DNA of 56,325 nucleotides, filler included, from Catajapyx aquilonaris (lineage: Eukaryota), in the NCBI GenBank assembly GCA_000934665.2. It is 3 parts of 3 records of this genome, joined end to end, with 100 filler letters (N's around TTAATTAATTAA, not from the genome) between each part and the next. Parts side by side here need not be neighbours in the genome. Positions count along the whole stretch, not along the records: positions 18,798 to 37,531 come from KZ539569.1; 2 more parts are not named here. One strand, given 5' to 3'. Made by a program: the position numbers and the translations under genes. The notes beneath the pieces were generated by a model that worked only from the letters and a program-made list of their open reading frames with translations, was not told the origin of the DNA and did not search any database. Shown here one piece after another: positions 1-56,325 of the stretch (position 1 is its first letter; every line of letters starts with the position of its first letter).

Positions 1-9
1 AAAAAACTC

Positions 10-461
10 ACTCACTCGAAAATGGCTTCTCTTCTCTCTGGGCCTCTCGACCGGAAATAGCCAAGCAGCTGCTAATACCGGAACGCTATAAGCTGCTGAT
101 GACGGCACGGGCCCAGATTGTGCCGAGATATGCCGAAATATGCCAGTGTATGCACCAATCCGGCACCAATCGGTTACATAAAGAGGTACACAACGGGTAC
201 AGTGTGCGTACAACTTATGCTAACTTCATAATACGCATGGTATAGGAGTAAGCTGCTACTTTTTGACAATCGCTACTTTCTTCTGTGACGTAGCCATGTG
301 ATGGCGGTGTTGCCATATTTTCGGAGATCGATTTGGGCTGGCATTTAATTGATAAGAGTTGGGATATAAAAAGAGAATGATTTTGGCGGGAAATAGTCGC
401 CAATTGTGTCGCGGCGCTGTACTGATGCGGAACTATACGACGACTGTTTGCTGCTGTAAGT
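10..461. promoter_or_regulatory. Probable bidirectional promoter with non-coding first exon of TTC14 (+) and of a divergent gene (-)
   Basis: TATAAAA at 365-371, E2F-like TTTTGGCGGGAAA at 381-393, CCGGAA (ETS-like) motifs and a + strand donor GTAAGT at 456. On the minus strand, GCCATTTT (YY1-like) is followed by donor GTGAGT at 15-10. Confidence 0.45.
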
Positions 462-1562
462 AGGGCGATTTTTTTTAAATTGGGAAAATTATAGTTGCAT
501 GCTTTGATTCTTATCAGATTGACATTTTGTGGGTGACAGCGCGTGTAATTTAATATTGGTGGAGGAGTATTAAAAATGACGTTTTGGTTTTAATTGCTGT
601 AAAATAATACCAGGCGATGAGGTTTGTGATTTGCGGACTGTCATTTTCCTTATCATTAAAGACATGCGAACGTTCAGCAGACGACGTTCACGAATATCTG
701 CTGTAGTCGACGTTCTGAAAACGTTCACTGTTCAATACCGATGGTTCGTACGTAATTTAACGTGCAAACGACATGGCACTGTAAATTGCTCATTTGTACC
801 TGTAAAAATTATTTTCCTACCGGAACCGATATATGCAAAGGGTAAGTGTTATGAAATTATTAATTATTGAATACATTTTTTTTGCTAAATATTCCATGAT
901 GTAAACATTGTAAAGTATGGTCGCTCACACAGGCTTTGCTATCACTGACACATCGGCGACACGTCAATATATAGTTACATGCAAACACCATCGGCAAGCC
1001 CGGCAAGCAAACAATTATTTTTTAATGTAAGGCCATTATACTGCAGGTAGCCTGCATGGAGTAATATCCACAGCTGACACCGCATAATTGCCCTGCAATT
1101 AAATTTGCATGGCATATAAGGCGCACGTATTCGCCAAATTTCCAGTATACACCTGCGTGAATATTTCCGTGCATGCGACACAAGTCGTGTACTGTACAGT
1201 AGGTTACATCTTTCCCCAAGCAAATCGACATGCGGCATGAACCACCCACCCACTTGATTGACATCCATAAAAATTCCACGCTCTATCTGCGCACGTACTG
1301 TACATTTGCCAACCCCGCCATCGTTGCCACATCAATCAATATCGATCAAACACCCTACATCCCCCCCATGTTCAAATCCCCTCCCATTCTAATAATAACC
1401 CACCCATTTTAATAATCACCCCTCACAAAATTTGCGCTCTCAACAATTCGTGATTACGAAAGCGCGCACATTGTGACGTCATTCGACCGTATTTTTCGAT
1501 ACGGTACGGCGCTAAGACTTAGTCCTTCTGAAGCCCCGCCCCCTTTTTGTTCATCCCCCCCC

Positions 1563-1823
1563 NNNNNNNNNNNNNNNNNNNNNNNNNNNNNNNNNNNNNN
1601 NNNNNNNNNNNNNNNNNNNNNNNNNNNNNNNNNNNNNNNNNNNNNNNNNNNNNNNNNNNNNNNNNNNNNNNNNNNNNNNNNNNNNNNNNNNNNNNNNNNN
1701 NNNNNNNNNNNNNNNNNNNNNNNNNNNNNNNNNNNNNNNNNNNNNNNNNNNNNNNNNNNNNNNNNNNNNNNNNNNNNNNNNNNNNNNNNNNNNNNNNNNN
1801 NNNNNNNNNNNNNNNNNNNNNNN
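1563..1823. other. Assembly gap flanked by poly-C and poly-G runs
   Basis: N run between C and G homopolymers. Confidence 0.95.
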
Positions 1824-3249
1824 GGGGGGGGGGGGGGGGGGGATTGGGTGGGTTTGATGGTACAGGAGGAGTCAAAAAGTGGTGGTTATGACTCATGAGA
1901 TGTACAGGGTGGGTTATTGCAGTGCTTGGATACATTGTATGGAGGGTGGGGGATGTGTGGATAGGGCAGGTGGACACCCGGTAGTTGGGGGTGGGATGAA
2001 CATTTTGACTTAGTTTGTATTGTATTAAAAAAAAGTGCTGGCCTTGAGCCAACCTTTTGTGGGCTGTGAGGCTGTTGTTGGGCGACTGGGCTTTTTATGG
2101 GACGTTTCCTCAGGTATGGGGGATGAGGAGGAGACTGGAGGACATGGCATGGGGGGGTTGGGGGCAATGTCATACTGAAGGACTGGTTCGGGGAACCGAT
2201 GCTGCGTTGCTTAGGAGGGGGGGGAAATATATTTGGAAAAAGAAGGGTGTTGTTGACAACTAACATTGTTGAGGAAATTTTGTTCCATTAGTGGCAACAA
2301 TTGAAGTAAGTTCAGGCTGAGATAATTTGGGTCGTGGAATGTAGGTGATTTATTTGGAATGGGACTAGACGTGTTCCAAAGAAGTGATTCGAGTTCTGTT
2401 TCAAAGAGAGAAGATAAGCCTAGAAGTCCTATTAACTCACAGTATTTCCCAACCGAGGTCCCTTAATTGTTATCTTTGGTCACTTGCGCTTTCAAGTGTT
2501 ACGTTGGATAGCACATGCTGCTGTTGATAGTGCGGGTTGATATGAATTGTTGTTATAGGCTCGCTGTCCTGTGTTATCAGTTTTGTCAATTTCACTGACC
2601 TGATGGAACTTTCGCTGTTTGTAGTTGGACATTTCCTGCCATGTGCATGCTGGCAAAGTTTCAAGTGACATGTTTGTCATATTAGTGTTTGTGAATGTAT
2701 TGTAAGGGTGTGACCATAACATACACTGTCACGAACGAAATGGGGTTGGACAGTAGTTGTTGGGAGTTATATATGACACTGTTCCAATGCCATAGTTTGG
2801 TGAAGTACATCAATATTACGTCCACTAGACTAGTCTATACTTGCCTTGGACCACAGACATTGCCAGTTTTACATTGAACTTGTATGACCTAATCCAGTTT
2901 GTAAAGTAAGATGCTATTGGGCTCCAGTTACTAGGGAATGTGTTCATAATAATAGCTGATTAGAGGGGGAAAGAGAGCAAAGCTAAGGCCACGAACTAAC
3001 TTGTAAGTGCAGCAGATATGGTAGCAGATAAGATTGGCAGGCATCTGCCACTCTTTGCAAGGCTTTTTCTGCTTTTGACGTGGCAATGGAGATTATCTTG
3101 ACACAGTTTCTCTTCCATCTGCAGGAGTAGCAACGCCAGTGTTTTCTGTTCCTGGGATTGGAAAAAGTGCAAACTGAGACTCTAGTTGTGGACAGGTGCA
3201 CACAAAGCCAGGAGCATAAGAAGCGAGGAGTACAAGTAGCTGGGCAGCC

Positions 3250-6200
3250 ATGGATGCCCAGTTGGTAGCTCAGTCGTTGAATTTTCATGGGCAGCAGCTC
3301 AGCAAGATCTGGGAAGCCGAGAAAGGCGAGGATGACTTGCAAAAGGTGAATCTGAAGAACGTGGATTACCATCTGTATCACCAGCGCTCCAAGGAACTGA
3401 GGTAAATCAGGCTTGTAGAAACTTCATCCGTTGCATGTCCTCCCCTTCCTGTACTCAGCCTTTGCAGACAGACATTGAGAACTTTGCGCAGCTTTTTTTG
3501 TTTTTGATGTTTTTGAATGACATGACCTCTGAGGCCACGTATCTCTTGCGTTTGTAGCTTCCAGGATCGGACAAAGCGACTGAAGCTTCATCAGTTCATA
3601 GCCAAGAAGTCTGAGATGCTGTTTCGCCCAGTGCCAGAGGAAATCGGTTCCAAGAAAGGAATTGCCATTGGGGAGGAGGGTGAGCCAAACTACCTTCAGC
3701 ATTTGCTGCTCTAGCACCATTACAAAAAAAAAAAAAAAATCTCTTAATGACTGCAGTTCAGCAGAGGGGATGGGTAGGACATTAAACCTAACCTCTGTGG
3801 ACTAGGACCCTTTTTATGCTTTTCTTTTGTGGGTTTATGAGAAGGGTACAATTTTGTACATGTGCATTGATATCAGGACTAGCATACATGAATTGACCTG
3901 TTTAAAACTATTTTATTATGTTGACGGAAGGGAAACACATTGGCCATATTATGGTGGCAACCTTTTGAGGAATTAGTAAATTGAGAACCAGTGTGTGGGA
4001 TTCTGTTAGCTCCGCATGGGCATTAAGGGAAGTGTTTAGATCAGACACGAAGCATTGACTAATGAAGCGCTGCAAATAAGAATCACTAGGCATGTAATAC
4101 TGGAAGTGCAGGCAAGTGATATTTTGTTAAATAACGAGTTAAATCATCAAGCTGTGCAGAGGTCCCATTGCTAATGCAAAACTTTCACAGAACATCCCAA
4201 AAAAATGTCACTCTTTTTGTCCAGGTTGTGACCACTTCATTCCTGATACTATGGCCAGTTGTTTTCATATTAACTTAAGTGATGGATAGCTTTTTCTTGT
4301 GTGGGAATTTTTCTGTGCCCATTCCCATGTCCTTGTGCATTTTGTGTGATCCACATTCTTGCCAATGATCACATTCCTCTGCTTCCTAGATCCTCCTGTT
4401 TTTAAATCATCCCTGTTGTTGTCTTAACTTGTAATTTTTGCACTCTCCATATGACAATAAGAATTATAGGAATTGTCGTCTGACTGTCTGATGTTTGTGC
4501 AGGCTATCGGCCAGAGATAGAGCCACAAAACACAATTTGGGCGAAGTGAAAGAATATGCCTGTAGCTGCACAAAACCCAGTATGTGGGGAATCACAAAGA
4601 CAATGAGAGAGTCTTTGAGTCACAGAACCGGGAGCCATTTAAATACAGTTGATGATGTATGTTGAGAGCAAGGAAAGATACACAAAATGGCATTCACATC
4701 AAACATGGAAAAGGAATAATTTTATATCGGATATGTGGTGAAGCCAAGGTATGTCGTAGACTTTGGAATGTTAGTGTAATGGGAAGTATTCTTTTCCAGT
4801 GGGAGTACCTGGTGGAGAGGTAACAGGAAATGTGTAGCCATATTGAAATGGTACCAAAGATGTTGTCCACACATGCTTGAAATTTGCCAATTTGTCTTCA
4901 GTGTTCCTTCTGTAAATGTTTATTGAACATTTCACTTTTTTTGGCTGCAACAGTCATCACTTCCCTGAATGTTAGGTGAAGGTTCTCCTGCAGACCTTAC
5001 AGCTTCAATTTTGTGCTGCAATGTAAATGTAATTATTTTAACTGATATTGCGTGAAAGTTTTTAGCAGAACATCAATTCACCACAGGTGTATAATGTATT
5101 TAAACTAGCAAATTAACTGCTGCTGTCTTACTGTGAGTTTGTGTTGAGTGTTGTTGCTTCAACAACTGAGCATACGGGACTTGAACTGTCCAGTGTAACT
5201 TTTCAAGCATGCTGTGTCAGGCGAATGATTATGACTATGGGAATTGCAGTGTTATGTAATGCAGTGGAAATTGCTGTGGTGATTTCATTGATTAGGAACT
5301 ACCCAATGCAGTATTTCAATGGCTGTTCTGTCTTACAGATCATTATGCAGTGTTGCCTCCATATGAAGCATTCCTTCAGGTGGATAAGGCTGAGAGGAAG
5401 AAGAGTTTCTTTCAGGTAGAGCTGCATGTCTTCACATAAGTTTTGTTACTTGCCCAAGGGGTGATTAGAAACTTGTAATGTACTATTCAGAGGGTTATTT
5501 TTCAAGTGTTTACTATTGCAAGGGTCTCCCACTTAAGTTGTTTATACAGGGTGTTCCAGAGTTGACGACTCACTCTTTGAAACGCAATTACTTTCGAACG
5601 GAATAACATATTTATTTAATGTACGTACCAAAACATCAAGGAAATACTAACTTAAGACCTGTTCTCCATGGTATGGTCAACCACCCCCCCTTCCCCGTCA
5701 ATGCAGGCCTGCAATCGCAAGGCGACGTTGTCGCACACCTTTCGACAGAAGTCAACAGGAATCGCGTTGAATTCCTGTGTGATTATGTCACGCAGATGCT
5801 CCAAGGAGCCCATTCGATGGTGGTAAACTTTTTCCTTCAGATAACCCCACAGGCATCGGACTGATTTTGCTTTTGCTGGAGAACTTTCCAGTGCATCTCG
5901 GATGCGCTGTTTGTTTTCTGCATTCACAACTGTTCTCCCTTTGCCGGGTTTCTTTTGATCCAAGACACTTCCAGTTTCATCAAACCGTTGGTTTATCCTC
6001 GCAACAGTTTTTCAGGTAGGAGCCAGTCCACCGAAAAGGTTTGCCATTTGACGGCACACTTCTGTAACATTTTTTGTCACTGAATACAGTCGAACACACT
6101 GGACACGTTTCTCTAATGACAGTCTTGCTTCGACCTTTTTTGTTGCAAGACCTGAGCATTGCTTAGTACTGTCACCTACATGGAAGATTTTCGCAACCTC

Positions 6201-9200
6201 CCTTGATGTTTTGGTACGTACTTTAAATAAATATGTTGTTCCGTTCGAAAGTAATTGCGTTTCAAAGAGTGAGTCGTTAACTCTGGAACACCCTGTATTA
6301 TAATAATGGAATGTTCTTGTTAAGGATGTAGCAGGTATGATTGCCTCAGTGAAGCTTTTTGTTGGCTTTAAGGCCCATTTACACAGTCACTTTTCTAACG
6401 TAAGTAGGAACAGTCAACCAATCAGAATGCTCCTCGCTGCTAGGAAGTAGCAGTGGGGAGAATTTTGCCTGGCAGCAAAAAATTATTTGATGGGCTGTAA
6501 GGACTGCATGATTTATACTGTAAGTAGGTTGGCTGAATAATATACGGAGATCCTTGCTATTTTAGAATTGAGAGGGGGTTCGTAGCAAGCTTTCACTTGT
6601 ATAGATTATGGTAATTTTCATACAAGGATGTCTTCCATTTCAGAATATGAATTCAGGAATTTTAAGTTCTTTGCAAAGAGGACAATTGGAACGAATGTGT
6701 AAAAAAAATATGGCTGCTGATTGCACTTGTATTTGTTGTTCATTTCTTAACCTTTGTAAGGCGAAGGATAATAGGTATGAGGTGTTTATTTATTGCATTG
6801 TCAGATGGACAGTAAAGAATAATTGGCACTCTTCTAATTGCTTCCAAATTGCACTACTAAAGATGAAAGCAGGTGTCTTAACAGCTTATTGATCACCATA
6901 TCATTGAAAATAATTTTTATAGGCATTGTAGTGGACACATTTGTTTCTTTAAGAGTACTACTACAGCTTTGTTTCTTTTTTCTATGTCCTCCTGCCTCTA
7001 AAATCATAACAGACTCTAGAAGTTGGTGACATCGTTATTGGCAGCCTTTTGAGCAAGCAGGTGCCAGGAATCAGCATCCGTTTGATCTGCTTTGATTGTG
7101 GGAAGTCACGAGCAATTGCAGACCTGAACATCAGAGTATGTATTATTTATATTGATTCCAGCTGATTTGCTAATGTTCTTTCTAACAAAAATTTCCTTAT
7201 CAGGGCTTCTGTCCAGCAAGTCATATGATCCCAGCCAACAGCAAGAAGGAATCGACTCGCACGTACATGACCAATGATGTTGTTCGCTGTGAAGTGCTAG
7301 AGGTGCACCAAGAATCTGAAAAAATTGTCCTTGGCATGAAAGGTGTGACCGTGCCATCAGAGATACAGATCAAGTTCGGTCTCATGTCAAAGGAGGAATA
7401 TCCCATGGCACACAAGTGAGTTCTTCGGTTAATAAAGCTTCCGAGACCGTAATATTGGTCTTGTTCCTGAGACACTCACTGTCAAGACCTGATCTTGAAG
7501 CCAATCTTGACAGCCAAGAGCTCAAGAGGTCGGACATTCCAGCACAAACATATTAGATTCATCATGATGCACCTAAGATTTTTTTTCCTATTTACTTGGG
7601 GATTCACCCTAGATTATATTGGTAGTTCAACTCCTTGAAGGAGCTTTTCTGCGGGGATATTTCTGGGGTATAGCCAACATTAGTTGCCAATTTGGAAATT
7701 TTAGGCAAGCCAAAGTAAAATTAATTGACACTGTAAAGGGGAAGTTATGTGGCAAAAAAAACACGCGAATTTTACAAACAATTTGTTCATTTCATTAGTG
7801 CCAATTTTTAAAATTGTGATTGCTCCAGATGTAATTAGTGTTTTCTCTCTTCAGGAAAATGCAGGACATGACTAAAGATGATACTTTTGAGAAGGTGCTG
7901 GAGAAGAGTCTGGGTTTCAGCAATCCAAACAACACAAGCCACTTGGCTGCCAGTATGGGATTGCAGAACAAGAAGCAATCAACACACTCGATGATGATGG
8001 GATTGAGGTGAGTTTCATTTGTATTGCTGCTTAGGTTTGTGTTGAGCACTTCATAAATGGCTTCTCATGTTATAGTAGGAGAGGGAAAGGGAGATGTGCC
8101 GTTTGTGAGAGTTTTGTAATACATTTTCCATTAACATTCTTGGATCTGATTTAGGGGCGACTTTCCTAAGAACGACATGGCTGCTGAGCTGCGTCAGGCA
8201 CAGTCAACCAAGTGGGCCTTCAGTGGTGTGGCAGAAGGCATCAAGCACTACAAAGCAGGGAACTTCACTGAGGCATTCCAGTGCCTCAACAGGGCCCTCA
8301 ACATTGACCCCAAGAATGTGGAAGGATTGGTGGCTCGAGGAGCACTGTGAGTTACTTTTTGTTCTACTTGTAGTGGCAGGGGTGGGACGTAGGATCTATT
8401 AGGCACCAAGCCTGGCAAATCTGGAGGACCTGACAAAGCACAACACTCACATTTCCTCTTGTGTAAAAATTTGGTTGAGGGATGAGACCAAAGGACTAGA
8501 GATCAGGACAAGGATGCCCGTGGTTAGGGATTTGTTGATGACAATATGTTTTGCAATTTTCAGCTATGCCAATAGTGGAAGCTACGAGAAGGCAATTGAT
8601 GACTTTGAACAAGCCTTGCAGATAAATTCTGCACACCAGAATGCCCGGAAGTACCTAGCGGAGACACTCGTTGCATATGGGAAGCAGTAAGTGCCTGGCA
8701 TTTTATTTGGTAATATTGCAGGGGCATGTTGCATAATTTATTTTGTCATGTAGAAGCCCTGCCCTCCTCACCAACACTGGGTTTGTTACTATCGTGACTT
8801 CATTTCCAGGAGGTTATGGTCACTATCATGACCTCCTTTGAGAAGAAAAGCTGCAAATCCCTGACCCAGATACATTTTGAGCATCACTGGTTGCAATGAG
8901 AGATAATTATTTTGAGACTCCATGGTGGGAAAGTGTGTGTGAAAGGCAGAGAAGGATGCAAAAAAAAGCTAGGGCACAAAAAGATAGGACAGTAAGCAAC
9001 CAGATGCAAGCTGCTACTAATGCAGGGTTCTGTTCTGGTTTGACTTGACCTATTGCATTTTGAGTGAAAGAAGTGAGCTGACTGGCGGCATGCATTCATA
9101 ATTTCTCTGTCATCTGCAGCCTGGAAGAAGACAACAAGTATAGCGAGGCTCTGAATGCCTATGAACGCTGCTTGAAGACTGTTCCAGACCACTCAGAGGC

Positions 9201-12200
9201 CCGTGAGGCCCTGCAGGCTTCCAGTGCCAAGATTGGTGGAGGGGAGGGCGGGAAGGTGGAGATGAGTGAAACTCTGAAGAAATTTCTTCAGGAGGATGCC
9301 GAGAAAAAAAGGAGGAAGGAGAAGAAACGCCGCAAGAAGAGGCGCTATTCCAGCACCACCAGCTCCTCTTCCTCCTCTTCAAGCACGGGGACATCCTCCA
9401 AGAGCACCTCCACGCAGAGAAGCAGTTCAGCTTCTCCAGCAAGGACTGACAAGAAGAAGAAGAAGTAATGATCTTTAAGCTTGATTGCTTCGGGATATTT
9501 TAGCAATAACTTGGCTGGTATAAATTCAAACAGTTGCATGTCTAAGGAGTACCTCATCAAAGGATTTTTTTGATGAAAGAAAATAAAGACACTTCAATGC
9601 ATGAATCGAGCCATCCAGCCATAGTGGACTGTTATTTACATTATTATGATTTTTAAAATTGCAAACAAAACTCAAGTTGTAAACAGGTGTATTTATAGCA
9701 AAACATTCACTCGCAAGGTGGTTTAGCCACACATTCAGGTAGTGGCCAAGTAGTTAACCCTCCACATTCTCACCCCACTGGTCTAGGAACAAGCAGCCGC
9801 ATCCAGAGGAGAAGCAGCAGCAGCAGCAACAGCAGCAGCAGCCTTCTCTCCAACGGGAGACGTCACTGTCTCCATTCAGTAAGCGTATGATGATGGTGGA
9901 GGGCCAGCAGAACCCTCAGGACCCAGGATTGCTAGAGAGCGGCAGCAGCAACAGTCGCAGCCAATGGGAACAGCAGAATCCCCCAGCTGCCCCTGCAACT
10001 GTCCCTCCTCCCCCTCCTGCCCAACCTGCTCAGCCATTGCCTCCCCCTGCCTTACCAACTGCATTGCCTGCCAACCCCCCTCAGATGGTTCCTCCCCCAC
10101 CCACTGCTGCAGCTTACGTTGGATACCCTGGTGTTGCAAGTGGCCCCTACGTTGCTGCAGCAGCTGCTGCTGTTGCTGCTGGAGAGGTTGTGCCACCTGC
10201 CTTTGCTTACCCATATCCAGGACGTAAGTATAAATGATAATTCATTCTGGTTAATTAAAATTGGATGATTGAGGGAATAATGGTGGGGTCAAAAACCATT
10301 CCAAAGAGCTCGACTAATGATGCTCTTATTCTTACAGGTCACTATGAGATCCCGCCACCATCATTTGGTGCCCATCCTCCTCCATATGGTAGGTCTAGAT
10401 AAGGTGACTGAGGAGGTGTTACGTATCAAGGTTTTTTAAAAAAACTGTTGTCTTTGCAGGATACCCACCTCCTGGTCAGAAGTATGACCCTGAGGTGGCA
10501 GACTACGAGGAGAAAGTGAGGCGCTTCCTGGACCAGACCAGGGGTGATTCTGAGTATGAGGAGAAGGTCAGACGTTTCTTGGAGGAAATTGCACAGGGGT
10601 AAGGCACTTGGAGCATTGAAGTTGGGATGAGACAAAGACAGGTAGCATTAGAGATGCTAAAACTGTGTGCCTTTTGCAGGAAGAAGGAATCAAAGGAAAA
10701 GAAGAAGAGCCACGACAAGGATTCCAAGAAGAAGAAGAAAGAGAAGAGGAAGAAGCAAAAGGCCAAAGGTGAGGTATCATGTATTTTACTGTGAACAAAG
10801 TTGCATTACATTTGTACTTTATTTATTATTTTCTGTGGGAATTGTGTGAAGTTGTACAATTTGATGGTAACATTTTTGTTGATGATGGTCTTCTAGAAAA
10901 GAAAAAGAAAGAGGAGAAAAAGAAGAAGGACAAGGGTCGAGACAGATCCAAGGGCAAGGCCAAAGAGTCCTCCTCCAGCTCGTCCGATTCTGAGGATGAC
11001 TCGCAGAAGAGTGGGCGCAAAGGGAAACATGACAAAAAGAGGGCACTTGTGTAAGTTATCTTACGAGGGGTTAATGTAAGATTAATTTTTACTTAATTTG
11101 ATTTTGACAAATATATGTTGGTTCCCACAGCCTCCCAGACTTGCCAGATCTGGATGACCTGCAAGCGCAGTTGACTGCTTATTATGCAAAAGTTGACAAG
11201 GACAAATCTATGTCGAAAAGGTGAGACCTTTGGTTTTGATCATGGTTATGGGAAGCATGTACTTTGCTTAATTATTTTTGTGGGGAGAGGTTCCAGGTGC
11301 ACTATGATTTAGGTCATCATGTGTTGAATGCACTATATTTTTTCTATGCGTCTTCCATAGCAAATCAGTATGAAACTGGCCTGGAGAAAAAGTACTGAAG
11401 CGAAAATGACAGAAAGGCATTGTTTACAGAGACAAATATTTACAAATGCGTTTTGCGCTTTGTTAAGGCCCGCATTTTGCAAACAGGCTCTAAACAGTTT
11501 CTCCCCATTCCCTGGGAGAATCTTCCTAAAGAGAGAGATTATTTGCTGGTGATTTTGGTAAGCATTCCTTGGGGTAAGAACAAATAACATTGGTGCGAGT
11601 TTTGTGGCATGTTAATTATTTCGTTGTACAAAACCGATGTTGAGCAGGAAATGTGTTACTTTGTGTGTCTTACATGTCCTTTTTTTCCACAACAGGAAAG
11701 AGCAGGAAGATAAAAATATATTAACAGAGGATTATTTAAGAGATTAATGCACTGGAAAACTTGGCAATTTTGTTGTGTTGAGAGGGACAAGGAAAAGACA
11801 CTATGAGTTAATGCAATACCCAAAAATGTTACCTATAGGGAGAGCTTAAAGGAGAGGATGCAAGCCAGTGACAGCGAGATGGACATGGACATTGACACGA
11901 AGAAGCACATGTCCGAGGAGAAGGAGTACTCTAAGTACAAGGGGAAGAAGAAAGATCGGACATACTCTTCCGGTGACAGGTGGGTTATTTGAATTGCACT
12001 TTATCGTACGATACGCAATTTATTGAGAAAATATGGTACATAAGAGCACAGGTGTGTTCATGTGCCTGAGACCAACTGTCAATTTGCAATCGTCGTGGCT
12101 TAGTTGGTGCTCAAGTTAAAAAGATTCATAATTAGAACTTAATGGAATTGATATCATTGATAAAAATGAGAACACCCTGAGATATTTTTAGCAGTCCATG

Positions 12201-14554
12201 TACTATATCGCTCAAAAACATGGAGACGATTTTGCATTTGACTCAAGTGCGGCCTGCACTTGAATCGAATGCAACATCGTCTCTATGTTGTTGAGTGATA
12301 TAGTACATCAGTGTCAAAAATGTGGATGATGATTAATATTTAATCCAAGGTTTTCATTTACTTTCACAGTGAGGAGGACAGAAAGCAACAAGTCCTGAAG
12401 CGCTACTGGGCTGATGAGATGAAGCCAAGGTGTGTTCTCAAAGAATTTGTGTGGAGTTGTCCTCCTGTCACTAACCATGTTTTGTATGGGCAGGTTCCTT
12501 TCCAAGTTTGAGGAGAAGATGAAGGGGATATCTCCTAAAGTCACCTACATCCACAAGGAAGACCCCAAGATAGAGCAAAGTCTGGGTCTCAAAGGTAAGT
12601 GTGTTAGGAGTTTTGCATTGTACGTCTGTAGTTGTAACCGTCTCTTTCTTTTCCCACTTCCAGAGAAGAATAAGTTTGGAATGTTTGTAGATTCTGCCAC
12701 AGGGCAGAAGGAAGGGGCATCATCTTCATTGGGGAACAAGTGGAAGGTCATTGGAGGAGATTCGATGACTTCGAGGTAAGTGTGTTCATATTCAAAGTAG
12801 GATGAATGTCTTATAAAAGTCTGTTATAAACAGGCAGTTTGTATTTGCGAATGATGAGACATTTACTGTGACAATCTGGTGTAATGGTAGAGGGATATTT
12901 TTCTTGATGAAGGAACTATGAAACTAATATAATTAATGGGAAACCCTTATTATTATCTGATGGCAATAATTGCCAGTATTGTAATTACATCCTAGGCTTT
13001 TAAACATTTGGCAGCTAATTAAAACATTGTTGACTTTTCAGGATGGAGAAGCCAGACATGGAGAAGCGAGTGGTGAGCATGAAGAAGGATGCTGCTGACT
13101 TTGAAAAAGTTCGTGCCCTGCAAGAGAAGTGGGCTACTGTCGATAAAGGTCTGAGTGACTGGGAGACTGACACCAAGCCAGTAGGCATGAAGGAACGTAA
13201 ATTCAAAGAGATGGCTTCTACAGATGATGAAAAGCATAACCTTCCAGGATCTGTCAAAGGGCTAGGCCTAAGCATGGATGACAGTCTGGTGAAAACAAAG
13301 GAGATGCTGGGCAAACTGGAGACGGGGTACCGCATGGGAAAGAAATCCACAGATGATGATGACGCACAGACTGGGTTAGCTGAAGGAATGATTGGCACAG
13401 GGAAGATAGCGCCCATTAAGATTGAGATGGGAAGTGCAGCCAAGGCGGCTGTGGCAGCTGTGAAAGCAGCTGCAGCCAAGGCGGAGGCAGAGAAGGAAGA
13501 ACGTTCTCGCTCGTCAGGTGAACGTTCCACGTCTCGCTCGTACACACGCAGCCGATCTCGCTCCTCCTCGTATTCACGCCGCTCACGCTCCCCTACAGGG
13601 CGGCGTCCACGTCATCGTTCCCGTTCCTACTCGCACTCCCGTTATTCACGCTCCAGATCTCGTGGGAGGTATCGTTCTCGCTCTCGCTCCTCCTCTTATG
13701 CTGCTACTGGTGAGCGCCGCCACCGATCTCGTTCCCGCTCATACTATAGTCGTGAGTCAGGCAGGTCCCGCTCACATGATTCCAGGTCTCGTTCAGGATC
13801 TCGTGGAAGATACAGATCACGTTCACGTGACAGGTACCACGACAGATCTGGAAGCCGCAGCCCAAGCCGTGATCGCCGTCATCATCACTACAACCCACAG
13901 CATTACAATCCACGAGGTCGCTATATGCATCGGGGTTACCACCAGCGTGGTAACAGGCGCCCTTACATGCGAATGCGAGGCCGAGGCCGAGGCCGTGGAT
14001 TCTACCAACGAGGAGGTGGATTCAACCCCAGGGGTGGATATCGAGGAAATTATCACCGTCCTGATGGTGGTGGTGGAGGAGGAGGAGGAGGAGGAGGAGG
14101 AGGACGGTACTATAAGAAGTACGACAAGTACGAACGCTACGACCATCGACGCAGCCCATCTGGAGGCACTCCCCGGGGTGAAAGAGGTGAGGGTAGGGAG
14201 GAGAAGCGAGAGGAGGATGACCGGATGAAACAGGTGCAGGAGGCAAAGCGCAAGATTGACGAGGAGTTGGGTGGTAAGAAGGAAGACGACGATGATGGGA
14301 GTGGCACTGAGGAGATGGACGACTCAGATTACGTGGATCGGAAGACGTTTGGTGGAAAGTGGGCCGAAGATGGAGGGGAGGAGCCCTCTAGTACTGGTAA
14401 TGGTGGTGGAGAGAACAGCAAGCCCAAGGACAAGATGGAGATACCCGAGACAAGCCTGGAGGAAATGGAGGAATTTTTGAACAAGGTGAAGCAGCAGAAG
14501 AAGGAAGAGATGAAAGAAAGAAATAAAGAGTTTATGAAGCCAGCCCTGTGGTAA
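3250..14554 (+). CDS. TTC14: Tetratricopeptide repeat protein 14 (S1 domain + TPR repeats + Lys/Ser-rich, Pro-rich and RS/RGG C-terminus), about 1461 aa
   Basis: Manually spliced GT-AG exons keep frame (sum 4386 nt): 3250-3401, 3558-3679, 5339-5415, 7013-7135, 7204-7415, 7855-8007, 8155-8346, 8564-8686, 9120-9464, 9787-10223, 10338-10388, 10460-10598, 10680-10768, 10897-11050, 11131-11220, 11839-11979, 12370-12429, 12494-12594, 12664-12775, 13042-14554. Diagnostic peptides: [45 protein letters not shown]1-like LEVGDIVIG...[11 protein letters not shown], and TPRs [29 protein letters not shown] and [21 protein letters not shown]. Confidence 0.93.
5547..6295 (-). mobile_element. Internally deleted Tc1/mariner element in TTC14 intron 3
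   Basis: About 100-bp TIRs starting CAGGGTGTTCCAGAGTT, with TA on both sides. Minus strand carries transposase remnants: N-terminal ...[26 protein letters not shown] joined to C-terminal [10 protein letters not shown]...[16 protein letters not shown]. Confidence 0.9.
12198..12308. repeat. Imperfect palindrome (MITE-like hairpin) in a TTC14 intron
   Basis: ATGTACTATATCGCTCAAAAACATGGAGACGAT... pairs with ...ATCGTCTCTATGTTGTTGAGTGATATAGTACAT. Confidence 0.75.
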
Positions 14555-14733
14555 AAAGGGACAGATCAGTACATAATAATATTACGACAAGTATATAAAC
14601 AAATCAGTCAAGTGGTTAGGGGGGTTTTAGAGTTGGGTTCATTTTTTGCACCTTTGTTCACATGATTGTGACCATGTGTGTTGTGTGTTCCTTTCCCTCT
14701 GTCTTTTGAGTCGCCCCTGTAACCCAATGAGTT

Positions 14734-14739
14734 ATTAAA
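14734..14739 (+). terminator. Candidate polyadenylation signal of TTC14 (ATTAAA)
   Basis: ATTAAA about 180 nt after the stop codon, followed by T-rich sequence. Confidence 0.45.
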
Positions 14740-15399
14740 GAATGAAAATGATGTCTGGCCTTTTTTCTTTCCAGCAAGCGGCTCCCTTTCATCTCGACAG
14801 TCTTTTTGTGCCTTAATTTTGCCTCATTTCATGCCTTTGCCTAACGAGCTGTGTCGCCAATTATGATGACTGTCTTTTGTGACTCGGTCATGCAGGAGGC
14901 AAGTTTGCATCTTTTGAATCTGAGAAAGTTTAAATTGCAGGGAATTTGGTATCGGCAACTATTTTCAGATGCTCATTATTTACAGGTGTATTGCTGCGGC
15001 TTCCAACGTAAGCACGGATGACGTGTGATGAGTGGCCAATACTGAGCCACCCTACCAATCAGCTAGCGATAGTAGTTACTTCAGACCGAAGCTTCTGCTT
15101 TTCTTCCTCTCCGTTGTGAGTTATAAGGAGGGGCACTCGAAAATGCCTCTCACAAAGAAGCTGTGAAAAAGCCTATTCCTGGGTAATTCTCTCCTGCAGC
15201 CCCCGCCTCTGGGAGGCTATTAAGACATCAATAGCCGCGTAGAGGCAGAAAAGGTCGCACACTGCACTTTTATGAAAGTGGAAGGCGCCCGAATGACACT
15301 TCCTATTGTGTCTATTTTGGATGCTAGAACGAAGCCATTTTTCAAAACGAGATAGACTTGCTTTTGTGTGTCCCTCCCTCCCCCTCCCCCACCTCCCAT

Positions 15400-17000
15400 T
15401 TTCCCCATTTTGAAATGTGGCGTATAGAATGGATGAAAGGGAGCCGAGCTGCCCAACCACTGAGATGCCATTGCCATTACCATTCTGGGAGCTCGCCAGC
15501 CTTTCATTTGGTTGGATGATTAACAATAGCTCTGCATACGAAATAGCATTTATGCTACATAAATTCCATACAATCGGCTAATGGAACTTGATTCAAGTTT
15601 ATCGTCAAGATAGGGAAGGGTTTTTTTTTATATATATATTATATCGGCAGGGTAACGAGAGCACCTCGGGTTATTGCCACCCCGGGTTTTCATTCGAACA
15701 AAAGATTGAGGGGGGTATAGGGGGTGGATGTCATTTTGCTGCCGAAGCAAAAGGGGAGAAGAACTATAGTTCTAAAGAAAGAGCCCCCTTGCCAAAGAGG
15801 CGAATCTTTTTTTTGGGTACTGCCAGCTATTATTTAATCCCCGGGACAAAGTTTGGTCGTTGGGAAATTCCCTTGGGAGGTTGGGAAGAGGCGGGGTTGG
15901 ACAGATCGAGCAAAATAACAGCACCGCCCCTTTTGTGCATAAGATTTGCCTATTTATCCGGTGGATCCTCCCACTCTATTGCTGGTGACAACTGAACAAG
16001 TTTTGCTCCAGTTCTTTTTTTTCTTCCAACAATGCCTGCCTTCCCCTTTTGTTGTAGGTCGGTCTTTCGGTTGTTGGAAGGAATTCCAGGCTGAGGTTTT
16101 TATGAATTTTTATTTATCACTAGCGCATCCGTAGCCAAAATTTGGCAAGGTGGCAGCACTCACCAGGGGCCCTTCCATCTTTCCGCCGCGATCAGAAGGT
16201 GGGAGCACTCGCACATTCCGGAGCGTTCCAGAGGCGAAAAAAATAAGGCTATTATTATAGGGGGAATTGAAAGGACCCGCCCCATACAGGTCATGTGATG
16301 TGGGCGGAGCATGCGCACTGCTTCCCTGGCTTTGGCCAGGGGAGAGTGGAGATTATAACCAGAGTCTGTACTAAGGTGGAAGTTCTAATAGCAGTGTCCA
16401 TGGAACCCAGGTGTTTTCTTGGTACAGCTAGCATAGGGTTGGCCCCGGGGCGGACCTGGGGTCGTCACATAATATACTAAATATAAATAAAATATACGCG
16501 CAGTCCTATATGTCCCCATGATCGCACCATATTGGAACCACTTGTCGGGGCAGTGTCCGTTGTATGTGCGTCGTAGGTCGGGCAGCATATAATGTGTAGG
16601 AGTCAGGTCGGATCGATGGGTTCGATTCGCATTCAGCTGCTGGTACTGCCTTCTGCTGCAAAGAAGAGGAGGAGAGTAGAGAGGGAGGACTAAAAAGAGA
16701 GGGTTGGAAAAGGGGTGGGTGGGGGCCAAGAATAATTCGACTTGCCATTAGTGAATTTTCTAAAGACTGCAGCCAGGAGAATTTGGGGATGCAATGCCAC
16801 ACCATATCCGCCCGTCGGCCACTAATTTCCATATCAAACGAACTACTCTATCGCTCCCCTTTCACGCGACTAAACTTTCCGACTCCCCCTTTCTATTCAG
16901 CCTGCTGCTCTTAATGGCGGTTATTTTCATTACTCAACCAGCCTTAAGCATTCGGATTCCGGTGCTCTCGGGAATTTGGAAAAGACATTGGGGCTGAATA
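15400..17000 (+). mobile_element. Possible heavily decayed tyrosine-recombinase retrotransposon (DIRS/Ngaro-like)
   Basis: Broken-frame peptides lie in the expected RNaseH-methyltransferase-YR order: YILYRQGNESTSGYC, CHFAAEAKGEKNYSSK...YYLIPG, SFGCWKEFQ, LSAAIRRWEHSHIP, CFPGFGQGRVEI, FSL...LSIRIPVLSGIW. The resemblance was judged by eye only. Confidence 0.3.
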
Positions 17001-17205
17001 GAATGTTAAAAATCATATTTAGGGACACGAGGGGTAGGGAGGAAAGGAAAAGAGGAGGACCTTCTCTGCTCAATTTCTCTCCCTTCGTGTGGAAGGACAG
17101 ACAAAATGGGTCTTGGACCGACGTGTCCCCTATTCGAATGCCGCCATCCGTCCACTCCTCCCAAGACTGGATGAATAAATTCATTTCAGAGCCACATTTT
17201 CGCAC

Positions 17206-17313
17206 CAGCTCATCCTGGGAGTCATACTGCCCTCCAAGCTTCAGCTCATCCTGGGAGGCATACTGCCCTCCAAGCTTGAGCAGCTCATCCTGGGATGCCT
17301 ACTACCCTCCAAC
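17206..17313 (+). repeat. Three-copy tandem repeat, period 36/39 bp
   Basis: CAGCTCATCCTGGGA-x-CATACTGCCCTCCAAGCTT units start at 17206, 17242 and 17281. Confidence 0.9.
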
Positions 17314-18697
17314 CACCTATGCTGTAAGGGTCATCTAACTCGCAGGATAAGCTGGTGTAAGACCTTAAGGGGTACCTAAATAACATTTTTGTGAGCCCAC
17401 TAGCTATCGGCTTCACCTATAATCCGGTTTTGATCAGGGTTGCAATAGGCCCGGTCGGTTGTCCCAAATCCTTGCGGACGAGCGCGTGCCCATCACTCCA
17501 TTTTTATCCCGGACAGTTGGTGAGTCGCATAAAAATGGAGTCGGCGAGCATGACAAAAGCAAGCCCCCACCAACAGATAGTGATTGGGAGAGTTGGAGCC
17601 CATCATGTGAAGGCTAGCAAGACAGGGTAATGGCAGCAGGAAGCAATGATCCTCTTGTCCACCCCCCTCCATAGCTAGTAGGGTCCGTCGCGTCTAGTAG
17701 TGATTGCGCTCGACATGGATGGGATCAAAAGCAGCATGTTACATGGGAGCTTATCATTCATTATTATTTTAGCGTCAACTTGGCTTTGCCAGCCGCATTG
17801 TTTCCTAATATCAGCCAAGGGCTAAAAGCTTGTGGATGCTGCAGCGTGTGTTTTTTGGGAGCAGGCTCATGCATGCGGGGGTTTTATGCATAGGCATCAG
17901 ATGTCGATATGGGAGAGGGTAATTAAATAGTGTAAATGGAAAGAAATAATGATAGTGGGTCATTTGCATTCTACTGCCCTTTTTTTTAATCCGGGTCTTT
18001 TAATAAAGAGGGGCGGTTTTATTACCAGAACTGAAGAATCACATTACGCTATCTTGGTCTTTTATCGGTGGCGGGAAAGTTTCTGATTTAAGGGTGTCTT
18101 GTCGTCCTTCCGTCGCTTTTCCGTTGCACTGCAGGAAATTAAAGATATCAAGCTCTAATCAGAGGACTTTTCATTAGTTTCTAATGTCTTCTTCCGAAAA
18201 TAATGAAGGAAGTCATTTAGCCAGAGTGCTCGGGCTGGCATCTGGGAAAGAAGCATTGCGTCGCGGAGGAAACCGAAAATGAGACGCCATTTCCAGGAAT
18301 GTAGTCCGAGAGAGGGAATGAGAAAAAAGGAAAAAAAAGGCAGAATCAGGTGATTACGATTCAGTGTACTTAGCAGCGTTATCTTTGTGTCTCTGGCTTA
18401 ATTTTTGGAAGAATATGTGCTAGAGTGAGATAAAGACGTAAGGTATTATTTTGGTGAATAATATACAAGGTGCTTTGTTTTAGAAAATGGTGGTCGTAAG
18501 CTGCAGCTTTCAGTCATATTCAAGTGTCATCCTTGATGTATGGACGAAAATATTAATTTTTACGCCATTTTTTTTTAAATCTACAGTATGTTTCTAATCG
18601 GTATTATTGTTAGCTGTGATGGTGATTTCTTGCTGTTTTATGCCCTTTTCTGCTGATACGCAATAGAGTTTATATGCAGAATATTTTGCGTAGGTCT

Positions 18698-18797
18698 NNN
18701 NNNNNNNNNNNNNNNNNNNNNNNNNNNNNNNNNNNNNNNNNTTAATTAATTAANNNNNNNNNNNNNNNNNNNNNNNNNNNNNNNNNNNNNNNNNNNN
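18698..18797. other. Artificial 100-nt scaffold linker (N...TTAATTAATTAA...N)
   Basis: A six-frame stop spacer sits at the centre of the N run; an identical structure occurs at 37532-37631. Confidence 0.92.
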
Positions 18798-19767
18798 GGG
18801 GGCAATCAGGGCCCGCCGCAGGCGAATTTTTTTCGGTTCAAGGTCACAACCCTTCCTCGCGACCCCAAATTTGGAGTCACGACCGCAAAATTGCACTGTT
18901 CTAGAGGGTTTTTGCGAGTTTTCCACCCGTTTTTTTTTCTTTTGTTCCTTTTTGCCCCCCCTAAATCCGCCACTGGTAATACGTAATGATTACGTATAGG
19001 CTAACTATTAATGTAATGATTTCTCATTTTCATTGTTTTTGTGCCATACTGATTACTGACACTGTGACTGCGAGAGTCTGACAGTGAGATAGTACGAGCT
19101 AAGACCCCGAATTGATTGGATCGAACCCGCTTTCTTACGTCTGATAGAATGTAGGTTATAGACGTTAGGCCTATTATAGATTTGTGGTTTTCCTCAAAAT
19201 TTTCTAAAACTCGTAGGAAAATTCCAGCGCCCCTTTGCTCGGGGGCCCTGGGGCAGTCGCCCCACCTGCCCCTATGGTAGTTACGCCACTGACACGTACG
19301 TTATTCAAAAGAAATATCCCAAGGGACCACAGACATTGGTATCTTATAGCAAAGGTTTCTTATATCCAAATGCATAGGCCACACATGGAAGTATGGCAGG
19401 ACCAGCCTTTTGTGTTTTCTGTAACCAAGGGTTGCTGATAGCTAGGCTCTCCCGGAGTCGACTGTATTGTAGTGAGTGGATATACCGTCTCTGGGCACAT
19501 GCTACCGATACTTTTGCAACATTGTAGCTTCTAACATTGCTTAATTCAAGGCTTCATTCTGTAAATGGTTGCATTAGGAAATTATTACGATCCAGTGTAT
19601 ATTTCAAAGAGGACGAATTTCAACTAATAATATAAAGTCAATACTACATGTGCACTGGGTGAGGGGTTCCAACCACATGATATTGCTGGTGCTGAGAAAA
19701 ATTTATAGTTGATATGCCAAGGAAGGACTTGTGTCAATCATTCATGGATACTTGGTCACCTTTGCAG

Positions 19768-20129
19768 ACATGGGATGGCACAAAATCTCTGCTATCCAAC
19801 CTGGAGGCACTGCTTGGAACTACACTGCCCTCCCAGGAGTTCATTGCAGAGAATGAAATTGAGTGTGGGATTTGCCTATCATTCATTCTGGACAACCAGT
19901 CTCCAAGTGAAGTATGCCCTGAGAAACGTTGCAATCGTGTCTACCATCTTGTATGTTTATTTGAGGTATGCACCAAAATGATTGTAAAGGAAAATGAATT
20001 TGGTTCATGCTGTTTTTCTCCCTTTTCTAGTGGCTGGTGAATGTACCAACAAGGAAAAGGACCAATGACACTGTATTTGGTCCTTGCCCATATTGTGAAA
20101 CTCTCATGGTATGCAAGGAAATAAAGTAG
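19768..20129 (+). CDS. FANCL: E3 ubiquitin ligase FANCL, last two exons only (RING-variant domain)
   Basis: Exon 19768-19965: TWDGTKSLLSNLEALL...ECGICLSFILDNQSPSEVCPEKRCNRVYHLVCLFE. Exon 20031-20129: WLVNVPTRKRTNDTVFGPCPYCETLMVCKEIK*. Matches the FANCL C-terminal pattern CGIC...VC...C...HxxCLxEW...FGxCPYC. An alternative acceptor is possible at 19709. Confidence 0.88.
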
Positions 20130-20156
20130 TTGTGTTACACCCATAAATTAACCCCA

Positions 20157-20162
20157 TTTATT
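20157..20162 (-). terminator. AATAAA polyadenylation signal downstream of CYB5RL
   Basis: TTTATT on + strand about 98 nt past the CYB5RL stop codon. Confidence 0.6.
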
Positions 20163-20259
20163 CAGGCACTCTTTAGCACAAAATTCCAACAACAGGCTTG
20201 ATAAAGGCTCAAAGCAAGCTCGAAGGAATTACCGAACAACTTGGAACCTCATAACAATC

Positions 20260-21120
20260 TCAAAATACATGCACGAACTCAGGTTTTGAGCCCAATTCCA
20301 TTAGGTACAGCTTGACATCATGTTCATAAGACTTGGTACCACATATCACAAATTTATATCCATCTGCACATTTGCCTAGTTCATCTGCTAAGTCAGACTT
20401 TCCAATATGTCCAAAGTATACATCCTCTCCATACTTAGGCTTAAGTGATGGCTCATCACTAAGGAACCATTTTGATGTGAAGTTCCAGTATGATCCAAAT
20501 TGCTTGATGCGCTCACGAAACAATAGGTCTTCATACTTTCGACAAGAGTACAATAGGCGGAGCACTGTGTCATCACCCTCATCATCTAGCACTGTTTCAA
20601 TCAGACGAATCATTGGAGCAATGCCAGTACCAGCTGCAAGCATGACAATGCGCTTGCAGGTATTTGGTGTGTATGTAAATGTACCATATGGTCCTTTCCA
20701 CAAAACAGTATCATTGACCTGTAGTGTACGTATATATTGCGACATACGTCCATCGTGGTACAATTTAATGGCCACATCAAATCCATTTGAGTTTATTGCA
20801 ACAGGTGTGTATGCACGCCGAATCAGGTTGTACTCCATCATCATATGCTGCGCTGGTTTAATATGTAGTTTAACATTAGCATTAAATCTATACAAGTTTG
20901 TGTCATGAGACATTTTTGATATTGATACAACCCGAAAAGGTGTTGGCTCAATTAGGGTGATTGCATCATTGGGTATATTGCATTGCCGTTTCCATGCGGC
21001 TAATTTTTTTGCATATATGTCGTACACACATTCGGTGCACCCACCACCACAGCACATGTCAGAAGTTGGTTCTACCGGCTCATCATTTGGTGGCATTTCC
21101 ATCGCACTTCTTTGTGTCAT
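20260..21120 (-). CDS. CYB5RL: NADH-cytochrome b5 reductase-like protein, intronless (in-frame ATGs at 21120, 21102, 21096)
   Basis: N-terminal oxidoreductase-like motif PVEPTSDMCCGGGCTECVYDIY, FAD-binding RAYTPV and GRMS, NAD-binding AAGTGIAPM, C-terminal ICG...VHVF. Uninterrupted ORF of 286 aa. Confidence 0.92.
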   Translation of the reverse strand: MTQRSAMEMPPNDEPVEPTSDMCCGGGCTECVYDIYAKKLAAWKRQCNIPNDAITLIEPTPFRVVSISKMSHDTNLYRFNANVKLHIKPAQHMMMEYNLIRRAYTPVAINSNGFDVAIKLYHDGRMSQYIRTLQVNDTVLWKGPYGTFTYTPNTCKRIVMLAAGTGIAPMIRLIETVLDDEGDDTVLRLLYSCRKYEDLLFRERIKQFGSYWNFTSKWFLSDEPSLKPKYGEDVYFGHIGKSDLADELGKCADGYKFVICGTKSYEHDVKLYLMELGSKPEFVHVF

Positions 21121-21580
21121 CCCAATCTATTTTAAAGCGGGTAACCCTAGGGCTAGTTGCCAATATATTACGGGTCAGTTTCTCAAACTGTGGCACTGTT
21201 GGTTGGGTTTCACGTAGCTCGCCATCTGAATAGTCATTGTTCACGTAGTATCCAACCCGTATAAATTCCTGACTGCGGTATGAGCAAGTCAAGAGTACAA
21301 CAGTAACACCAACTGCATCAGCCACAGGAATTTTGTCAACCTGAGGTGGATCAGCCTGAAACACAAACATATGGCGACCTTCAGGTATGGGTCCTACATA
21401 CACAGTGTCCAAAATTTGGTCATATTCCTCACTCTCAGCTGAACCAACATATATTATCCTCCATTCCAAATCCTCCTGAAGGTCTTCAATGCACTCAAAG
21501 GTTATCTCAAACTGGAATGGGTTCAGGAATGGCGAAGGATTGTCCAGGACAACCACATTGCACACATGAACTTTGGCCAT
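21083..21580 (-). CDS. ASF1: Histone H3-H4 chaperone ASF1, intronless, 165 aa
   Basis: MAKVHVCNVVVLDNPSPFLNPFQFEITFECIEDLQEDLEWRIIYVGSAESEEYDQILD...VGVTVVLLTCSYRSQEFIRVGYYVNNDY...PRVTRFKIDWD is the canonical ASF1 core. Confidence 0.98.
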   Translation of the reverse strand: MAKVHVCNVVVLDNPSPFLNPFQFEITFECIEDLQEDLEWRIIYVGSAESEEYDQILDTVYVGPIPEGRHMFVFQADPPQVDKIPVADAVGVTVVLLTCSYRSQEFIRVGYYVNNDYSDGELRETQPTVPQFEKLTRNILATSPRVTRFKIDWDDTKKCDGNATK

Positions 21581-21618
21581 TGGTACATTGCACTGTTGCT
21601 ATTGTACTGGCAATATTT

Positions 21619-24600
21619 CTATTGTCGGTAGAGGGTCCATACACAAGTCTGTCCTATTCCTGTTGAACTGACCACGTGGTAACCTTTTTCTTCTAGTTTG
21701 TCCAGAACCACACGTGGAGGAAGTTGTGTCTTGTACACCGGACTGAAAAAAATATGAAAATTTAGGGATACAACAACAAACTGGCATGACATGTCTTCAG
21801 GGATGCAAGGTATTTTGCAACAGGTAACCAGTATCAAGAAAAATCATTGACCAATGTTCACATGAATTCACTTTGTGAGGATACTGCAGAAGTTTGATTC
21901 CAGATAGTATAGTCTCAGATTTTTTACTGTTTCTTTAGCTCATGCTTCTCTCATTTTTGTAAGAATTTGTGTGACTTCTTCCTATGCTAGCAGGTACAGC
22001 AAAAATTCTCATGTCTGAGAGCATGTCCGAAATGAGGATTGTGTGGTTCAAAAAATCCAGAAGAACCAACTTAGTATGATGGAACATTCTGAAGTGATTT
22101 TTATCAACTAAGGATAATAATGGATGCCATGTGATAGGCCTACTTGGTCCTTTTACGCAATTTACGGGATCATCTCTTCAATAACTGACTTTAATAAAAT
22201 TCCCTAGGCTGTGATGGATTTTGATTGTGGGTGGAAATGGGATAACCCCGAGAAAACCCACGCGAATATGGAGAGAACCCATTGCACTTCTTTCCACACA
22301 TGTATCCTCTGTCCAATCTGGGGATCAAACTCAGGACCTCAGAGGTGGAAGGCCTAACCACTACACCACTGTGCTGCCCTGAAGTATTTGGTATTACATA
22401 TGTTTATTTTTCTCTTGACTGCATAATGTGCACCATGTTTTAACTTAACTTTTGCAGCAATTTTGTTTCGAATCAAAATTGGAAGAAGAAGAAAATGAAA
22501 CAAACCCTGAATATTGTGGCACATCTTGTGATTGGGACCTCAAGCTAAGAAAAAAAAAGAAATGACTGCAACTACTTCCACATGGCTTATTTCAGGATTG
22601 TAAATCATTATTTTTGGGGCCGTCCATAATCCGCGCGGACAGATTTTTTCACTTTTTTACCTCCCCCCCTCCCCTTTGCGGACAGAAGCGGACAATATCT
22701 TACCTCCCCCCCTAAAAATTGCGCGGACATGGCCTCCTTGACCCCCCCCCCCCNNNNNNNNNNNNNNNNNNNNNNNNNNNNNNNNNNNNNNNNNNNNNNN
22801 NNNNNNNNNNNNNNNNNNNNNNNNNNNNNNNNNNNNNNNNNNNNNCCCCCCCTTCACTTGTCCGCGCGGATTATGGACGGCCCCTTTATAAATGCATAAT
22901 GTGCACCTAGAGTAATTCTGACTCAAGCTTACTCCCATTCTGTGAAAGTTGTTCCTAATAAAAGTAATAATATTAGTTGAAAAAATGACTCAATTTTTCA
23001 ATATACAGGGTGTTCCAAAAAGGTGTTCCCAGTAAAGAACCAATGCAATTCCGGAAGTATTCCATATATTTTATTCAAATTTGCCGGGAAGGTGGCACAT
23101 AATTATGATCAAGTTTTTGTACAAAAAGTCACACCTCCACATGTCCACCCTGGGGTCGAAGACACAGCTTAAACCGTTCTTCAGCTGCTCGCCAGGTGTA
23201 GCTTGTACGGATACATCTTCAGCATTTTCCGTACGATGCGGTGCATCGAACTCAGTGGGATATCCATCTCCAGGGATCCCTGACGCAAAGACTTCTGCAG
23301 ACTCTTCAACATGGCTTCCCTCACCTGTTCAACACGACAAGTTGCAGGTGGACGCCAAGAGCTCTTGCCATGGACGATGCAGCCTGTCGCTTCGAAACTC
23401 TGGAACCACTTAAGGATGAACTTGTTGGAGGGTGGGTCTTTGCCATTGAGTTGCCGGAACTCTCTTCGCACTCTAGTCACACTTTTCAGTTCAGCGAAAA
23501 AGACTACACACTTTGCTTTTACTGAAGATGTATCTGTACAAGCTATACACCTGGCGAGCTGCTGAAGAACGGTTTAAGCTGTGTCTTCGACGCCAGGGTG
23601 GACATGTGGAGGTGTGACTTTTTGTACAAAAACTTGATCATATGTGCCACCTTCCCTGCAAATTTGAATAAAATATATGGAATACTTCCGGAACTGCATT
23701 GGTTCTTTACTGGGAACACCTTTTTGGAACACCCTGTACTTTCCCTGAGTTACGAAATCATGAGCTTGAACACTTCAATGCAATTTTTTGGTACTTGAAA
23801 TGTCCGCAGCAGGTGCTGGAAACTTTCCAGAATTTTAATTGTCAATTTTATGGAAATACCAATTGATGCCCAACTTTTAGTTGCATAGAGCTATCTGAAA
23901 GTAATATAATTAATAAAATTAATTCTTATTTAAAAATGTGGCAATGTTCAAATGGGTTATTACAATGGAGAAAAATGAAGGTGCACATGCCCCAGTTGCA
24001 TGTTCAAAACGGACCACGAAAGGGACAATGAAAAATGACACCCTACCCAAGAAGGCTCGAGTTGGATAGAATAGGCATTTAAAATATACAGTGTTCCAAG
24101 TTTGTGGGCCATTTTTAGTTAGGAAATTTTGCTCGAATCTGGTATTTTCTGTAGCTTGTTGTGCCCCTAACCATGTGCCATATTCTAAAGCAACTGCTAT
24201 ATTCGACCACCTGAAGTAATGGGGCAACAGGATCAGCAACAAGCTACTAATAAATAAGTACTTCAGGTGATATTAGTGATTTAACTAAAAATTACCCACG
24301 AACTTGGAACACCCTGTATATATAAAGTGTGTCTGAAGTATATGGTTCGCTTTAGTTATAGGAAATTTCACTTGAAGCTGTTATTTTTTTATAGCTTGTT
24401 GCGCCCCGATTGAGGTGACCTATATCCTCCTGAGACCCAAGAAAAACTTTTTAACACAATGTCAGTTCCTGTTGCATTTTCTTAACCAATTGTCAATAAG
24501 AAACTTGAAAAAAATTAGTTCTAAAATATTGACCAAAATAATGACAAAAAAAAGAATGTCCTGTTAGGTCTCAATTGCTGCCACAAAAGCAAAACGGATG

Positions 24601-27600
24601 AATGCTGAAAAGTTCAATGCCATTTAACCCTTTGACGACTACGAACATCATATGATGTCCGAGCTTACATTGCTGGAGGGCCTACGAACATAATTTGATG
24701 TCTTGAGATTTGCCCTGCCAACTTGGGTCATTTTTCAACTCAAAATTCCAACCTCACTGATTTTCTTGAAATTCGGTGCATTGGTAGCCCACCCCAAGGG
24801 ATGACTAATGCACCTATATAGTTACCTGTTCAAAATGATCGTGTGACCCATTTTTGAGGGGGGCAGAGGTCAAATTCCGACCTCACCGATTTTCTTGAAA
24901 TTCAGTGCATTGACATATGCCCCCCTCCAATGTGGGTCACAGGGTCATTTTGATCATGTAATTATAGGTGCGTTTTCATCCCTTGACTACCAATGGATCG
25001 AATTTCAAGAAAATCGGTGAGGTCAGGATTTGACCTCTGCCCCCCTCCAATATGGGTCACAGGGTCATTTTGATCAGGTAACTATACGTATGTGCATTTG
25101 TTATCCCTTGAGGTGGGCTATCAATGGATCGAATTTCAAGAAAATCGGCGAGGTCGGAATTTTATGACTTGACCTCTGCCCTCCTCAAAAATGGGTCACA
25201 AGATCATTTTGATCAGGTAACTATAGGTAATCCAGGCAGTCCGGGGATAATCCGGGCAGTCCGCGGATTATTATTCATTAATATCACTCTTCATCAACTT
25301 TCCGGAAATGGGGAAAAAGAACTCCGGCCCTCGGGTAAGGCAATGGCTCAAAAACTCTGTCGTTCAAAGGTTAATGGGTCACTCACATAGTGCTCTATCC
25401 TCCAAACAATGTTTTTACATTCATTTGTGGAATTCGAGGTAGCAATTCCTCTCAGAAGACAATTAAAGGTAAATATGAAATTATTTTTCAAGGACAAAAC
25501 TTCAGGAATAGGGATTGCTCCTCCCCTTCTTACCTCCCAGCATGCTACCTCACTATTCTAGGTATTAAAACTGAACTGTAGTGCAAAGCACACTACCTTG
25601 TGGGTGTACACTGTACAGGTACAGGAAAGTACAGAAAAGTTACCATCCCATTCGGAGAATTTGTTTTCTTCTTCGAATGTAGATATAATTATTGTTGACA
25701 CAACACCAGGTCTCAGGAGGATAGAGCAACTACTACAGGGTGGTTGTAAAGTAACTGCCTATTGGAAATGTGTAATAAAATTGTCAAATATTGTTCGATT
25801 TTCATGAAACAAGTTTTATTCTGTACCTTACAATGGGAGAATTTAAACTCCCGCCAGTATGCAACTCCACGGCACCAGGTGGCAGCAGCAGTCCCGATAC
25901 CAGTAAAAATGGCGCAGCTGGCGTCCCGTTTTGAAGTCGGGGTCGGTGGTTGAAGTGCAGAGATGGTGGCGATACATACACGGACCTCGTGCCACAGTTC
26001 ATCCGAGGACCATAAAGAACTGCCATTCGAAGCTGATATGGGCGAACCATCGCGGTGCCACGTTTTCCTCTGTCCTCGATGTCGACGGACGACCACTCCT
26101 ATGGCTGTCCATCACGGACCCCGTGCTCATCAGCTTCGAATGGCAGTTCTTTATGGTCCTCGGATGAACTGTGGCACGAGGTCCGTGTATGTATCGCCAC
26201 CATCTCTGCACTTTAACCACCGACCCCCGACTTCAAAACGGGACGCCAGCTGCGCCATTTTTACTGGTATCGGGACTGCTGCTGCCACCTGGGGCCGTGG
26301 AGTTGCATACTGGTGGGAGTTTAAATTCTCCCATTGTAAGGTACAGAATAAAACTTGTTTCATGAAAATCGAGCAATATTTGACAATTTTATTACACATT
26401 TCCAATAGGCAGTTACTTCACAACCACCCTGTATATTCAGCCACTTGGGAATAATTGGGTACCGGTACCTTGATTGGGGTACAACAAGCTATACAAAAAT
26501 AATTACTTCCAACGATATTAGCAATAACTTAAAACGACCCGACATTGGAACACCCTGTATATGTGACTTTTTGATCTCCCCTTGTATGTAACAGGTTTAG
26601 AGGGAGAGAAAAAATATGTGTGCTAGTGCAAGTCTAGGGTCTAAGAAAAAAATACAGGGTGTTCCAAGTTTGCGGGTAGCTTCAGTTATCGGAAACCTCT
26701 CTTGAATAATATTTTTGTGTAGCGTGTGGGGGAGGCAGAGTGGCGCAGTGGTAACACTCACGCTCACAGATAGAAAGGTACTGGGTTTGATCCCAAGCCG
26801 GGTTTTCTCTTTCTCATCTCATGTGGAGTTTCATTGTCTCTGGTTTCACCTCAAGTGGTTCTCTGCTAGACTAACCACCCAGGGGACTCCACAAGATGAC
26901 TCTGCACCAGCCCCCTGCAACTCCTATAATACGGTACTGTAGCACCCTTACAGAGTCTCCGCCCCCATGAATTTGGCACTGCCGGCGCTCTATGTCTACG
27001 GTCACTGAGGCTGTGCTACCATCATCATAAGGCTAGGCTGGGAGTTGAGGGGGGCTGCTCTGCAGCACTCACACCTGCACCTGCATATCTCCCCTCCCAG
27101 CAATCCTCCCTTGCTCGTGGTACCTGGGCATTACAGAAAAGAACCATGCTTGTACGCCATAAAGTAAATAAAGGTACCATGCCAGTTGCCGAATACAGAT
27201 GGTGCACTAACCCAATTATATTATTATAAATTATAATAATAGTTTGTGTATCTTGTTGTGCCCCGATGCAGGTGCCTTACTCACGGGCAACAAGCAACAT
27301 TTAAAAAAAACGTAGGGTGATATCCAGATTAACTAAAAACGACTTTGGTACTTGGAACACCCTGTTTGAAATTTAAAAAATTTCATTCATCCAGTAACAA
27401 CACACAAACACCAATAAAAGGGTCCTTATGCACCCCGTTTTATGGTACAGTCTCATTCATAAAGACTGGGAAGACTCTATGGATGAAATGTTAATCCTGA
27501 TTATCCAGCATTATTCCCAACCTTATTTCGACGAAACCCTATGGACAACCTTTTCTGAACCTCTGGTGACTTGTATGACCCATCCTGATTTTTAAATAAA

Positions 27601-29084
27601 AATTTTAATTGCCAAAATGTTCAACCAGGTGCAATGCGTACGTTGATTTGATGTTCATTCCCCCTAAAATTTTCCTACTTTGGTTTGTTTTTTTCTTCTC
27701 TTTTTTATTTTATTTTGATTCCCTTTTCCCGGACTTCCTCATGACCCCTAAAAACATGCTGGCAACCCAGGCGTTGAGAACAGGATAAATATTTCGTCCA
27801 TATAGTCGTACCATTCGTTATGAACGGTCCTGTACATGGACTTCTCCACACTAGATGTAAGGTGCCTGCATGTAATTGCCAGGCACTTTAATAAAGATAT
27901 CAGCCTACTGTTATACATCATAGATTAACAATATATGCTACATTTTACAAAATTTTAAAGGTGACATTACAGTTCTAGTGGTGTTGCATGCAATGGCAGG
28001 AGGAAGTCAGACTAGTGGAAGTTTCTCTTCTCCAATTGTCTGATAATAATTCTTGGGCCTCAGGGTCTGACTTGGGCCATTTCAACATCACCAAATTCAC
28101 TCTTGAATGGAGTTTGGCATTTTACTGTAGCAGGCTATTGAGATTGTGTTTTCCTTGATTAATCTGCTATTGCCCGCTTTCCCATTAACCCTGGAACCGT
28201 GCCATGGGGTCACTTTGGACCCCAAGGAAAAAAATGCATTAAAATGATAATTACAATGAACTTTTGCCATTTTTTTTACAGTAGCCTACTGTAAAAAAAT
28301 GGCAAAAGTTCATTGTAATTATCATTTTAATGCATTTTTTTCCTTGGGGTCCAAAGTGACCCCATGGCACGGTTCCAGGGTTAATCAGTAGGCCTATGTA
28401 ACAGGAAGTGCAGGTTTATTTTGAATTAGCGATCCTTTTAGGCATTGTTCAAAGAATGATTGTATATAGTCAATACACTGAAAAGTATTATATAATAATT
28501 AATAAAAATTAAAATATGGTGGGGTCCGAAAAGACCCGACGTAGGCACAGCACGGTTCCAGGGTTAATGCATCTTTTACATACCAGTACAATGACAATCA
28601 TTCAAAACCATGTGGTATGCATCAAAGAATGAGGTTCCAAGACTGATGCTACTTACAAAATCAACTATCAAGTCAAAATTAGGTATTTCGGCTGCTAATG
28701 ACCTCACAGCTGAAACAAGATTATGAAAATGTGAAAATGTGCCACAAATAGGAAAACACCTTATTTTTGGTGGCAAACAGAAATGACAACATTGCCATAT
28801 GCGGTGGCTTACTGTTTGCTTCATCAATGTTACACCGGCATCAAGTACTGCACTTCGTACTACGACACAAACTTACAAATTGTTTCCTGGCTCGGTACCC
28901 ATCTGAGCATCCAAGTAGCTCATCAGATTAACGTCAGAGAACTCATCTCCGACGATGGTTGGACCACACTCCTGCAGAACAACAAAAGTACCAATATATC
29001 CCTGAATAAATAGCCCATACCTCATGTTATGTAAGCATGCTTTGTTACCAGTCTGATCTGCGTGGTGACTAGAACATAAGGCAT
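21619..29084 (-). CDS. GCHFR: GTP cyclohydrolase I feedback regulatory protein (GFRP), 3 exons, 84 aa
   Basis: Exons 29084-29049 (MPYVLVTTQIRL), 28971-28877 (ECGPTIVGDEFSDVNLMSYLDAQMGTEPGNN-F) and 21742-21619 (PVYKTQLPPRVVLDKLEEKGYHVVSSTGIGQTCVWTLYRQ*). GT-AG introns of 77 and 7134 nt; phases are consistent; total 255 nt. Confidence 0.95.
22215..22379 (-). mobile_element. tRNA-derived SINE with V-SINE-like central domain
   Basis: Minus strand has A box TGGTGTAGTGG and B box GAGTTTGATCCC, then TGTGTGGA...GTTCTCTCCATATTCGCGTGGGTTTTCTCGGGG...TTTCCACCCACA resembling the V domain. Confidence 0.7.
22616..22884. mobile_element. PIF/Harbinger-like MITE containing an assembly gap (22754-22845)
   Basis: TIRs GGGGCCGTCCATAATCCGCGCGGACA ... 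TGTCCGCGCGGATTATGGACGGCCCC. Confidence 0.75.
23006..23736 (-). mobile_element. Non-autonomous Tc1/mariner element with about 220-bp inverted termini
   Basis: Ends CAGGGTGTTCCAAAAAGG.../...CCTTTTTGGAACACCCTG flanked by TA. Internal transposase N-terminus TRVRREFRQLNGKDPPSNKFILKWFQSFEATGCI...MHRIVRKMLKMYPYK. Confidence 0.9.
24089..24316. mobile_element. About 230-bp Tc1-type MITE (family A)
   Basis: CAGTGTTCCAAGTT ... AACTTGGAACACCCTG with TA flanks; internal TAGCTTGTTGTGCCCC shared with neighbouring copies. Confidence 0.75.
24628..25370. mobile_element. piggyBac-like non-autonomous element with internal about 120-bp repeats in both orientations
   Basis: TTAA-CCCTTTGACGAC ... GTCGTTCAAAGG-TTAA. 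Unit CCTCACCGATTTTCTTGAAATTC... occurs forward at 24746-24915 and inverted in tandem at 24917-25228. Confidence 0.65.
25736..26431. mobile_element. Near-perfect palindromic Tc1/mariner derivative (about 300-bp arms)
   Basis: TA-CAGGGTGGTTG ... CAACCACCCTG-TA. Arms 25736-26037 and 26128-26431. Remnant TGSVMDSHRSGRPSTSRTEENV is typical of mariner-type transposase N-termini. Confidence 0.9.
26655..27364. mobile_element. Family A MITE interrupted by a SINE
   Basis: CAGGGTGTTCCAAGTTT ... CTTGGAACACCCTG. The MITE sequence resumes at about 27251 (TCTTGTTGTGCCCC). Confidence 0.7.
26722..27235 (+). mobile_element. tRNA-derived SINE
   Basis: A box TGGCGCAGTGG, B box GGGTTTGATCCC, AT-rich tail, and an approximate target-site duplication AATAATATTTTTGTGTA / AATAATAGTTTGTGTA. 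Confidence 0.75.
27448..27832. mobile_element. Diverged TA-flanked MITE
   Basis: CAGTCTCATTCATAAAGACTGGGAAGACTCTATGGATGAAATGTTAATCCTG is an imperfect inverse of CAGGATAAATATTTCGTCCATATAGTCGTACCATTCGTTATGAACGGTCCTG. Confidence 0.6.
28185..28567. mobile_element. piggyBac-like MITE with a 200-bp foldback duplication of its left end
   Basis: Left end TTAA-CCCTGGAACCGTGC. Palindrome 28184-28385 centred at 28285 with one indel. A second right end GCACGGTTCCAGGG-TTAA lies at 28550-28567. Confidence 0.8.
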
Positions 29085-29590
29085 AGTTTTCTGTTGCAAT
29101 TTGTATCACTACTAGAAGGTCATGTGCGCTGAGGATAGCTGGGACTTTGTACACGTGTTTGTTTTCCGTTGCCGTCTTTTCGAAGGGGGGTAAAAAAAAG
29201 AAAAGCGGCGTAGATATCTGGCCAGCTGTTTCGCGTGGTGTTTTCAAGAGGCGGCAGCGTGGCTTAACTGTTTGGTGGAGTAGCGGCGAGCACGGCGGCG
29301 AAACTGCAGTGACGGGTTTCTTTGGCGGCGGCGAACTTCGGCGCTTTTTATGATTAGGCCGGTCGAGGAATGGATGTTTGGCTGGTTTGCACTTGACTGT
29401 AGTACTAGTAGTAGTACATCTTTATTATGCACTTGAACATTCATTCCCACCACTCTGCCTTCGCTATAGTTGCATAATATCCCCGGCATTAAATTGTATT
29501 GGACAAATGTAAATTACAGTTCAAAATATAATATTGTGTGCATGTTTTATTAGTATATACAAAAGAAGTAGAAGAATGAATACAATTATT

Positions 29591-30761
29591 TTATTGTCCT
29601 TCTTCTACGACACTGCTCTCTTTTTTGTTTGCTGTAGCAAAAACTTGGCAAATGTCACTTCTGAACCGGTCATTTAAGGCAAAGCAGATCCAAGGTCTGG
29701 ATGCAGCCGGTACAAAATGCAGTAGCAGCAAAAGGTGATTCACTAGCCGAAACCATGGTGGACGGGCATCACTGCTGGAAACCACTAGTTCGTCGACAGT
29801 GACGTAAGAATTCAGCACTTGCCACGGAAACGCCAAGAAGAAGGAGTGAAGAAGAAGCCCCAGGGTCATCCTTCCCATCTGCTGGTCTACTACGTCCTCT
29901 TTTTCTGCAACCTCCACACTGTATTCGTCGTCTTCCTCATGCGAGCGCTTGGGACATACCCTTCTTCGCAGTGCATCGATGGCTGCAGCGGCGATCAGAA
30001 AAAGAGGGACGACATTCTGAAGAGCAGTGCATGTGACGGTGTAGAGAAAGTACTGGAGTGATCGTCCCAGCACGGTGAAATCTTGAAACAGTAGAGCGCA
30101 AGTCACACCTGACGAAACCTGCCAAATAAAGTTTGGTGAGAGACAGTGCGATGCAACTCTAGTCCTGCATAATTCCTCTAGGATCGTATAGGAAATGTCA
30201 GCAGCAGTGATACCACTATTAAAGCAGAGTCTACCATATACTTACACCTTCGTCAAATGATGGTGCTCCTTGAATCTTGAGGTCGCTCATGAGAAAGGCA
30301 GGAACACTGAGCGACACTCCCAGAAGCCATGGTGCTGTCAATGCAAGTGACGAAGAAGCAACTGTAGCTCCAGGGACGGCTCCTAGGCCAAGTCCAGCCA
30401 AAGTGTACGTCGTGACAGTCCATAGCACCACCCATGATGAAGAGTGTACTTTGCACACCCACTTGCCGAACACCCAGACCCCGCTGGATTGGGCCAACAC
30501 CGTGAAGGGTACCACCAGAGCCAGGGTCAGCAGGTCAGTCAGGGAGAGCATCATCAGCCATGAAGAAGTTGAAGACGGCTTGGATTTGGAGGTCGATCGT
30601 CCCAACGGTAGCAGCACCCACAGGAAGAGGATGTTACCCACCACTCCGGCCCCAAGCAGAATGGTCAAATACAAACTGATCACCACTGGCTCTTGAGGTA
30701 ACGAAACCTGTAGCACACTGGCGTTGTCCACAGTCATGTTCCACTCAGACACGTTAGACAT
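29591..30761 (-). CDS. Orphan class A (rhodopsin-like) GPCR, 2 exons, about 347 aa
   Basis: Exon 30761-30246 (N-glycosylation sequons NVS/NMT/NAS, TM1 GVVGNIL, TM2 LSLTDLL...VPF, WVFGKWVCK, TM4 W...SVP) joins in phase 0 to exon 30118-29591 (ECL2 Cys, TM5 NVVPL, TM6 FFLAFPW, TM7 SRPWIC, helix 8 NDRFR). Confidence 0.85.
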
Positions 30762-31840
30762 CGTCTGCGATGTAGGCCCACCAGAAGTCAAGTGAGCACA
30801 TTGGCAGAAGAAAGCCCAAAGCACGACCTACATATGAGTGTGGAACCATATGTGCACTGATCCTTTCCCACGCTGTGACACAGACCCCGAACTTGATACG
30901 TTTGGGCATGAGGGGAGAGCTCCCGAGGAAGAAAAATATATCTCCTTATATTACCACAAGTTGACTCACTACGCGACTACGGATATGACCCTGAATATCA
31001 ACACATCAAATAGTAGGCTACTGCGATAAAGCATTTAAATCCTAGATAGCCTACAGCCTGCTGGTATTTGAACTGGCGATATTCTAGGAGGACAGTATAA
31101 TGCATGGTTGGTATAATGCAAAGGATCTTGCAATGAACTACTGATGTCAAGGCCACGTCACAGCATTTTAAAATGTATATCAACTATGTATTCCACTGTC
31201 CAGAGTTTAAAAAACAACAACTTATACCCCCTATTTAAATACAAACTAGATGTTTAGAGTCGTAGCCTACAGGCCATTTTGGTTAGGTCACGGTATAAGT
31301 TATTTGCTAATATGCTGATAGAATATTATAACAAGTTAGTGTGTTAAATTTTAAAAATCGCGCTAAAGGCAAAAAGAGATCGTTCACCTCTTCCTCAGCC
31401 AGCTGAGAAAGTGACTCAACCCCCATAAAAGCTGCCACGTCATCCACGGCAGTCAAATGCGAAGACATATTTCGAGAAAAACATACCTCCGTATTCTAAC
31501 GGTTTTCTTCTTTAATTTGCCACCAACATAAAATATGAAAATTGTTCTATGATAACAAGACATGCCTGTTTTGTTCCTTCTTTTGGGGTTTTCAAAATAT
31601 TCATTATTTAGGTCAATAAAAATTCATAAGTCTGGCGAAATATGGGGTTTTAACTGCAGAGATGTAAACATAATTTTAAAATTGCAACAAGGAGCCCCAA
31701 ATCGGTCATTCTCTTTTTAATGGAACTTGGAAGTAACCTATTATAATTTTCCCCTGACTTGTGACTCAGAAAATTGGAAAACACGAACGCCCATGGTCAT
31801 TTGCACTTAGAATATTAGATTCATATTCTGAACTAACGTA

Positions 31841-31871
31841 TAATAATAATAATAATAACAATAACAATAAC
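31841..31871. repeat. (AAT/AAC)n microsatellite
   Basis: TAATAATAATAATAATAACAATAACAATAAC. Confidence 0.9.
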
Positions 31872-33485
31872 GCATATGAAGTAAAATATGGTTTGAGATC
31901 ATCATTTTATACTTATTTATTTATTTATACTTATTTATACTTTTATATTTAAGAAAATAAGCGAAAAGATATTATGAGATATTGAAAACTCAGTAACATG
32001 GCATGGGGGAGGGGGACATCGAAATATTAGCTTGCCTCGGGTGACAAAGATCCTATTTTATCTACTCTCCCACCCCCTTACTCCCCCGCCCCCCAACGAT
32101 ACCCATCCTCTCCAGTCTCCAGTCTCTCCACCACCATCTGATTTGTGACACAGGGTCAGGCTCGGGTCCACCACTTCCGATCCCCTGCATCAAAGTCGTG
32201 ACAGAACTACGGTATAAATAATTATTATTTTGGAGGAAATTAGACATTATACCTGGGCTCTCTATAAGCACACGAAGAAGCAAAAATCACAATTTTAGTG
32301 AATTATTATTTTCTGCCCTTCTAAAGCCAATATCCCGTGATGGTTTAAATCAAATATCAGACCTGTCCCAATGGACAATAACATACTATGCACATGCAAT
32401 ATTGTAACTGAAAGTTATATAGATAAAAGTGAACAAGCTGATTACCTTGTTTGGGTTCCTCACTTATGCAAAATACAAATTAAATCCTGTTATTATTAAA
32501 TGGTTGTATGTGTATTATTATTTGTGGTTTATTTGAAATCTGGAGGGACAATTTAAAAGCTGCTCAAGTGCTAGCCATGGGAAGAATGCGAGCCTTTTTG
32601 TTTGTTCCTAACGTGTTCTCGTAACACTCATGACCTATATACCAAGGGTATTCAACTAGTTTCTGACAAGGTCCAGTATTTACCTTTCCTGGGCCATATT
32701 GAAGGTCCGGACGCCCCCCCCCCCCGGATAAAAATATATAATTATAGATTTTATAAGGTACCACAGGTCCACGGGTTCATATTCTAAAATATAAACATGT
32801 GCAGCAAGGATAGAAGGGCCTATCAAGACAGAGCATATGAAGACATTTTCGCCCTTTATGATGTCCTGTACAAGCACGTAGGCAGAAGAATTTGGGGGGG
32901 GGGGGGGGGGCATTTCGTAAGCACAAGGTGAACAAGCCATAAAGGGCGGGGAAGGAGCCCGCCGCAGGGGAATTTTTTGGGGGGTTCAAGGTCACACGAA
33001 CTTAGGTGAGATGTGGGAGATTTGAATGGGTGTGTATTTGATGAAATTGGTAGCACTTTTTCCAAAAAAATCATGAATTAGTAATTTATCATGCTATTTC
33101 AAACTGTCCTGTATATTGTCGCGGTCCGGACAAAATTGCGTCGCGGTCCGCATCCGGACCGTAGTCCGCCACCCTGCTATATACGGTTGTCAATAGTCAT
33201 CGCTTTTTTTGGTGGGAGGTACACTTACGATCGGTTTCTGTCCAAATAATGAGCCAATTGAAACCAATCATTGAGCTATAACGAACTGTGAAATGAAATC
33301 ACGGAGGAATCCAGATCAGGTCAAATCGAATCATGATGTGATTTTCTCGCAATGTTGCCGAGGAAACGAAACCCAAAGGAGAAAAACGAAATCTCTTTCG
33401 GACAGACGTCTCTTGTCAATGGTTTCTATTTTTTAAATAATTATTCACTCCTGTGGAGAACACATCCACATAATTTATATAGGTA

Positions 33486-34228
33486 CAGAGTGTTCCAAAA
33501 AGTGTTCCCAGTAAAGAACCAATGCAGTTCCGGAAGTATTCCATAATTATATTTTATTCAAATTTGCCAGGAAGGTGGCACATATAATATATTATGATCA
33601 AGTTTTTGTACAAAAAGTCACACCTCCACATGTCCACCCTGGCGTCGAAGACACAGCTTAAACCGTTCTTCAGCTGCTCGCCAGGTGTAGCATGTACGGA
33701 TACATCTCCAGCATTTTCCGTACGATGCGGTGCATCGAACTCAGTGGGATACCTATCCATCTCCAGGGATCCCCGACGCAGGGTCTTCTGCGGACTCTTC
33801 AACATGGCTTCCCTCACCTGTTCAACACGATAAGTTGCAGGTGGACGCCCAGAGCTCTTACCATGGACGATGCAGCCTGTCGAAACTCCGGAACCACTTA
33901 AGGATGGACTTGTTGGAGGGTGGGTCTTTGCCATAGAGTCGCCGGAACTCTCTTCGCACTCTAGTGACACTTTTCAGTTCAGCGAAAAAGAGTAGGCCTA
34001 CACACTTTGCTTTTACTGAAGATGTATCTGTACAAGCTATACACCTGGCGAGCTGCTGAAGAACGGTTTAAGCTGTCTTCGACGCCTGGGTGGACATGTG
34101 GAGGTGTGACTTTTTGTACAAAAACTTGATCATATGTGCCACCTTCCCTGCAAATTTGAATAAAATATATGGAATACTTCCGGAACTGCATTGGTTCTTT
34201 ACTGGTACCACCTTTTTGGAACACCCTT
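33486..34228 (-). mobile_element. Second copy of the 23006-23736 Tc1/mariner deletion derivative
   Basis: Collinear and highly similar to 23006-23736 in both termini and internal transposase fragment, with small indels and a duplicated terminal TTTGGAACACC. Confidence 0.9.
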
Positions 34229-35561
34229 TTGGAACACCTATTTATGACAGGCGTGTCATTGCTAGGTGTAGCCTACCAAGTAACTGTTTGGAACAACAGA
34301 TAATTTATGGAAATTTAACTGCTGCAGTAAGAGTGATATGCGGAAGAAAAGCGCGACAATGTTGTCATGAATATTACTTGGATTGTTATGAAATAATTAT
34401 TCGGGTTAGCCGTGGCTCCGACCCCTCTTGACCCCGCGAGTACTCCTCCACCTCCCCCATCGTCTTTCCCCCACTGCCGTTTTACCCTTCCCCCCAGCTC
34501 ACTTTGAGAGAACCTACTCGGGCCATCATCAGAGTCGGAATGACCAGTGCGCAACCCGCTCGCGCAACCAGTTCCCCCGCCCCTCGCGTCACGTGATCGC
34601 GGTGGAGAGCCAATCAGAGTGGTTTGGGGGCGTGATTGACAGGACCAACCCCCAGAAGTAAAGCCACTTTCATCGCTGATGAGCGGGAGGGCATGGTGGT
34701 CTTGTGGTATGACACCGGCCTATAAAATGAAAGGTCGGGGGATCAAAACTCGCCCAGCCACCATGCCCGGGGCAGATCCGCACTCCCTACTCTGCCCGGG
34801 ATTATCAGAAATCCTCCCTTGGGAACCACCCATGACCAGGATTATCACAATAAAAGTACAATAAAATTTTTTTTATTGATATTAATTACAGGACTGATGC
34901 AGTAATAATGATCAAGTCGTAAAATGGGTTTCAAATATTAGTTAGCTATTATAAAATATAGGCTACTATTATATTTATTATATACGGTACAGGTATATGT
35001 ATGAAGCATTCCATGTCAACTAGACCCCCCCCCCCCTCCCCTACTAACAAACCCGAGTATGATGTAGCAAGCGCTTGGTTGTAGTACCCATGTTTCTGAG
35101 CAAGGGCCTCGTTTTGTTTGTCCCTGCGACGCGTGGTTGCATAACTACAGTCTGTGAAAGATACGGATTTTTGCCAATTTTGCCTCCGCCCGCCATCAGT
35201 TGGAGGGCCATAACTTCGGAAGGCTTTGGCATATCCGAAATGTGATTACTGAAATGGGAACTGAGCTATGGTAACACCCTTTCATATGGTAGGAATCATG
35301 TTTTTTTAAAGTCAAAATTTCGAATTAGACATGGCGGCCAAATTTTTGATTAGAATCTTATCAAATATTGACCGTCAAAAAAATCGAATTGCGCTTAAAT
35401 TGAAGCCTGGAATGTTTTATTGACAATAATTAGGCAAAATCTAGAAGGGGCGAATTTCGATATTAGGCAGATATAAAAACATTTTGTGAGCCAAAATATG
35501 TAGTTACCTCAATTGGCAACAAAATTTCACAAATATTTTTGGTTTAATAATAATTAATACT

Positions 35562-36262
35562 GCATGTTACTATGAGAAAGCCTGATTCGAAAACTCGATC
35601 TAGGTAATAGTAAATACAGATGTCAATGGCCAATTTTAAAAGAGACGCCCATTTTAGAACGCTTTGAGGAAGGAGCAAGTTTCAGAAATTTTATTGCCGT
35701 GTACAATATTGCCGTTCCAGGGACGCATGCAACAATGGTATTTGGCATGATTAATTTGTGTTGGGTGGTTTAACAGGGTCATTGTTGTAAGGAAGAACGG
35801 ATTTTATCGCGCAAAAGTGGAAAGAGAAACGAAGATTCTCCCAGGCTCCAACTCGGAGCACACTAATCTTTTCCCACTAATACGGTATTGTTGACAGTCA
35901 GTTCCAATTTGCTTCCAGTGATGAATCTTGATAAACCACCCAACACAAATAATTAATCATGCCAAATACCATTGTTGCATGTGCCCCGCCTGGACCTGCA
36001 ACGAGCCAACAGCTACCTCATTGTTGCTTTACAACACTTCAAAAAATTATTGTTGAAATGGAAGCTTGACAATTGACTTAGACATCCGTACACGGCAATA
36101 AAATTTCTGAAACTTGCTCCTTCCTCAAAGCGTTTAAAAATGGGCGGCTCATCCAACTTAACGAGGTTTATCTATTAAAATTGGTCATTGACATCTGTAT
36201 TTAGCCTACTATCACCTAGCGTCCTAGCTAGATAGAGTTTACGAATCAGGCTCATAACATGC
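35562..36262. repeat. Large imperfect inverted repeat (foldback/MITE remnant)
   Basis: 35562-35772 (AACGCTTTGAGGAAGGAGCAAGTTTCAGAAATTTTATTGCCGTGTAC; CAACAATGGTATTTGGCATGATTAATT) is mirrored in 35932-36262, with insertions. Confidence 0.8.
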
Positions 36263-36595
36263 GATATGAATTATTAAAGCAATAATATTGGTGAAAATCA
36301 TGTAAAATTGGTTTTGATGATCAAAGTCATTTAAAAGTAATTAAAGAAAATCTTGCATCACTTCTACTGTGGTATAAGCTGATTCTAGTGATGAATATGG
36401 TGGCACAAGCAGTGTAATATAGAGACGTCCAGAAATGATGATTAGTTTTCTGAGTTCCATTTTTGTACAAGTTGGCATAGCTTATAGACCATGTACGCAA
36501 AAAATGTAAGTGAATAACCCCTTGGGACGACTTGGGATATCCTGTATATCCCGAGAGCAGCCCACGGACACTTATACTACGTTCTGGCGTTATCA

Positions 36596-36885
36596 CCTGC
36601 CGAGGGATTACGCACCGGGTGGCCACTTGAGATCGCTACGAGACATTTCCCAAGGCTATCATGTGGCGACCCTACCGGACTAAGGCTGAACTTTAGATGT
36701 ACAAAGGGGAGGGCTACATTGGGGGGCCCAACATGGCCGCTGGCGGCCATATTGGGCCAGCATGTAGCCCTCCCCTTCGTACCCGTAAAGTTCAGCCTTA
36801 GTCCGGTAGGGTCGCCACATGATAGCCTTGGGAAATGTCTCGTAGCGATCTCAAGTGGCCACCCGGTGCGTAATCCTTCGGCAGG
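36596..36885. repeat. 290-bp GC-rich near-perfect palindrome
   Basis: CCTGCCGAGGGATTACGCACCGGGTGGCCACTTGAGATCGCTACGAGAC... pairs with ...GTCTCGTAGCGATCTCAAGTGGCCACCCGGTGCGTAATCCTTCGGCAGG; centre at 36741-36742. Confidence 0.92.
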
Positions 36886-37531
36886 GGGTGGGTGGGGAGT
36901 GACCTAATCTGAGTCTTCAATAACCATGCCCGAGAGATATCCAGTGCCGACCGCTGTCGACCAATCCCGCGCGAAAATTTCTGCAGAACCTGGCTACCTT
37001 GCTGGCTACCATGCATTTCAGTGCTGCGGTTATTAACCATACCTGGTTATAGCACAGAATTCAGTTAATTATCTATATTGTAAGACCACCAAATTATTAA
37101 TTTTCAAATTTTAAAGATTCAGTGTGTGCGTCCTGCGTCTGGCAACTCACTTGTGCATGCCTTATTGCCTTCTTCGGAGTTCGGATCTTCTTACATTCCT
37201 GCGGCAGGATCGGACAGCAACGCAGGATCATGGTCTGAGGAGGCTGCATTGGCGCTTGTCGAACGTCATATCAGGGCAAGTGTGTATGGAAGGGACTGGT
37301 ACAGGTTTGAGTCGGAGGGCATTGCCTGGGCCCTGGGGATGGAATCATTTGGATGGATACTTGTGACGGTCGATAAGGCGTGAATGTCTCAAGTCACGGC
37401 ATCGTACATTTTTAATATTTTCGCATTCCGGGTGGCATATTAACAATCTGTACATGGCTAGAGAGACAGGCGGCCTGGGCCCCGCCCTCCCTCGCTCCGA
37501 TTGGTCCTGCGTCTGGCGCGCTTTTAAAAAC

Positions 37532-37631
37532 NNNNNNNNNNNNNNNNNNNNNNNNNNNNNNNNNNNNNNNNNNNNTTAATTAATTAANNNNNNNNNNNNN
37601 NNNNNNNNNNNNNNNNNNNNNNNNNNNNNNN
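37532..37631. other. Artificial 100-nt scaffold linker (N...TTAATTAATTAA...N)
   Basis: Same structure as 18698-18797. Confidence 0.92.
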
Positions 37632-37951
37632 TCGCGCGTGTTCATGCCGTGTAGTTGCCTATGGTAGTTGCCATGGCCGCCAAAACCATCAAAGATGGCG
37701 GACCCTATTTTTGCCTGTACCCTATTTATACCTCGTTGGCGTTGCCCACACTTCAGAAGGGCCCCCAGCCTTGGCAACGGCCCCAAACAGAGAGACGCGG
37801 ACATCAAAGGCGCCGACAGAAGTTTGCGCCTCTTTTGTAGTATATGCTCCCTGGCTTATTAGCTGAGACTAGTCTGACACTTCAGACGTTTCGTCGAACA
37901 GAACAGCAGAGATTCCAGCTTCATAAATGGATTACATCGGTGATTTCTTCT

Positions 37952-38017
37952 CCGCAGCTCATCTCTTTCGTATCGTAGCACAGTGTTCGGCTACGATACG
38001 AAAGAGATGAGCTACGG
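37952..38017. repeat. 28-bp stem hairpin with 10-nt loop
   Basis: CCGCAGCTCATCTCTTTCGTATCGTAGC-acagtgttcg-GCTACGATACGAAAGAGATGAGCTACGG, one mismatch. Confidence 0.85.
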
Positions 38018-39819
38018 CTACGAGCTGTGGAGATCACGTGACCTTAAATGCCCCGCCTCCTCTAGCATCACGGTTGGAAATAGTGTCTGGAGAGGCCGAC
38101 AGATGGCCACACTCTCTCTTGCTTATAGATTAGTCTCTCCTGGCGGATTCCAACCATCTTATCGAAACGAGACCGAAACAGTTTTCGTTTCGATCGGTCT
38201 CGAATTCATTCATTCTCTGGAATGTTCTATAGTTTGCAAATGGCGGACGGGTTTCGGCCAGGGTTTCGGCCCGTGTGTTCTTCTCCATCCCAAGCCGATG
38301 AAGGTGGGTTGGCCCCGGGGTCTTGGCGTGGGCTGTCGGATGCAGGAGGATCTTGTGGTGGCCTGGAACATCGGAATTTTACTGTACTCTACTTATATCT
38401 AGCCTCGTTGTTCCCAGGGAAAGCACTGAATGAGTCTGCCCAGTCCCAGATAATTTTTGTAACCATGTATGTGTGTTTAGCATTGGAGAGAGTAATTGGT
38501 TCAGTCAGGTGGTTAACAGGCAGTATAGAACAATTTTGTGGGATATCCGCAACAGTACGGTAACTTTTATAAGGTAATTGATGATCCGGACCAAATATAG
38601 GCATGCTCTAGTTGGTGTCATGATGATGAAGTCTGCCGTAATGTGAAGCTAATTTTTTTCAAGATGCAAAACTTACATGCTTAAGTTTGATCCTCACGGT
38701 TTCCAGCGCTAATGTATGTGAATCACTGTTGATGAAAACGAGTGGCGAGCAGAGCATGCCCGCCCACATACTGCATGGATCAATCATGGCAGACTGATGT
38801 GTGTTGGTCACACATGGACTAAGTCAGTTGTTCTGGATGATGGGCACCAACATTCATCGCTGGCTGGTGAAGTTGTATGATTTGGAAGTCATGTCTAAGC
38901 AAATGGTTAGGCTAGCAGTTCTGTGATTGGTACCAGATCAAAAAAGACGTCCAGAAATCTGGACGACCGGCCATGCTGGCCACTACTGTCAGTAATGGCC
39001 TCACTTCTGCCTTAGTCCACATAACCAACACACGTCACTATGTCACGATTCCTCCTGGTGGAATGTGGGCAGGCACGCCAAGACCCTCCGTTTATGCACA
39101 AAGCAGGTATTTATAGGACACAAACTTCATTTATTTTATTAGTCTGGCATTGCCATGACCAACCAATTGTAATAATGCTGTCACTGAAGCAGTAATGAAA
39201 ATGCTGCCATTGCACAATTAAATTCTTGATTAATCAATCATACCCCCACTTTTTTTTTCTGCTGTCGACACTGACTGGTATTGTGCCAGTCTTTTGGTAG
39301 CAATATGTTTTGGATTTAATTCCTGTCAAGTAAGGTCGTAAGGATATACCTAGTGTCTTGAATTCAGAACTTATAAGTGGCATTATGGAAGCAGGGTGTG
39401 TTACAATGTTTCCTACCTGCATTTCTATGCATTGCATACCGTGAATGTATCCAAGGCCAACTTTTTTAGTCGAAATGAGCTGGTGGCCAGATGGTTCATA
39501 TGTAGGATGTTTTGTGAGACTGTACAAAATTCTTGGAACAAAACAGTATAGTTTTTGGCAACATTGATTTCTTACCAGGAAAAGTGCCTGATAATATTTG
39601 ATTTGTTTGGGTTTTATCACTAGGCATTTTTTCTTTCTTTTTTCAGTGGGGCTTAACGGAATTTTTCTGTTAAGGTGCATGTGTGATAGAGACTGAAAAT
39701 TAAGGCAGACTCTTTTCTTATTTTCAGATTTCAAAGGGCACTCTACTTTGCATCACGTTTGGGTCCAATGAAAAATATTTTCTTCTCCGTTATTTCTGCT
39801 GTTTGCAAGCAATCTCGCC

Positions 39820-41560
39820 AACATATGGACAACTACCAGGACTTGGAGGATTTCGCAGAACTGGACAGACATCAGTGCGAAGTGTTTGTAAAAAAAAAAG
39901 CGTACAAGTATCATGAAGCAACAGTACCGACCTTGCCCGGTGACTCACATGCACAAAGCATTTGAGGACTTGAGTGGAAGAGATGGAAGAACTAAGGAGG
40001 AGGCCTGTGGGAAGGAGGGAAGGGAAGGGCTTCAATCCCCTAACCATCAAGAGATCTCTTGCGAGGTACTGGTGGGGACAAGGAAAGAAGTTGGGAAGAA
40101 GACCGTTGCCGCCACATTCCACATTCCTGCTTGTGTGAGAGCTACAAAATGTTCGAAGCACAGGTCACATATGGGAAATTCTCATGGGTTGGTTGGTCAT
40201 GTTGTTTCCTTTGCTCATGTATCAATTCCTGCATTCGGCTCATAGTTCACAAGGTTGTTCAAAGGCCTTGGTCGTCTATAGCGATCTAAAGAAATGCACC
40301 ACCAAGTGGTCATGTAACTGCAATACCGGTACTAACAACTGTGTTAATCACTGCATTTCATGATAATCTAGGCTATTTTCGTGACACTTGGCATGATTAC
40401 AGGAGTTATTTTCTAGAAAGCAATGTGATCAAGTCGTAATTACAAGGATTTAAACCTGGTATAAGAGTCATTAATTGGTTTCGTGACATCAATAGGGATT
40501 TGACTGCAAAAACTAGCCAAGCACATGGCCTTCAGACTTTATTACTGGAAGAGCATAAGTGCGATTAGGTCTGTTCACATAAAGTTATGATCATTTGCAT
40601 TACTTTCCTGCATTTTAAGAGATGCTATTGCATTAAGTTAGGGATTATGTTGTAACGAGTAACCTCATGTATGAGTGCCATCAAATATACTTGTCCGAAG
40701 CAAAATGGGTGTCCTTTGTCATTTGTCAGAGGCACTTGTGAGGTAAAATAATTTCAGATGGCAGAGAAGAAATATTGCATTTTTACATAATTATTTATGT
40801 TCAAAGATCACTGGAGGTGATACTGCAAAAGAGAAATTGGAGGTTGGTCTCCAGAACACCCATGTCTGCCAGTTGTGTTTGCCACTCACCAGAACTGACA
40901 TACCTTTAATCTTGAAAATTATCCTTTTGCAATGCAATATCTGATATTTCAGATTCGTGGTCCTCTTCAATTAGTCAACACTGCTGTCCTTCCAGTCGTA
41001 ACCTTGCCATTGCTTAGGCAGTGTACGGACTGTTCTAGATGGCTTGTAAAGTTCACGATACTCTTCTGATTGGACAATTATCTCGTTTTCTTGATGCGCA
41101 TTTCGATTGCTTCAAGAACTAGATCAGGTGGTACATAGAGTGGCTTCTGACTGGGCTCTGAAAGATGGTGGCGCATCATGGAGGATTTTTGCTACCTCTT
41201 CAATCGTGGTGATATTTTTGTTTTGTCCCTCACGTTTGTCTGCAAAAGATGGGATGTGGTTGATTCCGCTTATGTTCTGATGATTGACTCAGTTTGTGAT
41301 CCTCTGACCAAGCAAATATGTCCACATATTTAGGATCCAACCATTCTGCGCCTTCTGCCTGCTGAGATGTCATAATGGTACTGATTTAAGAGTATATTGG
41401 GCTGTATGTTTCCAATTTGGTTCATTATATAGAGGGGCTCCCCTTGTGTTGGTCTTTAGCTGAACTTGGGTTGTAGTGTCATTGGTATAGCGTTGGGTGT
41501 GAACAAGGCTTGGCCTCATCTTTGCAATAATGCTTTTGGCACCGTAAATAATAATCACCA
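39820..41560. pseudogene. Decayed coding remnants in convergent orientation, possibly a Kolobok-type transposon
   Basis: Plus strand: ...RSLARYWWGQGKKLGRR / HIPACVRA. Minus strand: YGAKSIIAKMRPSLVH...QLKTNTRGAPLYNEPNWKHTAQYTLKSV. Only a weak by-eye resemblance. Confidence 0.25.
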
Positions 41561-44500
41561 AGTAGGTCCCTCCCAAACTGTCTAGCCTGGCGGAATCATT
41601 GGACTTTGATGTATCCAGCGCAGCAGATTCATCTGACACCAACTCACCCAGTCTGGCTGAATCTTCGGGGTTCAGCGAACCACGGGACCAATCTCCCAAC
41701 TCGTATCCTTACGCCCAGGGTGGGAGGCATGCCCACAATTCGGCAATTGGGTGTGGGGTAGTCCTCGGCAGTTGCTGTGGAGCCTGTAGGTGAAGGGCCG
41801 GCACTTTGAAAGGTCCCTGGATCACCGGAAGCTCGCATCAGCCGAATCGTGGTCACTATGCTCATAGGTGCATCCTTGGTGGAACTTTGCATCTCATTGT
41901 GTCTTCGCTGGTTTATCAAAGACTTGTCTGATAAATTACACTGACAACATTTAAAGTATGAATAGCTATCTTAATGCAGGTACCTTGTAGATGGTTGTTA
42001 AATATATCCAAGATAATAATGTTATGCCACACGGCTCAAAATAACAGATGTAGTAAATTTAAGACTGAACTGCCACTTCTGCATTCGTCAGTTGTAGACG
42101 AGATGAATGGGATGTAAGAAGGTAATGAGAAAACCAACTCTGATGGCTCTCATCAAATGCTTGCTGACCTAATGTCATCCTCAAGTCCTCATGCAATTTT
42201 GCATTTTATTGATTTATTTGATTTACTTTACCCCATTTTAGGCCCTTTTAGGGGGGGATCAATATATTTTGAGTTAATTCCCTTAATAACTGGTGATAAT
42301 GGGGGTGTAGCATTAATGTTAACTACACAAGACACTGTATAGGTATACACTATAGAAAATGGAAAGTCCTATTGCGAAATGCCCTTTGCCTCTCCATCAT
42401 ACTTAAGCCTGGGGCGTACTGTTTCATTCTTTTCTGCTTGATCCCCCTCTTTCGCAATGATTTTTGCAGACATATGTTGTTGTCGTCTCTTCTCTGAATG
42501 GCTGTCCCAAGTGTCCATCCACCTCTTCCTGCCTCCACATTTACGGCAAGGTTTTGTATTGTGTCCAACTATTTATCATTTTTGTCTATTTATTCTGACA
42601 ATAGAATGGTTGCAATTTTTGTGTGGGTAGATCACTTTGCAAGTTCAACTTTCATACTCAAAGACCTTTGAGTAGATTCCATATTAACAATTAAAGTTTA
42701 CTGTGGTTGTAATTATCTGTAATGTATTGTTACATTGTTGAATCTTTGATATTTGTATTTCCCGCCAAACTGTTCCGCCTACATTCCAGTCGCTTCCATC
42801 ACTGCGCATGTGCACAATCAGCCAATGACTGCCATCCATTCATCAAATCTGACCAATCAGCTTGCACGTACTGGATCGTGTAAATTCAAATCCCTGGTTT
42901 TTACACTGCGCGATGTGTGGGGGCACTCCTGGTGTGTGATTGGTCCGAATTGTAGTGTCTGATGTGACTGGACCAATCGGACGCCAGAGGACTGCGAAGG
43001 GTGTGTGCCGTGTGGTATTGCTGAAAGTGATGGCGTCGTATGATGTTCTCTCTTATCTTTTGCGGTCTTTCCCTCTCTGCCCCGGGGCCAGGGCTGGAGG
43101 ATGGAGTCGGGCGGGGGAGATGATCTCATAGCAGGTAATCTCATGCATAATAACATGTCGTGAGGTCGTAACAACTGAAAGTGCCACTCATGAAAATCAG
43201 GCCCTATTGTAGACATACAGTGAGTACAGGGAATGTTCTGAGTTTCCCTCTGCACTCATTGACACATTCGACTGGCGTCCTTTTTCGATTGTTGGTGTCC
43301 CCTGTGCTGGTCGGACAATGCTTTATCCGAGAGAGGTTTTCGGTCGTTAAAACCCATCTGGCATGACATAAATGTGGGCCACTCGGCTGACACAATCATC
43401 CATAATGGGTCCTGCAGTGTACTGTGACAACCCTGGGAGTTTTGGAAGGATTTTGTGAGAAATAATTACTTGACAAAGAGTTTGTTGGTGCGTTTGAAAT
43501 GATATGAACGTGAACAGAGTTGTTGATGGGAAGTATTGTTAGCACTAGAACAATTTAAGAACTGGTTGCCAACTTGTGAAATGAATAATACTCGAAAGAC
43601 CATGATCTCATGGGGAAAAAGTTTGAAAGCTCAGTGTTCTTTGGTGCCAGGCAGCCTTGATTTTGTGCCTCACTTTTCATAGGCTTATCCAGCCAGTCTC
43701 TTGCTGTGTTCATCGTGGAAGGGCTGTCGGCGCTGTACGTTTCCATTTTCTTTCCGATTGTACTCTATTCCCTTCCTGAATGCAGGGCCAACTTACGGTG
43801 CAATTTTTATTATTAAATATGGTGTTTTGTACTCAAATGATTTAAAATCAAGGCAGGGAATGGAGGTAGGAGGATAGAAGGAGGAAGAGATAGCGGGACA
43901 GCAGGTAATATGATTGAATCCCGTACATAATGAAAGTAGATCAAGCAGATGCATGCTCTGATCGTCGCTACTAGTGTGTCCATTGCATTGTATTGAAAGT
44001 TGTATTACTAAAGTACTATTGAAGTTGTATTTTCACTCCAGCATTGAGCTGATATATTTAATTGGCTTTTGCAAGTAAATGTTACTCCCTCATGTTTCTT
44101 GAATGGAATCCACACAGCTCCATTATCAAGTCATGGGGTCACACTCTCTTCATGCCACTGTAAAGTACAGGATGACACGAGCCTTGCCGTCCTTGGTATG
44201 GGCTGACTCTATATGAAATGTCTTTCTCGCATCCCTCACATCTCCTGTGAAGCAAACATGTGAATGGAGTTGTTTGGGATGGGCTGTTCTGTTATGTAAG
44301 GGATGGTAAGTAACTCCGTCTGGCCCTGGAGTTAGAAACTTTTTCTTTGCATGTAATGTGTGAAAACGATGAAAATGGCAGACAGACAGACCCTGAACTG
44401 GAAGTGTTGGTCTCGTTTCCTATCTCAGCGATAAGATCAAACTATCCGATGAAACACTGTCTGATCAAACACAATCTCCGTGGCTCTAAAGATACTTGAT

Positions 44501-45214
44501 TGGACCAAGTTGATAAGTTTATGACTAGAGAATAAGTCACTACAGAGTTTTATTACTGTTTTCGGCTGTTTGGAGCTGAAACTGTCAAATGTGGTAATGT
44601 TATGATGGGAGGTTGTGACGTTTCTGCACACTCACGTAGCCAATCAAATGGCTGTGAAAATTCTATTGAGTAAGCCCCTCTTCAGTAGTTTTATCTCATC
44701 GATACGATATCTGTTTCGAAAGGGTTGCATTCACTTGAGTGATCGAAAGTCCTGAGATTGAATAATGAATCTTTTCATACAGTTATTGTTATTCCACAGC
44801 AGTTGACACATTCTGGTTTTATTATAGACCTTATATTACTTTCGCCGGATTCAAGAATTCTGTCAACCTGATTAATAAGTTACGTAATGATTTTGATTGG
44901 AGACACTTTGTGCAGAATTGGTATTTTTGTGAGGGCCTCCGGACTGGGAAGACAATCCGAAGGGGCGTGTCCCCCAAAGTGGGGTGAAGTGAGCAGGCTA
45001 GAAAAGAGGTAGTCGACACAGGTTTATTTAGAACCAAATTATTATTTAAAAAAAATAATAATTACAAACAAATATGATCAAACAGGTGTGGTTATTCTTC
45101 GTTACACTCTTATGCTCTCTCCCCCTTCTTGTTCCCTCCTTGGGGCGCCATCTTGTGTTGCGGGCAGCCATCTTATGATGAGGGCAGCCATTTGCACAAC
45201 AAAAGAATTGACTA

Positions 45215-45338
45215 AAAGCCTTCTTCAGGGAGAAAACCTTAGCACGGTTTTTTAGCAAAAGAAAAATAAGTTGCTTACAAAACTTTAACTAAAAACCTTC
45301 TTCAGGGAGAAAACCGTAGCACGTTTTTTTAACAAAAT
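45215..45338 (+). repeat. Two direct copies of about 46 bp
   Basis: CCTTCTTCAGGGAGAAAACC(T/G)TAGCACG occurs at about 45219 and 45296. Confidence 0.85.
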
Positions 45339-47585
45339 TAAAATTAATTGTTAAACAAGACGACAGAGGAACTGCCTTGCTGCATTTTCACACAAATTTT
45401 CAAATGTCAATCTTGATTCTGTAACATTCTGCACCACACTTGTTTGGGCAAGGCATGCTCTTAAGCATGTTATTTATTCATTCAATTACATTTTTCTCAT
45501 TATAACCTTGCTAAGGTCAGAGGGCATAATTTTCTTTGGTTTGTTGTCCCTTGCTGAGTCTTATTGCGGGACTTAAACATTCATAATTTGAGGGGAGCAA
45601 AAGCTAAAACAAATGATGAGTGGCTCATTTTTATGTGCCAAATTTTGTGAATTTTAACAATAATATCACGCAGTTACAACGATGTTGACTTTGTTCCCAT
45701 TGTGTGTCGGTGTGTGTAAGTGATAGCTTGGTTTTGGTATCCAGATTATGGAAACAGGGTTGTAACATGTGACTAATATATGAAGACTTAATTTTATATT
45801 CCACCATTGATTGACTGCGTTCCCTTAGCACTTGTTATTTCCAGTTAAATAATTGCTGGGTCCACTTGTGGCCTTGGCCGGTTGGCTGACACAAGCATTG
45901 TTTGAATTCTATGTAATTTGGGCCTTTAATACGTACCCTTTAATACGATGAATTTCTTGCAGCATACAGTTTAACCTTCCTTTTGGCACAGCATACGTAA
46001 AGGAGCGTCCCGACTTCTTTTCATTGTGCAGTAATAAGAAATGAGTAACACTCTAGACACTGCCTCGTTGGCATGGGGTTAACAATGGCATTAAGGCATC
46101 CTTGGGATAAAGATGTAATCTCGATAAGGCTGAATATTCTATATTGGGTCACTGCATCGACTGTTATGTAAGCTAGTAAGGAACCTTCCCTGCCCCTCAA
46201 AGTGAACTGAATATGTTGGGTTGAGAAATGTGTTACGTTTGACATACTGTTGTCTTCTGCCCTACGTCGTTGTCCTGTGGCTCTTCTTGCGGTGTCCTCA
46301 GCAGTGTGACGCCAGGTGTTTCCCCCACCAACATAGTTAACGGTTAACAGGTACTTACGCCCAAATCTGTTAAGCTGTATGGTCCATTGAGGACACTTGT
46401 ATGTGTTGTGCGTAGTTTGTCAGTGAGCGCGTTCTTCAGTGCGGTCAATTCTCCTCGCGACATTAACAGTGGTTTAAATATGGATCTAATATCATCTCAG
46501 TGCACTCGCTCCCCATATTCCTCAGGTATCGAGTACGTCTTTATTACAAAATAACATATATAACTCATAACTATGCGCCCTCATTCACTCTGATTTTCCC
46601 CACGACCCACGAGTAATTTTGGACGAGGTGGTTTATGCCTTCGCTCCCGATAGGTACTGTACCGGCCCGTACTGAGGGAAGCGTACAACCCCCCAGTACG
46701 TCCTTATGGCACCATACAGACGGAGATTAGTTTGCTCGTCCTGACTGAGGGTCCCATAGGTTCAGTTAGTTGTGCACACGTTTTGACAGCCTCTGTTTTG
46801 GATTGGGGGACATGAGTCATGTCTTGCTGCATTTTTGTCGCAATATTTTTCTTTATTGTTGGAACAGTTAAGATCCGTATCACCGATCCACACATTTTCG
46901 CCTTGAGGCTAGTATAATATATAAATGGATTGTTAGTGTTATTCTCGGTATGGTCCAACACCATGGTGTCCACTGATTGGGAATCTGGAACATTTGGAGT
47001 ATATAGCTCTCTTAACTATTCTGTTAACATCTGGAAGGGTAACAAATGTCTGATTATACTGAAAATTCTCCAGGTTGTCCCAAGTTTTCAGCGTCACCCA
47101 TGAGATGTCTCTGAATTTGCCTAGGAGGAATGTCCACATTCCGACTCACTAATTACAAATGCCCTAATGATTTCTGGGAGTCGAAAGTACTACATAATAT
47201 TCTCTGGCTTGTTTTCGTGATTGTGTCGTCTAAAAAGAGTAACTCTTAAACCTTCCCTGCCTATCATTACATTAATTTTAGCTGGGCAGTGTTCATCCAC
47301 AGACACTCAATGCAGTTTCATAAGCTGGCTCAGTTCACTTCCTGGGAGTTTTGTGCTCGTTCCAAACCCGCACTCATAATAACGATAGAAAATTCCAGTA
47401 TTCTCCTTCCGACCTCCCTGCTTATAGTGTATAGCATGTGTAATTACTAATTAGTTACTTCTCCCTCGACCTTCCATTTCATGAAGTCAATAAATGAATC
47501 AAACCTGATATTGTGGTCCCATCAACAGGTTCTGTACCTTTGATATTCATGCACAGGTTTCTAAAGCATTCCTACTAAAAGTAGA

Positions 47586-48834
47586 GGGTGGACTTCAGGA
47601 ACATTTGGACAGTAATTGGAATGAGGCTGAGGGCAGTTGTTTCGTTTTTGAAATATGTATTACGTTCGCAAGTGAGCCAATGTGAAGAATGCTCCAACAA
47701 TTGTTGGTGTGATACACACCATCTTTCCAGTCGTCTTTCCCGTGTCTGAATTTCCTTCCTTAAGGTGTTTGTGAGGGTTTGTTTCCTGAGGAAGCATGTC
47801 GTAATTTGCACTTTCTGCCGATTTGAGTCTTCCTGCATCACATATTAACAGTCTGGTTCTTGGGATTTGCTTGTTTTTTGCTTGGCTATCAAATTAAATT
47901 AAAAGCACTTTAACTTTAACTTTATTTTTGGCCACAACTTTTCATGTTTAGGCCGGGTAAGTGTTGTGACGCCAGGTTTTGACATATATACAGGTAAAGT
48001 TACGGTGACCAATGAGTGTTGGAAAGTTGGTACACCTTGCCCCGATTCGGGCTTCCGCTAACCTACTGGCTGGTTAGTGAGAGGGAAGCTCTTAGTTTGT
48101 TGACCAGGTTACAGGGTACAGTTCAAGACTGACAGGTTCAGATATCAGTGCGACGGAGTTGCCTGCTGGCCCTGATATGACGAATGCCTAGTCGGTGTTT
48201 GACTGTCCCTAACTAAACTGAATATCCTGGAAGGTAAATGAAGCAACAATAGTGTTTGTTTCATCATTTTGAAATCTCACCAGGACCGAGGGCTCCTTAA
48301 TTCGTCCTCCAGGTGTATGGTGATGAAGTTGGGTGATATCTCCAAGCATGGCGCTGTCCTCGACTCTATCTTGAGTGATGCTGGCTGGCAGCAGTGTCAA
48401 TGGGCTGGCTCACCCACTGGTGTTCAATCCAGAGCCTACTGCCGATGATGTGGTTGTCGATGATAGACTTATGTACTGATGAGATTGGACCACAAGTTTG
48501 GGTGACGTGGTCATACAGCCAAGGGCCCTCCTTGTGTCTTACTCTACGGGACAACACGTATTCGATGTCCGAGAACCCGGAAGTTGCGTCATTTACGCCA
48601 GGGTGGACTTGCAGGAACATTTGGACAGTAATTGGAATGAAGCTGAGGGCAGTTGTTTCGTTTTTGAAATATGTGTTGTTACGTTCGCAGCTGAGGCAAT
48701 GCGAAACTGAAATGAATGGTCCAACTATTGTTGGTATGATACACACCATCTTAGTGGTCTTCCCCGTGTCTGAATATCTGTTTTGCGAGGGTTTGTTTCC
48801 TGAGAAAGCATGTCGTAATTTGCACTACTTTCCG
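47586..48834 (+). repeat. Diverged about 235-bp direct repeat pair (47586-47820 and 48601-48834)
   Basis: Both copies carry GGGTGGACTT(G)CAGGAACATTTGGACAGTAATTGGAATGA.GCTGAGGGCAGTTGTTTCGTTTTTGAAATATGT...GAGGGTTTGTTTCCTGAG.AAGCATGTCGTAATTTGCACT. Confidence 0.85.
47965..48220 (+). mobile_element. LTR-like interspersed repeat related to 51477-51680
   Basis: Both start TGTGACGCCAGGTT and share TTCGGGCTTCCGC and AGAGGGAAG in the same order. Confidence 0.4.
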
Positions 48835-50129
48835 AAACTGGAAGTGTTCCTGAATCGCAGAACCCTGATAGATTATGTCGGTAACGTAACTTATCGTTCT
48901 CGCTGTTATGATGTTTTTTAAAATTATATGCTGAAGGCGGCAATCGTTATCAAAATCAATGGCGGGTATATAGCGCAGGTGTAGATCCTTGAAATACGTT
49001 GCTCATCTGTTGATTCCAAGAATATTATGCCAAAGTAAACTACTGTCGCAAAATTAAATACTACTACATCAGGAGAGATGTGTACATTACCGCTTCATAA
49101 AGTCTCTTCGCTCTTCCCTTCTTCGGAGCGGCTCCTTCTTAGTGTCGATGAAGGTCGTGTGGTGCCATCTTGTTCAGATCGTCATTCTGCTTCTGCTTCG
49201 GTCGTCCCGGATGCCATCGTCGAAGCCACTCCTCGACATTTCCTCCAACTTGTTCTCGTCCCGTGTCTGTAGGCTGCCAACACACCTGGTCACTCCTGCT
49301 GAGACCCTCTTACTCAGAAATTATGCATTTAGTAATGTGCAAAAATTCTCTCTTAATTATCGGTAATTGGCACCTATATTCATGAAGTAGGTTGGAGTTA
49401 TTGTGAATAATATGTGGGATCATGTCCTTCTAGGAATGCAATCCGGTTTGAAGAGCGTAACACTTGCCATGTAGTGCATCACAATATAAGTTGTGTGGTT
49501 CATTCCCATCAGTTCATTGCAGACTTTTTAACCACTTGCTGCCTTTCACATTGTGCGATGCCAATGTCATCGTGTGATATGACTTGTAGGGATCATCTCG
49601 AGAAACTGCAACAGAGTGATATTGTGCATGCTTTAAAAGTAGGGTTATCCAAAAAGAAATAGACAGTTTTAACGTGCTATGAACTAACACTATATAAGTA
49701 AGGTTGTTTTCTGTCACTTGTGTCAGTGGTAATGTTACTTGTGTCGGTATATATATGTGAACCATGCTGTTGATGGGGGACAGGTCACAACCAGGTGTCA
49801 GGCTCAGGTTCACCCCCTGCAGTCCCGGGTAAATTTCGCATCTGTGATGGCACTTCCCCAAACATGTCGACAACGAATCTCTTCCTTTCTTCATCAGTAG
49901 ATGGGAAATACTGGGTGGCTAGCTGGTGAGTGCAAGGTGAGGACAGTAGGGGCTGGGCGGAAAGTGTGGCGTTTTCTGTTGTTTTCTTTGTATCCTTCCC
50001 TATTGTTCAATATTCTGTATTGTCGAAGTGCGTAGAAAGTTGGCAGGGACATGCCCGTACTGAAGAGATGGCTCTTAGCAAAGGAGGTTTGTTTGGAAGT
50101 ATTCCTTCAGTTAGAATAAGTTGTGCCGT

Positions 50130-50206
50130 AAACTGCTCTCGTTTGCTTGTCTTTCCAATTACCATGAATTTCGTTTTGGTCAGGTTGATTTGGAGATGTT
50201 TAGTGT
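50130..50206 (-). mobile_element. Non-LTR retrotransposon (LINE) RT C-terminal fragment
   Basis: Minus-strand TKHLQINLTKTKFMVIGK resembles the LxLNxxKTKxM motif of LINE ORF2 proteins. Confidence 0.5.
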
Positions 50207-51476
50207 GAAAATAATCTGCAATGTGTTCCTTTCAAAAGAGAGAACTTATATCAAGTAGAGCAGGGAGATGCAGCGGATATCAAAAGGGAATTCTCCATTG
50301 CCTCCATTGACTTATGAATCACACAGATTTTTTCGACACCTTCTCATTAAGGAATAGTCCAACTGGTCACTTATTCCTGCATGCTTGTGCCCTATGGTGG
50401 CAGCCCCGTGCTACACACATGGGCATAGCCACCAGGTTGTCTGGGTATATTGTATTAAAGATATTGATGCTACTTCAAGAGTGAATTTACACCCTGCGTT
50501 CAACAAGGAAAGCTTCCCTTTCGTGGCAGCATTTAAATAGTGGTTGATTCACACCCTTTTTTTGAACCGTAAACAGAGGCAGAAATGTTTGCAATGTTTC
50601 GTCTTTTTTCATGGTCGCAGTTGTTTCCGGCTTGTCTTGAAGCACTTCAAGGGTATAATTTACAAACAACTTGAGCGGCCCTGGAACTTCTACTTTGGAG
50701 GTATTTTGCTATGATTGAGCAGGTGATACTTGCACACTGGTTCTGGTCCATTGGTTAAATTTGGCAAAACTATTTACTCTGAGCCACCATGTACTTCGTA
50801 AGTTGTCAGGCTGCCAGTATAAGAACCTACGTAAGAACAACTGAAGAGGTCCATACATGCGTATACGTGTGATCATGGAACACTTACTATGACATTCGGC
50901 TGACTCGGGGATCCTTGGGGGATATTTGTATCCTGGTGTCATAGATGATTAATATGGTGGAAAAACATGCAGCGATTTGCTGTTATCGTATGAATTGAGG
51001 GAAAAATACAATAGGGTGATCTCTGACGCTATGATTTTGTACGGATATATGCCCGAAGTTGTGTAAGGTTCATTTGATAGCTTACGTTATGTGGCCATTA
51101 TTAATAAGGAATTACGTTTCGCTCTTGACGTTGTTTTGGTAGCTGTGTTGATAAGATACATTCGACGTGATCTCCACGCGTGGCATGGCGCAAGGTCAGA
51201 TCACTCTCGCCCTGGATGCGGCCAGATAAAGAATCATCTGACATTCTCTGACCTGGTCCTAAGCAAAGTTCCATCTTTTGAAGGGTTTCCGTGGATATCA
51301 TGCTGACTGCTGCCGTTAGGCAATAGAATAATCATGCAAGTCACGTCGAGTCGTTTCGTTCTCTGCTTTTGATTGTTGGTAGTGTGGTACAGCACCGGAA
51401 CAATACTTGCAGTTGGGATGCTTCGAATCGATATGGCCTCCGTTTTTGCATTCTTTGTGTGACGAATAGAGTGTAT

Positions 51477-51680
51477 TGTGACGCCAGGTTCTAAGTGATT
51501 CATACCTGGATCACGGAGAGGGGTACGGACAGTACTGTGCTATGTTCGGACCTGGTTCGGGCTTCCGCCAACCGGCCGGACTGTTGGTCAGAGGGAAGTT
51601 GGTCCATCTCCTACTGCAGCGAACGGTCAAGCAGTACAGATCCCTGCGGACCTGAATAAACTAAACCAAACAAAACAACA
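51477..51680 (+). mobile_element. Solo-LTR-like repeat
   Basis: TG start, AATAAA near the end, ends in ...AACA; related to 47965-48220. No clear TSD. Confidence 0.4.
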
Positions 51681-53039
51681 TTGATAGTTACCATGTGCAA
51701 CGGCTATGTCGTTACTGTCCAGTGGACAACAATTTATTAAGTATTGGCACAAATGTAATGACAATAGTGACGATCTCTAAACAATGCAATGAAAACTGAC
51801 AACAATTCCAATAATTACAGACATTACAGTATTATTGACCGAATCTGAGGCGTGGGGTTGGAAGATTGTTACTATTTAAGTTATTTATATATATCAAACA
51901 TTAAAATTCATTTGCATAATATTGTGGTACGATGGTCTTGTCAAATACAAGAATGAAACCCATCTTTCCTGTCTTTTCCTTTTATTGGAATCCAGGTTGA
52001 GCCCTAAGAGGGTGTAGCCTATCTCCTGGCCGACAGATGGACTTATTGTTCTCTGTGTATCCAGAAGTGGCACTTATTATACTGTAAGACTAATAAATAA
52101 TAATTAACACTTCCATTATACACTTAGCGTCTTGTCAGACGTATGGTTTTTACGGCACATACTTATGTGAATACATAACAGACAAATGGTTTTAATTTTC
52201 TGTTCCAATGAACACATCCAATGTGAAGGACAAAACAGCTTGTTTATTAATTTGGGTGAAAATACACATCATTATGCTGACAATCGTTTATTTATCCCTG
52301 TACTGTACAGTACCATGTATGTCCGGTGACTTCCGGCGCTGCTTGTTTTTAATGATGATTGATGGTATTGTTTGTGTGGTGCAACGTGTGTATCACCCTT
52401 ATGTTTATTTGCACTTGGTGTTCTTTCTTACCTGCCTCGTTTTGTAAAGTTGGTGATAGAGAACATTCCCGTCGAGCAATGCGAATGATTCCTGAATGTC
52501 TTCGCTTCAGTAGTTGCTGCACATCTAACTAAAATTAATAGATATACGGTACTGGATTGAAACATGAAGTGTTGACAGAGAGTATAATAATGATCATCCA
52601 TTGGTGTTATTGGTCATGACTGCTTTGTCCACGGCTCTTTTGTCGTGAAGTGTTTTACAGTGTTACGGCAGTATCTTTTTTTCTGCTTCCTCGTCCAGTG
52701 ACTAGACAGCCTTTTAAATACCTCCGTCATGCCTTTTTCGCGTGCCATATATACAGCCCGAGCTTGCCATCAGAATTCATTCAGAATTTTCTATGCGGTT
52801 TTTCCACTTTTACTATCACACTATGCGTCTCTTCCATGCCATTGGCTGGAACAGAGAGGGAAGTGGTGGTTGTTTACTCCGCGATAAGGATGTCCCACCT
52901 CGACTGCCTTCTGCCTTCCCGTCAACCGTCGCAGTAAATAAATACTCATGATCTTCCAGTAGCTTTTATACTACCTGGAATGTCATTTAAGTTGAGTAAG
53001 GCAGGGGATGTGCCCTGTTCACCCTTCAGTAGAATAAGC

Positions 53040-54190
53040 CTACTTGTTCAGTACCGCCGTTTTTTCAGACGTTTTGCCACGATCGCAGCGGACCGTTGCA
53101 GTACGCTTTCACGAAGCTCTGCTATTGTTGTTAACGCTGTTGTTTTGTTAACTCGGAAAATGTGTCTGGTGGTTACTACAAGCTCCAGTTGTTCGAAAAA
53201 GGTGCCAATTGATGAATATTTCTCCTCTATTTAGTCGCAGTTCAATATTTCAATCCTTGCTTAGGGCCAGTTGCACCGGCCTCAGTATAACTTAGAACCT
53301 AGGGTATAAAAAGAATTGCCATAGCAATCATTGTTGGTCAACAATGATTGCTATGGCAATTGGCAGTAGTGCGCCTTTGGCATCAGGTGTGGCCAGAAAT
53401 GTTAACTCTTTTGAGACTTCGAGGTTTGCTTATTCCTTCCTGGTGTTCATTAACTGGATAATCGAAAAATTTGGATTCGTCTCCGTCGCAACAACAATCT
53501 TTGCTTTGGATCTCTTCATATGCCTTGGATGTTCACTCTTTGATTTTGCTGGTAAAGTTGACAAGGCTGGTTGCACCTGCAGTGAGTCTCTTTGATCTGC
53601 CAGGGAAACGTGTTTATGTAATTTCCTTTGTGTTGGTAAACCCTGAATTAGTGCTTTTACAGTCGTGGATTCTCATAATTTGACTTCTTGCGTGCTATCT
53701 GTTGATTACAATGCATGATGAATAACAAGTTACAATGTGTAGCTGTAACAAAGGATGGTGATAATGAATAACAACACTGTAGAGCGGTCTATCTTGAACA
53801 TAAGCGGCGGACATTTCAGTCTCGTCCATCGACAAAATCTGCCCAAATGTCTGCTTAGTCGTGACACTGTGAGAACGTAGTAGGACTTTGTTGTATATTA
53901 TCCATCTGCTAGTGGCATTTGCCTTTATAGGGCAATGTGGCATGCATTGTCTGCTGGTACGGCTACGCAGTATGTCCTAATATGTGAAAGTCGGCCGGAA
54001 TCGGGCGAGGTTTTTTTGTTTGATTCCTGGAGTTCTGGAGTTGTTACAAGCTCTTGCATGATGGCATCAGCTGGGCCATCCAACCCACACATAAATGAAT
54101 TTCAAGTTGGCATCATATACACCTTTAAGTGGATGTATGTCACGTCTCAGTACAATATGACTATGGGTTTCTATGAGCCGATAATAAATT
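53040..54190 (-). pseudogene. Decayed PIF/Harbinger transposon: DDE transposase remnant (about 54190-53720) and probable Myb/SANT partner remnant (about 53110-53050)
   Basis: GVYDANLKFIYVWVGWPS*CHHARACNNS resembles the HARBI1-type VCDxxxxFxDVxxGWPGSxHDAR motif. FHILGHTA*P resembles LGDSAYP; YNKVLL...TTKQTFG follows. Downstream CDR/W-KRLKKRRY is Myb-like across a frameshift. Confidence 0.7.
53314..53361. repeat. Short hairpin within a MITE-like insertion (starting GGGCCAGTTGCAC near 53264)
   Basis: AATTGCCATAGCAATCATTGTTG-gt-CAACAATGATTGCTATGGCAATT. Confidence 0.75.
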
Positions 54191-55837
54191 CAAAACTTGC
54201 AAATACAGGGTGTTCCAAGTAGGCATACTTTATTTCACTGTTACATAGGCCACCTGTAATTATCCGCCCGACATCCGACTTTTGTTGGAATAACTCCCTG
54301 ACGTGTTTCTTTTTCGGCCGTCATCAGGATGGGGGGAACGAGCCCGATCTCCTCTCTGCCCCATGTTTTGATTCTGTATGTTCAGAATTGAAGCCAGGCC
54401 CCCTGGTGAGAAGCGAGTGTCTTCAATTTTTATCAACACCACATGGCTATTCAATTTTATTTATTTAAATTTAATCTCTTGTGTGCCTTGGGGGAATGGC
54501 TGTCTGTTCAGCTACATGAGGCTACATTGAATGGTGTTATGAATAATTCTTCCTCACAAGACTAATTCCAAGAGTCATAATTATATTCGTAGCAGTTCGA
54601 TTTAGGTCAGAGTAACTTGTCTTTGTGGACGCAAATTTAGAGGGAAAGGCCTCCCAGCTTAGGGCTGTGCTGTTATTGAATTTGGAAACCGGTTATCGGT
54701 TATTGAAATAACCTCGGTATATGTACTGTACGTCGATCCAGTTTTGCGTATTAATGAAAAGTTTTACGTCACACAATGTATTGTATGGACGGAGTTCGCT
54801 CAAGTCGGCAGTTGTTCTGTTTGTTTCAGTGGAACTGGGGGATGTTCACTATTACTGTAATAATTGCTTGGACATTTTTCAAGTTATTCCCAGAAAAGGG
54901 AATAAAAGTGACGATCAAAAAGTCGCACATTATATCCCTTTCTATTCATTTTTGTTATGTGGTGTGCGGCGCAGTTATATTGCATATTGAGTCAGTCTGT
55001 TGTTATGAGCGCTCGATTGAGTGTTACGTGATAAATACGGAAAGTGTGAAGAGGCGAGTTATGGTTTTATGTGAACGTGTAGGTTTTCTAGGGGTCTCTC
55101 TGTCTGTCTTCCTCTTTTTTTTCCCCTGTAGTCTTAGGAGGTTGTCGTAATCCAGCAGCATCTATATGCATACTGTATGAGTAGGTGCTGGCCTGATACA
55201 ATTACTCGGACACTGCCTCCATGTGCCTGTACACCACAATAATATCTCCTAACAAAATCTCCCACTCTTAAAGCACTGAGAATTTCTTTAGTCTTTTCTT
55301 CATTTGCCCTCCGTCAAACAACGGTGCACCTCTATGTAAATATTACTGGTGAAACAGTCACTGGGATAGTTGGATTATAAGGCTTAGTAGTTGGGTGGTT
55401 TTCACCTCTGGGGTTAGCCGGTACTAGGGGCTTGTGCATTTGGGCAACTAGAGTGTAAGAAAGAAACAAACAAAATTTTCTGATCTGGGAATGTCACCCT
55501 GACGTATGTCTCATTTTTGTTGAATAAAATGCAACCCGAAGAGAGGATGTTGTCAATTAATTACGATAATTCGGGAGGCCAAATTCCGGTCCATTTAAAG
55601 AGGGATTCTTCTCCACCGATGACAAATATAACATGCTTGTCCATCATGAGGATTTGGTGAACGATCCTGATCTCATATTCATATCCCTGTATATTCGGGA
55701 TTGAAGCGTGGTCCAGTGGTCAGGTGCTAGTACTTCCAATTTTCACCAACACTACGTTCCAAATCAATGTGCTCTGCATTGGTCGTGGCTACATAGTTTG
55801 TCGGTGTTCACGTGTGAAGTGGACAGTAAACATGTAA

Positions 55838-56107
55838 TTACTGTAAATGAGACACTTTGTAAGTAATTGTTCTTGAAAGTTTGGGTTCGACATACTCACA
55901 AGCCATTTTGCACGAGAAACTCAAGGCGACCGATCCAACGAGGATAAGAATACCTCCGATGAAGATGAAGGTCAAACCCAATTTCTTGTCCTTGGCTAGG
56001 TCGTGGTGTAGGTAATGGTGAGGAATGTCGGACTCGATCAGCACTCCCAATCCGAAGAGCACCATGCCGGATATTATGATGGCCCTTGACACTCCAAGAC
56101 GACTCAT
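55838..56107 (-). CDS. Putative small membrane protein with two TM helices, 89 aa
   Basis: Hydrophobic segments AIIISGMVLFGLGVLI and LGLTFIFIGGILILVGSVALSF flank a His-rich loop. CCAAT (about 56270) and a TATA-like TTTAAAATA (about 56318) lie upstream on the same strand. Confidence 0.55.
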   Translation of the reverse strand: MSRLGVSRAIIISGMVLFGLGVLIESDIPHHYLHHDLAKDKKLGLTFIFIGGILILVGSVALSFSCKMACEYVEPKLSRTITYKVSHLQ

Positions 56108-56325
56108 GTTTCGTGCTTTGGCGGTACGGCAGGTGTTGAACGGATCGACTCACTCACAAATACCGTTACTGGATGTTACGATGTCTTGGGCGCTGTCGTG
56201 TTCCAAGTGCGAAAGAAATGTGTGTCCGGCGTCACCCTCGTGTCGTCCTCACCTTCTCGCCGCGTCTCATTGGCTAGGACAAATGCATTACCTTATTGCT
56301 CGCAAGGGGGGCTATTTTAAAGAAG

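Follow-up and report, generated by a model that had tools for sequence, protein, structure and literature searches.

The window analysed here, a stretch of 56,325 nucleotides from Catajapyx aquilonaris (assembly GCA_000934665.2), contains on its minus strand three intact coding sequences arranged nearly end to end, which encode GCHFR (84 aa), ASF1 (165 aa) and a CYB5RL-type reductase (286 aa) (Table 1). A sequence-only reading had described them as three intact minus-strand coding sequences with bacterial-style spacing, the GCHFR stop at 21619 being followed by 38 nt and the ASF1 ATG at 21580, and the ASF1 stop at 21083 lying inside the CYB5RL ORF; all of this was reproduced, with ORFs and signals at the exact coordinates given and with matching Pfam identities. 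The 38-nt spacer holds one out-of-frame ATG (21588), 8 nt before the ASF1 ATG and with a G at position -3, and GCHFR intron 2 contains repeats and an N gap (22754-22845). The GCHFR, ASF1 and CYB5RL ORFs occupy frames 0, 2 and 0, respectively, of the spliced mRNA model. A readthrough or frameshift fusion was considered and rejected, since the three ORFs differ in frame and, in the cladoceran-like locus L008, ASF1 ends before CYB5RL begins.

Table 1. Features of the GCHFR-ASF1-CYB5RL locus (positions along the window).
Feature	Positions	Strand	Description	Basis
Exon 1	29049..29222	-	contig 5' end at 29222, 138-nt leader, first 12 GCHFR codons	X1 contig piece, mRNA model
Upstream ORF in leader	29112..29123	-	three codons and stop	ATG list, spliced model
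GCHFR ATG	29084	-		sequence read
GCHFR intron 1	28972..29048	-	77 nt, GT..AG	X1 contig joint (CT..AC on +)
GCHFR exon 2	28877..28971	-		X1 contig piece; translation aligns with L008 and L030 GFRP
GCHFR intron 2	21743..28876	-	7134 nt	X1 contig joint 21742 to 28877, CT..AC
Shared terminal exon	20138..21742	-	1605 nt; GCHFR end, ASF1, CYB5RL, 3' UTR	X1 contig piece
GCHFR exon 3, coding part	21619..21742	-	stop TAG 21621-21619	Pfam GFRP match
GCHFR-to-ASF1 spacer	21581..21618	-	38 nt, stop to ATG	sequence read
ASF1 CDS	21083..21580	-	165 aa, intronless	Pfam PF04729
CYB5RL-type CDS	20260..21120	-	286 aa, intronless	three Pfam domains
ASF1 end/CYB5RL start overlap	21083..21120	-	38 nt, different frames	ORF coordinates
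AATAAA poly(A) signal after CYB5RL	20157..20162	-	X1 contig end at 20138, 19 nt downstream	

The Pfam profile GFRP (PF06399) is matched by GCHFR exon 3 alone (profile positions 45-82 of 83, E 1e-16, 61 bits, cut-off 25), and over its full length the 84-aa protein of the spliced gene can be aligned to the GFRP ORFs of L008 and of the barnacle contig L030. The ASF1 core is complete (PF04729, profile positions 1-154 of 154, E 3e-74, 248 bits), retains every residue invariant among 11 aligned ASF1 proteins and is 88% identical to the closest ASF1 among the database matches listed; its C-terminal tail is cut to 10 residues, while the 120 homologues listed have 178-241 aa and all carry a tail. The reductase contains the Oxidored-like, FAD_binding_6 and NAD_binding_1 domains, all above their cut-offs, and its best matches are named NADH-cytochrome b5 reductase-like by NCBI (33-39% identity). 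It also keeps the residues invariant among 11 aligned proteins, including R102-x-Y-T105 (RAYTP), L161-P169 (LAAGTGIAP), C260-G261 and the C-terminal F286, which we take to correspond to the family's motifs for binding FAD and NADH. Two prolines before Met22, at positions 15 and 18, are likewise invariant in the 11 aligned CYB5RL proteins, which favours a CYB5RL start upstream of the ASF1 stop. Judged by this conservation, each of the three cistrons is a genuine protein-coding gene.

The RNA evidence consists of assembled contigs of one public run (X1), in which assembly across genes does not show a single molecule. One X1 contig (record 2; 1874 nt, depth 13.6) runs without mismatches from 29222 to 20138 and covers all three ORFs; it is made up of three pieces (29222-29048, 28970-28877 and 21742-20138, the last, terminal-exon piece with 0 mismatches and 0 gaps), both GCHFR introns being removed. 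Separate conserved same-strand coding sequences thus lie within one assembled, processed transcript, as at a polycistronic locus in the FlyBase sense. The earlier proposals of a common terminal exon of about 1.6 kb beginning at the acceptor at 21742, of a tricistronic transcript and of a promoter near 29100-29350 are in agreement with this contig, which has its joint at that acceptor, spans the three ORFs in spliced form and starts within the proposed interval. In parts of the 7-kb intron, and in the 180 nt directly upstream of exon 3, X1 contig cover is absent or low. De Bruijn contigs merge any RNAs with common 31-mers, so that even a two-gene contig does not prove a single transcript, and the X1 contig might in principle be chimeric, built from separate transcripts that overlap or from contaminating genomic DNA. 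We give such an artefact hardly any credence, since a contig from which both introns are absent does not derive from genomic DNA, since continuous k-mer cover over both junctions requires RNA that crosses each of them, and since the same multi-ORF structure appears in independent contigs of other organisms.

A hexamer scan located neither AATAAA nor ATTAAA between the exon-3 acceptor (21742) and the ASF1 stop, the 38-nt spacer included; three hexamers lie within CYB5RL (AATAAA 20797-20792, ATTAAA 20862-20857 and ATTAAA 20769-20764), and the first non-coding AATAAA is the one after CYB5RL, as the sequence-only reading had it. The contig of a convergent FANCL-like transcript ends at 20142, about 22 nt past its own plus-strand AATAAA (20120). 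Since this contig and the tricistronic one each end shortly after their own AATAAA, both ends look like real 3' ends. These signals bear on the idea of an operon resolved by spliced-leader (SL) trans-splicing, a type of organisation known in nematodes, tunicates and some crustaceans. The long RNA would then be a precursor, converted into monocistronic mRNAs by SL addition at AGs ahead of ASF1 and of CYB5RL, and in fact four AG dinucleotides occur within the 38-nt spacer and amphipods do have SL trans-splicing, a Parhyale study stating that spliced-leader sequences were trimmed from the reads (PMC5111886). Nevertheless, we regard it as quite improbable: neither of the downstream cistrons has an AATAAA or ATTAAA ahead of it at which an upstream mRNA could end, the spacer AGs have no preceding pyrimidine tract, the TAATG overlap of L008 leaves no non-coding intercistronic acceptor, and in X1, L008 and L030 alike assembly yields predominantly the multi-ORF RNA. 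No SL was seen, and none of 6 of the 25 X1 loose ends lies at a junction, although contigs drop rare forms.

Synteny of the three genes in related taxa, which the sequence-only reading had suggested as a check, does exist in other pancrustaceans. In a comparison set of 80 metagenome loci, retrieved with ASF1 alone, five (L008, L030, L044, L049 and L050) have GCHFR and/or CYB5RL beside ASF1 in the same strand and order, an arrangement beyond chance given that these loci come from other organisms. L008 contains the entire trio (GCHFR 203-463, ASF1 463-996, CYB5RL 1016-1930), with the GCHFR stop and the ASF1 start sharing the sequence TAATG (1-nt overlap) and with 19 nt between ASF1 and CYB5RL. 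L030 and L044, two contigs of one barnacle, have GCHFR, a 279-nt spacer and ASF1; the spacer contains no ATG where 3.2 are expected, a situation seen in 1.3% of 2000 shuffles. In the insect-like genomic contigs, the last GCHFR exon lies 3.7 kb upstream of ASF1 (L049), and CYB5RL begins 246 nt past the ASF1 stop (L050), in a gap with 8 ATGs and neither AATAAA nor ATTAAA; with such wide spacings, the genes of the insect-like loci may or may not be co-transcribed. The cluster is not universal: GFRP was present in 4 of the 16 loci with an ASF1 at least 70% identical and at least 300 nt of upstream sequence, and CYB5RL in 2 of the 10 with an ASF1 at least 70% identical and at least 900 nt downstream. 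Two further candidates were rejected, namely a wider synteny, the convergent 3' neighbour being FANCL-like in the window and Pus10 in L008, and intron retention in L044, whose divergence from L030 after ASF1 codon 123 does not start with GT.

The comparison also bears on the origin of the two downstream genes. Both are intronless here, ASF1 has two introns in insect-like contigs, and the ASF1 tail is shorter than in any of the listed homologues, features that would suit processed copies inserted in the GCHFR 3' UTR, either as untranslated passengers or as young retrogenes. The arrangement is, however, not lineage-specific: a barnacle (L030/L044), a cladoceran-like crustacean (L008) and insect-like genomes (L049 and L050) share the order, and ASF1 at the same position bears introns in L049 and L050, so the linkage predates any retroposition in this lineage. 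Moreover, neither ORF is disrupted, the invariant residues of both families are retained, and no A-rich tract follows ASF1, which makes a retrocopy origin very improbable.

We consider it probable that the locus represents a polycistronic transcription unit conserved in pancrustaceans, with GCHFR, ASF1 and CYB5RL on one mRNA. A single promoter just upstream of about 29222 would give a pre-mRNA from which both GCHFR introns are removed, and the mature mRNA, of about 1.87 kb and ending past the AATAAA at 20162-20157, would carry three complete coding sequences in series, for the GTP cyclohydrolase I regulator GCHFR, the histone H3-H4 chaperone core ASF1 and a CYB5RL-type flavin reductase. ASF1 and CYB5RL would then depend on the shared transcript. 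The most serious competitor, which seems to us unlikely, is separate expression, in which the long RNA exists but yields GCHFR protein alone, ASF1 and CYB5RL being made from shorter mRNAs with internal promoters in GCHFR exon 3/intron 2 and inside ASF1. Internal starts are invisible in assembled contigs, many AUGs stand ahead of each downstream start, and polycistronic loci in FlyBase often have alternative monocistronic transcripts made from downstream promoters (PMC4528330). The ATG-free barnacle spacer would be equally expected as the ordinary 5' UTR of an ASF1 mRNA from an internal promoter. Against this, the junctions offer no non-coding room for promoters (a 38-nt spacer and a 38-nt overlap in the window, a 1-nt overlap and 19 nt in L008), and the strict conservation of order and strand over four lineages would be expected if the genes depended on a shared promoter. 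The X1 contig is also unbroken by branches at either junction, a weak point, as contigs drop rare variants.

For the tricistronic mRNA, the route to the second and third ORFs may be termination-reinitiation, in which ribosomes would terminate on the upstream ORF and restart at a nearby AUG, for ASF1 and again for CYB5RL. The downstream starts do lie near or overlap the upstream stops (+38 and -38 nt in the window; TAATG and 19 nt in L008). Leaky scanning is unlikely, because the spliced model has nine AUGs ahead of the ASF1 start codon and a further ten between it and the CYB5RL start codon. A structured IRES at the junctions is unlikely as well: structure at the junctions was no better than in shuffled sequences (z-scores +1.12, +0.49, -0.08 and +0.54), and no Rfam family matched within 20000-22000. 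The out-of-frame spacer ATG would be a competitor of the ASF1 ATG for ribosomes that scan or reinitiate, and by the usual rules reinitiation is inefficient after ORFs as long as 84 and 165 codons. Before the CYB5RL start, in both the window and L008, the conserved Trp-Asp codons of ASF1 read TGGGA, which we take to resemble motif 1 of the viral reinitiation element TURBS; TGGGA is absent before the ASF1 start in both sequences. A stricter version, in which the mRNA has been obligately tricistronic since the pancrustacean ancestor and ASF1 and the reductase, having no promoter of their own, are made only by ribosomes that reinitiate at junctions like UAAUG once they have translated ORFs of 84 and 165-177 codons, can be held only tentatively and appears to us rather doubtful.

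Multi-gene mRNAs in animals are usually regarded as fly curiosities. The trio is a new, deeply conserved addition to those already known in arthropods, and appears to place three full-size, widely conserved proteins, including the histone chaperone ASF1, on one transcript; judged by titles and abstracts, we found no description of it in the literature. It provides a natural and evolutionarily replicated system for studying how ribosomes in animals gain access to long ORFs in second and third position, with junctions that vary between replicates (TAATG overlap, 19-nt spacer, 38-nt spacer, 38-nt overlap and ATG-free 279-nt spacer). A shared transcript also offers an explanation for the conserved GCHFR-ASF1-CYB5RL microsynteny, and gives a warning for annotation, as in these taxa ASF1 and CYB5RL may each lack a promoter and 5' exons of its own. 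If the obligate version were true, it would represent a cellular case of reinitiation after long ORFs, a process examined until now chiefly in viruses, and the three proteins would be made in fixed ratios.

Several known systems resemble this arrangement in part. With the SL operons of nematodes and tunicates it shares tightly packed same-strand genes and, probably, a single promoter, and it differs from them in having no poly(A) signal ahead of its downstream cistrons and in a multi-ORF RNA as the assembled form. UAAUG-type termination-reinitiation has been described for influenza B M1/BM2 (PMC3035654) and for ORF A/B of the hypovirus CHV1 (PMC2699510); the GCHFR/ASF1 junction of L008 is exactly TAATG and the window starts are at most 38 nt from the upstream stops, on either side, a likeness of sequence layout between cellular genes here and viral genes there. 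Green algae have polycistronic nuclear genes, whose conserved capped mRNAs each hold several ORFs for unrelated proteins and have, as here, persisted over long evolutionary times (PMC7896298; PMC11892635), but there leaky scanning gives access to the downstream ORFs (PMC11892635), against which the nine and ten AUGs argue in our case. Another set is that of Drosophila melanogaster, for which the FlyBase survey counts 159 dicistronic pairs, 7 tricistronic and 2 tetracistronic loci (Crosby et al., 2015; PMC4528330), so that the sequence-only premise of normally monocistronic animal mRNAs was too strong for arthropods. There, too, several unrelated conserved coding sequences share one spliced mRNA, from small out-of-frame overlaps to separations of tens of nt (-34 to 319 nt from stop to start where all transcripts of a locus are polycistronic), the partners are mostly unrelated in function and the mechanism by which downstream ORFs are translated is mostly unexplained (PMC4528330). 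The gene asf1 has no occurrence in the 351-row polycistronic gene list of that survey (File S1, PMC4528330), so the trio is not the fly arrangement. Whereas fly polycistrons, in the same source, over-represent small peptides, this trio consists of full-size conserved proteins (84, 165 and 286 aa) and, unlike the fly set, has kept its order across barnacle, branchiopod-like and hexapod-like lineages.

The cluster of three genes on the minus strand, in the order GCHFR, ASF1 and CYB5RL, is confirmed. The three open reading frames, their spacing and their overlap, as proposed in a sequence-only reading, were all recovered position for position.

Coordinates of the GCHFR, ASF1 and CYB5RL genes and of the spacer in the window
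Feature	Position	Strand	Length
GCHFR, three exons	ATG 29084; exon 1 end 29049; exon 2 28971-28877; exon 3 from 21742	minus	
GCHFR stop TAG	21621-21619	minus	
Spacer between GCHFR stop and ASF1 ATG	21618-21581	minus	38 nt
ASF1 ORF, intronless	21580-21083	minus	165 aa
CYB5RL-type ORF, intronless	21120-20260	minus	286 aa

In the Pfam searches, exon 3 of GCHFR alone matched GFRP (61 bits), and the ASF1 ORF covered the whole 154-position ASF1 profile (248 bits). The third ORF, whose start shares 38 nt with the end of ASF1 in a different frame, contains Oxidored-like, FAD_binding_6 and NAD_binding_1 domains, and the best matches with this set are named NADH-cytochrome b5 reductase-like at NCBI. The hexamer pattern proposed also holds, as a scan for AATAAA and ATTAAA identified none from the exon 3 acceptor to the ASF1 stop, spacer included, three inside the CYB5RL coding sequence and the first one outside coding sequence after CYB5RL (AATAAA, 20162-20157).

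Judged from their sequences, both ASF1 and the reductase are intact and under constraint. ASF1 shares 88% identity with the closest database relative among the matches listed and retains all residues invariant among 11 aligned ASF1 proteins; it stops 10 residues past the core, the homologues having 178–241 aa in all 120 matches listed. The reductase is 33–39% identical to CYB5RL of echinoderms, crustaceans, a sea spider and ticks, which is the distance of those proteins among themselves. It retains the residues invariant among 11 aligned CYB5RL proteins, including R102-x-Y-T105, L161-P169 (LAAGTGIAP), C260-G261 and the terminal Phe, which we take to be the family's FAD and NADH-binding motifs. 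Two invariant prolines, 15 and 18, precede Met22, which places the CYB5RL start at one of the ATGs at 21120, 21102 and 21096 and shows that it really overlaps ASF1.

RNA evidence was obtained from the assembled contigs of one public sequencing run (X1), placed on positions 18798–30500; these contigs lack three introns and thus derive from spliced RNA. Record 2 (1874 nt, depth 13.6, no mismatch) consists of the pieces 29222-29048, 28970-28877 and 21742-20138, has both GCHFR introns removed (77 nt and 7134 nt, CT..AC on the plus strand), runs unbroken through the end of GCHFR, the spacer, ASF1, the overlap and CYB5RL, and ends 19 nt past the AATAAA. It begins (29222) inside the interval in which a promoter had been proposed, and its last piece carries all three ORF parts, as expected of the shared terminal exon proposed from the acceptor at 21742. 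This spliced structure contradicts an assembly chimera, which we regard as hardly credible. Of the proposal that the trio has one transcript, the unbroken spliced RNA cover over all three ORFs stands; an assembled contig represents continuous cover across both junctions and not proof of single molecules with all three ORFs. Such contigs are also compatible with internal starts, and internal promoters giving separate ASF1 and CYB5RL mRNAs, although unlikely, are the main alternative to the tricistronic transcript. Record 1 corresponds to a convergent FANCL-like gene on the plus strand (19696-20142; FANCL_C); the gene's last intron (19964-20028, 65 nt) has been removed in this RNA contig and is thereby confirmed. 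The contig ends at 20142, ~22 nt past its own AATAAA at 20120, and shares 5 nt with the tricistronic contig, whose 3' end is at 20138. As both records end just past an AATAAA, these look like genuine 3' ends.

Other elements were noticed in the window. Like GCHFR, two adjoining open frames of a rhodopsin-family receptor lie on the minus strand (29591-30827; 7tm_1 match, 30231-30827). They end ~370 nt before the GCHFR transcript begins, and no X1 RNA contig was found over them. An inverted repeat or transposon remnant is suggested by two nearly identical, oppositely oriented stretches of GCHFR intron 2 (25713-26454), which give mirror-image ORFs of 82–166 aa. The same intron holds one of two related ORF fragments (23181-23573 and 33554-33973, both minus strand), which are probably transposon-derived; this copy, the first, weakly matches the DUF4817 helix-turn-helix (21.5 bits, cut-off 22.6). 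A 506-aa open frame rich in Arg-Ser and Gly repeats (13034-14554, plus strand), with no Pfam match, probably represents an SR-type protein exon.

Eighty metagenome loci were fetched with ASF1 alone, and GCHFR and CYB5RL were then sought by tblastn and profiles. A second or third member of the trio was identified in 5 of the 80, each time on the same strand as ASF1 and with the gene order GCHFR, ASF1, CYB5RL, so that the synteny is found outside the window. All three genes are present in a cladoceran-like contig, L008 (2652 nt; GCHFR 203-463, ASF1 463-996, CYB5RL 1016-1930), in which the GCHFR stop and ASF1 start share TAATG, a 19-nt spacer precedes CYB5RL and an AATAAA follows it; its ASF1 shares 95% identity with P0077 and 87–88% with named cladoceran sequences. 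A convergent Pus10 gene lies at the contig end (2026-2652, minus strand; Pus10_C, E 3e-69), and thus the 3' neighbour of the cluster differs from the FANCL-like one of the window. An SL-type operon is improbable, being at odds with the lack of a poly(A) signal before the downstream cistrons, with L008, which has no intercistronic space, and with the multi-ORF form of the assembled RNA.

Two barnacle contigs (L030 and L044), counted as one species because they are 99.4% identical over 986 nt, contain GCHFR, a 279-nt spacer and a 210-aa ASF1 with 86% identity, full length, to that of Pollicipes pollicipes. Past ASF1 codon 123 (~995), L044 becomes wholly different from L030, with no GT at the break, which may reflect an alternative exon or misassembly. 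In two insect-like genomic contigs (L049 and L050), ASF1 contains introns and its exons are 89–92% identical to orthopteran ASF1. In L049 a distance of 3.7 kb separates the last GCHFR exon, whose intron position matches that of the window, from the ASF1 start exon downstream, and the intronless CYB5RL of L050 begins 246 nt past the ASF1 stop, with neither AATAAA nor ATTAAA in between. In both, a strong 3' splice site (pyrimidine tract and CAG; L049 3985-4003, L050 237-255) precedes the ASF1 ATG by 14 nt, and hence the ASF1 start exon is joined to some upstream exon, which could be a leader or a GCHFR exon.

Not every ASF1 locus shows the cluster. Of the 37 loci whose ASF1 has an identity of 70% or more, GFRP was found in 4 of the 16 having at least 300 nt upstream and CYB5RL in 2 of the 10 having at least 900 nt downstream, L049, L054 and L055 being uninformative among these ten as they end before the ASF1 tail exon; D. 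melanogaster asf1 has no occurrence in the FlyBase polycistronic gene list of File S1 (PMC4528330). Recurrence in barnacle, branchiopod and hexapod loci indicates that the linkage is older than the split of these groups and was lost or loosened in some lineages. This age rules out recent retrocopy insertion as the origin of the linkage, and passenger retrocopies, contradicted by conservation across lineages, are very improbable. If the downstream genes depended on a shared promoter, such conservation of order would be expected. Together, the assembled RNA and the comparative evidence support the tricistronic transcript, from which we infer that ASF1 and CYB5RL are translated.

Leaky scanning, the demonstrated route to the downstream ORF in green-algal bicistrons (PMC11892635), is unlikely here, because in the spliced model many AUGs precede the downstream starts: nine before that of ASF1 (a uORF of 3 codons, the start of GCHFR, six internal AUGs and a single one in the spacer) and 10 further ones between it and that of CYB5RL. 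Nothing points to a structured IRES; the junction regions, two of the window and two of L008, were not predicted to fold more stably than shuffles (z-scores +1.12, +0.49, -0.08 and +0.54), and no Rfam family matched positions 20000-22000. We favour termination-reinitiation, in which ribosomes would end on the upstream ORF and reinitiate at the nearby ASF1 or CYB5RL AUG, since the closeness of stop and start recurs (+38 and -38 nt in the window, -1 (TAATG) and +19 nt in L008) and the other two routes look unlikely. Against it stand the length of the upstream ORFs and, in the window, an out-of-frame ATG that precedes the ASF1 start by 8 nt. ATG is missing from the barnacle spacer (3.2 expected; 1.3% of 2000 shuffles ATG-free), which would equally suit a normal 5' UTR of an mRNA with an internal start and thus also counts against reinitiation.

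Processed polycistronic mRNAs are an established, little-studied feature of arthropod genomes, and the GCHFR-ASF1-CYB5RL locus fits this kind. FlyBase annotates 159 dicistronic pairs together with 7 tricistronic and 2 tetracistronic loci, and 26 genes on polycistronic transcripts overlap their neighbour in another frame, mostly by <40 nt (PMC4528330). The stop-to-start distances of the window and L008 are at or near the range reported for fly loci making only polycistronic transcripts (-34 to 319 nt; PMC4528330). No title or abstract in the literature searched describes this trio. Relative to known polycistrons, the novelty lies in which three genes are combined, in how large all three products are and in how deeply the arrangement is conserved.

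Follow-up and report, generated by a model that had tools for sequence, protein, structure and literature searches.

Overlapping ASF1 and CYB5RL reading frames in Catajapyx aquilonaris: a probable two-protein messenger shared with a distant lineage

In Catajapyx aquilonaris, the reading frame of the redox enzyme CYB5RL opens before that of the chromatin chaperone ASF1 has closed, which raises the question of how many messengers serve the two proteins, and by what route ribosomes arrive at the second. The window (the whole stretch of DNA analysed, 56,325 nucleotides including filler) encodes both open reading frames (ORFs) on its minus strand, and neither gene has an intron there. The original prediction held that the two coding sequences overlap in the +1 frame exactly where the ASF1 core ends, that three in-frame CYB5RL ATGs (21120, 21102 and 21096), all preceding the conserved P..EP...CCG motif of CYB5RL, lie inside the ASF1 coding sequence, and that the first of them overlaps ASF1 codon 154. 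ORF analysis, together with a Pfam core spanning residues 1–154, bears out each of these statements: the overlaps, stop codon included, measure 38, 20 or 14 nt, and the ATG at 21120 straddles ASF1 codons 154 and 155. The features of the two frames are as follows.

21083..21580, minus strand: ASF1 coding sequence, 165 aa, with the full core and a 10-residue tail; intron-free; start context ACCAATGG
21080..21085, minus strand: tandem in-frame stops TGA TGA closing ASF1, the second (21082-21080) directly after the first
20260..21120, minus strand: CYB5RL coding sequence, 286 aa; intron-free; Pfam PF09791, PF00970 and PF00175
21083..21120, minus strand: ORF overlap of up to 38 nt; relative to ASF1, CYB5RL is in the +1 frame
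21118..21120, minus strand: first CYB5RL ATG, context GGGATGA, 35 nt before the ASF1 stop
21100..21102, minus strand: second CYB5RL ATG, in the most favourable of the three contexts (GCGATGG), 17 nt before the ASF1 stop
21094..21096, minus strand: third CYB5RL ATG, context GAAATGC, 11 nt before the ASF1 stop
21127..21129, minus strand: TAG at which the CYB5RL frame ends on its upstream side; the AG within it might also serve, though unproven, as a 3′ splice or trans-splice acceptor, 6 nt ahead of the first ATG
21599..21640, minus strand: first upstream ORF in the leader, ATG at 21640, 13 codons
21523..21588, minus strand: second upstream ORF, ATG at 21588, 21 codons, in the +1 frame and overlapping the ASF1 start codon

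The ASF1 frame begins with the ATG at 21580 and closes with the TGA at 21085-21083. Its residues 1–154 match positions 1–154 of the 154 in Pfam profile PF04729 (ASF1_hist_chap; E 3.4e-74, 248 bits versus a cut-off of 27), and alignment gives 78–88% identity to nine arthropod ASF1 proteins. The CYB5RL frame opens just two codons before its first ATG, where the TAG closes it. One more in-frame ATG, the fourth, is found at 21057, 26 nt past the ASF1 stop and directly ahead of the CCG motif.

The three-part architecture of CYB5RL is present in the second ORF, with all parts above curated Pfam cut-offs: Oxidored-like, the N-terminal CCG domain (PF09791, E 1.1e-8), FAD_binding_6 (PF00970, E 1.9e-17) and NAD_binding_1 (PF00175, E 3.2e-10). 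The Oxidored-like match begins at residue 13, the codon of which overlaps the ASF1 stop codon, and the 21 residues ahead of the CCG motif give an N-terminus of the usual length for the family, so that no upstream coding exon is needed. The protein holds RAYTPV, AAGTGIAPM, ICGTKS and CCGGGC, corresponding to what we take to be the cofactor motifs of the family (RxYTP, GTGIxP and CG near the C-terminus, plus CCGxGC). The ORF could nevertheless be an untranslated or decaying passenger, namely a retrocopy lying in the ASF1 3′ UTR: it is intron-free, its product is just 33–47% identical to other animal CYB5RL proteins, and the inter-domain linker is shorter than in most of these relatives. However, the 286-codon frame is intact, its three domains pass the Pfam thresholds, all 15 of the 15 invariant columns in alignment A3 are kept, and a distant lineage (L004, described below) retains this arrangement, its ORF likewise intact. 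We consider a passenger improbable; with its invariant columns and three domains retained, CYB5RL looks functional at the level of sequence.

The original prediction also allowed that a one-nucleotide assembly error might mask an in-frame fusion gene. Contigs of four sequencing runs were compared with positions 18800–22750 of the window; X1, X2 and X4 are DNA runs of one sample, which may be the assembly's own source, and X5 comes from a different sample and study, its kind not being on record. The X1, X2 and X4 contigs of 3380–3381 nt span 19263–22642 with 0 gaps, X5 record 29 matches 20138–21742 with 0 mismatches and 0 gaps, and no inserted or missing letters are reported between 19300 and 22300 in the contigs of the four runs. 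Because the contigs of every run, the independent sample included, agree with 21040–21130 and show no indel across the overlap, this suggestion is refuted, barring a systematic error common to all four runs, and we assign an assembly error a negligible probability.

The X5 contigs also provide a view of the transcript, for which four further features are needed.

20138..21742, minus strand: single exon that holds ASF1 and CYB5RL together with the 3′ UTR and some of the 5′ leader (X5 record 29)
21743..21762, minus strand: 3′ splice site and pyrimidine tract, AG at 21744-21743, where an upstream 5′ exon joins
20157..20162, minus strand: AATAAA polyadenylation signal, 19 nt before the RNA-like contig end at 20138
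19768..20142 (19768-19963 and 20029-20142), plus strand: last two exons of FANCL (X5 record 28; Pfam FANCL_C, E 3e-7)

We read X5 as RNA because its FANCL contig, record 28, skips positions 19964–20028, a 65-nt GT..AG intron of FANCL that the three DNA runs keep; the corresponding joint is absent from X1, X2 and X4. Of the 1874 nt of record 29, 1605 nt follow the window colinearly between 21742 and 20138, and the remaining 269 nt fall outside 18800–22750. The contig departs from the genome exactly at 21742, where the minus strand reads a T-rich tract and then AG, and thus a 3′ splice site. At its other end, a 3′ UTR of 122 nt follows CYB5RL and ends past the AATAAA. FANCL is convergent with CYB5RL, and the ends of the two RNA-like contigs overlap by 5 nt. 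Record 29 looks like a spliced, polyadenylated message, the last exon of which holds both ORFs. In addition, neither AATAAA nor ATTAAA occurs between the ASF1 stop and 20862, so the ASF1 message must extend well into CYB5RL.

Record 29 is a contig assembled from short reads, not one molecule, and two transcripts that share the ORF overlap would also be assembled into one such contig. CYB5RL may instead have a monocistronic mRNA of its own, either started inside ASF1 or cis- or trans-spliced to the AG at 21128-21127, in which case the overlap would be an accident of packing. The site does resemble a splice acceptor (CCCGCTTTAAAATAG/ATTGGGATG), 6 nt before the first CYB5RL ATG; monocistronic isoforms also exist at many fly dicistronic loci, according to PMC4528330; and contigs, which drop rare variants, cannot reveal the 5′ ends of a separate CYB5RL mRNA. 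However, no joint is reported for the X5 contigs within 20142–21742, in a set from which rare forms are dropped and some records are removed by a filter. The summed X5 depth is flat at 13.6 over 20252–21703, meaning that record 29 is the only X5 contig there, which is weak evidence against an abundant alternative form. Furthermore, the sequence ahead of the CYB5RL ATG in L004 is purine-rich and makes a poor acceptor, and a stop and start that lie within 8 nt of each other or overlap, in two lineages with 34% CYB5RL identity, would be unexpected under independent translation. We regard a separate CYB5RL mRNA as a substantial minority possibility.

The occurrence of the gene pair in other animals was pursued with protein and metagenome searches. 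A search for ASF1-containing proteins of greater length gave three gene predictions from cladocerans, the EOG-type names of which we take as the mark of automated prediction. In Daphnia magna (P0151), ASF1 residues 1–163 are followed by the middle of a CYB5RL (PF04729 plus PF00175); in Daphnia similis (P0152), the same 163 ASF1 residues are followed by FANCL; and in Simocephalus serrulatus (P0150), ASF1 (PF04729) is the sole Pfam domain. The Daphnia predictions show a gene neighbourhood rather than genuine fusions. A profile scan of metagenome contigs yielded 80 loci, among which L001–L004 match 216–284 of the 286 CYB5RL residues (tblastn); an earlier scan with a single protein query had given 74 pattern matches and no relatives. 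By tblastn, ASF1 is present in 1 of the 80 loci, L004, a 2028-nt daphniid-like contig that encodes a 187-aa ASF1 in four exons, with introns of 62, 58 and 54 nt (all GT..AG) and a C-terminal tail identical to that of P0150. Its ASF1 stop, TAA, is followed by an 8-nt spacer (AGCTGAAA) and a CYB5RL ATG in the context AAAATGG, from which the CYB5RL ORF is open to the contig end in the +2 frame relative to ASF1. Identity of the L004 protein to the reductase part of P0151 reaches 75% over 106 aa; to the window CYB5RL it is 34%, a value that places the L004 and window lineages far apart.

The other three of these four loci have no ASF1 in the upstream sequence available (365 nt in L001, about 1155–1242 nt in L002 and 144 nt in L003), indicating that the pairing is lineage-restricted; L002 does resemble the window in having a convergent FANCL after CYB5RL. 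The block ASF1 > CYB5RL > < FANCL is common, whole or in part, to at least two distant lineages and is not universal, and on the best reading the ASF1–CYB5RL transcription unit would predate this species. As to conservation of the overlap in relatives, a check to which the original prediction had pointed, the tight same-strand pairing recurs in L004, and an 8-nt spacer stands there in place of the overlap.

Two coincidences of contig origin were also seen among the protein sets. P0035 (ASF1, 198 aa) and P0272 (CYB5RL, 299 aa; 43% identical to the window CYB5RL) both derive from a 1909-nt Logan contig and could represent a third dicistronic transcript, a lead that may also be due to chance. P0056 and P0422 likewise coincide, at 1368 nt, a length too short for both ORFs, and such matches can therefore arise by chance. 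Both genes are also found on contigs of identical, chromosome-scale length in two further species, Rhipicephalus microplus and Anabrus simplex; most likely each pair shares a scaffold, which does not imply adjacency.

The relatives also bear on a route by which the two frames would be read as one. The original prediction had considered a +1 frameshift giving a fusion of about 440 aa, and the hypothetical ASF1–CYB5RL product indeed computes to about 438 aa. A programmed shift would take place at AAA UGA U, that is, at the ASF1 stop, where the succession of a Lys codon and a stop is reminiscent of +1 shift sites like those of antizyme and Euplotes, and the CYB5RL frame is open throughout the overlap. 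However, L004 combines a +2 relation with a separate ATG and an 8-nt spacer, and an ASF1 domain was found in 0 of 16 relatives that are long enough for an extra domain (drawn from the best 150 CYB5RL representatives and Pfam-scanned). The sole ASF1-plus-reductase 'fusion', P0151, is a gene-prediction splice. In the window itself, the CYB5RL N-terminus is of normal length for a free-standing protein, a second in-frame TGA stands directly after the first, and the 91 nt past the ASF1 stop hold no excess structure (z +0.50). These observations disfavour the frameshift, which we judge very improbable, and leave the interpretation given in the original prediction, taken as a whole, partly supported.

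Leaky scanning past ASF1 offers another way to the second frame. It is unlikely, because the ASF1 AUG is in a strong context (A at −3, G at +4) and 10 AUGs, counted in all frames, separate it from the CYB5RL start; in L004, similarly, there are 18 internal ATGs in the ASF1 coding sequence. In both lineages, the ASF1 stop and the CYB5RL start are close together, at +8 nt in L004 and −11, −17 or −35 nt in the window, which we take as the signature of termination-coupled reinitiation. All of these distances (8 nt in L004; 35, 17 and 11 nt here) fall within the ~30–40 nt of the first stop at which a restart is expected. Specifically, a spliced 5′ exon would join at 21742, such that one exon carries ASF1, CYB5RL and the 3′ UTR; ribosomes finishing ASF1 at the tandem UGA UGA would stay on the mRNA, shift back by 11–35 nt, and begin again at the first, second or third CYB5RL AUG; and CYB5RL output would be a fixed small fraction of ASF1. 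Taken alone, termination-coupled reinitiation at these AUGs, to which the geometry points, has in our estimation slightly less than an even chance. Our confidence is evenly balanced for the reading in which ASF1–CYB5RL is a conserved dicistronic gene and its second ORF is most likely reached by such reinitiation. At the more general level, ASF1–CYB5RL is probably a conserved two-protein messenger of the kind known from flies.

Folding and Rfam searches revealed no dedicated reinitiation element in the window. The overlap region folds no better than its shuffles (z −0.03 and −0.51), and Rfam gives 0 matches at E <= 1 over 20000–22700. In L004, folding is unusually strong over the 101 nt ahead of the ASF1 stop (z −2.91; 1/200 shuffles), this being one of five folding tests. 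A UGGGA pentamer, which is the core of the calicivirus reinitiation motif, is located at 21125–21121 within the ASF1 coding sequence; conserved Trp-Asp codons in ASF1 dictate this pentamer, which therefore carries no weight as a reinitiation motif.

With regard to origin, the lack of introns in CYB5RL, both in the window and in the available part of L004, fits an old retrocopy behind the ASF1 stop that persisted as a second cistron. The ASF1 coding sequence has no introns in the window and three in L004. In the window lineage, the ASF1 tail would have been lost and the ORFs would have slid into the 14–38 nt overlap, with new starts arising within the last ASF1 core codons (GAT GAC, giving ATG in the +1 frame). 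A stronger proposal, that of an ancient arthropod unit in which CYB5RL is obligatorily the second cistron and depends for its translation wholly on ribosomes fresh from ASF1 termination, seems to us rather doubtful. If it were true, an essential single-copy chromatin chaperone gene would carry a redox enzyme, and the locus would be among very few cellular cases of long-ORF reinitiation in which both products are conserved full-length proteins. It would also be a natural system in which the stop–start distance has evolved from +8 to −38 nt, including backward movement to an upstream AUG in the window lineage.

Dicistronic genes in Drosophila provide the closest cellular comparison, numbering 159 pairs in FlyBase, or about 2.5% of gene models (PMC4528330). 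Like these, ASF1–CYB5RL would set two unrelated full-length conserved proteins in series on one processed arthropod mRNA (seen here as an RNA-like contig), and the downstream ORF in both needs some form of non-standard initiation. Unlike the Drosophila set, the ASF1–CYB5RL ORFs overlap, and the pairing is shared with a branchiopod lineage. The dicistronic kind is already known; new are the ASF1–CYB5RL pair, its conservation between distant crustacean-like lineages, and the geometry of the overlap. In PMC4528330, asf1 has 0 mentions in the main text and 12 searched supplementary files (file 1 lay outside the search). A full-text literature search found no mention of the ASF1–CYB5RL pair as a dicistronic gene, asf1 is not mentioned among the matches listed for papers on di-, bi- or polycistronic genes, and, by title or abstract, none of the matches listed for Daphnia dicistronic papers concerns this locus. 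Papers naming both CYB5RL and asf1 are unrelated gene lists, judging by their titles and the starts of their abstracts.

Viral mRNAs provide the mechanistic comparison, since reinitiation after long ORFs is well documented in viruses. A review (PMC10275272) states that such reinitiation can use a start near or upstream of the stop, and that the distance rules in cellular mRNAs are unknown. In the pneumovirus (RSV) M2 mRNA, as in the window, a long first ORF (M2-1) is coupled to a second ORF in another frame (M2-2); natural distances there reach 32 nt at most, and ORF-2 was no longer translated once the distance had been extended to 72 nt (PMC3923131), set beside window distances of 35, 17 and 11 nt. 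Unlike the window transcript, the M2 mRNA is viral and its dependence on ORF-1 termination has been shown experimentally; it also needs additional sequences inside ORF-1 (PMC3923131), for which no equivalent was identified in the window. The TURBS systems of caliciviruses and influenza B are similar in that a stop and a restart within about 20–30 nt follow a long ORF. However, TURBS depends on a folded element that presents an 18S rRNA-complementary motif (PMC10275272), whereas no significant structure was found in the window.

Among human mRNAs with overlapping ORFs, 5 of the 24 tested used coupled termination–reinitiation, as stated in PMC3923131. The second ORFs of these mRNAs, with the exception of MOCS2, encode uncharacterised products in that account, whereas both window ORFs encode widely conserved, domain-complete proteins. 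MOCS2 itself uses leaky scanning (PMC3923131), which the 10 intervening AUGs make unlikely in the window. ASF1–CYB5RL is thus a candidate for cellular reinitiation after a long ORF, and its lineage-variable stop–start spacing (an 8-nt gap versus a 14–38 nt overlap) offers a ready comparative and reporter system for distance rules. The locus also serves as a warning for annotation: automated predictions already merge neighbours falsely, as with ASF1 plus reductase and ASF1 plus FANCL in Daphnia, and a pipeline that allows one ORF per mRNA would omit or truncate CYB5RL.

A further peculiarity of the locus concerns the end of ASF1, which closes 10 residues past the core and is without the ~35–50-residue C-terminal tail of other arthropod ASF1 proteins. 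The nine aligned arthropod relatives are 193–207 aa in length, with a longer tail, and every one of them (9/9) extends 28–45 residues past the end of the window ASF1. The first tail residues are weakly similar (DWDDTKKCDGNATK in the window versus DWDDVKNSDTSAGK in P0030), and this similarity ends exactly at the stop. A tblastn search with 12 tails, which is a weak test, found no tail exon elsewhere in the window; the sole meaningful match was the known end at 21127–21086, and the rest were noise. The C-terminal tail is not a defining trait of the ASF1 family. In other animals, it carries phosphorylation sites for Tousled-like kinase, and the tail-less ASF1 found here raises the question of how the histone supply of this species is regulated.

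The leader portion of the ASF1/CYB5RL exon was found to contain two upstream ORFs (window 21523–21640), the second of which is described as follows:

ATG at 21588; upstream ORF 2, 21 codons, in a different frame from ASF1 and overlapping the ASF1 start codon

This out-of-frame overlap with the start codon suggests that ASF1 translation may itself be uORF-regulated. Folding was also evaluated near the ASF1 stop and CYB5RL start. In L004, a daphniid-like metagenome contig, a long hairpin (–27.9 kcal/mol) was predicted for the 101 nt ending at this junction (L004:1230–1330), and its folding was far better than that of shuffles (z –2.91; 1/200), as one result among five folding tests. No such better-than-shuffle folding was obtained for the corresponding region of the window. 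The modeled hairpin could represent a lineage-specific reinitiation element, or could have arisen by chance.

At the other end of CYB5RL, the RNA-like contigs for minus-strand CYB5RL and plus-strand FANCL have overlapping ends that fall within 5 nt of each other (window 20138–20142), and the two convergent genes share a common 3′ boundary. The same pair occurs in an unrelated metagenome contig (L002:1156–3428), in which an intron-free CYB5RL is followed by a convergent FANCL, and ASF1 is absent from the 1155 nt upstream of CYB5RL. The linkage of CYB5RL with FANCL may be older than that with ASF1.

Further features of the window are as follows:

13034–14554, plus strand; open frame of 506 codons with abundant Arg-Ser and Gly repeats
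29591–30827, minus strand; rhodopsin-family receptor gene with two or more exons, the first matching 7tm_1 (E 3.7e-9)
23181–23573 and 33554–33973, minus strand; two related ORF fragments with a helix-turn-helix segment in common
18698–18797 and 37532–37631; masked or unknown bases (the filler between joined records), each 44 N, 12 bases, 44 N
1563–1823 and 22754–22845; further N runs

The 506-codon frame gave no Pfam match, and looks like an exon of an SR-type splicing-related protein. The two ORF fragments, whose shared helix-turn-helix segment corresponds to DUF4817 (E 1.8e-4 in the first fragment), look like copies of a transposon-derived sequence. Highly repeated elements occupy 22199–22353 and 18800–19330, where summed DNA contig depth reaches 10,000–97,000, compared to ~20–30 in unique flanks; at 22208, 22282, and 22353, many contigs continue into dissimilar sequence.
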